DNA of 64,000 nt from an uncultured delta proteobacterium (GTDB lineage: Bacteria; Desulfobacterota; Binatia; Bin18): positions 128,001 to 192,000 of the forward strand of contig CAVTCR010000059.1 in assembly GCA_963733195.1 (NCBI GenBank), in the 5' to 3' direction. Positions within the stretch are counted from its first letter, which is position 1, and each line of letters begins with the position of its first letter. The position numbers and the translations under genes were made by a program. Shown here piece by piece: positions 1-64,000 of the stretch. The notes beneath the pieces were generated by a model. It saw only the letters and a program-made list of their open reading frames with translations, searched no databases and was not told the DNA's origin.

Positions 1-86
1 AAATCCTACGACGTTTCTGGGATAGGGGCCTGGACAACACGGCTAGCCTGCCCCCTCCGTAGGGGGGCTTACTACCAGTGGCACCA

Positions 87-110
87 GAAAACTCATCGGG
101 CTATGAGTTT
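87..110 (-). terminator. Hairpin downstream of thiolase gene, probable intrinsic terminator
   Basis: AAAACTCAT-cgggct-ATGAGTTTT inverted repeat about 25 nt past the thiolase stop. Confidence 0.5.
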
Positions 111-132
111 TAAATATAAGAGAAATGCCGAA

Positions 133-1299
133 CTACGCCTTTGGCGCATTCGCGAGAATCATCGTCGCTGCCGCGCTGAAGATTCCACCTGGGCCGTGAC
201 ACAACGCGATCTCGGTATCTTTCACCTGTCGTTCTCCACATTCGCCACGAACTTGCCGTACGGCTTCGATAATTGTGAACATGCCGTACATTCCTGTGTG
301 AGTGTACGAAAGACCACCACCGTTAGTGTTCATGGGAAAATCACCGCCTGGCGCTGTGCGTTGTCCGGACACGAATGCACCACCTTCGCCTTTCTTGCAG
401 AAGCCCAAGTCTTCGAGTGCGAGTATTGGCACAATCGTGAATGCGTCGTAGAGCATCGCTACATCGATATCTTTGGGGGTGACACCAGCCATCGCAAAGG
501 CTTGCGGACCAGAAATCTGTGCACCAGTCGCGGCGGTAAAGTCGGGCATCTGATTGACCCAGCAATGACCGGTGCCTTCGCCGGTACCAAGAATATAGAC
601 GGGATTCTTTTTGAGATTCTTGGCCCGCTCAGCTGAGGTAATCACCGCCGCGCCACCGGCGTCGGTGACAAGACAACAATCCAGTACATGAAACGGCCAG
701 GCGATGATCGGCGATTTCATCACATCGGCGACTGAGAGTTCACCGCGTTGATTGGCTTTCGGATTTAACCGTGCCCATGCTCGTGTTGCCACCGCGACCT
801 CAGCCAGTTGTTCTTGGGTTGTGCCATACTCGTGCATATGGCGAGTGGCAATGAATCCATACGCGGTGAAAGGAAAAACGATGCCGTAGGGAACTTCAAA
901 CTGCCATAGCAGTGAATCTTTGGGCGAATTAGTGGTTGGCATTGCCAGCCGCGACCGGCCAGATTCGCCATGAGTGATCAGAGCCACTTCGCATAATCCG
1001 GCATTGATTGCTGCCATCGCGTGTTGACAGTGCTGAATAAACGAACAGCCACCGACACTTGTGCCATCAATGTAGCGTGGACGAATGCCGAGATATTCAG
1101 CCGTTTCAGTAGAAAACATGCGCCCCGCGCTGAAAACCGCATCAACGTCATTCTTGGTGAGGCCAGCATCGGCGATGGCATTGCGTGCCGCTTCGGCATG
1201 GAGTTGTAAGGCTGATTTATTGGGCACCGTACCCATCTCGTCGGACTCGGCCACCCCGACGATGGCGAATTTGCCGGAAAGGTCTTTGAAATTGGTCAT
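133..1299 (-). CDS. Thiolase-superfamily protein (SCP2/Ltp-type)
   Basis: 388 aa; AIVGVAES, GGCSF, CCLVTDAGGA, LYDAFT, NTNGGGLSYTH motifs; downstream of a DUF35 gene. Confidence 0.9.
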   Translation of the reverse strand: MTNFKDLSGKFAIVGVAESDEMGTVPNKSALQLHAEAARNAIADAGLTKNDVDAVFSAGRMFSTETAEYLGIRPRYIDGTSVGGCSFIQHCQHAMAAINAGLCEVALITHGESGRSRLAMPTTNSPKDSLLWQFEVPYGIVFPFTAYGFIATRHMHEYGTTQEQLAEVAVATRAWARLNPKANQRGELSVADVMKSPIIAWPFHVLDCCLVTDAGGAAVITSAERAKNLKKNPVYILGTGEGTGHCWVNQMPDFTAATGAQISGPQAFAMAGVTPKDIDVAMLYDAFTIVPILALEDLGFCKKGEGGAFVSGQRTAPGGDFPMNTNGGGLSYTHTGMYGMFTIIEAVRQVRGECGERQVKDTEIALCHGPGGIFSAAATMILANAPKA

Positions 1300-1426
1300 G
1301 GATTATATCCTTCCATAGTGGATTAGATGCGATCATGAATCGAAACGTACTGCGTATTGCGTGGTACGTTTTGCGAAATTGAAGCAGTTCTCTTTTTTTC
1401 ACGTAACATGCACCACGTTTCACGTA

Positions 1427-1849
1427 TCACTGCTTCGCCGTCGGTCGAAACTTTGGCAATGCAATCGTGTCAGTTAAATCTTCAAACACGACTTCTACTT
1501 CCATATCGCAGCGCAGGTTCTTCGGGTCAGGATCAACGCCAACAATGTTTGTCGCAATGCGCGGTCCTTCAGCGAGTTCAACGATCGCCGTGATGAACGG
1601 ACCAGGAATACCCATGATTGAGCGTTGTGGAATCGCAAAGGTGTGAAGTTTACCTTTGCCGCTGGCTTTGATCCATTCGAGATCGTTTGACCAGCAATGC
1701 GGGCAAATGCCGCGTGGATAAAAGTGACACTTGCCGCAACTTTTGCACTGCGGCAGCATCAGTTCGTGACGTTTCGCCCCTTCCCAAAACGGTTTGGTTT
1801 CGGGTGTCGGAGTCGGGGCGAGGTGTGCAAATTTCCCGGGTTCAGCCAT
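1427..1849 (-). CDS. Zn-ribbon/OB-fold protein (DUF35 family)
   Basis: 140 aa; FWEG, CxxC..CPxC, then OB-fold (IVELAEGPRI); GGAGG RBS. Confidence 0.9.
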   Translation of the reverse strand: MAEPGKFAHLAPTPTPETKPFWEGAKRHELMLPQCKSCGKCHFYPRGICPHCWSNDLEWIKASGKGKLHTFAIPQRSIMGIPGPFITAIVELAEGPRIATNIVGVDPDPKNLRCDMEVEVVFEDLTDTIALPKFRPTAKQ

Positions 1850-2053
1850 ACGGTCCCTCCTGCAAATGAATTAAGAATGAAGAGTTAAGAGTGAAGAATT
1901 CTGGATCTGGAAACTGTCTGTTTACCGTCCTTCATTGCGCGTACCTTTTCACTTAGTTAGAGGAGCGTGTCAATGGACTACGAGACGGTGATTCACGAGC
2001 TGGTCGAGGAGCGGCGAGAAGAGAAAAACGCCTTGCGTGAGTAACTTAGACAA

Positions 2054-2071
2054 TGTACGTTTGAGTGTACA
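2054..2071 (+). promoter_or_regulatory. Palindromic operator upstream of TA operon
   Basis: TGTAC-N8-GTACA just before the antitoxin RBS; TGTACA-like cores are typical of YefM/Phd autorepression. Confidence 0.5.
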
Positions 2072-2082
2072 AAGAGGAAGCT

Positions 2083-2391
2083 ATGGACCGCTATCTTACT
2101 GCCAGTCAAGCCCGTCACGAGTTTCTTGCATTGGTCGATGCTGCCCAACAGGGAGAACGGGTCATCGTGACCAAACGAGGAGTGCCTGCTGCCGCGGTGG
2201 TTGGGTTTGAAGAACTGGAAACCCTTCGCGCTCTTGCTCGACTGTGGCAAGATCCGTCTGCATTGGTGGCGATGCGTCGTTCCCTTGACGAAGCTCGGCA
2301 AGGGAAGATGATCACCGTAAAGGGGCCGTTGTCCGTTAAGCAACTCGCTGCGCTTGGTCGGCGTCAGACCCGAGCACGTCGCCGTGGCTGA
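2083..2391 (+). CDS. Phd/YefM family antitoxin
   Basis: YLTASQARHEFLALVD..ERVIVTKRGVPAA; ATG 2083 after GAGGA. Confidence 0.85.
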   Translation: MDRYLTASQARHEFLALVDAAQQGERVIVTKRGVPAAAVVGFEELETLRALARLWQDPSALVAMRRSLDEARQGKMITVKGPLSVKQLAALGRRQTRARRRG

Positions 2392-2644
2392 CTTCCGTTT
2401 TGCGCCAAACTGTTTAGCTGAGATCACGCAGATCGAAGCGACCTGCTCCCCACACGAGGCAACCTTGCTTGATGAAGCACTGGCTCAGATCGCTACTGAC
2501 CCTGCCTTACCAGGGCGTTTTCCCTCGTTTTATGATCCGACAAAACCGTCATTCTTGCATCGTGCCGATCCATTTATGATCCATTTTCGCGTCGGCGAGG
2601 ATGGTGTCGTCGAGTTCCTCAATATCTTTTGGCGACGAGTGTGA
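2384..2644 (+). CDS. Putative RelE/ParE-like toxin
   Basis: About 86 aa overlapping the antitoxin stop; RelE-like layout ending MIHFRV..VEFLNIFWRR. Confidence 0.55.
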   Translation: MADFRFAPNCLAEITQIEATCSPHEATLLDEALAQIATDPALPGRFPSFYDPTKPSFLHRADPFMIHFRVGEDGVVEFLNIFWRRV

Positions 2645-2645
2645 A

Positions 2646-3536
2646 ATGCGTGCCTTTACCTCTGCTCGTTATACGATATCGCTCGGGCATCACTCGTATC
2701 CAATGGACAAGTATCGCCTGGTGGCGGAACGCTTGGTAAGTGACCGGACGCTATCGCCAGAGGAATTAGCCGAACCTGAAGCCGTACCGCTCGATGATGT
2801 GTTACGGGTGCATACGTCTGAATATGTTCATGCCTTCATTAACGGCAAGCTCGAACGGAAAGCACAACTTCGTCTTGGGCTGCCCTGGTCACCTGAGCTG
2901 GTCCGGCGTGCCTTCGCGGTACTTGGTGGCACGTACGGGGCTGCACGCACAGCGCTAGAAGACGGTGTCGCAGCGAACCTCGCAGGAGGGACACACCACG
3001 CTTTTGCCGATCATGGCGAAGGATACTGTATCTTCAACGATCATGTGATCGTGCTGCGGCGACTGCGAGCAGAAATCTTAGCGCAGCGTTTCCTGATTGT
3101 TGATCTCGACGTGCATCAGGGCAATGGTACAGCCGCACTCTGCCAGGATGATGTTGATGTATTTACCTTCTCGATGCACAGCGAAACCAATTATCCTGCA
3201 CGCAAAGAACGCAGCTCTTGGGATATCGGACTTGCTGATGGCACGACTGATGAGCAATATCTCGACGTTCTTGCACGTGCCTTGCCGCAAATCCTGGAAC
3301 GTTTCACCCCGGATCTTATTCTGTATCAGGCTGGAGTTGATGTGCTTGCTGGGGACCGTTTCGGTAAGCTCGCGCTGACGCTAGCTGGGATTGGCGAACG
3401 CGATCGCTTGGTCTCCGAATTTGCTCACTGTGCTGGGATTCCACTCGTTGTGACACTCGGCGGCGGTTATGCGCGTGACATCAATCGGATAGTCGAAGCA
3501 CACTGCCAAACTGTGCGAATAGCGCAGGGAACGTGA
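2646..3536 (+). CDS. Histone deacetylase family protein
   Basis: HSYPMDKY, GGTHHA, GYCIFND, DLDVHQGNGT, QAGVD, GGGY motifs. Confidence 0.93.
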   Translation: MRAFTSARYTISLGHHSYPMDKYRLVAERLVSDRTLSPEELAEPEAVPLDDVLRVHTSEYVHAFINGKLERKAQLRLGLPWSPELVRRAFAVLGGTYGAARTALEDGVAANLAGGTHHAFADHGEGYCIFNDHVIVLRRLRAEILAQRFLIVDLDVHQGNGTAALCQDDVDVFTFSMHSETNYPARKERSSWDIGLADGTTDEQYLDVLARALPQILERFTPDLILYQAGVDVLAGDRFGKLALTLAGIGERDRLVSEFAHCAGIPLVVTLGGGYARDINRIVEAHCQTVRIAQGT

Positions 3537-3562
3537 AGAAGCTATTGGGGGAAGGGAGCAGC

Positions 3563-5032
3563 TTATGTTGCCTCTACCTTTGGCAGTTCTTCTCCGAGCG
3601 CAAGACGAGTAAGAAACGCACGGAGTTCGTTGTCCGATAATCCCTGTGGGGTAGAGGTGGCAAAGAAGAGTGATATTTGTTGGGCCTCTGAGGAGAGACC
3701 AGCGAGTCGCTCTTGGGCACGCGCGCGCACCAGTGGGCCAATCAAACGAGACAACTCAGATGTGAAGCGTGCGGCGAGCAAGAGTCCTTCGCCCGCGCTT
3801 TGGATCTGGGCGAGCGCTTGCCGGTACACCGTCACCATCCCAGCGTGAAGAGAGATAGTATTTCCAGCTTGTGACCATAACTCATTGTGCATCGATTCCC
3901 ATTCAAGCGTGAGCTCGTCCATGACCGGCCACAGTGCTGGACGTAACATCGATGCGCTTTCTGAGGCAATAAGACGAACTAACAGTGCCTTCCAGTCATC
4001 TGAGAGTTGGATGGGACCGCGAAGGATCTGGTGAACCTGGATCGGTGGTCGTTCACATAGCTCACCCTGCACATCGAGAATGAGATGGTCTTCGATCGCC
4101 TGTCCGAGTATCGCTAAACCCGCCACGTAGCGAGGGCGTTCTTCGACGGTGCGATCCGTCCGAATAGCGTAAGCGTTCGTGGTCAGTTCGGGGCAATAAT
4201 ACACTCGACCATGATCATAAATCTTTTCGACACCATTGCGGAGCTGCACGCAGGTCTGTGTTGACGGGAAAAAGCGTTCATATGGAAGCGGTTCCCAATC
4301 AACGGGAACTTCTTTCATCGTGAGATTAAGGGCTGTTTCTTCTACCCCCTGAGCAAATCGCTCACGCATCACACCGGGTTCCCCACGATAACGGAAGGAT
4401 TCACTTAATGTGGTAAAGAGTCGTTCGGTGGGATACGGACCGCGATAGCGCAAAACTGATTTACCTTGGTCATAGGCGAGCAAGGCCAGCACGTTGAGGA
4501 GTGTTGAGCCTGCTCCTAGAGGAAGGCGGACTGGGTCATCCAAAGGGGGCAGTGCATCGAGGTCTTCGTAGGCAACGGAACGAAAGAGCGTCAGCGGGTG
4601 AGCAACCGTGAAACCTGTTTCTCCTTCCAGAAGGGACACGCTATCTGACATGCCCCAACCCAGGTGCGACGCTGCACCACGCTCAACACCGAGAAACCGG
4701 CCATCAAGTCCACGCGCTTTGAACCGCATCAGATTGCCCGTGCTATCTCGGTAGAGCAGTAAAAGTAATCGACCACGTCGATCAAACGTTGCGAGACGAT
4801 GAGGCATTGACTGTGACTGAGATGGTGGCAGGAAAAACGTGAGCGACCCATGAGGAGACCTCTCGGCCACACGATGATTGTCAACAGTAAAGACTTCGCC
4901 TTCTTGTTGCGTGGTACGTATTGCATGAGCGAGCGCTGAGCTGAGTGTAGCGATCAGGTCAGCAGGAAGACTTTCAGCCACCAAAGTATTGAGTACGGAA
5001 GAGAATATATCGGGAGAGAAGCTGTCTGTCAT
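3563..5032 (-). CDS. Hypothetical protein with possible GNAT-like motif
   Basis: 489 aa ORF; its start overlaps the helicase stop (ATGA); contains GAGSTLLNVLALLAYDQG. Confidence 0.7.
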   Translation of the reverse strand: MTDSFSPDIFSSVLNTLVAESLPADLIATLSSALAHAIRTTQQEGEVFTVDNHRVAERSPHGSLTFFLPPSQSQSMPHRLATFDRRGRLLLLLYRDSTGNLMRFKARGLDGRFLGVERGAASHLGWGMSDSVSLLEGETGFTVAHPLTLFRSVAYEDLDALPPLDDPVRLPLGAGSTLLNVLALLAYDQGKSVLRYRGPYPTERLFTTLSESFRYRGEPGVMRERFAQGVEETALNLTMKEVPVDWEPLPYERFFPSTQTCVQLRNGVEKIYDHGRVYYCPELTTNAYAIRTDRTVEERPRYVAGLAILGQAIEDHLILDVQGELCERPPIQVHQILRGPIQLSDDWKALLVRLIASESASMLRPALWPVMDELTLEWESMHNELWSQAGNTISLHAGMVTVYRQALAQIQSAGEGLLLAARFTSELSRLIGPLVRARAQERLAGLSSEAQQISLFFATSTPQGLSDNELRAFLTRLALGEELPKVEAT

Positions 5033-7278
5033 ATGTTTTCCACCGATCTCCGATCCCCGATCTCCGACCCCTGACCCCTGTCTTGTTTCACCGCCGCAAT
5101 CTGCTCTGCTGATAAGTATCGTGCAAGCACCTCAGGTGACGCCTCTCGTAACGCGGCGACAGAGTCAAAGCCTGCGGCAACCAATGCGCGAATCTCTTCT
5201 CGGCCTATCCCTGGCAAGTTCGCTCGCGCCAACGTTAACCCTTCAGTGTCAACACCAAAACGAACACGTTCGGCAAGATTGCTAATTTGCTGCGTGGGGG
5301 ACCACCCCATGACATCGGCAACTTCAGCAGCGGCCTCGGCTAACCAACTGACTTCTTCGGTTTGTGCTTTGATGGTTCCGGCGTAACATTGATAGCCACT
5401 CTCCAAACCAGATAAATCCTGCCCCTTAATCCAACCCATCAGTAACAACGAGAGCTTGGCTGAGCGCACTTCCTGTGCGGTGGGTAGCATTTTGGCATGA
5501 AGCACGTGTTTTAAGTCGTCGCCAAATTCACCGTTTTGGTCCTGCGCCCACTCGTTCAGTTTACTTTCATACACACGCCCGCGATGCTCAGCGGTTGACA
5601 GTGGGAGATGCATACGTTTGCCATCTTCGGTCAGGCTTAGGAGATGAAGCAGTTCGAGGTCAGCAATCTGGCGACCTCGCGACGCCTCGAAAAAGCGAGC
5701 GAGTTTTACCGCAGTGGTTGCACGAATGCCTTTACGAGCCGCCGCTTCCCCTAATGTTGTGGCCTCAAGTTGGCCAGTATCGTGGATAGTCACGAGCTGT
5801 GCTTTGACGAGTGCTTCGAGCGCTTTTTCTGTCTCAGCAGTGAATGCTGCTTTTTGATTGCGTTGCTGAAAGCCAAGGTAGGTTAACAAGAAGAATTCGC
5901 GCAGTTCGTCTTTGCTGGTACAGACCTTTGACGCGATGACATTAAGAACACGATCGGCGAATCCTTCCTGTCCTGGTGCAGGAGCAAACTGTTCCTGCTC
6001 GCCGATGACATAGCCACGCCAGAGTAAGTCGGCTTGGAACTGATTGGTGGCGATCAGAATCGATCGCCCAAACTCTTCACGGAACCCTAACCGTCCAGCG
6101 CGACCAGAGATGTTTTCGTATTCCGCCCAGGAGAGTGGGACCTCAATGGCTGCCCCCGTCCGTCGGTCGCTATCCCATTTGACCGCTTCGAGAAAGACGG
6201 TTGAGGCGGGAAGATTAACGCCAAACGCTAAAGTCGAGGTACAGGCGATGGCACGTAACTGACCGTTGCGATAATGGGTTTCAACCAGCGAACGTTCTTC
6301 AGGGGTCAGGTCTGCGTGATGGAACGCTACGCCGCCAGCGAAGGCGGTACGCAGTTGGACTTTCAACGCGGTTTCTTCCAATGTATCGAGTGCAGCCAAT
6401 GCTTCTTGTGCAGGCGGGAGTTTAGCATGCTCGGCTAAGGCGAGTGCGCATTGAACTGCGTCACGTCTCCCCTTGAGAAAAATTAAGACCTGCTCGCCTT
6501 TGTCGAGGATGTGCTTGACATTGGCGAACAGAATGTCGCGAGGATCTTCAGAATCGACGGTTGCGAGTTGTTCTTCACCCTCTTCGCCGGAATTGTAGGT
6601 CTTGTAACGAAAGCGATCACCAAGCAAGACTCCGCGATACAGCTCGACTGGGCGCTCGTCTTGAAACAATAAATCTGCTTCTAGCCAATCTGCGACCTGC
6701 TGTGCTTCGCGCAGTACCGCGGAGAGTCCGAGCACCTGCGGTCGAGGAGTTGAGCTGAGCAATTTCGCCAAGGACAGTTCCAATCCCGGACCTCGCTCCG
6801 GATCACCCAGCATTTGTAATTCATCGACTACGACGAGGGCAACCGTACGGAGGAGGTGCGGGTGTCTCACTAATAGTTGGGAGAGTTTTTCGTAGACAAG
6901 GACTGCGAGGTGAAAATCTCCCTGCTCAATGTCACGGTCAAACTCACGACGGTCACGGGTGGCAACGACGACCTTCACACCATATGCGCCGTAGCGTGTT
7001 TGGAACGTCCGGTACTTTTCTTCAGCGAGAGCACGAAGAGGGGTGAGATAGAGGACTCGTTTGCCAGCGAACGTTGCCCGCATAGCCGCCATCTCTCCGA
7101 CAAATGTTTTGCCAGAAGACGTAGGAGAAGAGATCACCAAACTGCGACCTTCAAACAGATCATAGCGTTGGACTGCGGCTTCTTGCACCGGCAAGAGAAA
7201 CTCGCCTTGCTGTTGCTCCCAGATTTGTAACAGGGTGTCTGGCAGGCCGTATTTCCGTAGATCACGAATGCGTCGCAT
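5029..7278 (-). CDS. Ski2/Hel308-like SF2 DExH helicase
   Basis: 749 aa; Q-motif LLPVQ, SPTSSGKT, PLRALAEEK, DELQ, LSAV, FHHA, TSTLAFGVNLPA, SGRAGR; C-terminal WH/HhH region. Confidence 0.9.
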   Translation of the reverse strand: MRRIRDLRKYGLPDTLLQIWEQQQGEFLLPVQEAAVQRYDLFEGRSLVISSPTSSGKTFVGEMAAMRATFAGKRVLYLTPLRALAEEKYRTFQTRYGAYGVKVVVATRDRREFDRDIEQGDFHLAVLVYEKLSQLLVRHPHLLRTVALVVVDELQMLGDPERGPGLELSLAKLLSSTPRPQVLGLSAVLREAQQVADWLEADLLFQDERPVELYRGVLLGDRFRYKTYNSGEEGEEQLATVDSEDPRDILFANVKHILDKGEQVLIFLKGRRDAVQCALALAEHAKLPPAQEALAALDTLEETALKVQLRTAFAGGVAFHHADLTPEERSLVETHYRNGQLRAIACTSTLAFGVNLPASTVFLEAVKWDSDRRTGAAIEVPLSWAEYENISGRAGRLGFREEFGRSILIATNQFQADLLWRGYVIGEQEQFAPAPGQEGFADRVLNVIASKVCTSKDELREFFLLTYLGFQQRNQKAAFTAETEKALEALVKAQLVTIHDTGQLEATTLGEAAARKGIRATTAVKLARFFEASRGRQIADLELLHLLSLTEDGKRMHLPLSTAEHRGRVYESKLNEWAQDQNGEFGDDLKHVLHAKMLPTAQEVRSAKLSLLLMGWIKGQDLSGLESGYQCYAGTIKAQTEEVSWLAEAAAEVADVMGWSPTQQISNLAERVRFGVDTEGLTLARANLPGIGREEIRALVAAGFDSVAALREASPEVLARYLSAEQIAAVKQDRGQGSEIGDRRSVENI
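5043..5079. repeat. Heptamer tandem repeat (CCGATCY)n in helicase 3' end
   Basis: ccgatct ccgatcc ccgatct ccgaccc ctgaccc. Confidence 0.75.
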
Positions 7279-7488
7279 GACATCCTCTTTTCTCGCGTCA
7301 TCGTACCAAGAGGGCTCCTAAGAGGAAAGCAGTGGCGTGAACTCGTCCTGGTGCAATCCGTGCAACCTTTTGCTGCGCTCCGTGTTTCTGTCAACAGGCG
7401 CCGAATTCAAGAAGGTCTAAAGAGAATAAATCTTTTAATCTCCAACGACCCTACGATCGCTGGAGAACCGTGTAAAGGAGAGAAGAAG

Positions 7489-7563
7489 ATGAAACGCTCA
7501 ATGATTGTTGCTGCAGCCGCTCTGTTCTTGGCAGGTGCCGCTTACCCGATCCTTGCTCTTTAA
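7489..7563 (+). CDS. Putative 24-aa small hydrophobic peptide
   Basis: AAAGGAGAG RBS; MKRSMIVAAAALFLAGAAYPILAL*; followed by a terminator. Confidence 0.5.
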   Translation: MKRSMIVAAAALFLAGAAYPILAL

Positions 7564-7584
7564 CTTCTCCTATCCCTCCCCGTG

Positions 7585-7618
7585 GGGCAGGTTGCATGTG
7601 CGACCTGCCCTCTTTTTT
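7585..7618 (+). terminator. Intrinsic terminator
   Basis: GGGCAGGTTGCA-tg-TGCGACCTGCCC followed by TCTTTTTT. Confidence 0.75.
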
Positions 7619-7657
7619 CCTCTATCCCCATAGTGATTTGCTCAGTATAGTATCAGT

Positions 7658-8518
7658 ATGGTGCGTACGCGTCGTTTCTCAACCCTTCTTATCCTCGCTG
7701 TTTGTGTTGTGTTGATTAGTGAGGGTGCACTGGCCGCAAGCCAGCCAGTGCGTCGCCAGCCGGTAAAGAGGAAAGTTCCACAGAAAGCTACTCCTGTCCA
7801 ACCGAAGCCAGCTGCACCCCCTTCGATCTTCGCGCAAGGAGAAACGCTGAGATTCTTTGCGACCTTTAATCAACTTGATGCTGGTGGAGGGGAGATACAA
7901 TTGCGTAAAGAGCGTCAGGCTGACGGTCGTGACGTTTTCCGCTTTACCGGAAAAGCGCGCACAAGCGAGTGGGTAGACTTGTTGTATAAGAGACGAGACA
8001 ATGCCGATGCGACCTTTGGCATAAGTGACTATTCGCCACTCTCTTTTCTTCTGCTATCGCGCGAGAACGACCGTCGACGCGAGTACGGCGTACAGTATGA
8101 CCCCCAGAAGAAGACACTAGTCGGCAGTGTAAAGAGAAAGAATCGCGTACGCGAACAATCACTTCCGGCTGGTAATGTTTATGATCCAGTGTCTGCGTTC
8201 TATCTGTTACGAAGCCGTAATCTGGCTCTCGGAACATCGATCCAAGAAAAAGTCTTCACTGGTCGAGGACACTATCGGTTTGTTGCGCAAGTGCTTGAGA
8301 AAGAGACAATAGAAGTAGACGGGAAGAAACGCCCCGCACTCCGTCTTCATCTTGAAGTGTATTCGCTCGAAAAAGACATGCACGAGAACATTCTGCCACA
8401 AGAAACAACGCTGTGGGTTTCTGCCGATCCTGCACACATTCCGCTCAAATTAGAGAGTGGAACGATGTGGGGATGGATTGTCGTCGAACTCGATAAAAGA
8501 TCGCTGGCACAGGAGTGA
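7658..8518 (+). CDS. DUF3108-like exported protein
   Basis: Signal peptide; GETLRF, YDPVSAFY, WVSADPAHIPLK motifs. Confidence 0.75.
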   Translation: MVRTRRFSTLLILAVCVVLISEGALAASQPVRRQPVKRKVPQKATPVQPKPAAPPSIFAQGETLRFFATFNQLDAGGGEIQLRKERQADGRDVFRFTGKARTSEWVDLLYKRRDNADATFGISDYSPLSFLLLSRENDRRREYGVQYDPQKKTLVGSVKRKNRVREQSLPAGNVYDPVSAFYLLRSRNLALGTSIQEKVFTGRGHYRFVAQVLEKETIEVDGKKRPALRLHLEVYSLEKDMHENILPQETTLWVSADPAHIPLKLESGTMWGWIVVELDKRSLAQE

Positions 8519-8535
8519 CGGCTTCGTCTCTTTCT

Positions 8536-9153
8536 TTATGAGGCAATCCGCCCGCCGAGTCCGACTATAAAAACACGTACAAGTGCTTCGAGCTGACGAC
8601 GAAATGCTGGAAGTGTGGGGGCCGTTGTTCCATAGGTTCCGATACCGGAAGCACTTCGTGTGAGCAGCTCTGCGGCTGCCTCCGGTTCCAATCCGACCCG
8701 GGTAAGATGAAGCTCCCCTCTTTTCTCAGCTTCGGCAATCGCACCGGCTAACATCCGTTGGTAGCGTCGATCTGCTTGGATGAAAAGATCGGTGCAGAGT
8801 TGGTTCTTCGCGTCAAGAATTTCTCGCACATGGGCAGAGCGATGCAGCAGCTCGAAGAAATAGCCAAACTTGGCGTTGAGCATGCCGTGTACCTGTTCTG
8901 CGACCGATGTGGAAGCCACTTGTGCAGTCTCGACCGCAGTGAGCATTTGGTCGATTAGCTGCTGGGATAACGCACGAAAGATTTCTTCTTTGCTTTTGAA
9001 GTACAAGTACACGGTTCCTTTGGCGATCCCTGCCTCTTGGGCAATATCGTCGATGGAGGTGCGACGGTAGCCGTAGTGTCCGAACAAGGAAAAGGCGGCA
9101 GTAAGAATCGCTTCGTGTTTATCCTTGGTATTGGATATTTCGCGAGGAGGCAT
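8536..9153 (-). CDS. TetR/AcrR family regulator
   Basis: AILTAAFSLF..GYRRTSIDDIAQEAGIAKGTVYLYFKSKEE HTH. Confidence 0.93.
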   Translation of the reverse strand: MPPREISNTKDKHEAILTAAFSLFGHYGYRRTSIDDIAQEAGIAKGTVYLYFKSKEEIFRALSQQLIDQMLTAVETAQVASTSVAEQVHGMLNAKFGYFFELLHRSAHVREILDAKNQLCTDLFIQADRRYQRMLAGAIAEAEKRGELHLTRVGLEPEAAAELLTRSASGIGTYGTTAPTLPAFRRQLEALVRVFIVGLGGRIAS

Positions 9154-9184
9154 GGGGATCCTTTAGAGATGACTGAATGACTAA

Positions 9185-9212
9185 TTGACTAAATACGGTC
9201 ATAATGTACAAT
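9185..9212 (+). promoter_or_regulatory. Sigma70-like promoter of P450 overlapped by a palindromic operator
   Basis: TTGACT-N16-TACAAT; TGAC-N8-GTCA palindrome at 9186-9201; extra TGACT repeats upstream. Confidence 0.55.
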
Positions 9213-9270
9213 CGAACACAGAAGAGCGCAACGCTCCCGATACTTCTCGTTCAGGTATGGAGGAATTGCT

Positions 9271-10520
9271 ATGTCAAACATTGGGGCTTCTGTATCGCAC
9301 TCAAGGATAGATGAAAATACCGTCTCTCCTCCAGTGGAATTCAATCCCCTGCTGCCAGAGTTCATTGCCAATCCATATCCTTTTTATCATCGCCTGCGGT
9401 CAGAAGACCCAGTTCATCGGAGCACCCTCCTTCCCGACACGTGGATTGTAACTCGCTATACTGACGTTGCTATGATCTTGCGTGATGCCCGCTTTGGACG
9501 GCACGACGCTGAGGAGTTCTTTCGTGAACGTTTCGGCGAAGGGCCGCTGATCAATGTCTTTACCAAGTGGATGCTTTTCCGTGACCCACCGGATCACACA
9601 CGGTTACGTAATTTGGTGAATAAAGCCTTTACCCCTCGAGCCATCGAGGGGCTACGTCCACGTATTCACGACCTGGTGAATTATCTCCTTGATGCGGTGC
9701 AGCCACGTGGCAGCATGGACATTATGGCCGACCTGGCTTACCCACTGCCTGTGCTGGTCATTTGTGAGCTGCTTGGGGTTCCAGCCAAAGATCGTGACCT
9801 CTTTAAAGAATGGTCCGGCGATGTTGCGCGGACCTTAGACCCCATTCAGACACCGGAAATGGTCGCCAAAGGGCATGCGGTGGTTGAATCGATGGTGACC
9901 TACTTCCGTGGCCTCATTGCCACCTTACGGAAAAATCCGCAAGGCGATATTCTGAGCGCGATGATTGCGGCAGAAGAGCAAGGGTGATCGGCTCAGCGAA
10001 GACGAACTGCTCGCCAACTGTATTTTGCTTTTCTCTGCTGGTCATGAGACGACGGTCAATCTGATTGGTAACGGCCTTCTTGCTCTGATGAGTCACCCAG
10101 AACAAAAGCAACTTCTACAAGAGAACCCCGCCCTCATGCAAAGTGCCGTCGAGGAATTCTTGCGTTACGACGGTTCCGTGCAACTGACAGGTCGTAGCGT
10201 GAAAGAAGATCTCGAAATTGGTGGGAAAGCTCATTCGCCAAGGGGAACGAGTGATGACGGTTCTTGCCGCAGCGAATCGTGATCCTGCGCAGTTCCCGGA
10301 CCCAGATCGACTCAACATTAAGCGTACCGATAATTATCACGTTGCTCTCGGGCAGGGTATCCACTTTTGCCTCGGTGCATCATTAGCCCGAGCCGAGGGG
10401 CAAATCGCGATTGGAACTTTACTGCAACGGATGCCACGTATGACGCTTCTTGACGAAACTCCACAATGGCGTCCGGCATTTACGTTGCGCGGGTTGCAAA
10501 CATTGTCGGTGAGCTTCTAA
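9271..10520 (+). CDS. Cytochrome P450 (split by two frameshifts)
   Basis: DPPDHTRLR, AGHETT, EEFLRYD, AANRDP, GIHFCLGA spread over three ORFs; extra bases near 9983 and 10225. Confidence 0.88.
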
Positions 10521-10619
10521 ATACGCAATACGCAGCACGCTCCACGAGGAACCTACTGCTGCATAACGTGTGACGTGTTACGTGATACATGATCCAAGAT
10601 GACAGAGAGGAGGTTCGCA

Positions 10620-11405
10620 ATGGCAACCACCGCGCTCATCACCGGTGCATCCACTGGGATTGGTTACGAACTGAGTAAATGCTTTGCTGCTGACCGTCAT
10701 AATTTGATTATCGTAGCCCGACAGGAGCAGCGGCTACGACAGATTGCCGAAGACCTCGCCAAACAGTTTGGTATTACCGTGAAGGTCATTGCTGCTGATC
10801 TCACCCAACCAGACGCACCGCAGAAAATCATAGATGCCGTACGCAAAGACTCCCTACAAGTCGATTACCTGGTGAACAACGCTGGCTATGGATTAGGCGG
10901 GAAATTCACCGAGACCGATCTCGCAGTTGAACTTGGCATGATGCAAGTGAACATGATGGCTCTGGTCTCCCTGACCAAACTCTTTCTACCCGATATGGTG
11001 GCAAGGAAATCCGGCAAGATCATGAACGTTGCTTCCACTGCTGCCTTCCAGCCTGGGCCGTTGATGGCTGTGTACTACGCAACCAAATCATTTGTGCTCT
11101 CTTTCTCCGAAGCAATCGCCAACGAACTCAAAGGGACTGGCGTGACGGTGACTGCACTCTGCCCAGGGCCAACCGAGTCCGAATTTCAAAAACGCGCTCA
11201 TATCGAGAATACACGGCTGGTCAAAAGTAAATTGATGGGTATGATGACCTCTGAGCAAGTTGCCAAAATTGGCTATCAAGGACTCATGCAAGGGAAGCGA
11301 ATTATTATCCCTGGCCTCTTGAACAAGATCGGAGTGCAGTCGACGCGATTTTCTCCACGCGCTGTTACCACGCAAATCGCGCGAATGGTACAAGAGAATC
11401 AGTAA
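10620..11405 (+). CDS. Short-chain dehydrogenase/reductase
   Basis: TGASTGIG, NNAG, YYATK motifs; GGAGG RBS. Confidence 0.93.
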   Translation: MATTALITGASTGIGYELSKCFAADRHNLIIVARQEQRLRQIAEDLAKQFGITVKVIAADLTQPDAPQKIIDAVRKDSLQVDYLVNNAGYGLGGKFTETDLAVELGMMQVNMMALVSLTKLFLPDMVARKSGKIMNVASTAAFQPGPLMAVYYATKSFVLSFSEAIANELKGTGVTVTALCPGPTESEFQKRAHIENTRLVKSKLMGMMTSEQVAKIGYQGLMQGKRIIIPGLLNKIGVQSTRFSPRAVTTQIARMVQENQ

Positions 11406-11421
11406 TCTCTTTACTCTAGAC

Positions 11422-12579
11422 CTACGGCTTGAGCGCTCGATCAAAATCTTCGATCAAGTCTTCCGTAGCTTCGATCCCAACCGAGAGACGAATCAAACCA
11501 TCAGAAATACCGAGACGCCGACGGTCCTCCACAGACATACCTGCATGTGATGTCGTTGCGGGCCGTGTCATCAGCGTCTCAATCCCGCCAAGGCTCGGCG
11601 CGATAATCGGCAGCGTTACTCTGTGCATGAAACGTTCCGCAGCATCGACTCCACCACGTAATTCAAAACTCAACATGCCACTGAAACCGTCGAATAATTC
11701 ACTCGCACGCTCATGGCGTGGGTGGCTTACCAGCCCTGGGTAGTTCACTTTGATCACTGCGGGATGCTGTTCAAGAAACTGGGCGATCTTTAGTGCGCTC
11801 TCGTTTTGATAACGAACCCGCACCACCAAGGTTTTCAAGCCGCGATGGAGCAGAAACGCTGCGTGCGGATCAAGCGACCCGCCGAGATGATTCAGTTTGT
11901 GTGTAATCTTGGTCACGAGATCAGTGGCACCTATGACCACTCCCGCGACAATATCGGAATGGCCGTTGAGATATTTCGTTGCGCTGTGCAGTGACAAATC
12001 AAAGCCCCAATCAAGCGGGCGGAAGTTGACCGGGCTAGCAAAGGTATTGTCGATAATCGAGATGAGATCATGCTCTTTGGCAAACCAGGTGATCGCTTTG
12101 AGATCACCAACTTGGAGCAGCGGGTTAGACATCGATTCCACGTAGATCGCTTTGGTATTGGGTCGTAGCTTCTGTTTCCAGGAGGTCGGATTGTCACCAT
12201 CGATGAAATCATATGACAGGCCAAACGCTGCAAAATCCTTGGTCAGCAGATCGTGCGTGCCACCATACAAACAATCTTGCGTGAGAAGATGATCACCAGC
12301 AGAAAGAACAGAGAATAGCGTTGTTGAGATCGCTGCCATTCCACTGCTGGTGACAAGCGCTGCCTCGGCATTCTCTAAAGCCGCAAGCTTCTCGTGCAGC
12401 GCAAGATGATTCGGGGTGTTGTTCAGGCGAATATAGCGGACATCGTGATAATTGGCCTCACCCGTAGTCTCGAACATTGCTGACTGAAAGATCGGCATGC
12501 TGACAGCCCCAGCGATCCGTGGCGTCGGTTCCCCAGCGTGAATGACTTTTGTATCCAGGTGTTTGTAGCTTGTAGACAT
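11422..12579 (-). CDS. Cys/Met metabolism PLP enzyme (cystathionine gamma-synthase/lyase family)
   Basis: SSGMAA, YGGT, DNTFASP, SATKYLNGHSD, SLGGIETL, RLSVGIE. Confidence 0.92.
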   Translation of the reverse strand: MSTSYKHLDTKVIHAGEPTPRIAGAVSMPIFQSAMFETTGEANYHDVRYIRLNNTPNHLALHEKLAALENAEAALVTSSGMAAISTTLFSVLSAGDHLLTQDCLYGGTHDLLTKDFAAFGLSYDFIDGDNPTSWKQKLRPNTKAIYVESMSNPLLQVGDLKAITWFAKEHDLISIIDNTFASPVNFRPLDWGFDLSLHSATKYLNGHSDIVAGVVIGATDLVTKITHKLNHLGGSLDPHAAFLLHRGLKTLVVRVRYQNESALKIAQFLEQHPAVIKVNYPGLVSHPRHERASELFDGFSGMLSFELRGGVDAAERFMHRVTLPIIAPSLGGIETLMTRPATTSHAGMSVEDRRRLGISDGLIRLSVGIEATEDLIEDFDRALKP

Positions 12580-12596
12580 AGATGATTTCTCCTCTA

Positions 12597-13202
12597 CTAC
12601 TCCTGCGTAATCGGAATATGCTGTGGCTGTGATCGCACGCATTCCAACCAGGCACGGATGTTTGCATAAGGCGCAAGGTCGAACCCACCTTCATCAGCAA
12701 CATGCGTATAAGCGTAGAGGGCGATGTCAGCAATCGAGTAGCGATTGCCGACAAAGAAAGAGCAGCTAGTCAAATGCTTTTCCATCACATCGAGTGCGGC
12801 GTAGCCGAGCGGACGTTTCTGTTCAAGTGCAGCCTTCCGCTCGGCGGTTAACTCGGAGTGTTGTAACCAGAACCGCGAGGTCGCAATGTTCGGCTCGTGA
12901 CTGTACTGTTCAAAAAACATCCATTGCAGCGCCTGTGCCCGTTCCCAGCGGTCAGATGATAGCAATGGTGTCCCTTCCGCAAAATAGAAAAGGATAGCAT
13001 TGGACTCTGCGAGAAACTTGCCATCTTCTAGCTCAATGACAGGAATGCGTCCGTTGAGGTTCTTCTGAAGAAACTCAGGAGTACGTGTTGTTCCCTTGAG
13101 GATGTCGAGTTCGATCCGCTCGAAGGGGATACCCAGTTGGGTTAACAGCAAGCGGACTTTGTAACCATTCCCTGATGGCAGATAATCATAGAGCCGTATC
13201 AT
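12597..13202 (-). CDS. Glutathione S-transferase family protein
   Basis: SGNGYKVRL, NGRIPV, ESNAIL, YSIADIALYAY. Confidence 0.92.
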   Translation of the reverse strand: MIRLYDYLPSGNGYKVRLLLTQLGIPFERIELDILKGTTRTPEFLQKNLNGRIPVIELEDGKFLAESNAILFYFAEGTPLLSSDRWERAQALQWMFFEQYSHEPNIATSRFWLQHSELTAERKAALEQKRPLGYAALDVMEKHLTSCSFFVGNRYSIADIALYAYTHVADEGGFDLAPYANIRAWLECVRSQPQHIPITQE

Positions 13203-13246
13203 GGGCACTGTCCTCCAATTGCAGTCTCATGCCTCATCCCAAGAGA

Positions 13247-13969
13247 TTATGCAACAAACCTCATTGGAGGAATCACCTCCAATGGAAACTGCTGGAACCG
13301 GTCTGGACCGAGCTGTCGCAGGTCTCGTAGGCATGTCTCCAAACTGGCAACGAAGTTTGCGAGTTCAACATTCAGGAACGTTGGTTGGTGCGGGGTGATC
13401 TTGGCAAGCCCATCATGCAAGAGTGCGATTGCACCACGAAAGTTGCGATTGCCGAGGTGATGGAAGGCGACCGCGATCTGAATGAGCCCTTGTAAGAAGA
13501 GTCGAATGTCTCCACTTTCTTGCTTCCATTGGTCTTCCAAAATTTCGTGGACTTCAAAAAACAGGTGGTGATTAAAAAGCAGAGCACCTTTCTGCAACGC
13601 GATCGTGCGAGCCGAGACCGGACCTGGAGCCATATCTGGTACGTGCCAGGTATCGAGCACGGTCGCATACTGCGCAAGCTTTGTGGCAATTGCACGGTAT
13701 TCTGCTGTTACCGTCGCGTGAAGGGAGACGCTTTCCGACCCCTTGGCGCTTTCCCACGTCAAAAGCGCATGTTTTCGTAAGATACTCGCAACTTGCTCAC
13801 GTATGACCATTGGGGCTGGGGCAAGAAACCTCTCGATCGGCCATGTAGCAGGTAGGGTCTCGTTTGCTTTACAGTAATGAACAAGACAGCGAAGCGCTTC
13901 TGCCACAACATGATCGTCAAGCGCTTCTAAGAGGAACTCAGCAAGTAGATTTCGGCTCTCAATTCTCAC
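13247..13969 (-). CDS. DUF309 domain protein with N-terminal extension
   Basis: LFNHHLFFEVHEILEDQW..QGLIQIAVAFHH; overlaps mutS2 stop. Confidence 0.8.
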   Translation of the reverse strand: MRIESRNLLAEFLLEALDDHVVAEALRCLVHYCKANETLPATWPIERFLAPAPMVIREQVASILRKHALLTWESAKGSESVSLHATVTAEYRAIATKLAQYATVLDTWHVPDMAPGPVSARTIALQKGALLFNHHLFFEVHEILEDQWKQESGDIRLFLQGLIQIAVAFHHLGNRNFRGAIALLHDGLAKITPHQPTFLNVELANFVASLETCLRDLRQLGPDRFQQFPLEVIPPMRFVA

Positions 13970-16293
13970 GACGTCAACTCGACAATTGTTGCACCACCAC
14001 CACCTTCGGCCCGTGAGGCTTCGTTATACGAAGCGCAATAGGGAGAATTGGCAAGGAATTCACGCACGGCGCGGCGGAGTGCACCAGTGCCCATGCCATG
14101 GACAATACGGACGGAGCTTTGGTGATTCAGCACTGCCCGGTCGAGAAACTCTTCAAGCCGTGGAAGTGCCTCATGAACGCGTAACCCTAACAAGTTGAGG
14201 TCTGGCATGCCAGACGGCTGACTGTTTACAGAGACACGTACAGTCCGTTCCTGTTTCTCATGCGACTTGCGTAGTTGTTCGGCTGGAACTTCAAAAGTGA
14301 GCCCCCCTGAACGAATCCGCGCACGATTCCCTTGCAACGTGATCAATTCACCACGAATCTTGCTTTCCCGTAACTCGACGACATCGCCAATCTCTGGCGG
14401 TGTTTCAACGGGCGCAGGTGTAGATTGCACTGCCTGTTCCTTGGTTGCGACATCCTGCCCACGTTGATGAAGAAACTGTGCCAGTCGCTGTCGCGCATCT
14501 GGTCGTGCTGCGCGTAAACTCGCGACAATTTCTCGTCCTTCGTCTCGTACCTGGCGCAGCAGCAGTTTTGCTTCAGCAGTGGCTTCGTGCCACACACGTC
14601 GTCGTTTTTCTTCGACTTCGGTAAGCAAGGTTTGGTGTTGCGCGCGAAACGCTTCAGCTTCGGCTCGCTCTTTGGCCGCTTGAGCACGGTCACGCTCAAG
14701 GGTCGAGCGCACTTCTTCCAATTGTACGAGGGCTTGGGCAAACTGGCGCTCTTCTGCTGTTAAGGTTGCTTCGGCGGCGGCACAAACTTCTTCAGGAAGC
14801 CCGAGACGCTTTGCCATCGGCAGGCCCAAACTTTGCCCTATAGTGTTGTAGGATAACTGGTAGTGTGGTGTCAGCGTATCGAGATCGAAAGAGACCGCTG
14901 CTACTTGATAATCACCGTCAGCCAGCGCAAAGAGCTTTACCGGTGTGAGGTGAGTTGATGCTGCGATGTGCACCCCGCGCGCTTTGAGATGCTTCAGCAG
15001 TCCACATGCGAGAGCCCCACCCTCGATCGGATCAGTGCCACCCCCTGGTTCGTCAAAGAGAACGAGCGCCGGTGCAGTGACCTCGTTCAGGATCTCCGCG
15101 ACATTTCGTACATGGGCCGAAAAGGTCGATAAACTCTGTTCGAGCGATTGCGCATCGCCGATATCGGCAAAAATTCCACAGAACAATGGTAAGCGACTTT
15201 CTTCTTGGGCGGGAATCAGCATGCCACTCTGTGCCATCAGGCACAGTAGCCCCAAGGTTTTGAGGGCTGCGGTTTTCCCGCCAGTGTTCGGCCCAGTGAT
15301 CACTAACCCGCTCTTTCCTTCGGGGATAAGAATGTCGATCGGCGTGACCGGCTTCCCGGTAGCGAGCAGGAGCGGATGACGCGCTGTGCGTAAACGAACC
15401 TCAGCACTACCAAGGAGAGGTTTGCTACAGCGATACTTACGAGCGAACAGGGCATTGGCATACAGCACGTCAACTTCTATCAGCGCAATGAACACACTTT
15501 CTAGCTTCGGCGTTTCCTCTCGTACTAAATCCGTAAGCCACAAAAACAAACGGTGCTCTTCTGCTTCCATCTCCTTGCGCGCGAGTAGTAACCGATTGTT
15601 TAATTCTACCGCGAAGAGCGGTTCGATGAACAACGTCTCACCAGAGCCTGAGCGGTCTTGGACGATACCTGAAAGGCGCGATTGAAAATTGGGGCGCACA
15701 GGGATGACGAAACGATTATTTCGAATCGTGATGTAGGTATCAGCGACAACATCTTTCGCCTGTGAGGAACGCAGCACTTGTTGAAGGCGTTGTTCGATTT
15801 CTCCGCTCAGAGTTCGTAATCGACGGCGTAATGCGCGCAACTCCGGGCTTGCTTCATCCTTCAGCGTGCCACGTTCATCGAGACAGCGGCGTAAGGTGTC
15901 TTCGAGTTCGGCGAAGGTTAGTAACCGCTCAGGTAGGTCCTGGAGATGCGACCGTTCTTCGACATGGCGACGAAAGAACGTCGAGAGGGTACGCGAAAGA
16001 GTGATGATCTCCAGGACTTCTAAGAGCTTCACCCCCTCCAGGGCTGCACCGAGTTGTGCCGCCCACTGCAACGTCAGACGGATATCGGGGAATTCACGCA
16101 ACGGTACGGAGAGGTGTTCTTCGAGAAGACGAAAGAACTGCCACGTTCGTTCACTGGTCGTTTCCACTGTTGCCGCTGTTGTCTGCGGATGAAGCGCAAG
16201 GCAGGCTTCCTGACCGGCCGGAGAAAGCGCGCAGCCAGCGAGCAAGTGCAAGACCTTATCGAATTCGAGCGCGTGTAAATCGCGATTACGCAT
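13966..16293 (-). CDS. mutS2: Endonuclease MutS2
   Basis: LEFDKV N-terminus, GPNTGGKT, DIGDAQS, LSTFS, DEPGGGTDP, coiled coil, Smr domain (HGMGTGALR). Confidence 0.95.
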   Translation of the reverse strand: MRNRDLHALEFDKVLHLLAGCALSPAGQEACLALHPQTTAATVETTSERTWQFFRLLEEHLSVPLREFPDIRLTLQWAAQLGAALEGVKLLEVLEIITLSRTLSTFFRRHVEERSHLQDLPERLLTFAELEDTLRRCLDERGTLKDEASPELRALRRRLRTLSGEIEQRLQQVLRSSQAKDVVADTYITIRNNRFVIPVRPNFQSRLSGIVQDRSGSGETLFIEPLFAVELNNRLLLARKEMEAEEHRLFLWLTDLVREETPKLESVFIALIEVDVLYANALFARKYRCSKPLLGSAEVRLRTARHPLLLATGKPVTPIDILIPEGKSGLVITGPNTGGKTAALKTLGLLCLMAQSGMLIPAQEESRLPLFCGIFADIGDAQSLEQSLSTFSAHVRNVAEILNEVTAPALVLFDEPGGGTDPIEGGALACGLLKHLKARGVHIAASTHLTPVKLFALADGDYQVAAVSFDLDTLTPHYQLSYNTIGQSLGLPMAKRLGLPEEVCAAAEATLTAEERQFAQALVQLEEVRSTLERDRAQAAKERAEAEAFRAQHQTLLTEVEEKRRRVWHEATAEAKLLLRQVRDEGREIVASLRAARPDARQRLAQFLHQRGQDVATKEQAVQSTPAPVETPPEIGDVVELRESKIRGELITLQGNRARIRSGGLTFEVPAEQLRKSHEKQERTVRVSVNSQPSGMPDLNLLGLRVHEALPRLEEFLDRAVLNHQSSVRIVHGMGTGALRRAVREFLANSPYCASYNEASRAEGGGGATIVELTS

Positions 16294-16303
16294 AGTGAAA
16301 TGA

Positions 16304-16330
16304 AGGTCAGGCACAGCCCCTGCCCTTACA
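16304..16330 (-). repeat. Degenerate GTAG-type REP
   Basis: Reverse strand TGTAAGGGCAGGGGCTGTGCCTGACCT. Confidence 0.45.
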
Positions 16331-16374
16331 TACAGTGAACCTAAGGGAGACGATGCCGTACATGGCTCTATCCG

Positions 16375-16408
16375 CCCTTCGATTTCGCTGCGCTACGCTC
16401 AGGATGAC
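16375..16408. repeat. Palindromic repeat remnant (CCTTCG..CTCAGGATGAC type)
   Basis: cccttcgatttcgctgcgctacgctcaggatgac; resembles the ends of the 28818-28924 element. Confidence 0.5.
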
Positions 16409-16602
16409 GGTGTAGTGCCCGCCTCGTGCGACTAACCCATAAGTCGAATATGAATGTGTTTTCCCTATAATTGCTCTTAGCATATAGCATAGAGATTCCA
16501 CTCTGTGGTTACTCTCTGACGTATGGTAAAGAAGACAAATCTTACCCTGCTGAAGAGCAGACGGACAGCACCGTTTTACCGCCACAGGAGGGGAGGGCAA
16601 GG

Positions 16603-19600
16603 ATGACGGTCGAAGAACTCATCTCTGAAGTCATGGCAGTATTGCAGCGTGAAGGCCGTATTTCTTACCGGATCTTGAAGCGACGGTTCAATCTTGACGA
16701 CGAGTATCTGGAAGACCTCAAAGCCGAGCTGATCGACGCCAAACGGGTGGCTGCAGATGAAGACGGCAAGGTGTTGGTGTGGATAGGCAGTCTAGCGTCT
16801 AGTGTCCAGAGTCCAGAGTCAGAGCAAGTCCAAAGTTCAAAGTCTAAGGTCCAAGGTCAAAAAGACCAACCCCTAGCCCCTAACACCCAGCCCCCAATTT
16901 CTTACACACCGCCCCACCTTGCCGAGCGCATCCGTGCGGCCTCTCTAGTGGACGGCGAGCGCAAGACCATTACGGCGCTGTTTGCCGATCTCAAAGGATC
17001 TACGGCGCTGATTGAAGGGCTCGACCCAGAAGAAGCGCGAGCGATCATTGATCCTGCGCTCCAGCTCATGATGGATGCCGTGCATCGCTATGAAGGCTAC
17101 GTGGCGCAGGCGTTAGGCGATGGCATCTTTGCCTTGTTTGGCGCGCCGATTGCCCATGAAGATCACCCGCAACGTGCGCTCTATGCGGCCTTACGGATGC
17201 AAGAGGCCATGCGGCACTACAGTGATGAGGTCCGCCTCAAGCACGGTGTCCCGCTGGCGCTGCGAGTAGGCATCAATACCGGAGAAGTCATTGTCCGCTC
17301 GATTCATAAAGAGGATCTGCATACGGACTATGTCCCGATCGGGCATTCCACCAACCTGGCCGCCCGTATGGAGCAGATGGCCACGCCGGGTTCGATTCTG
17401 ATTACGGAGTACACCAAGAGGCTGACGGACGGGTACTTTGAGGTGAAAGCCCTCGGAGCAGCGGAGATCAAAGGCGTAGAAGCCCCATTGCCGATCTACG
17501 AAGTCCTTGGCGCGGGACCACTGCGTACCCGATTACAAGTCTCAGCCCGACGCGGCCTCACCCGCTTCGTGGGACGGCAGAGCGAGATGGAGCAAATGCA
17601 GCAGGCACTCGCGCAAGCTAAAGCCGGACACGGCCAGATCGTTGGCGTGATGGGCGAGCCGGGCTTAGGGAAGTCACGACTGTTTCACGAATTTGTAGGG
17701 GCGTATTGCAATACGCCCCTACTCTTACGATTAGAAGCCTACTCCGTCTCGCACGGCAAAGCCTCGCCTTATCTGCCAGTGATTGAGCTGCTCAAGGGGT
17801 ACTTTGACATCCAGGTGGGGGACGATGAACGCAAGCGGCGAGAGAAGATCATCGGCAAGGTCCTTACGCTCGACCGCAGTCTGGAAGATACCTTGCCCTA
17901 CCTCTTCGCCCTTCTGGGAATTGAAGAACAGCCCTCGCCGTTACAACAGATGGACCCACAGATTCGGCGCAAACGCACGTTCGAGATGCTCAAGAAGCTC
18001 TTGCTGCGCGAGAGTCTCAATCAACCATTGATCCTGATCTTTGAAGACTTGCACTGGATTGACAGCGAGACGCAGGGATTTCTCGACGTGCTGAGTGAGA
18101 GTGTAGCATCGGCCAAGGTCCTGCTGCTCGTGAACTATCGTCCCGAGTATCGGTCCGAGTGGGGGCAGAAGACGTATTACACGCAGCTACGGCTGGCGCC
18201 GTTCGGCAAAGCCGAGGCCGAAGAATTTCTTGATGCGCTGTTGGGCGTTTCTGTAGGGGCCGACCGGCGTGTCGGCCCACAGGGACCGGGCGCACACACA
18301 GGTGCGCCCCTACAAAACCTCAAACGACTCATTCTAGAGAAGACCGAAGGCACGCCCTTCTTTATGGAAGAGATCGTGCAGGAGTTGCGCGAGCAAGGAA
18401 TATTGAGCCGCGACGGCGTAGAGACACGACATGTCGCGTCTCTACCAGCAGCGTTACATCTGCCTCCAACCGTCCAAGGCGTATTAGCGGCGCGCATCGA
18501 CCGTCTTGCCAGCGACGAGAAAGCCCTGCTCCAACAGTTGGCTGTCATCGGTCGGGAGTTCCCTTTGAGCCTGCTCCGCCAAGTGATCACCCAACCCGAA
18601 GACGAACTGTATCGCCTGCTTTCTTCCCTCCAGCGCAAAGAATTTCTCTACGAACAGCCCGCGTTTCCGGAAGTGGAGTACCTCTTTAAGCATGCACTGA
18701 CGCAGGAAGTGGCCTATGGCACGGTGCTGCAGGAGCGGCGCAAAGCCCTGCACGAACAGACGGCGCAAGCCATTGAAAACCTCTACGGTGCCAACCTCGA
18801 TGAGCACTACAGCGCCCTGGCGCATCATTACAGTCGCAGTGGCAACGCCGCAAAGGCCGTGGAGTATCTCAGCCTGGCGGGACAGCAAGCGGCACGGCAG
18901 TCAGCAAACGCGGAAGCCATCACCCACCTCACCACAGCTCTTGAACTGCTCAAAATCCTGCCTGACACCACCGCCCGAGCCCGTCAAGAACTCACCCTCC
19001 AACTGAGTCTCGGCGCTTCGTTGATGGCCACGAAAGGGTATAGTGCCGCCGAACTGGAACTGACCTACACCCGAGCGCAGGAGTTGTGTCTACAGGTAGG
19101 AGAGCCGCTCCAGGTCGCGCAAGTCCTGTATGGGCGGTGTGCATTTAACGCAGTGCGAGGGAATCACACCGCGGCGCTCGCCTTGGGGGAACAGTTCCTC
19201 ACCGTTGCCCAACGACAGCAGGATTCCACTCTGTCCCTCGTGGCCCATGCAACGGTGGGGGCAACCTTGCTCTGGCGCGGAGAGTTCACTCCCGCGCAAG
19301 CGCATCTTGAGCAAGCCTTTGCTTTCTACGACCCCGAGCATCACCGCGACTTGGCCTACCAGACGGGACAGGACCCGGGGTTAACGGCTCTGGTCCGTGC
19401 AGCGGAGACCCTCTGGTATCGTGGCTACCCAGACCAGGCCCTAGAGCGCGTCCGTCACGGGCTCTCCTTAGCCCAAGCCCTGGCGCATCCCTTGAGCTTG
19501 GCGGACCACGCTGGGTGCATGTCGCCCGCGTGCATCTGTTCCGCCGCGAGGGCCAGGAGGCCCACGCCCAGGCGGAGGCGATACTGACCCTCGCTCACGA

Positions 19601-20278
19601 GCACGGGTTTGCACAGTGGTTGGGCTGGGGGACGAGCCTGCAGGGCTGGGCACTCGTCGAGCGTGCCGCGCGGTCCGGTGCACGGGAGCAAAGAGAAGCA
19701 GGACTCGGGCAGCTCCGGGAGGGACTGGCTGCTATGCGGGCCACGGAGGCAGAGGTATATGCTCCACTATTTCTGGGCGCGCTGGCCCAGGGCTATGGGC
19801 AAGGCGGCCAGGCGCAAGAAGGACTGAGGGTGATCGCCGAGGCGCTGGCTATGGTGGAGAAGAATGAGGAACGCTGGAACGAAGCCGAACTCTACCGCCT
19901 CAAAGGGGAACTCACACTCAACAACAGTCAAAGTCCAAGGTCCAAAGTCTCAGTTACCAGCCCCCAGCCCGTGACCCCCGATCCCCAAGGGGAAGCCGAA
20001 GCGTGCTTCCTCAAAGCCATCGAGATTGCGCAAAAGCAGCAAGCCAAATCGCTCGAACTGCGCGCGACGATGAGCCTGGTCCGGCTGCGCCAACAGCAAA
20101 CGGCGCAAAAAGAATCACGTAACACGCAACACGAAACACGCACTAGGCTCGACGAAGCACACAGGAGTTATCCGAGATCTACCACTGGTTCACTGAAGGG
20201 TTTGATACGAAAGATTTGCAAGAGGCGAAAGCGCTGATTGCAGAATTGAGCGATTCTAAGGATAGGAGCATTGAGTGA
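16603..20278 (+). CDS. Class III adenylate/guanylate cyclase-STAND NTPase-TPR protein (frameshifted near 19505 and 20165)
   Basis: LFADLKGST, LGDGIFALFGAP, NLAARMEQ; P-loop GEPGLGKS; EDLHWID; FKHALTQEVAY; the conserved end YHWFTEGFDTKDLQEAKAL is in a shifted frame. Confidence 0.9.
17695..17722. repeat. Perfect 28-bp GTAG REP palindrome inside the cyclase CDS
   Basis: GTAGGGGCGTATTG|CAATACGCCCCTAC. Confidence 0.9.
18252..18314. repeat. Inverted REP doublet (REPIN-like) inside the cyclase CDS
   Basis: TGTAGGGGCCGACcggcgtGTCGGCCC, spacer, GGGCGCACacacagGTGCGCCCCTACA. Confidence 0.88.
18418..18445. repeat. GTAGAGAC-type REP palindrome inside the cyclase CDS
   Basis: GTAGAGACACGACA|TGTCGCGTCTCTAC, one mismatch; same family as 40651-40680. 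Confidence 0.88.
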
Positions 20279-20363
20279 TTGATTCATTGCATCATTGAAA
20301 AAGGGTATTGTCAGTGAGACTACGACACAGATACATCAATGAGGGAGAGAAAAGGAGCACGGT

Positions 20364-20609
20364 ATGAGTCTGGTTATTCCTGATGAAATTCTTTACTCGA
20401 CTCACATGTCTGAGACAGAGTTGCGCCAGGAGATTGCGGTTTTGCTCTTCCAAAAAGAGAAGCTGACGCTAGGCCAAGCCAGCCAACTGGCAGGATTGAG
20501 TCAATGGCAATTTCAGCAGCTCTTAGCGAGTCGCCGTATTCCTGTCCACTATGATGTAGCGGAGTTTGAGGAAGACCTGAAAACCCTGAAGGAGTTACGA
20601 CAATCGTGA
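20364..20609 (+). CDS. UPF0175 family antitoxin-like protein
   Basis: LRQEIAVLLFQKEKLTLGQASQLAGL..FQQLLASRRIPVHY. Confidence 0.85.
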   Translation: MSLVIPDEILYSTHMSETELRQEIAVLLFQKEKLTLGQASQLAGLSQWQFQQLLASRRIPVHYDVAEFEEDLKTLKELRQS

Positions 20610-20818
20610 TTGTGGTTAGTAATACCTCACCAATCACTAATCTGGCCGCGATCGGGCAGTTGGAGATGCTCCAGCAGCTTTATGCACAGGTGCTCATTCC
20701 CCAGGCTGTGTATGGGGAGTTGACGTTTGGCGGCGTCATCCAACCTGGGGGAAGAGAAGCGCAAACACTTAGCAGAAGAGATGGGAGGGCGTTTGTCTTA
20801 GTTCAATTTTTAGGTTAA
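20606..20818 (+). pseudogene. Truncated DUF3368/PIN-domain toxin
   Basis: IVVSNTSPITNLAAIGQLEML..IPQAVYGEL, then family similarity is lost after about 55 aa. Confidence 0.7.
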
Positions 20819-20828
20819 TTTTAGCCTT

Positions 20829-21075
20829 ATGATCAAACTTAATATTCATGAGGCGAAGACGCATACTTTCCCGCTATCTCAAACACTTGGAAGCTGGAGA
20901 AACGATTCTCCTTTGCCGACACAACGTTCCCATTGCTGAGATTCGTCCGTTGCCCCCGCAGCGCAACACGCCTCGCCCCCTCGGGACGGCTAAGGGCAAA
21001 GTGAAGGTACCACCAGAGTTCTTCGAACCGCTGCCTGAAGAGATTTTGCGCGGGTTTGAGGGACAAGGGACGTGA
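20829..21075 (+). CDS. Phd/YefM antitoxin (frameshift near 20864)
   Basis: ATG 20829 gives MIKLNIHEAKTH, which joins LSRYLKHLEAGETILLCRHNVPIAEIRPL after removing one base. Confidence 0.8.
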
Positions 21076-21458
21076 AAGTCCTTGTTGATACGTGCACGTT
21101 CCTATGGATGGCCGATGATGCTCCCGAGCTGTCCACTCACGCACGGGCTATCGTCACTGACCCAGACAATGAGGTGTATTTGAGTGCGGCCTCGGTGTGG
21201 GAAATTGCGATCAAGTATGCGCTCGGTAAACTCCCGTTGCCAGAACCCCCACGCCAGTTTGTTCCCGCGCAACGGACACTGCTTGCGCTCACGGCGCTTC
21301 CGATCGAAGAGGCCGCTGTGTTAGCCTTGGACCGTCTGCCGACGCTCCATCGAGATCCGTTTGACCGGGTGTTGATCTGTCAAGCACTTACACATGGTTT
21401 AGTGATCGTCAGTCCTGATCCGCAGATTCAGCAGTATCCAATATCGACACTGTGGTAG
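21072..21458 (+). CDS. vapC: VapC/PIN-domain toxin
   Basis: LVDTCTFLW, SAASVWEIAIK, HRDPFDRVLICQA; GTGA overlap with antitoxin. Confidence 0.9.
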   Translation: MKVLVDTCTFLWMADDAPELSTHARAIVTDPDNEVYLSAASVWEIAIKYALGKLPLPEPPRQFVPAQRTLLALTALPIEEAAVLALDRLPTLHRDPFDRVLICQALTHGLVIVSPDPQIQQYPISTLW

Positions 21459-21563
21459 CAACGATTGAAGGGCGCTGTCTACTCTGGAAGCCTTGGAGGA
21501 GTTACTGCACGGCAACGCGTGAGCACCAGTGCTGAGGAATTCCCTACGTAGAGAAATTTTCTT

Positions 21564-22850
21564 ATGCCCAAAGTCATTGGACTCGATTTCGGCACGACCA
21601 ACAGTGCCATCGCTGTCGCGACCGCAGACGGAACTGCGCAATTGGCGACCTTCTCCTCAGAAGGTCAGCCGACCGCAATGTTTCGTTCGGTGTTGTATTT
21701 CGATCCGGAAAATCTCGAACCAACCGGAAAGCCGCGTGCGATTGGTGGCCCAGAAGCGATTGCGCAGTATTTACAAGCAGAAACCAAGGGGCGCTTGATC
21801 CAGTCGATGAAGTCGTATTTGGGCAGTCTACTGTTCAAACATACGGTGATCTTCAACTATACGTTTACCCTTGAAGACCTTATCGCCATGATTATCCGCG
21901 AGCTCCGAGCTGCGGCAGAGGCACAGTTTGGCGATCTCGGAGAACGTGTAGTGGTCGGTCGTCCTGCCCACTTCTCCGGAACAGAAACTGACAGCGAAGA
22001 TGACGTGGCCCTTGATCGGCTACGTACGGCTCTCGAACTCGCGGGATTTTCGCAGGTGGAATTCGAGCTTGAGCCGGTCGCGGCTGCGTATCAATACGAA
22101 CAACAACTTGACCATGACGAACTTGTACTGATCGCCGACTTCGGCGGTGGTACGAGTGATTTCTGCCTTATCCAACTTGGCCCACAGGCTCGTGCACGTG
22201 GGCAGCGCCACAAAGACATTCTTGGCACCGATGGTGTCGCGATTGCGGGTGATTCTTTCGATAGCAGTTTTATTCGCCATTTGGTGACACCTCACCTCGG
22301 TCTCGGCTCGCAATACCGCACTCCGTTTGGCCGTATTTTATCTGCACCGCTGTGGATCTATGAAAAACTTGAACGCTGGCATCAGTTTTCGCTCTTGAAA
22401 ACCCGAGAGACAATGGAAACTCTCCGCCAGCTTCATTTCCAGTCCCTCGAACCGAAAAAGATCGAGGCGCTGATCCACGTAGTGAACGAAGGTCTTGGCT
22501 ACCAACTCTCGCGAGCCGTAGAAAAAACTAAATACGACTTGTCAGAACGTGCGACCAGCACCTTTGCCTTTCGCGATCTTCCCGTTGACATTACTGCGCA
22601 GGTAGGCCGCGCGCAGTTCACGGAGTGGATCGACTTGGAGCTGCGAACTATTGCCCGATGCGTTGACCGGTTACTTGTTCACTGCGGTGTGACATCGAGT
22701 GATATCGATAGCGTGTTTCTTACTGGCGGTTCTTCCTTTGTTCCAGCTGTTCGACAAATCTTTGCCGAACGATTTGGAGAAAACCGTCTACGTGGTGGTG
22801 AGGAACTGACAACCGTAGCAAGAGGGTTAGCACTGCGAGCGTTAGAGTAG
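21564..22850 (+). CDS. YegD-like Hsp70 family protein
   Basis: GLDFGTTNS, GRLIQSMKS, VVGRP, EPVAAA, DFGGGTSDF, LTGGSS; lacks a substrate-binding domain. Confidence 0.88.
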   Translation: MPKVIGLDFGTTNSAIAVATADGTAQLATFSSEGQPTAMFRSVLYFDPENLEPTGKPRAIGGPEAIAQYLQAETKGRLIQSMKSYLGSLLFKHTVIFNYTFTLEDLIAMIIRELRAAAEAQFGDLGERVVVGRPAHFSGTETDSEDDVALDRLRTALELAGFSQVEFELEPVAAAYQYEQQLDHDELVLIADFGGGTSDFCLIQLGPQARARGQRHKDILGTDGVAIAGDSFDSSFIRHLVTPHLGLGSQYRTPFGRILSAPLWIYEKLERWHQFSLLKTRETMETLRQLHFQSLEPKKIEALIHVVNEGLGYQLSRAVEKTKYDLSERATSTFAFRDLPVDITAQVGRAQFTEWIDLELRTIARCVDRLLVHCGVTSSDIDSVFLTGGSSFVPAVRQIFAERFGENRLRGGEELTTVARGLALRALE

Positions 22851-22852
22851 GG

Positions 22853-24199
22853 CTACGGATTCTCTGCGGCGGGTCGCTCACGATCTTCGAGCAGTTGGGT
22901 TATAAGCGGGAGAGTGAAGAAGAAGGTACTCCCTTTTCCATGTGTACTCTCGACCCAAACCTGTCCCTGATGAGCCTCGATGATTTCTTTGACCAGGGCA
23001 AGTCCCAAGCCAGTACCACTGATAGCACGCGTTGCATCATCATCAACGCGAAAAAATTTCGTAAACAATTGGGGCAGTGCATAGGAGGGAATACCCATGC
23101 CTTGATCACTTACCCAGACTTTGATCATCGATTGCTGGTGTTCTGCTCCGACCGTAATGGTTCCCAATTCAGGGGAAAACTTCACTGCGTTAGAAAATAA
23201 ATTAGCCAGCACTTGCTGAATACGATTTGTGTCGATGTAAACCGGAGGCAGAGAATCAGGTACGGAAAGTTGCCACGTATGCTTGCCGTCGCTCTGGGCA
23301 AATACTGAGACTATCTCACGTAAGAGCGGTGTGAGTTGCGCCTTGGCAAAGTGATAGCGAGGGCGTCCAGAGGTGATCGCTTGGAAGTCAAGAAAATTAT
23401 TGATGAGATTAGTCAGTCGGAGCGACTCCCGATGCACGATGCTCAGCAAATCGCGTTGCTTAGGTTGAGAAAAGTCTCGGGCAAGCATCAGTTCGGTGAA
23501 GCCTAACAAGCTGGTTAAGGGGGTTCGTAATTCGTGGCTGACCGTAGAGATCAAGTCATCTTTGAGGCGGTCCACTTCCTTCGCCGCTGTGAGTGCATTC
23601 TCTAACTCGATTTTCTGTTGTCTCTCCTGTACGCGCAGATGTTCGAGTCGTCGATAAGTACGTAGACGAACGTAAAAGACCAACAATGCAAGGACAGTGG
23701 CTGAAAACATGGCGAATGTGAAGTGGAGCCACTCCGGTGATGGTGGGAGTGACCACACAATTAATCCCCAGCCAACCAGAGCCGTGGTCAAAACAAAAAC
23801 AAAACAGGGAATCGAAAGACAAAAACAGGCGACCCCGACGATGAGCAAGAGAATGTTGGTGGTCTGATGCATCTCCCCAGTGAGGTAGAGATGCAAAAAG
23901 CAGTTCACGAGGACGGCTTGTGCGATCCCTGCGACGATCTGATGTGCATAGCGAGCTGTGACCAATGCTCGTTGTATTAGAATGGCGATCCCGACGAAGA
24001 GTACTGCCGACAGAAAGGCAGTGACAGTCATTGGCACAGCTATTGACCTGGGGAGAAGCACACTGTGAGCGATAGCAAAGATCAAGAACAGAAGACTCAG
24101 ACCCAAGGAAATCGGCCGTAACCCGTCATAGACAACCCCAGCAAGAGCTACACGCATCTCCTGCTGAGAAATATGAGAGTTTTGTGTCGCTACATTCAT
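22853..24199 (-). CDS. Membrane sensor histidine kinase (orphan)
   Basis: About 5-6 TM segments; VSHELRTPL, NLFSNAVKFS, DQGMGI, GTGLGL. Confidence 0.92.
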   Translation of the reverse strand: MNVATQNSHISQQEMRVALAGVVYDGLRPISLGLSLLFLIFAIAHSVLLPRSIAVPMTVTAFLSAVLFVGIAILIQRALVTARYAHQIVAGIAQAVLVNCFLHLYLTGEMHQTTNILLLIVGVACFCLSIPCFVFVLTTALVGWGLIVWSLPPSPEWLHFTFAMFSATVLALLVFYVRLRTYRRLEHLRVQERQQKIELENALTAAKEVDRLKDDLISTVSHELRTPLTSLLGFTELMLARDFSQPKQRDLLSIVHRESLRLTNLINNFLDFQAITSGRPRYHFAKAQLTPLLREIVSVFAQSDGKHTWQLSVPDSLPPVYIDTNRIQQVLANLFSNAVKFSPELGTITVGAEHQQSMIKVWVSDQGMGIPSYALPQLFTKFFRVDDDATRAISGTGLGLALVKEIIEAHQGQVWVESTHGKGSTFFFTLPLITQLLEDRERPAAENP

Positions 24200-24326
24200 A
24201 TCAGGGTGTCACCCAGAACTTCTCAGAAGGGAATCTAGCAGAACATCTCGTGTTCGTCAGGAATCCCTATGCAGAGTGGAGGAATGCTGGCAGCCTCTAC
24301 CCGCAGTGAGTTTCGTATGTTAGGAC

Positions 24327-26735
24327 ATGGCGGCTATGGAATCGCTCGCTACCGTCTTACGTCGAGTCCCGTTGTTTGCGGATCTCCCACCTGGTGGCCT
24401 TGCCAAGATTATTGCCGATCTCCGTGAAGAGCAGCATCCGCGTGGGACTGTCATCTGCTATGAAGGTGAGGAGGCACATGATTTTTACATCGTCAAGTCT
24501 GGAACTCTAGAGATTCTGGTCAACCGGAGTGGGAACCAACGCGAAGTCGTAGCGGTTGTTGGTTCCCATGAATGGTTCGGGGAACGCGCGCTGTTTTCGG
24601 ATGGTTCTCGCTCGGCGACAGTGATTGCACGCAACGATGTCGAACTGTGGCGGTTGACCAAAGAAAAGTTCGATAGTCTGGTCGAGGAGAACCCGTGGCT
24701 GATTCTACACTTTACTCAGATTCTCAGTGACCGCCTGTATAATCGCAACCAGGAGTTGTCGAAAGTACAGGCCGCGTTCAACTGGCAAGTGGATGCGCTC
24801 TTTCGTACCCAGTCGCCGACACAGCAAGAATTCCTGACCCAAACTGCCATTCTTTCAACGCTTGAGCCTACGATCGTTCGTGAGCTGACTGGTCATGCAG
24901 AGGCGGAAGCGCTGCTGATGAAGCTTGCCGAGAGCGGCAGCTTTGTTTCTGGCACGGGTGATGCGTTACACTATCCAGAAGCCATTCGCGACTTTCTCCT
25001 TGCACGGTTAATGGAGCGAGTGGGAAGTGAAGGAGTCCGTGCCTTACATCAGCGTGCGGCACAGTTCTACGAACGCACCGGGCAATGGGATCTGACAATA
25101 GATCATTATCTTGAGGCCTCAGCATTTCAGGCAGCGGAGACAGCGCTCGCATCACATGCCAACGAGAGTTTTGCCGCTGGTCGTTTCGACACGTTACGTA
25201 AATGGCTCGATCATTTTCCTCAAACGTTTCGCGACAATGGCCTTGCTCCGATAGAGCAACGACTTGAACAAGCGTTGTCTGCCGAAACACTTTCTTCTTC
25301 TCCAGCTACTCAACACGGGTTCCTTGCGCGGCATGTTCCTTCCTGGATCACCCAATGGATAGCCGGAGGAGTCGGGATCGCCTTGGCGTTGGGAATCGGG
25401 TTTTCTCCTCCACTTGGTGAACTCAACACTGCCGGGATGCACATGCTCGCCCTCCTTGCGTGGGCGGTGGTTTTTTGGGTATTCGATGTGCTTCCTGATT
25501 ATGTTGTTGGCATAGGACTCATTGTCGGTTGGATTCTGTTCGCGATTGTCCCGCCCGAAGTTGCGGTGTCTGGTTTTACCACTAGTCCGTTTTTCCTCAT
25601 CATTGGTGTCCTTGGGATGACGGCATCTTTGCAAAGCTCAGGGTTGCTCTTTCGTCTCGCGCTGTACATTCTTCGCAGTTTTCCCCTGACGTATCGTGGT
25701 CAGACGTTAGGATTAGGTCTGAGTGGGACGGGAATCACAACTTGTATTCCAGATACAACCTCAGGGACGGCGATTGCCGGTCCGATTATCTTGGCGTTAT
25801 CGGACTCGCTCGGTTACACCCGTCGCAGCAATGGTTCCGCCGGGTTAGCAATGGCCGCTCTGCTTGGGTTTGGTCAAATGAGTCCATTTTTTCTCACCGG
25901 AGCCGCTGAGAATCTGCTTGCATGGGGACTTCTTCCTGAAGCAGCTCGCGCACAGATTACGTGGGGAGGGTGGTTCCTTGCTGCGCTGCCGTTAGCGTTG
26001 GTAACGTTTACCCTGGCGTTTATTGCGATTCAGTTTTTCTTTCCGCCAGAGTTTCAGCCCACTGTCTCGCGTGGATTGATCGATACGCAAATTGAAGCGT
26101 TAGGCCCTCCGTCACGCGCGGAGATTATTAATGCCCTCGTTGTTTTTGGTGCGATGCTTGGATGGATTAGTGCCCCGTACCATAGTGTCGATGTTGCCTG
26201 GGTGGCGATGCTGGGACTTTTACTGTTATTAGCGACGAACTTGCTCGATCGTACGGCATTTCGTTCCGGCATTAACTGGGACTTTCTCTTTTACCTTGGT
26301 GCAGTACTGAGCCTGACCAGTGTTGTGCGACAACTTGGGATCGACACGTGGGTAATTCGGCTCCTAACCCCACTGTTGGAGCCGTTAGTAGCAAATTCTA
26401 CGCAATTTCTTCTGGTGATGACGGTAGCGATCTTTGCTGCACGCTTCGTGCTGCCAAGTTTTCCGCTGGTGTCGCTACTGACGATGACCATCGTACCAAT
26501 TGCTGCCACCGCGGGGATCAGTCCACTTCCTTTATTGTTAGTGATCTGTACGAGTGTGGCGGTATGGTTTCTACCGTATCAAAGCACGTGCTACCTCGCT
26601 TTGTATTTTGGCACGAAAGAGAAAGCTTTTTCTCATAGCCAAGTACGACTATTGGCATGGAGCTTTGGTGTGATTTATTGGCTGGCGATTGCTGCGGCGA
26701 TTCCCTACTGGAGATGGTTGAAGTTGGTGCCATGA
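24327..26735 (+). CDS. cNMP-binding/MalT-like/SLC13 (DASS) permease fusion
   Basis: N-terminal CAP domain (FGERAL..RSATV), MalT-like middle (ALHQRAAQFYE..HYLEA), multi-TM DASS-like C-terminus (ITWGGWF, LPYQS). Confidence 0.8.
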   Translation: MAAMESLATVLRRVPLFADLPPGGLAKIIADLREEQHPRGTVICYEGEEAHDFYIVKSGTLEILVNRSGNQREVVAVVGSHEWFGERALFSDGSRSATVIARNDVELWRLTKEKFDSLVEENPWLILHFTQILSDRLYNRNQELSKVQAAFNWQVDALFRTQSPTQQEFLTQTAILSTLEPTIVRELTGHAEAEALLMKLAESGSFVSGTGDALHYPEAIRDFLLARLMERVGSEGVRALHQRAAQFYERTGQWDLTIDHYLEASAFQAAETALASHANESFAAGRFDTLRKWLDHFPQTFRDNGLAPIEQRLEQALSAETLSSSPATQHGFLARHVPSWITQWIAGGVGIALALGIGFSPPLGELNTAGMHMLALLAWAVVFWVFDVLPDYVVGIGLIVGWILFAIVPPEVAVSGFTTSPFFLIIGVLGMTASLQSSGLLFRLALYILRSFPLTYRGQTLGLGLSGTGITTCIPDTTSGTAIAGPIILALSDSLGYTRRSNGSAGLAMAALLGFGQMSPFFLTGAAENLLAWGLLPEAARAQITWGGWFLAALPLALVTFTLAFIAIQFFFPPEFQPTVSRGLIDTQIEALGPPSRAEIINALVVFGAMLGWISAPYHSVDVAWVAMLGLLLLLATNLLDRTAFRSGINWDFLFYLGAVLSLTSVVRQLGIDTWVIRLLTPLLEPLVANSTQFLLVMTVAIFAARFVLPSFPLVSLLTMTIVPIAATAGISPLPLLLVICTSVAVWFLPYQSTCYLALYFGTKEKAFSHSQVRLLAWSFGVIYWLAIAAAIPYWRWLKLVP

Positions 26736-26758
26736 AAAATCGTGAGGAGTAAGCTTAG

Positions 26759-27442
26759 CTACTCATTTGGTAAGCCTCCGCCTCTGCGCCACATGAGAAT
26801 CCCAAGAGAAAGTATCCATAGCAGAAGAATGACACTCGCTGGCATATTGATCGTCATCGCCAACCCGGAAAACCCTGTATACGCTATCACGACACCTGCA
26901 GTCATTGTTGGCACGCCTCCTACGACGGCGAGTCCAGCGAGCCATTTCGGATACGTACGGTCAGCCAGCAGTGCCACTCCATACACACTTGCTGTGAGTC
27001 CCAATACGAGGCTCAACATACTGGCTAAGCCGATCTCGATTTGACGGACGGCGAACGCAGCCTGAAAGGCTCCGTTCTTTTGTTCTGGCAGTGCTGCGGC
27101 CCAGGCATCCACCATAACTTTCAGTGCGATACCGTCCACTGCCTGCAGTGCTGCTGCTACGGCGAGACTAGCAATCGCCCCTCCTGCTGCAATTCGCGCC
27201 CATCCTTTGCCTCTTCTCTCTTCCAATTGTTGCGTCAGGAACAAGAGCGCAGTTGCCATTAGTGTGACACCCGCTAGCTGGATAAGGTGGCTTGCGACCC
27301 ACAGATGGTCTGCCGCGTATTCGGTGAAAGCTGCAACAGCGTCGTTCGGGTCGGCTCCGAGCGGGTGCAAAAAGGTCCCGATGAAAAGCAATACACACCC
27401 AGCGATTGCACAGAGCGCTCCTATTTTGCTTTGGGGTAACAT
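26759..27442 (-). CDS. Membrane protein (DUF4386-like)
   Basis: 227 aa, about 6 hydrophobic helices. Confidence 0.65.
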   Translation of the reverse strand: MLPQSKIGALCAIAGCVLLFIGTFLHPLGADPNDAVAAFTEYAADHLWVASHLIQLAGVTLMATALLFLTQQLEERRGKGWARIAAGGAIASLAVAAALQAVDGIALKVMVDAWAAALPEQKNGAFQAAFAVRQIEIGLASMLSLVLGLTASVYGVALLADRTYPKWLAGLAVVGGVPTMTAGVVIAYTGFSGLAMTINMPASVILLLWILSLGILMWRRGGGLPNE

Positions 27443-27487
27443 CTGCTAAGGCAATTCAGCAAAGACCTTTCTCGTCTTGTTATGGGT

Positions 27488-28765
27488 TTAACTGGCTGCT
27501 CCGGCTTCGGCTGCCGCTTCCCATGCTTGATACGGCCCAAGCCGCGTCATCAGTCCAGCCGCGATCAACGTAGCGACAACAAATACCCCGAGCCCGAGAC
27601 TGTATGAGCCAGTCGCGTCAAAGCCTTTGCCCATAAGGAGTGGACCGAAGACACCACCGAGCGTGAACGCACCAAAGGCGTAGCCGTAAATCTCACTAAA
27701 CGCGCGGAGACCAAAATATCGACTGATGAGATAGGCGATAATGTCCCCCTCTGCTCCCATGCCGAGACCGACGAGAAAGGCGGCAATGAATGCGACCGTT
27801 CCTGTGACACCGCTCCACAACAGCAGAAACCCAAGCGCAGCTCCACAGAAGAAACACAGCGCGACAGAGGACGCAAAGAAGTGATCAAGCAGATATCCTG
27901 CACCGACCCGTCCAAGTAACAACGCTGCGCCAAATAGTGAGGTTGCGCCTGCTGCAAGTTGTGGAGAAATCCCACGATCGGTCAGCAGTGGAACGAGGTG
28001 AATCAAGCAGCCATGTACACTTGCCGACATGAGAAAGAACGCACCGATTAAGATCCAAAACATGTGTGTCCGCCATGCTTCTTGCGCGCTCAATCCAACT
28101 TTCTGTTTGCTTGCGCTTGGACGGGTCGTATTGATTGCTTCACCGTCCGGACGAAGTCCTACCATCTCTGGTGTTTCTTTCAGGAACAGTCCAACCATCG
28201 GAATCGTCACGACCATGACCATCGCCCCGATCAGAATGTACGCTTGACGCCAGCCTTGCGAGACGATCAGCATTTGGGCAAGCGATGGCATAACAAACGC
28301 TCCGAGCCCTAGACCTGCCATGGCGATGCCAAGGGCCAGACCACGTCGCTTGTCAAACCAATGTGAAAGCACATTTGAATAGGGCACGGGTGCTGTGCCA
28401 CCCCCGACCAAGCCTAAGAGAATATACACGGCGTACAGATGCCACAGATTGCCCGACAACCATGAGAGCGACATCAAAGCGAGACCGAAGAGTGAGATTG
28501 AAGGAATAATAACTTTACGGGCACCGAAACGATCAACCAAACGCCCGATGACCGGAAAGGCCAGACTCATCACAAGAAGAGAGAGCGAGAACGCTTGTGA
28601 GATTTCGCCACGACTCCAGCCAAACTCCTGATTTAACAATCTGAGAAAGACACTAAAGGTGAACGTAACAATCGGACCGTAGCCCATAAAGAGGCCGATC
28701 GCGGCGACGAAGACAATCCACCAGCCATAGAGAAATGAATTATTTGCCTCTTTCGTCTGAGCCAT
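27488..28765 (-). CDS. MFS transporter
   Basis: YGWWIV, GRLVDRFGARKV, 12-TM pattern. Confidence 0.92.
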   Translation of the reverse strand: MAQTKEANNSFLYGWWIVFVAAIGLFMGYGPIVTFTFSVFLRLLNQEFGWSRGEISQAFSLSLLVMSLAFPVIGRLVDRFGARKVIIPSISLFGLALMSLSWLSGNLWHLYAVYILLGLVGGGTAPVPYSNVLSHWFDKRRGLALGIAMAGLGLGAFVMPSLAQMLIVSQGWRQAYILIGAMVMVVTIPMVGLFLKETPEMVGLRPDGEAINTTRPSASKQKVGLSAQEAWRTHMFWILIGAFFLMSASVHGCLIHLVPLLTDRGISPQLAAGATSLFGAALLLGRVGAGYLLDHFFASSVALCFFCGAALGFLLLWSGVTGTVAFIAAFLVGLGMGAEGDIIAYLISRYFGLRAFSEIYGYAFGAFTLGGVFGPLLMGKGFDATGSYSLGLGVFVVATLIAAGLMTRLGPYQAWEAAAEAGAAS

Positions 28766-28817
28766 AACCTTCTGTTTCTCCGCTAAGCGAGTCCATAAAA
28801 GATTGGGACTCAAGGTT

Positions 28818-28924
28818 TGTCACCCTGAGTCCTTCGATAAACTCACCTGTGCCTGCGGCACTGGCGCAGGCAGGATAAATTCCACGAAGGGGCTCTCAGC
28901 GAGACCCTTCCGCTTAGAATGACA
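28818..28924. repeat. MITE-like palindromic element
   Basis: Imperfect terminal IRs TGTCACCCTGAG..CTTAGAATGACA; internal hairpins GCCTGCG/CGCAGGC and GAAGGG..CCCTTC. Confidence 0.6.
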
Positions 28925-28972
28925 ACCGTAAGTCGTCACTATGTTTAGTGTCCCAATGCTACATAATTCGAT

Positions 28973-30169
28973 TTAGAGCGCAAACGAGACCTTCACTGCG
29001 CCCGAAGTCTTCTTACTTGCCGCTTCGGTCAGCGCTTCGCGGTATTGCTCAAGCGGATACTTGCGTGGCTGAATTGAGGTGAGGTTTGCACGACGACGTA
29101 CAAGGAACTCGATTGCACGGCCAAAGGTGTCCACCTGTTTGCCTTTGAAAAATTCCGCACCATAGGTGAGGCTACCGATGATTTTGATCTCCTTCATCCA
29201 GATCGGTGTCCAGTCGATCCCTTGCGGAAGTGCAGCAAGCCCTAATATCACTACCGTGCCTTTTCCGCAGGTCATCCGTAGCGCCTGATTGATGGTTGTG
29301 TCATTGGTGATGGTGTCGTACACGAGCCGTGCACCACCGGCGAGAAGTGCGCCGCCACCGGAAAGTTTGTGGACTTTGCTTTGTGTCAACTCGCCGACAC
29401 GCTCCATGACATCATCTTTCTGCGCATCAATAATGTGATCCGCACCCAGCGTTCGCGCGAGTTTGGCCTGGAAGGGATATTTGGCTACGCAGACAACGCG
29501 ACAACTTAGCTCGACTGCCTTGAGTGCAGCGATATTCATCAGACCGATTGTTCCGGCGCCAATGACAACGACAAGCTCTTTCTTTTGCGGGGGATTATTG
29601 AGCACTGCCCGTAAACATACAGAGAAGGGTTCGAGGAGTGAGGCCTCATCGTCGTCAATTTTATCTGGCACTGGAAACAGTCGATGACTGGCCGCGACAA
29701 AGTATTCTCCCCATCCACCACCGGTGGTACGACAAATGCCAATCAGAATACCAGGGCTCAAGCAGCCATCTGCAAGTCGTTCGCAGATACCTGGGTTGCC
29801 ATTCCGACATTGCTGGCAGAGGGACTTAAAGCCACGTTCTCGACAACCGATCGAGGGGTCGATCGACACGCGCTGACCAACTGAAAGACCGCGGACTTTC
29901 TTGCCTACGGCTTCAATCTCACCAAATAGCTCGTGACCTGGAATAATTGGTAGTTGAAAATACGGTTCTGCGGCAGGCATCGGCTTGCCTTGCAGAAATC
30001 CGAGATCACTGCCACAGATACCGGCGATTTTGCTCTTAATCATAACCCAGTTCTCATCGGGTAAATCTGGAACTGGGACCTCGGCTAGCCGAAGGTGGGC
30101 AACACCAGGGAGATGCTCAGGGGCAGTTACTCCTCGTTGCTTTTCATTCAAAAAAAGAATGGCTTTCAT
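28973..30169 (-). CDS. Zn-dependent alcohol dehydrogenase (MDR family)
   Basis: GICGSD, GHE, structural Cys cluster, GAGTIG. Confidence 0.9.
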   Translation of the reverse strand: MKAILFLNEKQRGVTAPEHLPGVAHLRLAEVPVPDLPDENWVMIKSKIAGICGSDLGFLQGKPMPAAEPYFQLPIIPGHELFGEIEAVGKKVRGLSVGQRVSIDPSIGCRERGFKSLCQQCRNGNPGICERLADGCLSPGILIGICRTTGGGWGEYFVAASHRLFPVPDKIDDDEASLLEPFSVCLRAVLNNPPQKKELVVVIGAGTIGLMNIAALKAVELSCRVVCVAKYPFQAKLARTLGADHIIDAQKDDVMERVGELTQSKVHKLSGGGALLAGGARLVYDTITNDTTINQALRMTCGKGTVVILGLAALPQGIDWTPIWMKEIKIIGSLTYGAEFFKGKQVDTFGRAIEFLVRRRANLTSIQPRKYPLEQYREALTEAASKKTSGAVKVSFAL

Positions 30170-30882
30170 AGAGTGGCGGCCTTCACTAACAGTTGCTCGA
30201 CTTCTTCCGTCTTTCGTACCCTTCCGAACGCAAGGCTGAATGCTTGCAACGCCGAATGGTGGAGGGTCTCACTAAACGCTGTGCATGCGTCCTCAACAAT
30301 AATCACTTGAAAGCCTCTGTCCGCTGCGTCCCGCGCGGTGGTTTCTACACAGACATCGGTGGTCACACCACTGACAACGAGTGACTCGATGCCCATATTG
30401 CGCAGCGTCTGATCCAACATGGTGGAATTGAGCGTTCCGCTGGAGGTTTTGTTAATGACGAGCTCGTCGGGTAGCGGAGCAAGGCTATCGTCGATTTGCC
30501 AACTGGGCTCACTGACACGGGGAAACATACGCTGTCCGATGACATTAAGGCTTAACTGATCGAGATCTTTCCACATCTGGTTGAGATCCCGGCCATCAGG
30601 CGTACAGGTCCCGATCGCAGTATAGATAACCGGAAGGTGCTGGGCGCGAAAGCAGGTCTGGAGACGATTGATATTCGGAATGACCGTCGCGTTTACCCGT
30701 TCACAGTAGGGCCCTGTCACTCCTGGTTCGAGTTTCTCGAAGGTTTGCATCAGTGGATAATGCGGGCTAACAAAGTAGCGTTGCATGTCGATGATCAGTA
30801 ACGCGGTCTTATGCGGATCAAGCGTGATCGGAACCTGATCCTTTTGGCGGATGATAGCGAGAATCTTTTCGTGATCAGTCAT
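30166..30882 (-). CDS. Isochorismatase-like cysteine hydrolase
   Basis: LLIIDMQ, INKTSSG, GVTTDVCVETTARDA. Confidence 0.9.
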   Translation of the reverse strand: MTDHEKILAIIRQKDQVPITLDPHKTALLIIDMQRYFVSPHYPLMQTFEKLEPGVTGPYCERVNATVIPNINRLQTCFRAQHLPVIYTAIGTCTPDGRDLNQMWKDLDQLSLNVIGQRMFPRVSEPSWQIDDSLAPLPDELVINKTSSGTLNSTMLDQTLRNMGIESLVVSGVTTDVCVETTARDAADRGFQVIIVEDACTAFSETLHHSALQAFSLAFGRVRKTEEVEQLLVKAATL

Positions 30883-31070
30883 AGCGATGCTCCAAGAAAG
30901 CAATTGGATTATGTATCCATTTGTTCATCGATCCATTGGGCAAATGATCAATGACTTAATGACGTAATCCTCGTATGCAAGCAAGAGGTACACCGCAGCC
31001 TATAAAGGTTTTGTCATTCTCGCCTAACCTTGCTAAGGTTGCGATGGTACGTAAGAAGGAGTGTTGGGGA

Positions 31071-31616
31071 ATGGCACAGCTAACCGTGAAAGAATTTGAC
31101 GATCTTGTTGGTAACCTCGTTACCCATCTTGGGTTGAACCAGTTCTACGAGAAACTGCTGAGAGCAAATGCGGTGGTGTCGCGTAAACGTCCGGCGAGCG
31201 TGCAGGCACTTGCGACCCAGCTCTATCAATTAAGTGCAGGGTTACGGCGCGAGCATCCATCCCGCTATGCATTGGAGGTCCTGTGGCAGGACATGTTGTC
31301 GAAAAGTGTCAGCGAGGAGCAGAACAAAACCATTGAAGGGCTGATCGAGAAAGTGAATACGTGCCTGACTGATCGACTCGAGATCATCCCAGAGAAAACA
31401 GCCGATCTCGTCACTGCACTTGGCGATTATCATCGAGGTTTAGCAAGTCTCACAAATGATGAGGTTGCCTACATAGAACTGCTGCTTCGGGCGACGGGTG
31501 ATATTGCTCGATTTCTCCGTGAGCGAAGAACTGAAGTGATTGAAGCTGGTATGAAAAGAGCTGCTGAATCGCAGAAGGCCGAAGGGAGCGACCCAGTAAC
31601 GACGGGTGAAGCGTAG
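31071..31616 (+). CDS. Hypothetical protein
   Basis: Helical-looking ORF of about 181 aa; start codon uncertain. Confidence 0.65.
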   Translation: MAQLTVKEFDDLVGNLVTHLGLNQFYEKLLRANAVVSRKRPASVQALATQLYQLSAGLRREHPSRYALEVLWQDMLSKSVSEEQNKTIEGLIEKVNTCLTDRLEIIPEKTADLVTALGDYHRGLASLTNDEVAYIELLLRATGDIARFLRERRTEVIEAGMKRAAESQKAEGSDPVTTGEA

Positions 31617-31667
31617 AGAAGATGGACACAATACTGTTTGACAGTCGTTATGCGAGCATGTTTGTGG

Positions 31668-31778
31668 ATTCCTTCTCACCTTGTGGGAGAAAATCAGAAT
31701 GAGAAGGAACTTGAGGATACATCTCTATTGATCGCTCAACACCTTCACCCTAGCCCTCTCCCACGAAAGGAGAGGGGA
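31668..31778. repeat. Inverted doublet of CCCTCACCCTARCCCTCTCCC-type palindromic repeats
   Basis: ccttcaccctagccctctcccacgaaaggagagggga at 31742-31778 with a degenerate inverted copy near 31668-31708, between convergent genes. Confidence 0.6.
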
Positions 31779-31839
31779 AGACAAAGGCGACTCATGGCAC
31801 CGCCAAAATTTGAGCCGATCAGTATTGGGCAGGGCGCTT

Positions 31840-33316
31840 CTACTGTTGCAACCGGCATCGCCCGGGATGTTGTGGGTCTTCTTGTAATTCGTGAATCTTC
31901 CACATGCTAGTACTTTGCTGGCGAATGTCGGCAAGGCAAAAGAATGGTCCATATGTCGAAGTTTGCCCGTCCTGGTCAACTGCTGTGATGGATTGCACAA
32001 GGGGTACGATGATCTGTTGGTCTGTGCTGATCGTGCTTCGTCCTTCATCAAAATCAAGCGACAGTGTGATTCGCTGACTCTTGGCAAAAAGTTGTCTCAG
32101 TGCCTTCCTCCACGCTTGGTCCATTACCCATACATGATCGAGAGTATTCAGGTCTCGTGATTCATAAGCGTCTTTGTACATATCTGTTAGCGGGACCAAG
32201 GCTGCTTGAGTTGAGTTATATCGGCGAACAAGATCGCTACGGGCAAGGGCCGCCGTTTGTGGGGGCGCGGCACTTGCAGCGGAAGCCCGTGCGCTATCTT
32301 CTTCCTCAACATCCCTCTTTCGTGCTGAAAGCATCTCAGTGCTCCCGATTCTCCCTTCCGCGGCGATGGTAGGAGCAGGGGCCTTAGGGCGCACTTGTCG
32401 TTCTTTTTCTCCCATCGGGCGGCTTTTCTGTTGAGCAGGAGCTTCGACGTCACGGGCTCCTGCTCCCATAGGAAGCGAGGTAGCAGGGGAGGCAGGAGGT
32501 GGAAGCGGTTCTGGCACACGTTCATCTTTCAATGCGAAGTCTTCTTGCCGGGCGGACTGCTTGGCCAGTTTTGCCGGAGGAGTATCCTCTTTTGCTTTCT
32601 TCATCGTCTCTTGTTCTGATGCAGCGGCGGATTCCTGCTGTGCGGGTCCCCGTATTGGAGCAGATTCAGAAGCGGCATAGTGGTGGCGGAGGTTGGAGTG
32701 TCTGCCTTTCTTCGATTCGCACACCAGTCTCTCGCTTCACCTCAGGCCGCGCTAACTCAGGAACCGGCGCAGAAGTCGGCGCTACATCAGAAGAAATCGG
32801 AGCTTTGGTGAAAGAGGAAGAATAATAAGAACGGATGAACGGCACGGACAGTAGCAGCACTAGACCATACGCGAAGGCTGGGTGAAGAAATAGGGATCGC
32901 AGACTATGCCATGCGTGTCCGATCCAAGACGCGTGCGTATCTGCGGTAACATTGGGCTGTATTTCTGTGGTCCATTGCTGGATAAGTGCAGGGTCGAACG
33001 ACCCTAACAGTTTCACTTCTTCGCGGCATGCCGCGCATGAACGCAAATGCACATCGATTTTGCTACGTTCTTCTGCTGGTAGGAGATACGATCTCTGTTG
33101 AAACTGGATCAAAGCCTCTGCAGACGGATGGAGTGCGGCACTGGAGTTGCCCATCGAGCGTAAGCTATGTTCGAGCGAGGTCCATTTCTGGATCTCGGCA
33201 GAACATGTAGCGCAGTGCGGATAATGCGCTCTGAACTCTTGCCAGTCTGAACCGTGCGGTTCAATTAGAAAGAGTGCTAGATCGATTTCCTGGGCTTTGT
33301 AACACTTCTCGGCCAT
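31840..33316 (-). CDS. Anti-sigma factor (tandem zf-HC2, TM helix, extracytoplasmic domain; frameshift near 32680)
   Basis: HYPHCATC and HLRSCAAC HxxxCxxC motifs; TM FAYGLVLLLSVPFI; continues in ORF 31840-32724. Confidence 0.8.
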
Positions 33317-33369
33317 GTGACGACAGCTCGATTCCTACGATCTTCGTTCAATGCTCCTACCTAATAAGA

Positions 33370-33398
33370 AAGACCAGAACTTCTCACAAATGGGATCA
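33370..33398 (-). promoter_or_regulatory. Putative ECF promoter upstream of anti-sigma gene
   Basis: TGATCC-N17-GGTCTT on minus strand, overlapping the sigma stop codon. Confidence 0.65.
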
Positions 33399-33953
33399 CT
33401 CTCCCTCAAAAAGTTGTTTTCGTAACTGGGTTAACGCTTGTTGCAGATAGCGTTTGAGGCTCCCGAGTGGAATTGCTGTCACTGCCGCCGCTTCCTCATA
33501 CGTTCGTCCTTCAACATACACAGCCTGCACAACCTGCTGTTGCTTCTCGGGTAAACTTAGCAAGGCAGAACGAACCGACAATGCCGCCGTTTCATCCTGT
33601 GTTTCGCTGAGATCAGGAAGCTGTGTAACCTCCATCCCACGATTCGCTTGTAAGAAATCGTAGAACTCATGGCGCGTGATGATCCGCGCATACTCGACAA
33701 AGGCTTTGGGTTCGCGCAGCTTTCCTTGACTGAAACTCTGGACCAGTTTCATCAAAACAATCTGACGTAGATCTTCCCATTCTTCGCGGTGATCAAACGC
33801 GCGCAACCCGGCCAAAAAACCGGAAACTAAGCGGTTGAGTTTGGCAAAAGCGACATGCTTCGCATCTGGCGTGCCATGCAGTAGCGCCTCCATAACACTT
33901 TCCCAATCTTCTGTAGGGCGATTATGCTCCTCACGTGCACGCATTGCCAACAA
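33396..33953 (-). CDS. ECF RNA polymerase sigma factor
   Basis: EDLRQIVLMK region 2; ALLSLPEKQQ..GRTYEEAA..IPLGSLKRYL region 4. Confidence 0.88.
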   Translation of the reverse strand: MLAMRAREEHNRPTEDWESVMEALLHGTPDAKHVAFAKLNRLVSGFLAGLRAFDHREEWEDLRQIVLMKLVQSFSQGKLREPKAFVEYARIITRHEFYDFLQANRGMEVTQLPDLSETQDETAALSVRSALLSLPEKQQQVVQAVYVEGRTYEEAAAVTAIPLGSLKRYLQQALTQLRKQLFEGE

Positions 33954-34013
33954 CCAAACAATTCGCCTTTCCCTGCATAGACATACAATACTCTCGTATA
34001 ATCGTCCAAGCGG

Positions 34014-34042
34014 TGATCCGATTCGCCTTACTCCGGGGTCTT
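34014..34042 (+). promoter_or_regulatory. Putative ECF promoter upstream of RnfD-like/DUF2330 gene
   Basis: TGATCC-N17-GGTCTT, same hexamers and spacing as 33370-33398. Confidence 0.65.
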
Positions 34043-34073
34043 ACTCAATAAAGCGCAAGAAAGAAACACTGAC

Positions 34074-36278
34074 ATGCAATGCGATGCACGTATCTGGCAG
34101 GTAATGGTTTTGACGGGAATCCTCGTTTTTGGTGTCCATTCATTGGATTTTCCGCTGTCGCTCAGTGTTATTATCGCAACGTTGGTCAGCGGGATACTGA
34201 GCGAGTATCTCTTTAGTGCGCTTCTGGGGTTCAAGCGAGAGCCGCGACCCTTAAGCGCGACGATCAGTGCATTGAGTGTCCTCTTGCTCTTTCGTTCGTC
34301 ACTTGCCTGGGCCTATCCGTGTATTGTGGTTTTGGCAGTTGCCAGTAAATACTTCATCCGCTTGCGCGGACGACACTGGCTCAATCCGACCAACTTTGCC
34401 GTGTTGGTAGGGACATTATTCCTCCCAGGATGGCTTTCTTCCGGGCAGTGGGGGCATCTCGCTATCCTTCCGCTTGCTTTAGGTGGACTTGGTATTCTCG
34501 TCCTGTTGCGGGCCGGACGGCTCGATAGTGCACTCACGTTTCTCGCTTTGAGTTCTACGTTAGAGTGCGCGCGGATTCTCTATTACGGCTATCCACACCC
34601 AGTCGATATTTTTGTCCATCGCCTCAATAACGGCGCACTGTGGCTGTTCACTTTCTATATGCTCACTGATCCACAGACGACCCCACAGGCGCGGTGGGGC
34701 CGAGTGCTACATGCCAGTCTTGTCGCGCTTGTCGGTTTTTACTTTGCTGAATGGTGGTACTGGAAAGACACGTTTCTTTGGTCGCTTTTGTGTATATCGC
34801 CGACCGTTCCATTACTCGATTGGCTTCACGCAGCACGTAACACACAATACGTTTCCGGCAGTCATCAACCCGTAACCCCAAATCCAATTTCCCAGGAGGT
34901 CTCTCGTATGCAAAAGCAGCTTGTTCGTGTCTCTCTTCTGTTGTTGAGCTTTGTCCTGTTGTGGCCGAATCTCGGCTACAGCTTCTGTGGTTTTTATGTT
35001 GCTCGGGCTGATGCCAAACTCTATAACTCGGCCTCTCAGGTTGTCGTCGCTCGTGACGAAGACAAGACTGTGATTACGATGGTGAATAACTTCAAAGGCG
35101 ATCTGAAAGAATTCGCGATGGTTATTCCGGTTCCAACGGTGCTGGAAAAAGAGATGGTCCGGGTTATCGAGCCGAAGGTGGTTGAGCACCTCGATGCCTA
35201 TTCCGCACCGCGGTTAGTAGAGTATCACGATCCTGATCCGTGTATGGCTGTAGTGATGGAACAAGAAGGACGGATGATGGCGAAGTCAGCAGCGGCTCCG
35301 ATGGCAGATGCGAGACGTGAACGAGCTGCGTCCCTCGGCGTGAGAATCGAGGCGGAGTACACTGTTGGTGAGTACGACATTGTCGTGCTTTCAGCCAAAG
35401 AATCACAGGGATTGGAGACATGGCTGAAGCAGAATAACTACAATATTCCTGTTGGTGCGTCGCAAGCACTGGCGCCGTATATTCGCAGTGACATGAAGTT
35501 CTTTGTTGCCAAAGTTAACCTCAAAGAACAGGGGCGCTCGGGTTTTACCTCGTTACGACCGTTGCAGTTTGCGTTTGAATCGCCACGCTTCATGCTGCCG
35601 ATTCGCTTAGGCATGATCAACGCAGATGGTCCACAAGACTTGTTAATTTACTTTCTGACCAAGCAGTATCGGGTTGAGGTGACCAATTACCGCAATCCCA
35701 AACTGCCGAGCGACCAAGAAGTCCCTCCCTACATTAAGCAAGAATTTGCGAAATTTTACACTGATATGTTTCGTACCGCGACCAGCAAGGAAAACTCACA
35801 GGCTGTTTTTACTGAGTACGCCTGGAACATGAGCTGGTGTGATCCTTGTGCGGCAGAGCCATTGTCGCAACAGGAGCTGGAAAGCTTAGGGGTATGGTGG
35901 CTTAGCGGCTCACAAGGGAGAGTTGCTCCTGGAGGCTTGCCGTGGCCAGGTGGAGGAGCCGTACAAGCCTATGTAACACGGTTGCATGTCCGTTATGATG
36001 CACAGCACTTTCCAGAAGATTTATCCTTCAAGATTACCCAGGACACATCGAACTTTCAGGGACGGTACATCTTGCGTCATCCATGGACGGGTACTGTGAG
36101 TTGCCCCGCAGGGCAGGAATATCTGCGACAAGTCTCCCAACGGCAAGAACGTGAAGCGCAGACGCTGGCTTCACTCACAGGCTGGGATCTCCAGCAAATC
36201 CGTACACGCCAACCAAAGGTTGCAGCTGTGTCAGAGCAAGGCTGGAAAGAGCAGATTAAGTCGTTGTTCAAGAAGTAG
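34074..36278 (+). CDS. RnfD/NqrB-like membrane protein in frame with a DUF2330 protein (internal start at 34908)
   Basis: HWLNPTNF and FYMLTDPQTTP motifs; GGAGG-ATG at 34908 precedes a signal peptide and FCGFYV..SAPRLVEY..DPC. Confidence 0.8.
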   Translation: MQCDARIWQVMVLTGILVFGVHSLDFPLSLSVIIATLVSGILSEYLFSALLGFKREPRPLSATISALSVLLLFRSSLAWAYPCIVVLAVASKYFIRLRGRHWLNPTNFAVLVGTLFLPGWLSSGQWGHLAILPLALGGLGILVLLRAGRLDSALTFLALSSTLECARILYYGYPHPVDIFVHRLNNGALWLFTFYMLTDPQTTPQARWGRVLHASLVALVGFYFAEWWYWKDTFLWSLLCISPTVPLLDWLHAARNTQYVSGSHQPVTPNPISQEVSRMQKQLVRVSLLLLSFVLLWPNLGYSFCGFYVARADAKLYNSASQVVVARDEDKTVITMVNNFKGDLKEFAMVIPVPTVLEKEMVRVIEPKVVEHLDAYSAPRLVEYHDPDPCMAVVMEQEGRMMAKSAAAPMADARRERAASLGVRIEAEYTVGEYDIVVLSAKESQGLETWLKQNNYNIPVGASQALAPYIRSDMKFFVAKVNLKEQGRSGFTSLRPLQFAFESPRFMLPIRLGMINADGPQDLLIYFLTKQYRVEVTNYRNPKLPSDQEVPPYIKQEFAKFYTDMFRTATSKENSQAVFTEYAWNMSWCDPCAAEPLSQQELESLGVWWLSGSQGRVAPGGLPWPGGGAVQAYVTRLHVRYDAQHFPEDLSFKITQDTSNFQGRYILRHPWTGTVSCPAGQEYLRQVSQRQEREAQTLASLTGWDLQQIRTRQPKVAAVSEQGWKEQIKSLFKK

Positions 36279-36873
36279 GCTGTTGCGGTTGAGCAGCGAG
36301 ACCTTTTTTCAACGCCCGAATAGTTGAGACAAAGGTCTCGCGCAGTGCGCTTTTCTGCAAAGCCAGTGGTACTGGGAGCTTGGCCTTGTCTTTGGCGGTG
36401 CCGGTATAGGTCACTAACGTTTTTGTCCCATCGGGTGACGGTGTGAAGCGATACTGCCCGGTCAGATCAGAGAATTGGTTCTCAATGGTTTTGATCGTGA
36501 CTCGATTCTCTTCCGGCACGAACGTGAACTCCAGGGTCAAGCGTTGTGGCTGACCAAGAATCACCATTTCGAACTCTACTGTTTTACGATTGCCTTCGCT
36601 GCTCAAGAGCTTTGCGTAGCGAACAGAATCACTAAATTCCCGTGAGCGTTCGGGCTCGGCAAACGCACGAAAAACTGTGTCGACGGGCGCATCAACCCTG
36701 GAGGTGAACTCAATCTGCATGGTGTCAGTGTCCTTCTCTAGCTTTTCGCTGAGAATTTCTGCCACTTGCCCTTCCCATTGCTGGGCCGCAGAGCGCAAGC
36801 GCAAATACCACCACCCAATGGCAGTGGCACCGACAACACTAAGAACGAGAGCACTCCAGAGAAATCTTTTCAC
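36268..36873 (-). CDS. SRPBCC/START-like (polyketide cyclase fold) membrane-anchored protein
   Basis: GTG at 36873 overlapping the upstream TGA; TM helix, then RVDAPVDTVFRAFAEPE..GQYRFTP. Confidence 0.65.
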   Translation of the reverse strand: MKRFLWSALVLSVVGATAIGWWYLRLRSAAQQWEGQVAEILSEKLEKDTDTMQIEFTSRVDAPVDTVFRAFAEPERSREFSDSVRYAKLLSSEGNRKTVEFEMVILGQPQRLTLEFTFVPEENRVTIKTIENQFSDLTGQYRFTPSPDGTKTLVTYTGTAKDKAKLPVPLALQKSALRETFVSTIRALKKGLAAQPQQPTS

Positions 36874-37226
36874 GGACTTAGCGAAGCGCGCTCTGCTGAC
36901 TGTGCCTGGGAGTGGACCACTAAAATAAATCTGGTCTTGACCACGGATATGTTCAGGATTAAGTACGTAATTCCCACCCAACGATGGGGTCCATACTCTC
37001 TCCGCCGTAGTATAATTACCGCCGGTGAGTACATAGGCAAAACCACCTGTGATCCCACCGAGCGTGGCATACACTAACTTGGTAGGCATGTAAACGACAT
37101 TGGCAAGGACGGTTGCTGTTCCCACCCCAACATCGTCGCTAAAATCAGCCTGCACGGTTATCGGAGCCGATAACAGCTAAAGTCGAACAGTCCACTACCC
37201 AGAATACGAATCATTCTCTTTCTCAT
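36870..37226 (-). CDS. Small exported hypothetical protein (apparently frameshifted)
   Basis: GGAGG RBS and ATG 37226 with a broken signal peptide; core ANVVYMPTKLVYATLGG. Confidence 0.5.
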
Positions 37227-37254
37227 AACTTCAACCTCCTCTTCAACCTCTTTA

Positions 37255-37992
37255 TCATCCTTCTGTTTTCACCACACAGCCGGTGGGTAAAAGTTGCATT
37301 AAGTGTGCGAATGCGTGTTCAACATACTCCCTATCTTTTGACTCAAGTGTCAGTTTAACACGATACTCGCTGTTACCAATCTTAGGGTAGGATCCTAAGA
37401 GTAGCTCTGGGTAGATACGTAGCGTTTCGTTCAGATGAACGGCAATGACACTTTCTAGTTCGTTGGTATAGATGATCTTTAGATGGTACGGGTCACTCAC
37501 AAAGCGCTCTTTGAGGGCGTGAAACTTCTGCTGCAGAATCTCAGGGATCCCCGGCAGGATGTAAATATTCTCCGCTTTGATAGTGGGGAAGCGAATGCGC
37601 TCATCCATCAGTAATTCCGCCCCTTCTGGTACTTCAGCCATTTTCAGATGAGCAGCATTCGGAGTTTTCCCGTTCAGATACTCATGGATCTTCGCTTCAA
37701 GGACAGGGTGGACAATCACGCGACGCCCCAGGGCTCGTGCGACGCCTTCGATGGTAATGTCGTCGTGAGTTGGGCCAACTCCTCCCGACGTGAAGACGAG
37801 ATCAAATGTTTGGTGGAAATCGCGGACTGTTTCTTCAATGACATCTAGCTCATCGGGAATCACGATGACGCGCTTGAGCGTGACACCCAGCTGGCGAAGT
37901 TCATGTGCCAAGAACGCCGAATTCGAATCGACCGTCTTGCCTGAGAGGATCTCGTTTCCGATCACTACGATACCAGCCCTCAGTTCACGCAT
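37255..37992 (-). CDS. CinA-like molybdopterin-binding domain protein
   Basis: IGNEILSGKTVDSNS, SGGVGPTHDDIT, LPGIP. Confidence 0.9.
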   Translation of the reverse strand: MRELRAGIVVIGNEILSGKTVDSNSAFLAHELRQLGVTLKRVIVIPDELDVIEETVRDFHQTFDLVFTSGGVGPTHDDITIEGVARALGRRVIVHPVLEAKIHEYLNGKTPNAAHLKMAEVPEGAELLMDERIRFPTIKAENIYILPGIPEILQQKFHALKERFVSDPYHLKIIYTNELESVIAVHLNETLRIYPELLLGSYPKIGNSEYRVKLTLESKDREYVEHAFAHLMQLLPTGCVVKTEG

Positions 37993-38052
37993 AGCGGCAC
38001 TATAAACTGCTTTGGGGGAGTATGGCAAGATTTTTCTTATGACGGACAGAGC

Positions 38053-39117
38053 TTATTCGCTGACGAAGCCGATGTCGAGGTCTTTGGCGTCTTTAAATTC
38101 GCGTAACAGAAAGTCTTTAAGCTTCTTCTTCAGTCGGCTTTCTAACTGACGAATCCGTTCACGGCTGATACCGTACTGATCACCGATCTCTTGCAATGTC
38201 ACCGGCTCTTCGGCGAGCAAGCGGGTGCGGAAGATGACTTCTTCTTTTCCCTTGAGGGTACGCGCAAACTCGAGCATCTTTTTGCTCATGAGCGCACGGT
38301 ACTCCGCCGCGGCAACGGCTTCTTCCGCGTTGTCCTGTTTGGTAGAAATGAGATCTCCCAGGGTCGCACTCTCTCCTTCGTCGGCGTCGATCGGCGTATC
38401 GAGCGACACATCACGTCCGGCCATGCGCTTTTGCATCTCGACGACTTCTTCTTCTTTAACGCCAAGATTTTGTGCAATCAGTTTCGGTGCAGGAGAAAAT
38501 CCCTCTGCCTCAAGCCGTTCTTTTTCGCGTTGAAGATTGAAGAACAATTTGCGCTGGGCTTGAGTGGTGCCAAGTTTGACCATGCGCCAGTTATTCATCA
38601 AGTAACGAATGATATACGCCCGGACCCACCATACGGCATACGAGGGGAAGCGTACGCCTCGATAGGGATCGAAGTTGCGCACGGCCTCCATGAGGCCAAT
38701 GCTTCCTTCCTGAATCAAATCAAGCAAGTTGTGCACAGCGCGTTCGTATTTACGCGCGAACATGACGACCAGCCGCAAATTCGCGGTGACGAGTCGATAC
38801 GCTGCCTCGACATCTCCATGCTCTTTGTAACGGACGGCAAGTTGGTGCTCCTCTTCTGGTGTAAGCAACGGATAGCGACGAATTTCTGCTAGATATCGCT
38901 GAAGAGGATCATATGGAACTAGTGCGGTATCGGTTTCTGCACTGTCCTTCTCCTCATCTTCGGTAGTAACGTCGTCGTCAGAGAGGGTTTCCACCTCCAC
39001 GAGCGGTGCTTCTGTTATTTCTTCTTCACCGGACGCTTCTACAGTGTCGGCTCGGGAAACGTCAGAGGGAGAAGGACGAACGATCTCCTCTTTGGCTTTT
39101 TTTCTGGCACGTGGCAT
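38053..39117 (-). CDS. rpoH: RNA polymerase sigma-32 factor
   Basis: LVTANLRLVV, DLIQEG, RpoH box TTQAQRKLFFNL, SRERIRQLE. Confidence 0.9.
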   Translation of the reverse strand: MPRARKKAKEEIVRPSPSDVSRADTVEASGEEEITEAPLVEVETLSDDDVTTEDEEKDSAETDTALVPYDPLQRYLAEIRRYPLLTPEEEHQLAVRYKEHGDVEAAYRLVTANLRLVVMFARKYERAVHNLLDLIQEGSIGLMEAVRNFDPYRGVRFPSYAVWWVRAYIIRYLMNNWRMVKLGTTQAQRKLFFNLQREKERLEAEGFSPAPKLIAQNLGVKEEEVVEMQKRMAGRDVSLDTPIDADEGESATLGDLISTKQDNAEEAVAAAEYRALMSKKMLEFARTLKGKEEVIFRTRLLAEEPVTLQEIGDQYGISRERIRQLESRLKKKLKDFLLREFKDAKDLDIGFVSE

Positions 39118-39167
39118 GACAAGGACAGTATACGGTATGAGCTAACGGCAGGGGAGGCCCCTTGGCT

Positions 39168-40307
39168 CTAGAGGTGCAAGTTTTTACGTGGTGTGTCTGT
39201 ATAGCAACGTTCAAGTTGATCGACCGCTTGATGAAAGCGTTCACTCACTTCCTGGGGAACCTGGATCATGACTTTGACGTAAAAGTCACCATTCGTGTTT
39301 GTTTTTGTATCTGTGACACCTTTGCCTTTGAGCCGCAATACCTGACCGCTTTGACTGCCCGCGGGAATCTTGAGTTTGACGTCACCATGAGGAGTCGGGA
39401 CGGTAATGGTTGCACCATTCACTGCTTCGCCAATAGTCACTGGTACATCAAGGTACAGATCAAACCCCTTACGGGTCAATGTCGGATGGGGTTGGATGCG
39501 GATCTCAAGATACAGGTCGCCAGACGGACCACCGCTATGCGCTGCACCTTTGCCTGCCAAACGAATACGGGTGCCTTCATCTACACCTGCCGGTATCTTC
39601 ACAGTCAATTTCTCTGGCGTCGTGATGCGACCGCTGCCACCACATTGGTTGCATCCTCCAGAGTTCAATCTACCGGAACCTCCACAGCGGGCGCAGGTAC
39701 GGAAAAAAGCCATGGGGCCAGTACCAACACGAACTTGCCCTTGTCCTCCGCATTCTATGCACGCGCTGCTCTGACGTCTTACGCGACCCCCAGTGCCATG
39801 ACAGGTAGGGCACGGGCTTGGGCGCTGGATAGAAATGGTCGTACTCGTGCCGCGTATTGCATCAAGGAGGCTGAGATCGAGAACATACTCGAGGTCTTGC
39901 GCTGGCGTAACCTCCGGCTGTGAACGGCCACCGCGCCCAAAGTTACCAAAAATGTCGCCAAAAAGATCTTCAAATCCAGGTCCCGTACTGGAAGTGGTGC
40001 GATTCCCTTGTTGCCGAGAGGTAGAGCCTCGGGCGCTGTTCCATTGCCGGTAGGCACGCATTTGTTCTGCGTTAAACCCTGGCTGGAGTCCCTCCTCGCC
40101 AAATTCATCATAGAGCTTGCGCTTTGGCTCATCACTGAGAACGTCATGAGCCAAAGACACCTCTTTAAAGCGCTCTTCAGCTTGTTTGTTTCCTTGATTC
40201 ACATCGGGATGATACTTCCGTGCGAGCTGCCGATAGGCTTTTTTAATCTCGTCGGTTGAAGCGGTGCGGTTAACACCCAGCACGGTGTACAGATCCTTTT
40301 TGGCCAC
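39168..40307 (-). CDS. dnaJ: DnaJ chaperone (class A)
   Basis: HPD J-domain, G/F region, four CxxCxGxG repeats, C-terminal domain. Confidence 0.88.
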
Positions 40308-40507
40308 TACTTAATCTCTTTCGAAGCTTCTGACCAGACTTTTCCGGCAGCGATTTCGCGGAGGGCCGTTACGACTTCTTTGTTATCGGAGCCGACGAGC
40401 GGACGTGCTCCTTTGAGCAATTCTTTTGCTCGTCGTGCGGCGATCACAATGAGCTGGAAACGGTTGGGGATTTTTTGCAGACAATCTTCAACGGTAATAC
40501 GTGCCAC
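40307..40507 (-). CDS. rpoZ: RNA polymerase omega subunit
   Basis: [33 protein letters not shown]; GGAGG RBS; stop shares one base with dnaJ start. Confidence 0.95.
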
Positions 40508-40650
40508 GCGAGTCCTCCTTGGGAAGCAAAAATTGTCCAGTATGCTTCCTTTACACAGGAACAACGTAACACTGAAAAGAGAGAAGTAAAGAAAGCTCTG
40601 AACGGAGAGTCTCTGCCCTGTCCCTGGCTGAACGATTCTGGGAGTTCAGG

Positions 40651-40680
40651 GTAGAGACGTAGCAGGGGCTACGTCTCTAC
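40651..40680. repeat. Intergenic GTAGAGAC-type REP palindrome
   Basis: GTAGAGACGTAGC-aggg-GCTACGTCTCTAC. Confidence 0.9.
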
Positions 40681-40717
40681 AATAGCAGGAGAAAGATGTT
40701 GGTGTAAGAAGAAACAA

Positions 40718-41341
40718 TCACTCGTCGTCTTCTGCAACGTGATCGCTTTCTCCCCCACGCAATGGACGAGGAGCAAAGTGTCCTTGGACTGACGCTGCAC
40801 TTGGCGGAGTCCACTGTTGGCCCTGGGCCGGGCTGGGTCGGGGAGCACCGTTGTGTCCGCGTGGGCGATTATGGCGTTGCTGTTGGTCATGCCGCCACGG
40901 CGGTTTTTGTCGCTGGTCTTGGTTTGGGGCCGGTTGCCGCAAGCGGTTCCCGATGAAGCCTACCCGTTCCTCGATGCGCTTCAGCGACGCAATGAGCGGG
41001 TTGAGATGTTCCATGAGACTACGCCGGATTAAATCGCCAACAATGGGGAGGACGGTGTCTGATTCAAGGTTTCCGTCTGGAGAGACTGTTGGTGTCGCAC
41101 TCTTCAAGCTTTGTATTTCTACAGTCAGAGAAGACAAACTCGCTGTGATTTTCTCTTCAAGGGCATTGAGACGTTCCGTGAGAAGCTGTAGTCCATCGAT
41201 ACTTGGTTCTGTTGCTGGAGGTAGCGGAGAATCCGTCGTCTCCTTTGTGGCGCGACTGCGAGGTTTGAGCGGAACAGCGGTAGTCCGCGTGGTGCTTGCC
41301 CGTTTGGTCGTCGTTGATGACGCTACTTTCGCCATGGACAT
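40718..41341 (-). CDS. Hypothetical protein (coiled coil with low-complexity tails)
   Basis: AAAGGA RBS; 207 aa. Confidence 0.65.
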   Translation of the reverse strand: MSMAKVASSTTTKRASTTRTTAVPLKPRSRATKETTDSPLPPATEPSIDGLQLLTERLNALEEKITASLSSLTVEIQSLKSATPTVSPDGNLESDTVLPIVGDLIRRSLMEHLNPLIASLKRIEERVGFIGNRLRQPAPNQDQRQKPPWRHDQQQRHNRPRGHNGAPRPSPAQGQQWTPPSAASVQGHFAPRPLRGGESDHVAEDDE

Positions 41342-41374
41342 CCTTTCTATGGGAGGTGCCTCGTTATGGAGAGG

Positions 41375-41587
41375 TCACAAGAGGTGTGTTGCATACTCCA
41401 GCAACTCCCCAAGTTTGCGAATCTTACTGGCTCGTGCTGCTTTTTCTTCGGTGGGAGCAGCAGTAAATTCTTCAAGATGGATCTTTAAGCTGTGCTCAAT
41501 TGCTTCGACACAGGTCTGAAGACACACTTGCTCACGTTGCCGCCGTCGAGCCCGGAGAATACTTTGTAAAGGGATAATTTCGGCCAT
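41375..41587 (-). CDS. Small hypothetical protein
   Basis: 70 aa, co-oriented between the methyltransferase and the 40718 ORF. Confidence 0.55.
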   Translation of the reverse strand: MAEIIPLQSILRARRRQREQVCLQTCVEAIEHSLKIHLEEFTAAPTEEKAARASKIRKLGELLEYATHLL

Positions 41588-41607
41588 GATGCGTCGCGAG
41601 CCTTACG

Positions 41608-42372
41608 TTATCCAAGGGGTTCGCTTGGAATTGCAGGCGGAGGGTCAACAAAACTCCAGCCACTGGTGGCGTACCATTCAATTTGTCGTGCCATGCCGAG
41701 GAGAATGCGGACATCGCGTTCCTCAAGTCCAGCACGTCCGAGAATACGACGGAAGGCGAACATGATGTGCTCGGGATTGTCTTTATGAAGGAACCCAACT
41801 TTCAACAATGCGTGTTTGAGCTTCTCGTACATCAGCTCTTGTCGTTCTGCAACTGCCAGCGGGCGTGGAGTGTCAATCTTGTCCTCCTGAGTTGCGAGAA
41901 ACACCTCATAACAACACAAGAGCACTGCTTGCGCGACATTGAGAGAGGGGTAGGTCGCATCTGTTGGAATCATCATCAGACGGTGACAATAGCGAAGTTC
42001 CTCGTTCGATAATCCACTGTCTTCGCAACCAAACACGAGCGCCACGCGGTTTGTGGTCGCCGTTGCGAGGATATGTGGAGCTAAGGTGCGAGGCGTCACA
42101 GTATCCTCACGATACAATCCTGAGCGACAGGTGGTGCCGATAACGAGACCACAACCAGTAATAGCTGCTTGTACAGAGGTGTGAATCTGCATATGGTCGA
42201 GAACGTCACGGGCATGGACTGCCATCATGTCTGCCTGTGCACGGTGCACAGGGGCTGGGTTAACCAAGGCCAGTTCATTGACAGAAAAGTTGCGCATTGC
42301 CCGAGCAACCGCACCGATATTTCCCGAATATTGCGGTCGTACAAGGACGATCCGCAGGTTCATGAAGTTCAT
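41608..42372 (-). CDS. SPOUT RNA methyltransferase, TrmJ/TrmH group
   Basis: IVLVRP..GNIGAVARAMRNF, VFGCEDSGLSNEEL, SLNVAQAV. Confidence 0.9.
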   Translation of the reverse strand: MNFMNLRIVLVRPQYSGNIGAVARAMRNFSVNELALVNPAPVHRAQADMMAVHARDVLDHMQIHTSVQAAITGCGLVIGTTCRSGLYREDTVTPRTLAPHILATATTNRVALVFGCEDSGLSNEELRYCHRLMMIPTDATYPSLNVAQAVLLCCYEVFLATQEDKIDTPRPLAVAERQELMYEKLKHALLKVGFLHKDNPEHIMFAFRRILGRAGLEERDVRILLGMARQIEWYATSGWSFVDPPPAIPSEPLG

Positions 42373-42477
42373 ACGCGCGTTCTGGTCGTTTCCCTCAAGC
42401 GTGGAGCCCGCAAGAACGGCTGATAAACATTTTCCTTCAGGGGCAGTCCGACAAAAAAGACTGCGCCTCAGTTGATA

Positions 42478-42834
42478 CTAGTGTTTACTGGCCGCAGTAG
42501 TCTGGGAGTTCGCTGTGCTCCGCCGTTCTCGGAGCCAGCGAATGATAGCTTCTCTTTGCACGAACGGCCCACGGCGACGGGTGTGGTCACTTTCCCGATA
42601 GACGATGTCCGCTTCGAGCAATTCTTCGAGATATCGATGGAGAGGATAGGCGCCACCCTCTTCCCCCATTTCCTGCAGCAATTTGCGCAAGCGGTCGAGC
42701 CACTCGCCGTCGAGCTGAAGCTCGACGCGCAGTGGTCGTCCAATAGCGAGGACTTTCGACCGGATGTTCTTTTCCATGTACTCACCATGCTGCACAGGCG
42801 AGCGTAGTATTTCCCGATTCCGTCTGCTTTGCAA
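42478..42834 (-). CDS. Hypothetical protein (start uncertain)
   Basis: Protein-like ORF (RVELQLDGEWLDRLRKLL..RYLEELLEADI). Confidence 0.45.
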   Translation of the reverse strand: MQSRRNREILRSPVQHGEYMEKNIRSKVLAIGRPLRVELQLDGEWLDRLRKLLQEMGEEGGAYPLHRYLEELLEADIVYRESDHTRRRGPFVQREAIIRWLRERRSTANSQTTAASKH

Positions 42835-42941
42835 GGCCGGGGACTCCTTTTGTTGGGTTTGCTTTTCTGCGTTGACCCATTGCTGGTCATCTACTAGAAC
42901 AGTTGAAGAAATAATCGCATGGTACCAGTGAATATCTTTTT

Positions 42942-43601
42942 ATGAAAATTGTTTCTTTTGGCGATGTGCATATGGCGATCGCGCAGATGAGTAAAATCGC
43001 GGTCGAACTCGCAAGTGCGGATCTCATTATTCTTTCGGGAGATCTCACAAACTTTGGCGGTCGCACTGATGCAGCGAGAGTCGTGTACGCTGCCAAGAGT
43101 TACTGCCCTCAGGTGCTTGCATTACCTGGGAATGTCGATCGGCCCGAGGTCATTGATTTTCTCCAAACTGAGCAAGTAAGTCTGCACCGTGAAAATCGCC
43201 GCCTGGATGAGTTGGCGATCTTTGGGTGTGGTGGGTCCAATCTCACGCCTTTTCACACGCCGTTAGAGTATGAGGATGGCGAACTTGGCGCGATTCTCGC
43301 AGACGCTTATGTGGGAGTGGCAGAGACTTTGGTTCAGCTGATGGTATGCCATACTCCTCCTCATGCAACAAAACTCGATCGTCTCACCAACGGTACTCCA
43401 GTTGGCAGTCAAGCAGTGCGACAGTTTATTGAACGACATCAACCGCAGGTCTGTATCACTGGACATATTCATGAGTCGCCAGGTATCGATCGTATCGGAC
43501 GCACGAAAATCCTCAATGCCGGTCCCTTCGCTGCCGGAGGCTACATCGTCGCATGGTGTAAAGATGGAACTCTCGACGCTGAGTTGAGGTTTACTTCATA
43601 G
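42942..43601 (+). CDS. Calcineurin-like metallophosphoesterase
   Basis: GDVH, GDLT, GNVD, HTPP, GHIHE. Confidence 0.92.
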   Translation: MKIVSFGDVHMAIAQMSKIAVELASADLIILSGDLTNFGGRTDAARVVYAAKSYCPQVLALPGNVDRPEVIDFLQTEQVSLHRENRRLDELAIFGCGGSNLTPFHTPLEYEDGELGAILADAYVGVAETLVQLMVCHTPPHATKLDRLTNGTPVGSQAVRQFIERHQPQVCITGHIHESPGIDRIGRTKILNAGPFAAGGYIVAWCKDGTLDAELRFTS

Positions 43602-43633
43602 CCACTAGACATACACAAGAACAGTCAGAACCA

Positions 43634-44686
43634 ATGGCTACCCTCCGTTCGAGTGCAACCGCACATCCACCGTACTGCTATGACCAAGCTGAGGTCATCG
43701 CTGCATTGCCGTTGTGGTTGAGTGTCGAGCGACGACTGTTGACACTTGCGCAGCGAGTGTTTGAAAACGCGGCGGTACAAACACGCTACGGCTGCCGACC
43801 ATTACTCGATTTGTCACAGCCACTGTCTGTGACTGAAACCAGCCAACTCTATCGACAGTATGCTTGTCAATTAGGAGAAGAAGTGGTCCGCGAGAGTTTG
43901 GCGCGTGTGAACGTTGCACCAGGGGAAGTGGACCTCGTCATTACGACCTCTTGCACCGGGTTCATGATTCCTTCGCTTGATGCCTACCTCGCCAATACTT
44001 TGGGCTTTTCAGCGCATGTGAAACGACTACCCGTGACCGAGCTTGGATGTGCGGCTGGTGGAGTAGCCCTCGCACGGGCCTTCGACTACCTCCAAGCGTT
44101 TCCACGTCACACTGTCCTGGTTGTAGCAGTAGAACTACCATCGCTGACTTTCCAGTTCCAAGACTTGTCCCATGCCAATGTGATATCGAGTGCTTTGTTT
44201 GGTGATGGTGCTGTAGCGGTCGTGTTGTCCGGTGAATTGCTGCCTGGACGGCCACGCATTCTTGCCACTGAGAGTACGCTCTTTCCACAGACGACTGGGG
44301 TAATGGGTTTCGACCTACGCGACTCCGGTTTTCATATCGTTCTTTCTGCCGAGATTCCCGAGCTTGTTTACGCTGAAGTCCCACAACTCGTTGCGCGCTT
44401 TCTCGGCACACAGGGGTTGACAGTTAGTGATATCTCGCATTTTCTTTTGCACCCAGGTGGGAGGCGTGTACTTGAGGGAATAGTTGAGTGCTTGGGGATT
44501 ACGTCAGAGCAAGCGACAGTGAGTACAACCATCCTGCGAGACCACGGTAATCTTTCTTCTGCGTCAGTACTGTATATTCTTGATCGCTTCCTGACGACAG
44601 AGCAAACGCAATCTGGCGACCTTGGATTACTGCTCGCGTTCGGTCCGGGGTTTAGTGCGGAGTCACTATTATTACGGTGGGAATAA
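43634..44686 (+). CDS. Type III polyketide synthase
   Basis: TSCTG, LGCAAG (Cys), LFGDGA, HPGG (His), HGNLSSAS (Asn), FGPG. Confidence 0.93.
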   Translation: MATLRSSATAHPPYCYDQAEVIAALPLWLSVERRLLTLAQRVFENAAVQTRYGCRPLLDLSQPLSVTETSQLYRQYACQLGEEVVRESLARVNVAPGEVDLVITTSCTGFMIPSLDAYLANTLGFSAHVKRLPVTELGCAAGGVALARAFDYLQAFPRHTVLVVAVELPSLTFQFQDLSHANVISSALFGDGAVAVVLSGELLPGRPRILATESTLFPQTTGVMGFDLRDSGFHIVLSAEIPELVYAEVPQLVARFLGTQGLTVSDISHFLLHPGGRRVLEGIVECLGITSEQATVSTTILRDHGNLSSASVLYILDRFLTTEQTQSGDLGLLLAFGPGFSAESLLLRWE

Positions 44687-44699
44687 AAGTTGACGATTT

Positions 44700-45383
44700 T
44701 TGCCACGAGAATATTTGATGAACCCAGGTGTAGTTCTTGATTACTGGTCTTCGCCCACTACCCAACTTGCAGGACCGGCCCTGATACTTCTTCCCTCTTC
44801 GTTCCTTCACTTGACTTCTCTTTGGTATCTGGTGCTTCTGGCTGGCTTTGCTGCCCTTCGCCTCGGCGAGCTCGTGTTCTCCACGCAGCATCAAGTACGT
44901 TTGTGCGCTGAAGGAGCCACCAAGCTTCGGGAGCCACTCTACCCGTTGATGATTACTATTCATTTTGGGCTCTTTGTTGGCAGCGCACTAGAAGTAATTC
45001 TGTATCATCGCCCGTTCATTCTGTGGATCGGGGGACCAATACTTGTCTTGCTCGCTTTTTGTCTCGTCGGGCGAATATGGGTGTGGCGGAGTCTAGGTGA
45101 ACAATGGAATGTGCAAATTATGACTACTTCACGTCCGATTGTTGACTCAGGCCCATATTGTTATGTCCGCCATCCTAACTACACGATCGTGATTGTAGAG
45201 ATGTTCGCGTTGCCACTCGTCCACAGTGCATATGTTACTGCACTGGTGTGTTCTGTGGTGAACGCCTTCGTATTACGGGAACGTATTCGGCATGAGGAAG
45301 CGGTACTGTTTGCCCGCCCTGAATATAGGGCAAAAATGGCCACGAAGCCACGCTTCCTCCCTCTTTTCATGCGAGCACGTTGA
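44700..45383 (+). CDS. Isoprenylcysteine carboxyl methyltransferase family protein (BpsB/SrsB-like)
   Basis: SLGEQWN, GPYCYVRHPNY, RIRHEEAVL; start may be 44718. Confidence 0.88.
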   Translation: MPREYLMNPGVVLDYWSSPTTQLAGPALILLPSSFLHLTSLWYLVLLAGFAALRLGELVFSTQHQVRLCAEGATKLREPLYPLMITIHFGLFVGSALEVILYHRPFILWIGGPILVLLAFCLVGRIWVWRSLGEQWNVQIMTTSRPIVDSGPYCYVRHPNYTIVIVEMFALPLVHSAYVTALVCSVVNAFVLRERIRHEEAVLFARPEYRAKMATKPRFLPLFMRAR

Positions 45384-46486
45384 TGTTCCTCCTCGCGTGC
45401 AAGAACCTTCTCGTTCATAGGAGTCGCTTCTTGCTGGCGATTGCTGGCATTAGTAGTGCCGTGATCTTGGTTCTCCTCCTGATGGGGCTGTACGACGGGT
45501 GGCGGGAGCACATGTCCGCCTACTTGAATCATGTGCACACAGATGTGTGGATTGGGCAGAAAGGTGCCTATGATCTCTTTCAGACCCTGTCATTGCTTCC
45601 GGCTGAGGGTGAGGACTTGTTACGGGAAGCTGATGGTGTCAAGAAAGTCTCGCCGTTCGTGGGTCGCTTGATGACGATTGAAGTGAGAGGACAGAAACGG
45701 CACAGCTTTATCGTCGGTGTCGCAGATACAGACAGTGGACCCGTAGAGCTTGTGAGCGGATCGGTTGCATTGCGCGACGGTGAGATCGTCATCGATGAGG
45801 TATTCGCCCGTAAAGAACGGCTGACCGTAGGTGACAATCTGACCATCAAAGATACTCCTTTCCGCATTATTGGTGTTGCTCGTGGAGGCAACTGTTTTCT
45901 TTATCAATATGCCTTTGTGACGCTCGCACAAGCGAAGCGACTGTTCAGTATGGATGGGCTGGTGAACTACTTCCTTGTGCAGCTTGCTCCAGATGTCCAA
46001 GTTGAGGAGGCAGTCGTTCAAATCGAAGAGACCTCACCTCTTGTTTCAGCGTTTCCAAAGGCACAGTTCACAGCGAACAATCTGTCACTCACCGGGGATA
46101 ATTTTCTCCCCATCCTCCGTGTGTTGGAGGTGATTGGCCTGTTAGTCGGAACGATCGTCATTGGACTGACTGTTTCAACCCTGACTGCAGAACGTAGCGC
46201 TGAATACGGTGTACTCAAGGCAATTGGAGCGTCGAACCGCACGTTGTATTGGACGGCCATGCAACAAGCATTAATTTGTGGTCTCTGCGGTTGGCTGATC
46301 GGTGTCCCGGCAAGTTGGGGAGTAATGGCGGCTGCGCAGTATTTCGTGCCACAATTTCCGGCTGTGACTTATTTACGTCACGCGTTATGGATGCTGGGAG
46401 GAACAATCGCCATGAGTCTGCTTGCGGCGATGTTTCCCATACGACGCATTGCACACATTGATCCGGTAGTGGCGTTTAAGGGATAA
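45383..46486 (+). CDS. MacB/FtsX-type ABC permease
   Basis: TGATG coupling; ERSAEYGVLKAIGAS, IDPVVAFK. Confidence 0.88.
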   Translation: MFLLACKNLLVHRSRFLLAIAGISSAVILVLLLMGLYDGWREHMSAYLNHVHTDVWIGQKGAYDLFQTLSLLPAEGEDLLREADGVKKVSPFVGRLMTIEVRGQKRHSFIVGVADTDSGPVELVSGSVALRDGEIVIDEVFARKERLTVGDNLTIKDTPFRIIGVARGGNCFLYQYAFVTLAQAKRLFSMDGLVNYFLVQLAPDVQVEEAVVQIEETSPLVSAFPKAQFTANNLSLTGDNFLPILRVLEVIGLLVGTIVIGLTVSTLTAERSAEYGVLKAIGASNRTLYWTAMQQALICGLCGWLIGVPASWGVMAAAQYFVPQFPAVTYLRHALWMLGGTIAMSLLAAMFPIRRIAHIDPVVAFKG

Positions 46487-46510
46487 AGCCTGAGCTACGA
46501 GAACCGAAGG

Positions 46511-47263
46511 ATGAGTCAGGAGAAACAAAGAAATGGAGGCAGAAGCACTCAGTCCTCAGTCCTGAGCCCTGAGCACTTACAACCTGTCATTCATCTTCAG
46601 AACGTCACTAAGATTTATGGTTCTGGTGAGACTGCTGTCATTGCTGTGAATGGAGTCAGTCTAAGCGTATCTGTTGGAGAATTGGTACTCATTCTTGGTC
46701 CATCGGGAGCGGGAAAAACGACGCTGCTTTCGCTCATCGGAGGATTACTACAGCCCACAACGGGAGTTATTCGGGTAGCAGGCAGCGACCTCAGCCAACT
46801 CTCTTCTACTGCACTTGCGGATTTTCGTTTGCGTCAGATCGGCTTTGTCTTTCAATTTTTTCAGCTGTTCTCTGCTCTCACTGCACGTGAAAATATCGAG
46901 ATGCCACTTCGGCTTGCTGGACATGTTGCACGAGAAGCGCGACAACAAGCTGAGGTTTTGTTGGCGCGTTTCGGTCTGAGCCAGCGATCGTCCCATCGCC
47001 CTCAAGATTTATCTGGGGGAGAAAAACAGCGGATCGCTCTGGCTCGTGCGCTAGCGTTGCGCCCCCCAGTGATTATTGCCGATGAGCCAACTGGAAGCCT
47101 GGACTCCCGCAACGGCGAAGAGGTTATTCGTTTTTTGCGACAATTAGTTGATGACGAACAGCGCACGGTACTAGTTGCAAGCCATGACCAGCGGCTTATG
47201 CAGGTGGCAACACGAATATTGCACTGCGAGGATGGTTGTCTCACTAGCGGCTACCGTGAGTAA
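46511..47263 (+). CDS. ABC transporter ATP-binding protein (LolD/MacB type)
   Basis: GPSGAGKT, LSGGEKQR, DEPTGSLD. Confidence 0.93.
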   Translation: MSQEKQRNGGRSTQSSVLSPEHLQPVIHLQNVTKIYGSGETAVIAVNGVSLSVSVGELVLILGPSGAGKTTLLSLIGGLLQPTTGVIRVAGSDLSQLSSTALADFRLRQIGFVFQFFQLFSALTARENIEMPLRLAGHVAREARQQAEVLLARFGLSQRSSHRPQDLSGGEKQRIALARALALRPPVIIADEPTGSLDSRNGEEVIRFLRQLVDDEQRTVLVASHDQRLMQVATRILHCEDGCLTSGYRE

Positions 47264-47548
47264 GATAGCTTGGTTGTCTCGCCTCCGAACTATAGTATTC
47301 TGGGCAGATCTTCTCTCGGACGATGACGTGTTTGCCGAAACGAGCCATCGTTTCCACATGCCCAACAGGGTTAGGACAGTACGCGCGTTTCTGCGAGTAC
47401 TGTCCTCGCCAGAAGACTGCACGCCTCTTATACACTTGGTGTGAGATGGACGGAGGCCAGAACAAACTGTTGTTCACCCTCTTTTCTCCATGCCACAGAA
47501 AGTGCTGAATCTCCACATATGAGGTCAGGGACTCCTGAGGGCAAGCCC

Positions 47549-47998
47549 TTATGGTGCGTATTGTTCCGGGAAGGGAAGAGAAGCTGGCAATATTTCCGGT
47601 AAAGGAAACGGCTGCTGCTCTTCCACTATCTGCGGGATTACATTGGCTACTGGCCTGCGTGGCATGGGAGTTGTAGAACGCCCCACCAGTGCACGCGACC
47701 AATCAATTTTGTCTGCTTCGGGTAGTTTGGCGATTAACACCTTGGAAACTTCCGACCAGACGCCGGCCTTTTGCCATTCATATAACCTTCGCCAACACGT
47801 CATACCAGAACCACACCCCATCTCGCGCGGTAATGCCTCCCAAGGAATGCCGCTTTTCAAAACAAAGAGAATACCCGTAAAGACTTTTCGGTTATCGACC
47901 GGTTTACGTCCGGGAAAGCTATATCTCCGTGGTTTCGGGGGAGGAAGCAACGCAGCAAGTTCTTCCCAGAGTTCGTTGCTTAACAGTGGTTTGGCCAT
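47549..47998 (-). mobile_element. IS5-family transposase N-terminal fragment (DUF4096), no DDE domain
   Basis: LWEELAALLP..GRKPVDNR..GILFVLKSGIPWEALPREMGCGSGMTCWRRL..W..GVW..IDWSRALV. Confidence 0.8.
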
Positions 47999-48141
47999 AG
48001 ACTCCTCTCTAACCAGGTCTTTACTATTGCTAAGACCTCGTTCTTAGATGAGAAGCATCGGTTGACTATGAGGGAACTTGAGCAAGAAGGAATCGATAGT
48101 CGTGGCGAGAGGAAGGACCTATAACATAAAGCCCGCTCCAC

Positions 48142-49011
48142 TCATTTTGTTATAATTTGATGATACTCCTCGGGTCGCCGGTCGGCGAGAAAATCCCACT
48201 GCTTTCTGAGTGCAGTGATGTCATCAAGGTCAATCGTTGTAACGATTAGTTCATCTCCCGTAGTTTGTGCTTTCGCGAGTATCTTGCCAGTCGGTGCGAT
48301 GATGGCACTCCCACCAATATACTCCGCTCCATCTTCGACGCCAGCTTTCCCAACCGCAATGACGAAAACCTGATTTTCCATTGCTCCTGCACGTAGGAGA
48401 ATCTCCGAAGTTTCTTGTCCCACTTCTCGCGGCTGGCGAAATGTTGGGGTGTTGTAGGGGACACAGAGGAGTTCTGCTCCCTGTAATGCCAAGGAGCGAT
48501 AACTTTCTGAGAAGCGGCGATCATAACAGATGCATGTACCGATCTGAGTTGTGGGAATCGCGACTACTGGAAATCCTAAATTCCCGCCAGAGAAATAGCG
48601 CTTCTCAAGAATGTTCAATCCTTCCCATTGTGGTTCGACCCAACCGGGAATGTGCATCTTCCGATACTTACCGAGGACGACCCCTTCGGGAGCGATCACC
48701 GCGGCGCTGTTATAATACTTACTACCGTCACGTTCAGCGTAAGGAAGCACGAAAAAAAGTCCAGCCTGGCGAGCTGTGTGAAAAAGAGGTTGCGTGACTG
48801 GCGAGGGAAGCGAATCCTCAAAAAACGCCTCGACCGAGGAGTGAACTTTCGTAGCAAAGTATGGTGTCAACGATAGTTCAGGAAAAACAAGCAAGGTGAC
48901 TCCTTGTTTTCCTGCTTCCTCCATCAGTTCTACCATACGACTAACTGTCTGTTCTTTACTGAGTGAGCTTGGACCTAATTGTGCGGCGGCAACATTGAGA
49001 AATCGTCCCAT
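48142..49011 (-). CDS. Carbon-nitrogen hydrolase (N-carbamoyl-amino acid amidohydrolase-like)
   Basis: FPELSLT, YRKMHIPG, CICYDRR (E-K-C triad), EKRYF. Confidence 0.9.
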   Translation of the reverse strand: MGRFLNVAAAQLGPSSLSKEQTVSRMVELMEEAGKQGVTLLVFPELSLTPYFATKVHSSVEAFFEDSLPSPVTQPLFHTARQAGLFFVLPYAERDGSKYYNSAAVIAPEGVVLGKYRKMHIPGWVEPQWEGLNILEKRYFSGGNLGFPVVAIPTTQIGTCICYDRRFSESYRSLALQGAELLCVPYNTPTFRQPREVGQETSEILLRAGAMENQVFVIAVGKAGVEDGAEYIGGSAIIAPTGKILAKAQTTGDELIVTTIDLDDITALRKQWDFLADRRPEEYHQIITK

Positions 49012-49149
49012 AAAGCTCCTCCCTTCTTGCTTGCCATTACCGCGAAATAGCGGCAGACGTCAACAGAAAAAGAGGCGTGACGTAGCTGAGGAGGACTCCG
49101 CGTTCCTCAGAGCAGTTTGGGTGAAGGCTGGAATGTGAGTGAGGGAAGC

Positions 49150-49644
49150 TTACCGAGCACTAGCCGCAAAGAAGATTTTTAGTGCCTTTACTCCGGCCAC
49201 TAAGGCAAAGACATAACGCATCCGAAACAGTCCATCTTCAACCTGAGACGCAACATCCTCTAAGGGGGAGGAATGTCGTGTAGGACTCGGTGGCACCTTG
49301 GTTGACCGTTCCACTGGAGGAGGTTCTAAGCGTTCCTTTACAGGAGCTGGATTTGGGGTCGCGGAGGCCTTCGCTGTTGCTACTGGTTTCTTCGCTTTCT
49401 TCCCGCCGTCAAGATCAGTAATTTTCACGATATCCTTCTTCTGAAAGGCAAATGAGCCAAGCGAAGTATGAACTCTTACGGTATCGCCATTCTCTTCATA
49501 ATTGGCGACCGTCATACGATGGCCGTCGGCAAATTCAATGATGAATTTCGCGTGTGCAGAGACTGGCAACAGAAAAAGCAACGCACTTAGCACGAATATG
49601 ATTCGTAGGGGGGAGGGGTGGCGCATAGCTATTCTCCGATTCAC
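49150..49644 (-). CDS. Exported hypothetical protein
   Basis: Signal peptide ending AHA, beta-rich domain, Pro-rich linker, hydrophobic C-terminus; start may be 49626. Confidence 0.6.
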   Translation of the reverse strand: MNRRIAMRHPSPLRIIFVLSALLFLLPVSAHAKFIIEFADGHRMTVANYEENGDTVRVHTSLGSFAFQKKDIVKITDLDGGKKAKKPVATAKASATPNPAPVKERLEPPPVERSTKVPPSPTRHSSPLEDVASQVEDGLFRMRYVFALVAGVKALKIFFAASAR

Positions 49645-49959
49645 GAAATATGACTCCTGATACCGGGAGTATCGGAACTGAGAATACGAATCTTTAATTC
49701 CACAAAAGCTATGTGATCAATGACAGAGAAATGGCATGGAAACGGGCAATTTGCGCTCTTTGTGTTATCTTGTGGATTTCCTTCGTTCGTAAGACATCGG
49801 AATTTCTTTCGTATGCTATTTTTTGTTCTTTCGTGTTTTATGAGGGAAAACAAGAAGACGGGCTGCCGTAGTTGACTATTCTCTTCTCTGATCGGATTGT
49901 TGCGGGCTTCCTTCTTCTGACATAAGAACAACCTACGAAGAAAGAAAGAGGGAGTCCTT

Positions 49960-50781
49960 ATGCCGCATGTGGATGATCGCGGAGTAAAGCTTTGGTATCG
50001 CGTCAAGGGCAATGGTGAACCACTTGTCTTGAGTGGTGGATTTGGGCTACTACACAATCAGTTTGATTATGTTGTGGACCTCTTGGCTGAGGAGTTTCAG
50101 GTCATTGATTGGCATTATCGCGGTGCTGGGGAGTCTGACCGCGCCTGGGTTGGCGGTTATCCGCTTGATCGTTGGGTGGATGACTTAGAAGTGATCCTTA
50201 ACTACCTCAACATCAAAGGAGTGCATCTATGGGGAACTTCGACAGGCGCGCCATTATCGATCCGTTATGCAGCTCGTTATCCGCAACGTGTCAAAAGCCT
50301 CATCACCTATCCGAGCTTCAAAGCCGGAATCGCTTCACGCAAGATGTTTCAGGTGTTTCTCGATATTACTGAGGTCTTTGGCTATGAAGCGTTAGCGCGT
50401 TTCACTGCGTGGATTGGTTGCGCAGACCAGAATGTGTTTTCACAGATTGGTAATGACATAGCAATTTTCGAGGCGGAGGCGTTCAAGCGCAATTTTTCGA
50501 TCGAATCATTGGCGAAGACGCTAGAAGTCTTCACGCAGATCGATCTCACCAGTGATTTAGAGAAGATCAAAGTGCCAACGCTGATTTTGCTAGGAGACTC
50601 CGGAAAGCTGGGAGGAAAAACGGCATCAATGATTGACGCGATTCGCGTCTTTCGTATGCATTGCCCGCATAGCCAGGTCGTGCAAATTCCCGACGGTGGT
50701 GGCACTTACTGCATGATTGAGAAACCGCAGGAGTCGGCACAAGCGGTGAGTACGTTTATTAAGAGTTTTTCGAAGACGTGA
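49960..50781 (+). CDS. Alpha/beta hydrolase-fold protein
   Basis: YRGAGES, GTSTG nucleophile elbow, IKVPTLIL. Confidence 0.85.
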   Translation: MPHVDDRGVKLWYRVKGNGEPLVLSGGFGLLHNQFDYVVDLLAEEFQVIDWHYRGAGESDRAWVGGYPLDRWVDDLEVILNYLNIKGVHLWGTSTGAPLSIRYAARYPQRVKSLITYPSFKAGIASRKMFQVFLDITEVFGYEALARFTAWIGCADQNVFSQIGNDIAIFEAEAFKRNFSIESLAKTLEVFTQIDLTSDLEKIKVPTLILLGDSGKLGGKTASMIDAIRVFRMHCPHSQVVQIPDGGGTYCMIEKPQESAQAVSTFIKSFSKT

Positions 50782-50858
50782 CGCGTGAAACGTAATGCAT
50801 GAAAAAAGAAGGTACGTTACGCTTTACGTTTCACGCGACAGGCTACACGCATCACGTT

Positions 50859-51650
50859 CTATTTCCCCTGAAACTTCGGCCTGCGCTTTTGCATAAACGC
50901 CGACACTCCTTCTTTGTAATCATCACTGTTAAAGCAACGAGTAGACCAGGCACGAATTTTGTCTATGTCGCGCAGGTTTGCTGCTTTGGTGCTCTCGCGG
51001 ACAAAAAACTTGTGGGCGCCGACACTCAATGGAGCGTTGTCGGCGATCTTTGCAGCATAGTCGCGGGTGAACGATTCCAGCTCGGCTTTGGGAACAATAC
51101 GATTCACCAACCCCATCCGTAAGGCTTCGTCCGCGTTGTACACACGAGCAGTGACAAGAATCTCCGTCGCGTTGGCTGCACCAACAACATGTACGAGACG
51201 CTCCACTCCACGCTCGATTGGATAAGCGACGCTCAGGCGTGCAGCCGGAATACAAAAGCGAGAGTCATCTGAACACACGCGAAGATCGCACATGACCGCG
51301 ACCGAACAGCCGCCACCAAAACAAATACCATTGATCATAGCGATCACGGGTTTCTCTAGAGTCGCCAGCGATCCAAGTGCTGCTCCCGTCGCACGGTCGT
51401 ATGTTTGCGTCGCATCGGCGTTGGCACGAACAGACCCAAATTGTGAGATGTCTGCTCCAGAGATAAACGCTTCGTCACCTGTACCACGAATGAGCAATAC
51501 GCGGATGTCGTCATCCGCTGCGACCTGGGCGACAAAGTCAGGAATCGCCTGCCACATTTCTAAGCTGACGGCATTACGACGTTCTGGACGGTTAAAGGTA
51601 ATCCATGCTAGCGGAGCTTCTTTGTGAAACAGTAATGGTTGGGTAGACAT
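50859..51650 (-). CDS. Enoyl-CoA hydratase/isomerase
   Basis: NRPERRNA, FISGADI, KPVIAMINGICFGGG, DYKEG. Confidence 0.93.
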   Translation of the reverse strand: MSTQPLLFHKEAPLAWITFNRPERRNAVSLEMWQAIPDFVAQVAADDDIRVLLIRGTGDEAFISGADISQFGSVRANADATQTYDRATGAALGSLATLEKPVIAMINGICFGGGCSVAVMCDLRVCSDDSRFCIPAARLSVAYPIERGVERLVHVVGAANATEILVTARVYNADEALRMGLVNRIVPKAELESFTRDYAAKIADNAPLSVGAHKFFVRESTKAANLRDIDKIRAWSTRCFNSDDYKEGVSAFMQKRRPKFQGK

Positions 51651-51758
51651 ACAATATTCCTCTTAAGGCTTGAGGCTACAGACTACAGGCTAGAGGGAAA
51701 ACTGAGGTCCTAGCCTGTAGCTGATGCTTAGCTGATCACTGATGGCTGACAGCTTTTT

Positions 51759-52673
51759 CTAGCGAAACGCGGGGATTACTTCCTTAGCTAGGAAACGCGT
51801 ATTCTCATCTACATAGTCAGGTCGACACGCGGAAGGCAAAACGATCATCTGCGCTCCAGCATCGACATACTCTTTAAGCCGTTTTTGGCAGTCCTCGGGC
51901 GTTCCCGCGAGTGCGTATTTGTCGATCAGTTTCGAGAAATCCTGATTGTACTGTTTGCTGAGCTTGTCACTTGCCATCTGACGACCAGTCTCCTTGTTGG
52001 CGTGTACTGCGGCGAATATGAAAACCCCGGGAGTAAAAGGTGCTGATTCTCGTCCATACTCTTTGCGCAGTTTGTTAATCGTCTCGATGCTGCTGTGGAG
52101 TTGTTCGGGGGTGTACATATAGGGCAGCCAACCGTTGGCGTACTTGGCCGTGCGTTTCATGGCCGGTTCTTTGCGACCAGCAACCCAGATAGGCGGATGC
52201 GGGTGCTGTTGCGGTGCCGGCTCAATGGAGACTTCGTTTAAAGTAGTAAACTTCCCTTTGAAAGTGACATTTTTCTCTGTCCACAGTTTGGTGATCACTT
52301 CGAGTGCTTCATTGGTGCGCGCTCCGCGCTGATTGACCGGTACACCGCACGCTTCAAACTCTTTGGGGAACTCGCCACCAATACCGACGCCGAAGTTGTA
52401 GCGGCCGCCAGAGGCGACATCGAGTGCGGCGCCCATCTTCGCGACGATTGCCGCAGGATACAGTGGAAGCAAAACTACTGAGCTGAGCAGCTTGATCTTT
52501 TTTGTTGCGCCAGCTGCGACCGACAAGGAAATAAAGGTGTTGGAGACAGGTCCGTAAAACATCACATGCTCACCACAGCCGAGAAAGTCATAGCCGAGGT
52601 CTTCAGCTTGTTGGGCAAATTCTGCAGTTCCTGTGACCGACGGCAGCGCCGTCCCAAATTCGATCTTCGCCAT
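51759..52673 (-). CDS. LLM-class flavin/F420-dependent oxidoreductase
   Basis: GEHV, LDVASGGR..GVGIG, PQQHPHPPIWVAG. Confidence 0.9.
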   Translation of the reverse strand: MAKIEFGTALPSVTGTAEFAQQAEDLGYDFLGCGEHVMFYGPVSNTFISLSVAAGATKKIKLLSSVVLLPLYPAAIVAKMGAALDVASGGRYNFGVGIGGEFPKEFEACGVPVNQRGARTNEALEVITKLWTEKNVTFKGKFTTLNEVSIEPAPQQHPHPPIWVAGRKEPAMKRTAKYANGWLPYMYTPEQLHSSIETINKLRKEYGRESAPFTPGVFIFAAVHANKETGRQMASDKLSKQYNQDFSKLIDKYALAGTPEDCQKRLKEYVDAGAQMIVLPSACRPDYVDENTRFLAKEVIPAFR

Positions 52674-52793
52674 GTGCCCTCCTTAGTGAATAGCGTGGTC
52701 TCTTTCATAGCCTTGGTGCGGGCAAGGAATCAACCCGTGTTGACATCACAAGCGAGCCCCTCGTATCGTGATTACGGGCAAACGGAGGAATTG

Positions 52794-53171
52794 ATGGCGA
52801 TGTCATACTTCACTCGTGTGGTGGAAGAGCGTATCCGCGAAGCACAAAAGGAAGGCGCGTTCGACAATCTACCGGGTAAGGGTAAGCCGTTGCAGTTAGA
52901 GGACCAAAGTCTGATCCCAGAAGACCTCCGTATATCATACCACATTTTGCGCAACGCTCATGTCTTGCCGCCGGAAGCCGAGATCCAGAAAGAGATTCAT
53001 ACGCTCCAAGATCTCTTAAAATATGTTGAAGAAGATGGCGAGCGCAAATCCTTACTGAAGGACATCGAGTGGAAGTTCATTCGCCTTGACATGCTGCGCC
53101 GACGCTCGTTCTCTTGGCAAACGTCTCGTTTCTACGGGAAGAAACTGGTACGGCGTCTTCTGCATCGGTAG
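52794..53171 (+). CDS. DUF1992 domain protein
   Basis: EERIREAQKEGAFDNLPGKGKPL..LRNAHVLPP; GGAGG RBS. Confidence 0.88.
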   Translation: MAMSYFTRVVEERIREAQKEGAFDNLPGKGKPLQLEDQSLIPEDLRISYHILRNAHVLPPEAEIQKEIHTLQDLLKYVEEDGERKSLLKDIEWKFIRLDMLRRRSFSWQTSRFYGKKLVRRLLHR

Positions 53172-53198
53172 CTCCTCATTCAGCAGCCTCCAATCTCT

Positions 53199-53295
53199 GT
53201 AGGGGAAAAGTGAAAAGGGGGAAAGGGTTAAAGGGAGATGGAAAAGGGTTTCTTCTTTATCCCCTGTCCCTTTTCTCCGTTTGCCCATTTTCCCT
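53199..53295. repeat. Inverted purine/pyrimidine heptamer arrays
   Basis: (GGGRAAA)-like tract followed by a (TTTNCCC)-like tract. Confidence 0.6.
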
Positions 53296-53377
53296 AAGTA
53301 TTCTTATGTAATGCTAATTGCTGTGTCCCTAAAAGACAGGTAAAGCTGGACCTATTATCGCGCAGGAGGAGACTACC

Positions 53378-54289
53378 ATGAGCGTCATGCGGCTTGGGTT
53401 CGTTCACGTACGTGAGAGCGATCTAGATAAAGCCTCTACTTATTACACCGATGTGCTCGGCTTGCAGGAAGTTGCCCGTAAAGACGGCAAACGCTACTTC
53501 AAATGTTGGGATGAATACGACCATCACAGCGTGGTCATCGAAAATGGTGGTCTTGGACTGGTCAAAATGGGCTACAAGGTTGAGTCCCAAGATGAACTGA
53601 ATGCCCTGGAGAAAAAGATCGAAGCGTTCGGCATGCCAGTGCGGCGCGTGTCACGTGGTGAGAATCTCGGCATTGGGCAAGCGCTCCGGTGTACCTTGCC
53701 GTCAGACCACGTATTGGAACTTTATGCTGAGGCGGAACAACGTGGGACTTCGACTGGCGTCCTCAATCCTGATCCCTGGCCAGGGGAGCAGAAAGGGATT
53801 GCCCCATCGCGCCTCGACCATATGCTGGTGACGGCAGAAGACGTCAAACTCAATGTCGACTTTTTCACTAAAGTGCTCGGCTTTCGTATGAGCGAGCGGA
53901 TCATTCCTGGTCCCGGAAACGAAGAACTCCTCGGCGCGTTTCTGTTCTGTTCCAACAAGGCTCATGACATTGCCTTTGTCAAAGGTCCAAATGGCAAACT
54001 CCATCACTACGCCTTCTGGCTTGATAGCTGGAACGACATCCTGCGCGCCGGTGACGTGCTGAGTAAGAACGGAATGAAAATTGACTTCGGCCCGGCACGA
54101 CATGGCATCACGCGTGGCACAACAATCTATTTCTTTGGTCCGAACGGAAATCGTAATGAAGTGTTCTCGGGTGGGTATATGACCTATCCAGATTTTCCTT
54201 GCATTACCTGGACGGCCGATCAGATTGGCAAAGCGATCTTCTACATTCACCAAGAGGTGAACGAACGCTTCAGCAACTACACCACATAG
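53378..54289 (+). CDS. xylE: Catechol 2,3-dioxygenase (type I extradiol)
   Basis: KCWDEYDHHS, RLDH, HDIAF, LHHYAF, HGITRGTTIYFF, NRNEVFSGGY. Confidence 0.92.
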   Translation: MSVMRLGFVHVRESDLDKASTYYTDVLGLQEVARKDGKRYFKCWDEYDHHSVVIENGGLGLVKMGYKVESQDELNALEKKIEAFGMPVRRVSRGENLGIGQALRCTLPSDHVLELYAEAEQRGTSTGVLNPDPWPGEQKGIAPSRLDHMLVTAEDVKLNVDFFTKVLGFRMSERIIPGPGNEELLGAFLFCSNKAHDIAFVKGPNGKLHHYAFWLDSWNDILRAGDVLSKNGMKIDFGPARHGITRGTTIYFFGPNGNRNEVFSGGYMTYPDFPCITWTADQIGKAIFYIHQEVNERFSNYTT

Positions 54290-54317
54290 GTTACTTTAAA
54301 AAAGTAACCATTCTTTG

Positions 54318-54348
54318 CTGCCCCGCAAGCCCTGCGGGGCAGATTTTT
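54318..54348 (+). terminator. Intrinsic terminator after catechol dioxygenase
   Basis: CTGCCCCGCA-agccc-TGCGGGGCAG followed by ATTTTT. Confidence 0.75.
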
Positions 54349-54459
54349 CCTCCTCTCTTTGCCTTCAGTTGAAAATATCACTCTGAGTTTTCCTCTCCCT
54401 TGACACTGCTCTGCGGCGACTTACTTTTAGCCAATATACACATACTAGGAGGTCGTCAC

Positions 54460-54900
54460 ATGACATTGATTCATTGGAACCCAATGCACGAGTTGGCTAA
54501 AACACAGAAGCAATTTTCTACTCTACTGAACGAAGCTCTCCATCGCGAAACTGTCCCCTATGCGGGACGTGAAACTTGGAGTCCCGCTGTTGATGTGAGT
54601 GAGACTGCAGAGGGTTATACTTTTGCAATTGAATTGCCCGGTATGACTCCGGAGACGGTTTCCGTTGAGGTGAAAGACAACGTACTGACCGTTAAAGGGG
54701 AACGCAAAGAAGCCATGCTCAAAGACGGAACACAGTATCTCCACCGCGAGCGCTCGTATGGACGTTTTGCCCGCGTATTTCGTATGGCGAAACCAGTCAA
54801 TGCGGATAGTGTGACTGCGTCCTACCGGGACGGAGTTCTCTCGATCGCTGTTCCTCTGCGTGAAGAGGCGAAGCCCCGCAAGATTCACGTTCAGGGATAA
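54460..54900 (+). CDS. Hsp20/alpha-crystallin small heat shock protein
   Basis: WSPAVDV, ELPG, ERSYGRFAR, ASYRDGVL; AGGAGG RBS. Confidence 0.93.
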   Translation: MTLIHWNPMHELAKTQKQFSTLLNEALHRETVPYAGRETWSPAVDVSETAEGYTFAIELPGMTPETVSVEVKDNVLTVKGERKEAMLKDGTQYLHRERSYGRFARVFRMAKPVNADSVTASYRDGVLSIAVPLREEAKPRKIHVQG

Positions 54901-54957
54901 CACGTACGACCTCATTGAAAGATTGCTAGCGTAGCAGCACAGGAAGGAGCGTAGCTC

Positions 54958-57576
54958 ATGGATCTCAATCGCTTGACCGAAAAATCGCAAGAAGCTCTCC
55001 GCAATGCACAAGCACTGGCGACCAGACGCAACCACCAGAGCGTAGATGTAGAACACCTTCTTGCTGCGTTATGCGAAGAGACCGATGGGTTGACGGCTGC
55101 GCTCCTGGCCGGTGCTGGAATTGCACCAAGTGCGGTGCGCGAGCGAGTCGAGCAGGAACTCGCTCGCATCCCACAGGTGTCCGGTCCAGGTGCCGGAGCT
55201 CAACAAGTCTACATCACACAACGCCTCTCTCGTACACTCACTCAGGCAGAGGATGAGGCCAAAGATCTCAAAGACGAGTATGTCAGCGTCGAACATCTCC
55301 TCTTAGCGATGCTGAACGATAGTGGAAACGTTAGCCGACTCTTAAAATCCCTTGGTATGACTCGTGAGCGCTTCATGACTGCCTTACAAAAAGTGCGTGG
55401 CCATCAACGTGTAACCAGCCCTAATCCCGAGACAACCTATCAAGCCTTAGAGCGTTACGGACGGGACCTGACCAAGCTCGCGACACAAGGGAAACTCGAC
55501 CCGGTCATTGGTCGTGATGAAGAAATCCGTCGCGTCGTACAAGTCCTCTCTCGACGGACCAAGAACAACCCTGTGTTAATCGGTGATCCGGGGGTAGGGA
55601 AGACTGCGATTGTCGAAGGGCTGGCGCAACGCATTGTTCGTGGCGATGTTCCAGAAAGCTTAAAGAACAAGCGCCTCATCGTGCTTGATATGGGGTCTCT
55701 GATAGCTGGAGCGAAATTCCGCGGCGAGTTTGAAGAGCGCCTCAAAGCAGTACTCAAAGAAGTACAGGAGTCCAACGGCGAAGTGATTCTCTTCATCGAC
55801 GAACTTCACACGGTAGTGGGTGCTGGTGCTGCCGAAGGAGCCATGGATGCCTCTAATCTGCTTAAGCCGATGCTGGCGCGTGGTGAGTTGCACTGCATTG
55901 GCGCGACCACGCTTGATGAATATCGCAAGTATGTCGAAAAAGATCGTGCGTTAGAGCGTCGCTTTCAACCCGTGTTGGTCGATCAACCTAATGTCGAAGA
56001 TACCATTTCAATTCTGCGCGGATTACGTGAGCGGTACGAAGTGCATCATGGTGTACGCATTAAAGACGCGGCACTGGTCTCCGCTGCCGTCTTGTCGCAT
56101 CGTTATATCAGTGACCGTTTCTTGCCGGATAAAGCGATTGACCTCGTTGATGAAGCCGCAGCTAAATTACGAACAGAAATTGATTCGATGCCTACTGAGT
56201 TGGATGAAGTATCACGAAGAGTGATGCAGCTTGAGATCGAACGAGAAGCATTGCGGAAGGAAACTGATCAGTCCTCACGTGAGCGGCTTATTAAACTTGA
56301 GAAAGAACTAGCTAACCTCAAAGAAGAAGATCATCGGTTGCGGGCGCAGTGGGAACGTGAGAAAGGCGCACTCGGTGGAGTGGCAGAACTGCAGAAAAAA
56401 CTTGAGGCGGCTCGTCAAGAACTTGCCAAAGTTAGCCGTCCGGACAGTAAAGACTATAATCTCGCGCGGGCGAGTGAGCTTCAATATAAAGATATTCCTG
56501 AACTCGAAAACCTCATCGCCACAGCCGGAGAAAGCGGCGCGCGCTTGATCAAAGATCATGTTGACGAAGATGACATTGCCGCAGTCGTCTCACGATGGAC
56601 AGGCATTCCGGTCATCAAATTGCTCGAGGGGGAGAAAGAAAAGCTCCTCCATCTTGATAGCCATCTCCACAAACGTGTCATTGGACAAGACGAAGCGGTA
56701 CAAGTCGTGTCTGACGCGGTGATCCGTACACGTTCTGGCCTCAAAGATCCGAACCGTCCGATTGGATCGTTTATCTTTCTCGGACCTACTGGGGTGGGAA
56801 AAACCGAACTTGCGCGTGCGTTGGCAGAGTTCCTATTCGATGACGAAGCGAATATGGTTCGTCTCGACATGTCGGAGTACATGGAGAAGCACACTGTCGC
56901 ACGCTTGATTGGTGCACCTCCAGGGTATGTTGGCTATGACGAAGGCGGTCAACTCACTGAGGCAGTACGACGACGACCGTACTCAGTCATCCTTTTCGAC
57001 GAAATCGAGAAAGCGCATCCGGACGTCTTCAATGTCTTACTGCAGATTCTCGATGACGGGCGGCTGACCGATGGTCATGGACGTACGGTGGATTTCAAGA
57101 ATACTGCGGTAATTATGACTTCGAACGTTGGCAGTCAATTGATTCTCGGATATCGGGGTGGTGACGACTCCGTTGCCTACGAACAGATGAAACGATCTGT
57201 GCTTGAGGCCCTACAGCAGCAGTTCCGGCCAGAGTTTCTCAACCGGGTTGATGACATCGTCGTGTTCCACAGTTTGTCGCGTGAACATCTCAAGTCTATT
57301 GTGGACATTCAGCTTGAACGTTTGCGTAGACGGTTGGCAGAGCGCCATATCACACTCGAACTGACAGAGGGAGCGAAGGAATACTTTGCGACCGCTGGTT
57401 ATGACCCGACCTACGGGGCGCGGCCACTCAAGCGGTTACTTCAGCGCGAGATCGAGACGACACTTGGACGGAAACTATTGGCTGGTGAGATCGGTGAGCA
57501 TTCGCGGGTCGTCGTTGACTGGAACGGCAAGAATCTGTCGTTTGCTGGTCACCCAGCGATAGCTGAAGCAGCCTGA
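54958..57576 (+). CDS. clpB: Chaperone ClpB
   Basis: Two AAA modules ([16 protein letters not shown]), M-domain coiled coil, GARPLKR. Confidence 0.95.
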
Positions 57577-59183
57577 CCAGGGAGTGCGGGGACTTCTGCA
57601 GGGGGGAAGTCCCGCGCAATATAACGTGAATAAATATCGTAACGTTCGAGAATAGTGTTGGCGTAGCGCACAGCCTCTCGTCCTTGTGCATAGCCAAAAA
57701 GTGTCTTGTTGTGATAGGTGGGGTCCTCTAATAAAGGGAGGATCTGTTCCACCGACCCCGTCCAGCAGTCCGGATCATATCCTTGCAGCTGTGCGATCCG
57801 TTGCGCGTCTTCGACATGTCCGAGGCCCATCACATAACTGGCAAGGATGAAAGCGAGACGATCTCGCGGGCGTCCACTTTGAAAACGGCGTGAGAGGAAA
57901 CTGAGATACTTCACGCCTGCCTCAATGTTCGCGTGGGGATCTTGGAAGTTCTTTAATCCAACGAGTTGTGCTGTAAACGGCATTAGCTGCATCAGCCCGA
58001 ACGCTCCTGCGCTACTGACTCGGGTATGGTCGAAGCGAGACTCTTCAAAAATCAACGCTGCCACAAACCGCCAATCAAACCCAGCTTCTTCTGCATAGCG
58101 TGCAATGATCTGATCATACCGGGACAGCCGCTTTTTTTCACTGAGCGAGCCCTCGAATACACGAGGAGCGGCATGTCGAATCGAAGGGGAGAGAAAATAT
58201 TTTTCCGTCAGTATTTTCTTCTCACCTGAACGACTGATTCGCTCCAAGTAAGCGTCAATGGTGCGTAACAACTCTGTCTGGCCTGGACGCACCGCCCATA
58301 CGAGCCTCACTGGTTGTGGGAGTGGCCAGGCTGAACGTAACTGCCCTGGATACCAGACATGCGCGACATGGACGAGCGGGTCCATGAGTACTGTGGCCGC
58401 GGTCCGCCCAGTGATTACACCGCTTAATACCTCTCGAATATCTTCCTTACCAGTGATAGTCGGTAAAATAGATGGGAGCGTCAGCGTTTGAGTTGCGATT
58501 TGCAATTGGTAAGCATAGGCAGAGCCGGCATGAAGTGCAACAGGTTGACCAGCCAAGTCAGGGAGGGTGCGAGGTGCTGATTCATCACTGCGGGTGACGA
58601 CTTGTGCGGTTGTTTCAAAATAAGGCCGAGAGGTGAGCACTGGTCCGGGACTCACTCCCCCGATCGTGGTCAGACCAGCGAGAATATCTCCCTTCCCGTC
58701 ATGGAGCCATGCGACCGCGTCGATTCCAGGTGGCGAGGTGACAATATCTACGCGAATACCAAGCTCACGACCGAAGGCTTCCGCAAGTTCGTACTCAAAC
58801 CCCTTTTGTTCACCTCCCTGGAGGAAATAGGATGCAGGACCATGTTGCATCAAGAACGTGACTGCTCCTCGGCGTTGTAAGTCGGCAGCGGTAAGCTGAG
58901 GAGACACTGTTTGTGAATTGTCTCCAACATTTGCTTTGGAAAGTCGAGAGCTTTCAGTGATAGCGGGGATTTGCGAAGAGGGATGAAACCCGACATAGGG
59001 GTCATTAGCAACTATTGTTTGTTTGGAGATTGCTAGATGAGGAAGTTCGCGCATCAGGGGAGAGACTAGGCGCTGTGAGAACAAGTCTGGACGGGATCGG
59101 GCCATACTACAAACCACACCAGCCACTACCACCAACCAAACCCCGACACGCAAGTAGACGGCGGTCATGCGGGCCAAATACAT
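57549..59183 (-). CDS. MltF-like lytic transglycosylase with substrate-binding domain
   Basis: GFEYELA SBP domain; [16 protein letters not shown] motifs; [17 protein letters not shown]. Confidence 0.88.
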
Positions 59184-59215
59184 GACCGCCTACGCTTTGA
59201 CAAGTCCTTTGTGCG

Positions 59216-59244
59216 TTGACAGGGAAATTTTTTTTCCCTACCGT
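59216..59244 (+). promoter_or_regulatory. Promoter and operator of TetR gene
   Basis: TTGACA-N17-TACCGT overlapped by AGGGAAA-N5-TTTCCCT; ATG 8 nt later suggests a leaderless mRNA. Confidence 0.55.
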
Positions 59245-59251
59245 GCTGCTC

Positions 59252-59911
59252 ATGGGTGCTCGGGAAAAGATTCTAGAGACGGCGGCACGTCTCTTCTCCA
59301 CTCAAGGCTATCGCGCCACCTCGCTTGCACAGATCGCGCGAGCCGCGCAGGTGAGCAAGGCGCTTGTGTTGTGGCATTTTGATAGCAAAGAGCATCTCTT
59401 CCATGTCGCACTGCAACATTTCCTTGCTCCTTATGAAATCCGTGATCAGGAGATAGATGGGCTCACTGAAAGTGACCAACTTGAACGACTGATTAATGAC
59501 TACTACGAATTCGTTGCGGAACATCTCTACTCGGTCAAGTTTCTCCTGGGTCAAGTCGTGCGTGACGATAAGAATAGTCCGGAATTTGTAACACAAGTCC
59601 GGCAGCTTTATCAGGTGTATCGTGAACTGTTGGCTTCGATTATTGAACGTGGGAAGGCGCAAGGAGTATTTGCTGCCGAAATCCGACCACACACGGAAGC
59701 AGCACTCGTGATGGCCAGCTTAAATGGTCTGCTCGTTCAACGATTAGTTGAAAATGTCGCGGTAGAGGAAGAACGAGAACTCCTTAAGCACTTTCAACAG
59801 ACCCTCCGGGTGCGCCTGAGTCCTCCGACGACGCATCCGGAAGTTGTTGTCCCACCACTCTCGAGATTGCGAGCCGAGACGACACCCTTGCAACGAGTGG
59901 GCCGACAATAA
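59252..59911 (+). CDS. TetR/AcrR family regulator
   Basis: REKILETAARLFSTQGYRATSLAQIARAAQVSKALVLWHFDSKE. Confidence 0.9.
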   Translation: MGAREKILETAARLFSTQGYRATSLAQIARAAQVSKALVLWHFDSKEHLFHVALQHFLAPYEIRDQEIDGLTESDQLERLINDYYEFVAEHLYSVKFLLGQVVRDDKNSPEFVTQVRQLYQVYRELLASIIERGKAQGVFAAEIRPHTEAALVMASLNGLLVQRLVENVAVEEERELLKHFQQTLRVRLSPPTTHPEVVVPPLSRLRAETTPLQRVGRQ

Positions 59912-59989
59912 CATGATGTATTGAATTGCATGGGAACACGGTGTGAGTAAAGTAATCTAGCGTTGCTGAATGGCGACAAAGGAGGTCGT

Positions 59990-60202
59990 ATGGTCGAGAA
60001 AACTATTGAGCTCACTGGGGCGTCGTCAACGAGTATTGAAGATGCCGTTTCTCTGGCTATTGCTCGAGCCGCTGTGACGATTAGTGGCATCTATCATGTC
60101 CAACTCACTGACATTTCTGCTCAGGTTGAGGATGGAATGGTAGCGCGCTGGAAGGTCAAGATCAAAGCCACCTTTCCCGTAAAAGATCGGATACACGAGT
60201 AA
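59990..60202 (+). CDS. Dodecin family protein
   Basis: KTIELTGASSTSIEDAV..AIARAAVT..WKVKIKATF; 70 aa. Confidence 0.85.
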   Translation: MVEKTIELTGASSTSIEDAVSLAIARAAVTISGIYHVQLTDISAQVEDGMVARWKVKIKATFPVKDRIHE

Positions 60203-60207
60203 TCGCT

Positions 60208-61192
60208 ATGGATACGAAGATCCATGAGGTTGCCTCCGGTATCTATCAACTGTATTTACCGCTGCCGATGCGACCAAGCATCGTCAACGTCTACCTCGTG
60301 CGAGATGGCGACGAATGGGCGCTCATCGACACTGGCATGAATAGCGATGATAGCATCGAGACCTTCAAGACTGCTTTGGCACAGGTTGGGTGTCCACTGA
60401 CGGCAGTACGGCAAATCTTCTGTACGCACCATCATGCCGATCATTTTGGGACCTCGCGGGTGTACAAAGAACTCACTGGGGCTACGGTTTTTCTGAACGC
60501 GCTCGAAATCCCGCGTATCGAGCGTATGCAATCCAACACCCCTTTGCCTGAAGGATTGGCCTTTTTTCGCTCACACGGAGTCCCGATTCCCGACTCTCCT
60601 GATGCGATGCCAACTCCAGGCCGTTATTTTGGCACGCTGTACTCGCCGACTCATCCTGACTACCACCTCAATGATGGTGAGGTGCTACGAGTCGGGAAAC
60701 GTGAGATCGTGGTGGTCTGGACACCGGGACACACTGCTGGGCACTGTTGTCTTCTATCTCCCGCAGGACAAGGTTCTCATTGTGGGTGACCATCTGCTGC
60801 CGAAGATTACTCCGCATGTCGGCGTATATTATTTCGGTCCGGACAATCCACTCCAAGATTTTCTCAATTCCCAACAAAAAGTGCAGCAGTTTGATGTCGA
60901 CCTCGTACTCCCAGCCCATGGTGGAGTGTTCAAGGACCATCGCCATCGTGCGCAGCAGATCATCCAACATCACAAATACCGATTACAGGAAATTCTTGAC
61001 ACGATTCGACGCGGACATGCACGAACAGCGCATGATATTGCGATGGAAGTTTTTGGCGTCGGTCAAGATCGCCCGCTGTTCCACATGCTGGCTGCAACTT
61101 TTGAGACCCTCGCGCACTTGCATCTTCTTATGTACGACGGAAAAGCTCGTCGGATTGAGGAGGAAAACACAATACGATTCATTGCTCAGTAA
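60208..61192 (+). CDS. Metallo-beta-lactamase-fold hydrolase (frameshift near 60748)
   Basis: LIDTG, THHHADHFG, TPGHTAGH, then GDHLLPKITP and LPAHG in the next frame. Confidence 0.85.
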
Positions 61193-61321
61193 ACAGCCAA
61201 TCTGCGATCCATTCTCGGGGTGCGACTTACGACGAGTGTGACGAAATTTCTCCGCCTCCCAAACTGAGGACAGACGCTTCACACAGCAACCATAACCTCT
61301 TCATCTTTGCTAAGGAGCGCT

Positions 61322-62053
61322 ATGCGGTACACGATTGTTGATATTGAAACCCGGATTGAAAAGAACTTGGTCCAGGACGTTTATTTCTCGCACGAGAATC
61401 TATCGGCTGAAGAAGCGTACTCCCGGTTTCAACAACAGTTGCGGCAAGAGCAAGGGAACGACTTCTTCCCGCTCTCCTTTCATGTCCCGATCTCGATCGC
61501 TATCGGGCAAGTAAACGAGGAGCGTATCCTGACAGCCGTCGAAACTGTAGATGAAGAAGAGTACAGCGAAGAAAGAATTGTCCGAAGTTTTTGGTCGCGG
61601 CTTGAACGTTTCCCCGGAACGTTAGTAACATTTAATGGCCGTAACTTTGACCTCCCGGTATTAGAGCTTCAGGCGCTGAAGTATGGGTGTTCAGCCCCGC
61701 GTTACTTTGGTGGGAAACATCGTAATCGCTACGCAGAAGAGGGACATTATGATCTCTACGACTTCTTGACCAACCATGGCGTTCATCGCTTACGCGGTGG
61801 GTTTAACGTCGTGGCTAAGCTGATTGGGTTGCCAGGAAAGACCGAGATCGATGGCTCCATGGTCCAACAATTATGGCAAGAGAACCGATTAAATGATATT
61901 CACAGGTACTGCCGCCACGATGTGATCCAAACATACTTTCTGTTCTTACGTATCGAGTTGATGCGTGGGCGCCTCACACCCGGCCAGTATGAACGTACGG
62001 TACAACGGTCTATGAGCTTTTGGGAAGAGCTGGAGAAGAAGACGGACGCCTAA
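61322..62053 (+). CDS. 3'-5' exonuclease (PolB exonuclease-like, DEDDy)
   Basis: VDIET, TFNGRNFDLPVL, HYDL, YCRHDV. Confidence 0.88.
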   Translation: MRYTIVDIETRIEKNLVQDVYFSHENLSAEEAYSRFQQQLRQEQGNDFFPLSFHVPISIAIGQVNEERILTAVETVDEEEYSEERIVRSFWSRLERFPGTLVTFNGRNFDLPVLELQALKYGCSAPRYFGGKHRNRYAEEGHYDLYDFLTNHGVHRLRGGFNVVAKLIGLPGKTEIDGSMVQQLWQENRLNDIHRYCRHDVIQTYFLFLRIELMRGRLTPGQYERTVQRSMSFWEELEKKTDA

Positions 62054-62119
62054 AACAAGTCGCAAATAACCAAAAAGGCTGCGGTCCGGTCGCTATCCAG
62101 TCTCAGCCACACTTGAAAC

Positions 62120-62151
62120 AGTCGAAGCACGTCTTCAGACGTGCTTCGACT
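62120..62151. terminator. Perfect hairpin between convergent genes
   Basis: AGTCGAAGCACGTC-ttca-GACGTGCTTCGACT. Confidence 0.6.
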
Positions 62152-62195
62152 TGCTCCAGTTCGTACCCGATGTGTCCTGACTTGTCTTTAACCAA

Positions 62196-62648
62196 TTACG
62201 CCGCTTTGGCTTTCCGCACCGGCTCCGATCGTCCAGCAGAAAGTGCATGGCGTCGACCACTGACACGACGGAAAGGAGAGAGTGCCGCTGTTACACTCGG
62301 TTGTATTTGTCGCGCTTGGAGTACCTCTTTCCAGCGTGAAATGCCGCCACGTAAGTACTCGGCTTCGATATCGAGTGCCGCGCAAATATTCTCAAATGAG
62401 AAGGGCCAACTACTATCCGCCGAGCCAATCCACTCTTCAGTTTCTTTTAGCAATCGGCGCTGTCGGCGTGTCGTTCCGGTGGCTGATTTTTGAAACGTCG
62501 CAATAGCATCTTCCATGACGGCGAGCATCAATCGCTTTTCCGGTTGCGACGAGCGTTCTGCCTTGATCCGATCGAAAAACTGGGAGGGAACAATCAGATC
62601 AGCCTCTAGAGTAGCAAGCACTCGGTCTTCTACAATGTTGTTCATCAT
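62196..62648 (-). CDS. Hypothetical protein
   Basis: GGAGG RBS; PEKRLMLAVMEDAIATFQK..WPFSFENICAALDIEAEYLRGG. Confidence 0.75.
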   Translation of the reverse strand: MMNNIVEDRVLATLEADLIVPSQFFDRIKAERSSQPEKRLMLAVMEDAIATFQKSATGTTRRQRRLLKETEEWIGSADSSWPFSFENICAALDIEAEYLRGGISRWKEVLQARQIQPSVTAALSPFRRVSGRRHALSAGRSEPVRKAKAA

Positions 62649-62963
62649 CGTTGTTCCTCCACTAGGGGGACTATGCCCGTATTGTAATTGGTTACAGACC
62701 CACACCAAAAGCGACCATAAGAAATGAGCAGGAACTATGCCAAACATAAGATGTGAGAGAAGGAGCGGAAGTTTCCCAAAAATGCGATCTGCACGAGTCA
62801 TGGAGCTGGGGTAAAAGAAGACAGAAAAAACATTGTATCTGTCTTAAAATGTTACTGAGGAAAGACCTGTGGATGCTATAAGTCTCCACTGTAGGTTCTT
62901 CTGATGAGTTGGCTGTGGTAGGGTTTGAGGTTCAGGCTTGTTTCTCTTCCGATTGAGTGCCAT

Positions 62964-63389
62964 ATGGTTAACTGGTGGTGGAAAGTCATACTTCTGCTCG
63001 GTGTTCTAACTGTTGGGTGTGTTACCCAAACCGAGCGAATTCCCTACCATCGTTATTATGATCCGCCCGAGAATGAAAGCGTTCTCGATGAATTACGACG
63101 AGAGTTTGGTTGGCAGAAACCACCACCGTGGGTGCGTGAGGAACCACTCTACAAGCGAGCCGCGCGAGGGGTCAAAGAAACAGTAACCAGGTGGTTCCAA
63201 AGAGACGAGTCAATAGGTTCGCTCCCTGGTAGACCCCAGACTGTGCAAGAATTTCAACGAGCCCAGAATGAAACCTTACAACGATTACAGCAGCAGAATG
63301 CGGAAGGAAATTCTCAGGCTGGCGACCCTTCCGGATTAACCAACGACTCGCTCATTCCAAATGCTGGAGGAGCCGCAACTGATGAGTAA
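62964..63389 (+). CDS. Putative lipoprotein
   Basis: Hydrophobic leader with lipobox LTVGC. Confidence 0.6.
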   Translation: MVNWWWKVILLLGVLTVGCVTQTERIPYHRYYDPPENESVLDELRREFGWQKPPPWVREEPLYKRAARGVKETVTRWFQRDESIGSLPGRPQTVQEFQRAQNETLQRLQQQNAEGNSQAGDPSGLTNDSLIPNAGGAATDE

Positions 63390-63573
63390 GTTGCCTACTC
63401 TCCTTCCACTTTAAGTACAGTTAGCGAATACGGCTTCCACGCCCGATTCTTTTATTGCTCGTCTTGTCAGTTCAGTATGCAGCTTTGGCTCTGAGTCTTC
63501 TGTCTATTTTTTGCCCTTTTTTCGTATGCATCTCCTGTGGTAGGGTAGGCCGCCGACGAGAGGAGGGCGCCGC

Positions 63574-64000
63574 ATGGCAACGCTATCGAGTAACGAAGCA
63601 ACGTATCGTATTGTCGTTGAAAAAGATGTCCCTATGCGCACACGCGATGGGGTGACGCTCTATGCCGATGTGTATCGTCCGGATACGACGGGACGGTTTC
63701 CAGTGTTGGTGATGCGCACTCCGTATGACAAAAGCGTCGATATGGCGCTGACCGAGAAAGACTACTTTCCCTTGCATGGCTACGTGGTTGTCGTTCAAGA
63801 CACGCGCGGACGTTTCCTTTCAGAGGGCGAGTTCTATCCTTTTATCCATGAAGCAGAGGATGGATACGATGCGATTGAGTGGGCCGCTCGCTTACCGTGG
63901 TCAGATGGAAATGTTGGCACCGTAGGACAATCCTATCTGGCCCTCGTCCAGTACTTTGCTGCAACGACGCGACCGCCACATCTGAAAGCGATGAGTCCGG
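63574..64000 (+). CDS. CocE/NonD family hydrolase (runs off the window)
   Basis: GGAGG RBS; MRTRDGVTLYADVYRP, RTPY, QDTRGR..SEG, DGYDAIEWAA, GQSY. Confidence 0.9.
   Translation, partial: MATLSSNEATYRIVVEKDVPMRTRDGVTLYADVYRPDTTGRFPVLVMRTPYDKSVDMALTEKDYFPLHGYVVVVQDTRGRFLSEGEFYPFIHEAEDGYDAIEWAARLPWSDGNVGTVGQSYLALVQYFAATTRPPHLKAMSP

What the first reader, a model, noticed from the sequence alone, without database searches (positions are those of the whole stretch)
17695..18445. Three REP palindromes inserted in frame inside one STAND cyclase gene
Within 750 bp of the NTPase region lie a perfect 28-bp palindrome (17695-17722, encoding VGAYCNTPL), an inverted REP doublet (18252-18314, VGADRRVGPQGPGAHTGAPLQ) and a GTAGAGAC palindrome (18418-18445, VETRHVASL). 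The last has an intergenic relative at 40651-40680. GTAG REPs are normally extragenic and associated with RAYT HUH transposases. Here three different variants keep the reading frame and fall between conserved motifs. The same gene has heptamer tracts in three other linkers. This looks like repeat-driven diversification of loops in an NLR-like signalling protein, comparable to Rickettsia palindromic elements but with REPs. No RAYT gene is in this window.
Basis: partly seen in the sequence, partly recalled or inferred. Interest (0 to 1): 0.8.

Follow-up and report, generated by a model that had tools for sequence, protein, structure and literature searches.

The report
In-frame GTAG palindromes in STAND cyclase
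Three small DNA palindromes of the kind normally found between genes sit in frame inside one signalling gene, and relatives of that gene carry dozens of different such palindromes, or none, at exactly the same three protein loops.

Summary
ORF 16471-19587 (+), a class III cyclase + AAA_16 STAND NTPase + TPR protein, holds a perfect 28-bp GTAG...CTAC palindrome (17695-17722), an inverted REP doublet (18253-18313) and a 28-bp palindrome with one mismatch (18418-18445), all in one frame. The only other one in 64 kb is at 40651-40680. Among 138 close homologs (Binatia-type MAGs), the same three loops carry many different palindrome-encoded peptides or the ancestral palindrome-free loop. All distant orthologs (Cupriavidus, Burkholderia, Pseudomonas and others) have the palindrome-free loops. 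The symmetry lies in the DNA: 31 distinct 9-residue peptides fit a perfect palindrome, the arms co-vary, and one REP is 27-28/28 identical across four MAGs while flanking third codon positions are 33-60% identical. In 1.41 Mb of sampled DNA, 16 of 20 exact elements lie inside family genes and 3 of the other 4 lie right beside one. Two inserts map to low-confidence loops of a predicted NOD fold. No RAYT was found in the DNA I could see. In-frame GTAG REPs are already published (Di Nocera 2013), as are Rickettsia RPEs. The family-wide three-hot-spot turnover appears to be new. Adaptive diversification is not shown.

The parts
16603..19587 (+). Coding sequence of the cyclase-STAND-TPR protein as far as its frame stays open (the stop-to-stop ORF starts at 16471). 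Guanylate_cyc covers residues 165-335, AAA_16 covers 365-552 and TPR_12 covers 882-953 of the 1038-residue ORF.
   Evidence: The same protein minus 44 N-terminal residues is in the protein collection (P0003). The NOD fold matches Apaf-1/CED-4/plant NLR/MalT.
17695..17722 (.). Site 1: perfect 28-bp GTAG...CTAC palindrome, read as VGAYCNTPL. It lies just after the Walker A helix (GEPGLGKSRLFHEF|VGA...) and replaces the ancestral K-x-x-S-Q-x-G-C segment.
   Evidence: Homolog comparison. Model residues 65-73, at the end of helix 57-68 and before strand 75-80, pLDDT about 85.
18253..18313 (.). Site 2: REPIN-like doublet of two GTAG REPs in inverted orientation (hairpins 18257-18278 and 18288-18309, 9-nt spacer), read as VGADRRVGPQGPGAHTGAPL. 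It replaces the ancestral G-D-D-x-S-L-x-P loop before the GxP motif helix (KTEGTPFF).
   Evidence: Homologs. Model residues 251-270 coincide with the pLDDT<50 segment 250-268.
18418..18445 (.). Site 3: 28-bp GTAGAGAC...GTCTCTAC palindrome (13/14 pairs), read as VETRHVASL. It replaces the ancestral G-E-R-G-x-Y-R-L-E-x-x-P segment between the helical domain and the winged-helix domain.
   Evidence: Homologs. Model residues 306-314 overlap the pLDDT<50 segment 305-310.
40651..40680 (.). Extragenic relative: 30-bp palindrome with the same outer arms as site 3 (13-bp stem). It lies between rpoZ (40307-40645, minus strand) and a plus-strand ORF that starts after 40743.
   Evidence: z = -13.2.
16789..16862 (+). 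Heptamer tract (AGTCCAG/AAGTCCA, about 10 units) in the linker before the cyclase domain.
19929..19949 (+). Heptamer tract (CAAAGTC x3) in the TPR region.
20116..20142 (+). Heptamer tract (CACGCAA x3.9) just before the second frame change.
19505..19524 (+). First frame change (frame 1 to frame 3) relative to homologs, at a G run. It gives the short out-of-frame tail that ends at 19587.
20123..20168 (+). Second frame change (frame 3 to frame 2). The conserved C-terminus (..EIYHWFTEGFDTKDLQEAKAL..) is read in frame 2 up to about 20257.

Best explanation
These are GTAG-tagged REP-type elements: two single 28-bp palindromes and one REPIN-like inverted doublet. They live in frame in three permissive loops of a much-duplicated cyclase-STAND-TPR gene family of Binatia-type bacteria. 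The ancestral loops had no palindromes. In this lineage they were replaced by REPs, and the loop content has since turned over many times. Shown here: the DNA symmetry, the GTAG/CTAC tags and the one stop-free V-G-A reading frame are all kept. Inferred: a process acting on nucleic acid keeps the elements young or symmetric. Candidates are exchange or re-copying between REP copies by a RAYT-type HUH enzyme encoded elsewhere in the genome, short-tract gene conversion between paralogs, and hairpin-templated correction. Also inferred: selection on the protein removes every copy that is not at one of the three tolerant loops and in frame. On this reading the encoded peptides are passengers, flexible loop filler, not designed specificity determinants. 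The copy in this window is itself probably decaying, because it carries two downstream frame shifts.
For: Anatomy: GTAG + G/C-rich stem + CTAC, 28 nt, or two such units inverted.

Derived state: in the table (part of which was cut from view), the visible rows of the distant orthologs (Cupriavidus, Burkholderia, Paraburkholderia, Trinickia, Ralstonia, Pseudomonas, Marinobacterium and others, 52-60% identity) show palindrome-free loops of conserved sequence, as do some in-group paralogs.

Family-wide occupancy: among 138 in-group rows, site 1 is REP-type in 38, ancestral in 99 and unclear in 1. Site 2 is longer than ancestral in 126 and ancestral in 12. Site 3 is REP-type in 109, ancestral in 14 and unclear in 15.

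The 9-residue REP peptide pattern maps to three alignment positions only (37, 35 and 54 hits). One plausible stray lies at position 464, and 4 other hits do not fit a palindrome.

DNA symmetry, not peptide, is what is kept:
- 95 of 131 peptide occurrences (31 of 62 distinct 9-mers) admit a perfect 28-bp palindrome. Controls give 26.5/131 and 7.7/131.
- On 20 DNA copies (17 distinct), 92.9% of cells pair. 49 cells have changes on both sides against 15.1 +/- 3.2 in shuffles (0/500). 37 of the 49 are in the six inner pairs, which played no part in choosing the rows.
- The doublet also shows compensated stem changes that alter the peptide (window GGGCCGAC/GTCGGCCC against L007 GGGTCGAC/GTCGACCC).

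Youth or constraint: the site-2 REP is 27-28/28 identical in four different MAGs, while third codon positions in +/-120 nt are 33-60% identical. Family dS is saturated (median about 2.0), with dN/dS 0.13.

Specificity for the family: 16 of 20 exact GTAGRGRC...GYCYCTAC elements lie in family genes (282 kb of 1.41 Mb). 3 of the other 4 lie within 400 nt of a family gene end. By my arithmetic about 0.3 are expected by chance.

Sink behaviour: site 2 also holds other palindromic repeat classes, namely the CCCTCTCCC...GGGAGAGGG type read as SPLPxGERDRVRV, and a longer RRGSPDPADSADRRS...ARSGDRPQ type.

Loops: sites 2 and 3 have pLDDT<50.

Mosaicism: the state of a site is associated with flanking residues only within about 25 residues. 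The same variant occurs at two sites of one protein more often than in shuffles (4 of 54 pairs, shuffle mean 0.9, 10 of 2000 shuffles reach 4).
Against: No RAYT/Y1_Tnp gene was seen among 59 window ORFs or among 123 of the 186 flanking ORFs of 100-420 aa listed for in-group loci. This was only about 0.4 Mb from several genomes, so it is weak evidence.

A genome-wide, high-copy, mostly extragenic population, which defines classical REPs, was not seen. Outside family genes the half-site 8-mers are at chance level (15 observed, about 19 expected). Only about 7 extragenic copies turned up in the flanking DNA, 5 of them next to a family gene.

Each site has its own preferred variants: YCNTPL/YGRTPL at site 1, QHAAPL/TGRSPL at site 2 and RRAVPL/VETRHVASL at site 3. 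That fits descent plus conversion between homologous sites better than free transposition from one pool.

All copies use one of the two stop-free frames. Independent insertions should have used both, unless the other frame (Cys-rich) is selected against.

The perfect symmetry runs through the very centre of the 28-mers. A hairpin with an unpaired loop does not explain that.

The elements replace loop sequence rather than simply adding to it.
Confidence: 0.55

Rival explanations
1. Adaptive loop diversification. REPs are used as interchangeable cassettes, their shared ends acting as recombination anchors, to vary three surface loops of an NLR-like sensor family. The variation would alter oligomerisation, partner binding or escape from inhibitors.
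For: There are many variants at fixed positions in a multi-paralog STAND family. One MAG gave 6 loci and another gave 5, several with tandem copies. The frame is always kept. The variant repertoires of the three sites overlap (VGAQHAAPL, VGAHGRAPL and VGATGRSPL occur at all three). The fold is of the Apaf-1/NLR type.
Against: The loops are in the NTPase/helical module and not in the TPR sensor. Two are predicted to be disordered. Unrelated repeat classes occupy the same loop. Conservation is at the DNA level even where it changes the peptide. Paralogs with ancestral loops coexist in the same MAG as REP-bearing ones (L003 and L074 against L006 and L011). No test of positive selection on the loops was possible.
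Confidence: 0.15
2. Functional hairpins of the gene family itself. The palindromes are cis-acting nucleic-acid signals, for example mRNA processing or stability sites, translational pause sites between domains, or DNA sites for a binding protein. They are inherited with the family and kept symmetric by selection, without transposition.
For: The elements are concentrated in and right next to family genes and are nearly absent elsewhere in the sampled DNA. The arms co-vary. Each site has its own repertoire. The REP sequence is conserved amid saturated synonymous sites. The positions fall at sub-domain boundaries.
Against: About 72% of in-group members lack the site-1 element, and some lack all three, so the hairpins are dispensable. 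The loops also accept quite different repeats. GTAG/CTAC tags and REPIN-like doublets are the hallmarks of RAYT substrates. No Rfam family matches.
Confidence: 0.2
3. The peptides are conserved ancestral protein sequence, and the DNA palindromy is incidental.
For: The V-G-A...P-L ends recur in many homologs.
Against: Distant orthologs lack them altogether. The inner residues vary freely but almost always stay compatible with a perfect palindrome, and permuted controls do not. DNA copies are perfect palindromes.
Confidence: 0.02
4. Assembly or sequencing artefact.
For: The window gene has two single-base frame shifts, one at a G run. These could be read errors.
Against: The same elements at the same sites occur in dozens of independent assemblies from different sources.
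Confidence: 0.01

Closest known systems
Intragenic GTAG- and CGTC-tagged REPs (Di Nocera, De Gregorio and Rocco 2013, PMC3733652; I read the abstract, passages found by term search, and rows of Additional file 3)
   Same: They are short palindromes tagged by GTAG and found as singles and as inverted dimers. Some lie in frame inside known genes and encode 7 to about 30 residues. The authors judge them to be tolerated insertions in modular proteins.
   Different: There the decorated genes are unrelated to each other (uvrA, uvrB, recBCD and others), usually with one or two events per gene, against a large extragenic population. Here one paralog family carries them at three fixed loops in most members, with dozens of variants, while neighbouring DNA is nearly free of them. 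A term search of the supplement showed one 'cyclase' row (a diguanylate cyclase/phosphodiesterase with a CGTC REP), two TPR proteins of O. terrae and no 'ATPase'; I did not read the whole table.
REPINs and RAYTs (Bertels and Rainey 2011, PMC3116915; Nunvar et al. 2010, PMC2817692; seen only as search listing and abstracts)
   Same: The unit is two REPs in inverted orientation with a short spacer. The 5' GTAG tag is a recognition feature. A single-copy HUH tyrosine transposase is the supposed motor.
   Different: No RAYT was found in the DNA available. The copies are intragenic. The single 28-mers are fully symmetric through the centre, so each strand reads the same.
Rickettsia palindromic elements (RPE; as summarised in PMC3733652, the rest from my own knowledge)
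   Same: They are palindromic repeats inserted in frame in genes that stay functional, and the encoded peptides lie on protein surfaces.
   Different: RPEs are scattered over many unrelated genes of an obligate intracellular parasite. RPE-1 is much longer (recalled). RPE-4 and RPE-6 are CGTC-type according to the paper. There is no single host gene family and there are no recurrent hot-spot loops.
Cyclase-ATPase-TPR STAND proteins (Pfam Guanylate_cyc + AAA_16 + TPR; the mycobacterial Rv0386-type architecture is recalled, not tested)
   Same: The domain order and Walker A motif match, and the fold is NOD-type.
   Different: The relatives in Burkholderiales and Pseudomonas have plain loops. Only the Binatia-type expansion carries the palindromes.

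Membership tests
GTAG-tagged REP superfamily | Palindrome of 20-40 bp able to form a stem-loop | tested here: met
   28-bp palindromes with 14/14 and 13/14 pairs, and two 8-bp-stem hairpins in the doublet.
GTAG-tagged REP superfamily | GTAG tetranucleotide at the 5' end (CTAC on the other strand) | tested here: met
   all three window elements and 15 of the 20 aligned 28-mers begin with GTAG. The other five begin with GGAG (3), GTAA (1) or ATAG (1).
GTAG-tagged REP superfamily | Repeated many times and dispersed through the genome, mostly extragenic | tested here: inconclusive
   Only the window and +/-10 kb around homologs could be read. There, 16 of 20 exact elements are intragenic in one family, and half-sites outside it are at chance level.
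GTAG-tagged REP superfamily | A cognate RAYT (Y1_Tnp) gene, typically flanked by the REPs | tested here: inconclusive
   No PF01797 hit among 59 window ORFs or among 123 of the 186 flank ORFs listed for in-group loci. The rest of the genomes was not seen.
REPIN | Two REPs in inverted orientation separated by a short spacer | tested here: met
   18253-18313: GTAG + hairpin, 9-nt spacer, hairpin + CTAC. The same layout occurs in L007, L010 and L015, and extragenic in L020 and L030.
REPIN | Replicated as a unit by a RAYT | not testable with these tools
   This needs the genome's RAYT and biochemical or population data.
Rickettsia palindromic elements | Sequence family of Rickettsia, in frame in many unrelated genes | tested here: not met
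   The host lineage differs (the nearest named ClpB relatives are Binatia/'Deltaproteobacteria' MAGs), and the elements occupy one gene family only. It works like an RPE but is not a member.
STAND NTPase (NLR-like NOD) | P-loop NTPase followed by a helical domain and a winged-helix domain | tested here: met
   AAA_16 at E 6.8e-19. Walker A GEPGLGKS. The model has pLDDT 83.9. Foldseek gives probability 1.00 to Apaf-1, CED-4, plant NLRs, MalT and a STAND-TPR protein.
Class III nucleotidyl cyclase | Guanylate_cyc catalytic domain | tested here: met
   PF00211 at E 7.4e-22, 78.3 bits against a cut-off of 21.9. Catalytic residues were not examined.

The most novel reading that the evidence does not exclude
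The palindromes are not stray REPs. They would be the working parts of a dedicated system that rewrites loops in a bacterial NLR-like gene family. A hairpin-recognising enzyme (RAYT-like or other) would repeatedly cut at the GTAG/CTAC tags and swap the inner sequence between copies. That would make three cassette sites that vary among paralogs and strains while the reading frame is preserved by the fixed tags. It would be a REP-based analogue of targeted hypervariation.
Probability: 0.12. Interest if true: 0.85.

Novelty: new variant of a known kind. Interest (0 to 1): 0.62.

Why it matters
REPs are defined as extragenic, and their spread is still poorly understood. Here most of the copies that could be seen sit inside one expanded gene family, at three fixed loops, in one frame. 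There are more than 30 symmetric variants, and the DNA is conserved well above that of the surrounding codons. This gives a natural experiment on three questions: how REPs are copied or renewed (fixed ends, variable core), how much foreign sequence STAND/NLR-type NTPases tolerate and where, and whether selfish palindromes can become a source of protein variation. It also matters for annotation. The recurrent V-G-A...P-L and SPLPxGERDRVRV stretches in proteins from soil and groundwater MAGs are repeat-encoded, not protein motifs.

Tried and rejected
The scan was done in scripts instead.
- A general hairpin scan (11 or more pairs, at most 1 mismatch) shows no excess of hairpins as such in family genes: 27 in 282 kb against 95 in 1,129 kb. 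Only the GTAG class is enriched.
- A tolerant scan (up to 2 mismatches in the 16 tag bases) is mostly noise: 209 hits against 437 in one mononucleotide shuffle. Only exact-tag hits were therefore used.
- A FastTree tree (192 of 194 rows, 638 columns, the three loops left out) needs at least 33, 14 and 15 changes of state for sites 1-3. I did not inspect branch support or run label shuffles. With saturated dS and signs of mosaicism, I do not read these numbers as counts of independent insertions.
- Rfam: no match at E<=1 in 16300-20400.
- Literature: no paper holds four of the repeat-encoded peptide strings. A search for Binatia plus palindromic repeats found nothing relevant.
- L029, the locus closest to the window gene, could not be used as a protein row because its match holds 18 stops in one frame.
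- Not attempted: complex prediction, the protein atlas and the representatives search, because none would separate the explanations.
Full report
**The observation**

The window holds a 1038-codon ORF at 16471-19587 (+), with its ATG at 16603. Pfam finds three domains in it:
- a class III cyclase domain (PF00211, E 7.4e-22);
- an AAA_16 STAND-type NTPase (PF13191, E 6.8e-19);
- a weak TPR match.

Three GTAG...CTAC palindromes lie inside the NTPase region.
- 17695-17722 is perfect over 28 bp.
- 18253-18313 has 8-bp outer arms around two separate hairpins with 8-bp stems. This is two REPs in inverted orientation with a 9-nt spacer.
- 18418-18445 has 13 of 14 pairs.

They read VGAYCNTPL, VGADRRVGPQGPGAHTGAPL and VETRHVASL in the frame of the gene. 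As single-stranded DNA they fold far better than shuffles for the first two and moderately better for the third: z = -7.6, -3.95 and -2.3.

The only other element of this kind in 64 kb is at 40651-40680, next to rpoZ. It has the same outer arms as the third element. No Y1_Tnp family was found among 59 window ORFs.

One correction is needed. Compared with homologs, the gene changes frame at about 19505-19524 and again at about 20123-20168. This copy is therefore either a decaying gene or carries two read errors.

**Organism**

ClpB of the window is 88-95% identical to proteins that NCBI records name as coming from 'Deltaproteobacteria bacterium' and 'Candidatus Binatia bacterium' MAGs. The closest relatives of the cyclase carry the same labels.

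**The same loops in relatives**

The best 120 database relatives are about 75-83% identical in the NTPase region. I aligned them and cut them at conserved anchors. They show the same three positions filled with a large variety of peptides of the same make: V-G-A-x-x-x-A/T-P-L, V-E-T-x-x-x-A-S-L, and 19-28-residue VGAD...GAPL forms.

A scan of GTDB species genomes gave 78 loci. The distant orthologs are 52-60% identical and come from Cupriavidus, Burkholderia, Paraburkholderia, Trinickia, Ralstonia, Pseudomonas, Marinobacterium and others. In the visible rows of the table (part of that output was cut), these have conserved, palindrome-free loops:
- K-A/E-R-S-Q-x-G-C-L-V after the Walker A helix;
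- G-D-D-x-S-L-x-P before the GxP-motif helix;
- G-x-P-G-x-Y-R-I-E-x-x-P before the winged-helix domain.

Some in-group paralogs keep these ancestral loops too, even in MAGs whose other paralogs carry REPs. In one MAG, L003 and L074 keep them while L006 and L011 do not.

I took as in-group the rows at least 68% identical to the window protein over residues 345-800. That was 138 of 194 aligned rows. My regex and length classes give the following:

| Site | REP-type or longer than ancestral | Ancestral | Unclear |
|---|---|---|---|
| 1 | 38 | 99 | 1 |
| 2 | 126 | 12 | 0 |
| 3 | 109 | 14 | 15 |

The 9-residue pattern occurs 131 times in the 194 rows. It maps to three alignment positions, with 37, 35 and 54 hits. 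One further plausible copy lies at position 464. Four other matches do not fit a palindrome.

**It is DNA symmetry that is kept**

In the loci, the homologous loops hold perfect 28-bp palindromes with different cores. Examples are L004, L007 and L008 at site 2, L007, L001 and L018 at site 3, L027 at site 1, and doublets in L007, L010 and L015.

From the proteins alone, 95 of 131 peptide occurrences (31 of 62 distinct 9-mers) can be encoded by a perfect palindrome, and 27 more can with one mismatch. When the four inner residues are permuted, 26.5 of 131 can. When they are drawn from the family's composition, 7.7 of 131 can.

I aligned 20 DNA copies of 28 nt (17 distinct). I chose them by their outer tags and left out four other 28-nt hits: L015 11797 (half of a doublet), L054 14905, L061 14939 and L053 15923. 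In this alignment 92.9% of cells pair. 49 cells have changes on both sides, against 15.1 +/- 3.2 in shuffles (0 of 500). Slid registers pair at 33-53%. 37 of the 49 double changes are in the six inner pairs, which played no part in the choice of rows.

In the doublet, compensated stem changes alter the peptide. The window has GGGCCGAC/GTCGGCCC, and L007 has GGGTCGAC/GTCGACCC.

The residue after the palindrome is always one whose codon starts with C, as the 28th base requires. I read this from the segments listed.

**Age**

Pairwise dS among 14 full-length family genes is saturated (median about 2.0). dN/dS is 0.13 (Nei-Gojobori, my own script, 91 pairs, one undefined). The genes are therefore old and under purifying selection.

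Yet the site-2 REP is 27-28/28 identical in four different MAGs, while third codon positions within +/-120 nt are 33-60% identical. The palindromes are either young or held by a constraint on the DNA or RNA.

**Where else they are**

The window plus loci total 1,410,910 nt, of which 282,163 nt are family genes. Exact-tag elements (GTAGRGRC, 4-64 nt, GYCYCTAC) number 16 inside family genes and 4 outside. By my arithmetic about 0.3 are expected by chance. Three of the four outside lie within 400 nt of a family gene end (L020, L030, L033). The fourth is window 40651.

Near-exact extragenic copies were seen at L011 9790, L015 20042 (both next to a family gene) and L007 1202.

Half-site 8-mers in in-group loci plus the window give the following:

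| Region | Half-site 8-mers | Length |
|---|---|---|
| Family genes | 34 | 115.5 kb |
| Other called coding sequence | 10 | 274 kb |
| Intergenic | 5 | 36.5 kb |

By my arithmetic about 7 are expected by chance in the family genes and about 19 in the rest. Apart from the few full elements, the non-family DNA is therefore at chance level. Hairpins in general are not enriched in the family.

In the DNA I could see, the family is the main home of these elements.

**How the loops changed**

The elements are not clean insertions.
- At site 1 the 5' junction is always EF|VGA. The 3' side comes in at least three forms (...PL-LV-LQAY, ...PL-RIHGCLV-LEAY, and the window's ...PL-LLR-LEAY), with net gains of +3, +18 and +6 nt over the ancestral 30 nt.
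- At site 2 a single REP gives +18 nt.
- At site 3 the REP form is about as long as the ancestral loop (21 residues against 20).

All copies use the V-G-A frame. One of the other two frames has a TAG stop. The third is open but was never seen; I derived these frame readings by hand from the sequences.

Site 2 also holds unrelated palindromic repeat classes. The CCCTCTCCC...GGGAGAGGG type also occurs intergenically in several loci.

**Mosaic pattern**

A site's state is associated with flanking residues only within about 25 residues. A FastTree tree of the flanks needs 33, 14 and 15 state changes (support values were not examined, so these are not counts of events).

Each site has its own commonest variants, but VGAQHAAPL, VGAHGRAPL and VGATGRSPL occur at all three. 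The same variant at two sites of one protein occurs in 4 of 54 pairs, against 0.9 in shuffles (10 of 2000 shuffles reach 4). This fits short-tract exchange between homologous sites of paralogs plus occasional exchange between sites.

**Structure**

An AlphaFold2 model of residues 345-800 (54-row alignment, mean pLDDT 83.9) matches Apaf-1, CED-4, plant NLRs, MalT and a STAND-TPR protein with probability 1.00.
- Site 2 (model residues 251-270) coincides with a pLDDT<50 segment, 250-268.
- Site 3 (306-314) overlaps another, 305-310, in a 24-residue stretch without secondary structure.
- Site 1 (65-73) is the end of the Walker A helix and the turn into the next strand, with pLDDT about 85.

**Interpretation**

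The best-supported reading is that these are GTAG-type REP/REPIN elements tolerated in frame in three permissive loops of an expanded STAND family. A process acting on nucleic acid renews or homogenises them, and protein-level selection filters them.

Shown:
- REP anatomy;
- derived state;
- three hot spots;
- DNA-level symmetry and covariation;
- conservation above the synonymous background;
- concentration in the family;
- location in loops.

Inferred:
- the motor (a RAYT elsewhere in the genome, gene conversion between paralogs, or hairpin-templated correction);
- neutrality of the peptides.

Against a simple REP/RAYT story:
- no RAYT was seen in the sampled DNA;
- no extragenic population was seen there;
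- each site has its own repertoire;
- only one frame is used;
- the symmetry runs through the centre of the 28-mers.

The rivals are adaptive cassette-like diversification, and hairpins that work in cis for the gene. Neither is excluded.

**Comparison with what is known**

Di Nocera et al. 2013 (PMC3733652; abstract, term-search passages and supplement rows read) already describe GTAG and CGTC REPs inside coding regions. They report many as dimers encoding 20-30 residues, most numerous in Opitutus terrae and Rickettsia conorii, often in repair genes, and they regard them as tolerated. The Rickettsia RPEs are the classic case.

What I did not find in print is a single paralog family with recurrent hot-spot loops, dozens of symmetric variants, and REPs that are mainly intragenic. 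The library does not hold most subscription journals.

**What stayed unchecked**

There is therefore no genome-wide REP or RAYT census.
- There are no read-level data, so neither polymorphism nor the two frame shifts could be checked.

Noticed in passing
window 19505-19524 and 20123-20168: The cyclase-STAND-TPR gene changes reading frame twice relative to its homologs, by single-base differences. The first is at a G run and the second lies just after a heptamer tract. The annotated protein ends in a 25-residue out-of-frame tail. This is either a pseudogene in the making or read errors.
   Followed up: partly
window 16789-16862, 19929-19949, 20116-20142: Tandem heptamer tracts (AGTCCAG, CAAAGTC, CACGCAA) sit inside linkers of the same gene. 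Three units keep the frame, and any other change in unit number would shift it. The last tract lies next to the second frame change.
   Followed up: partly
homolog site 2 (e.g. L011:11423-11530, L018:11600-11710); intergenic in L010:8291, L023:14829, L032:969, L044:18814 and 18915: A second palindromic repeat class, CCCTCTCCC...GGGAGAGGG, is read in frame as SPLPxGERDRVRV in many family members. It also occurs between genes in several genomes, including Cupriavidus. A third, longer class reads RRGSPDPADSADRRS...ARSGDRPQ.
   Followed up: partly
L002, L005, L007, L012, L020, L024, L077: Family genes often stand in tandem arrays of two or three. One MAG gave 6 separate loci and another gave 5, so each genome holds roughly ten or more paralogs.
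   Followed up: partly
window 62120-62151: A 32-bp near-perfect palindrome (15-bp stem, 2-nt loop) lies just after the ORF 61268-62053 (PolB-type 3'-5' exonuclease domain). It is not of the GTAG class and looks like a terminator-type hairpin.
   Followed up: no
window 24324-26735: A cNMP-binding domain is fused to a Na/sulfate-symporter-type transporter 4.7 kb downstream of the cyclase gene. It is a possible reader of a cyclic-nucleotide signal.
   Followed up: no
L029:10001-12874: The genome locus closest to the window gene (76% identity) has 18 stops when read in one frame, so it is frame-shifted too. It keeps the ancestral site-3 loop.
   Followed up: no
record titles of L003, L006, L011, L015, L021, L023, L025, L026, L074: Several MAG records that carry this Binatia-type family are titled Enterobacteriaceae, Klebsiella or Acidobacteriaceae. 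Their gene content and GC content (0.55-0.62) do not look enterobacterial, so the labels are probably wrong.
   Followed up: no
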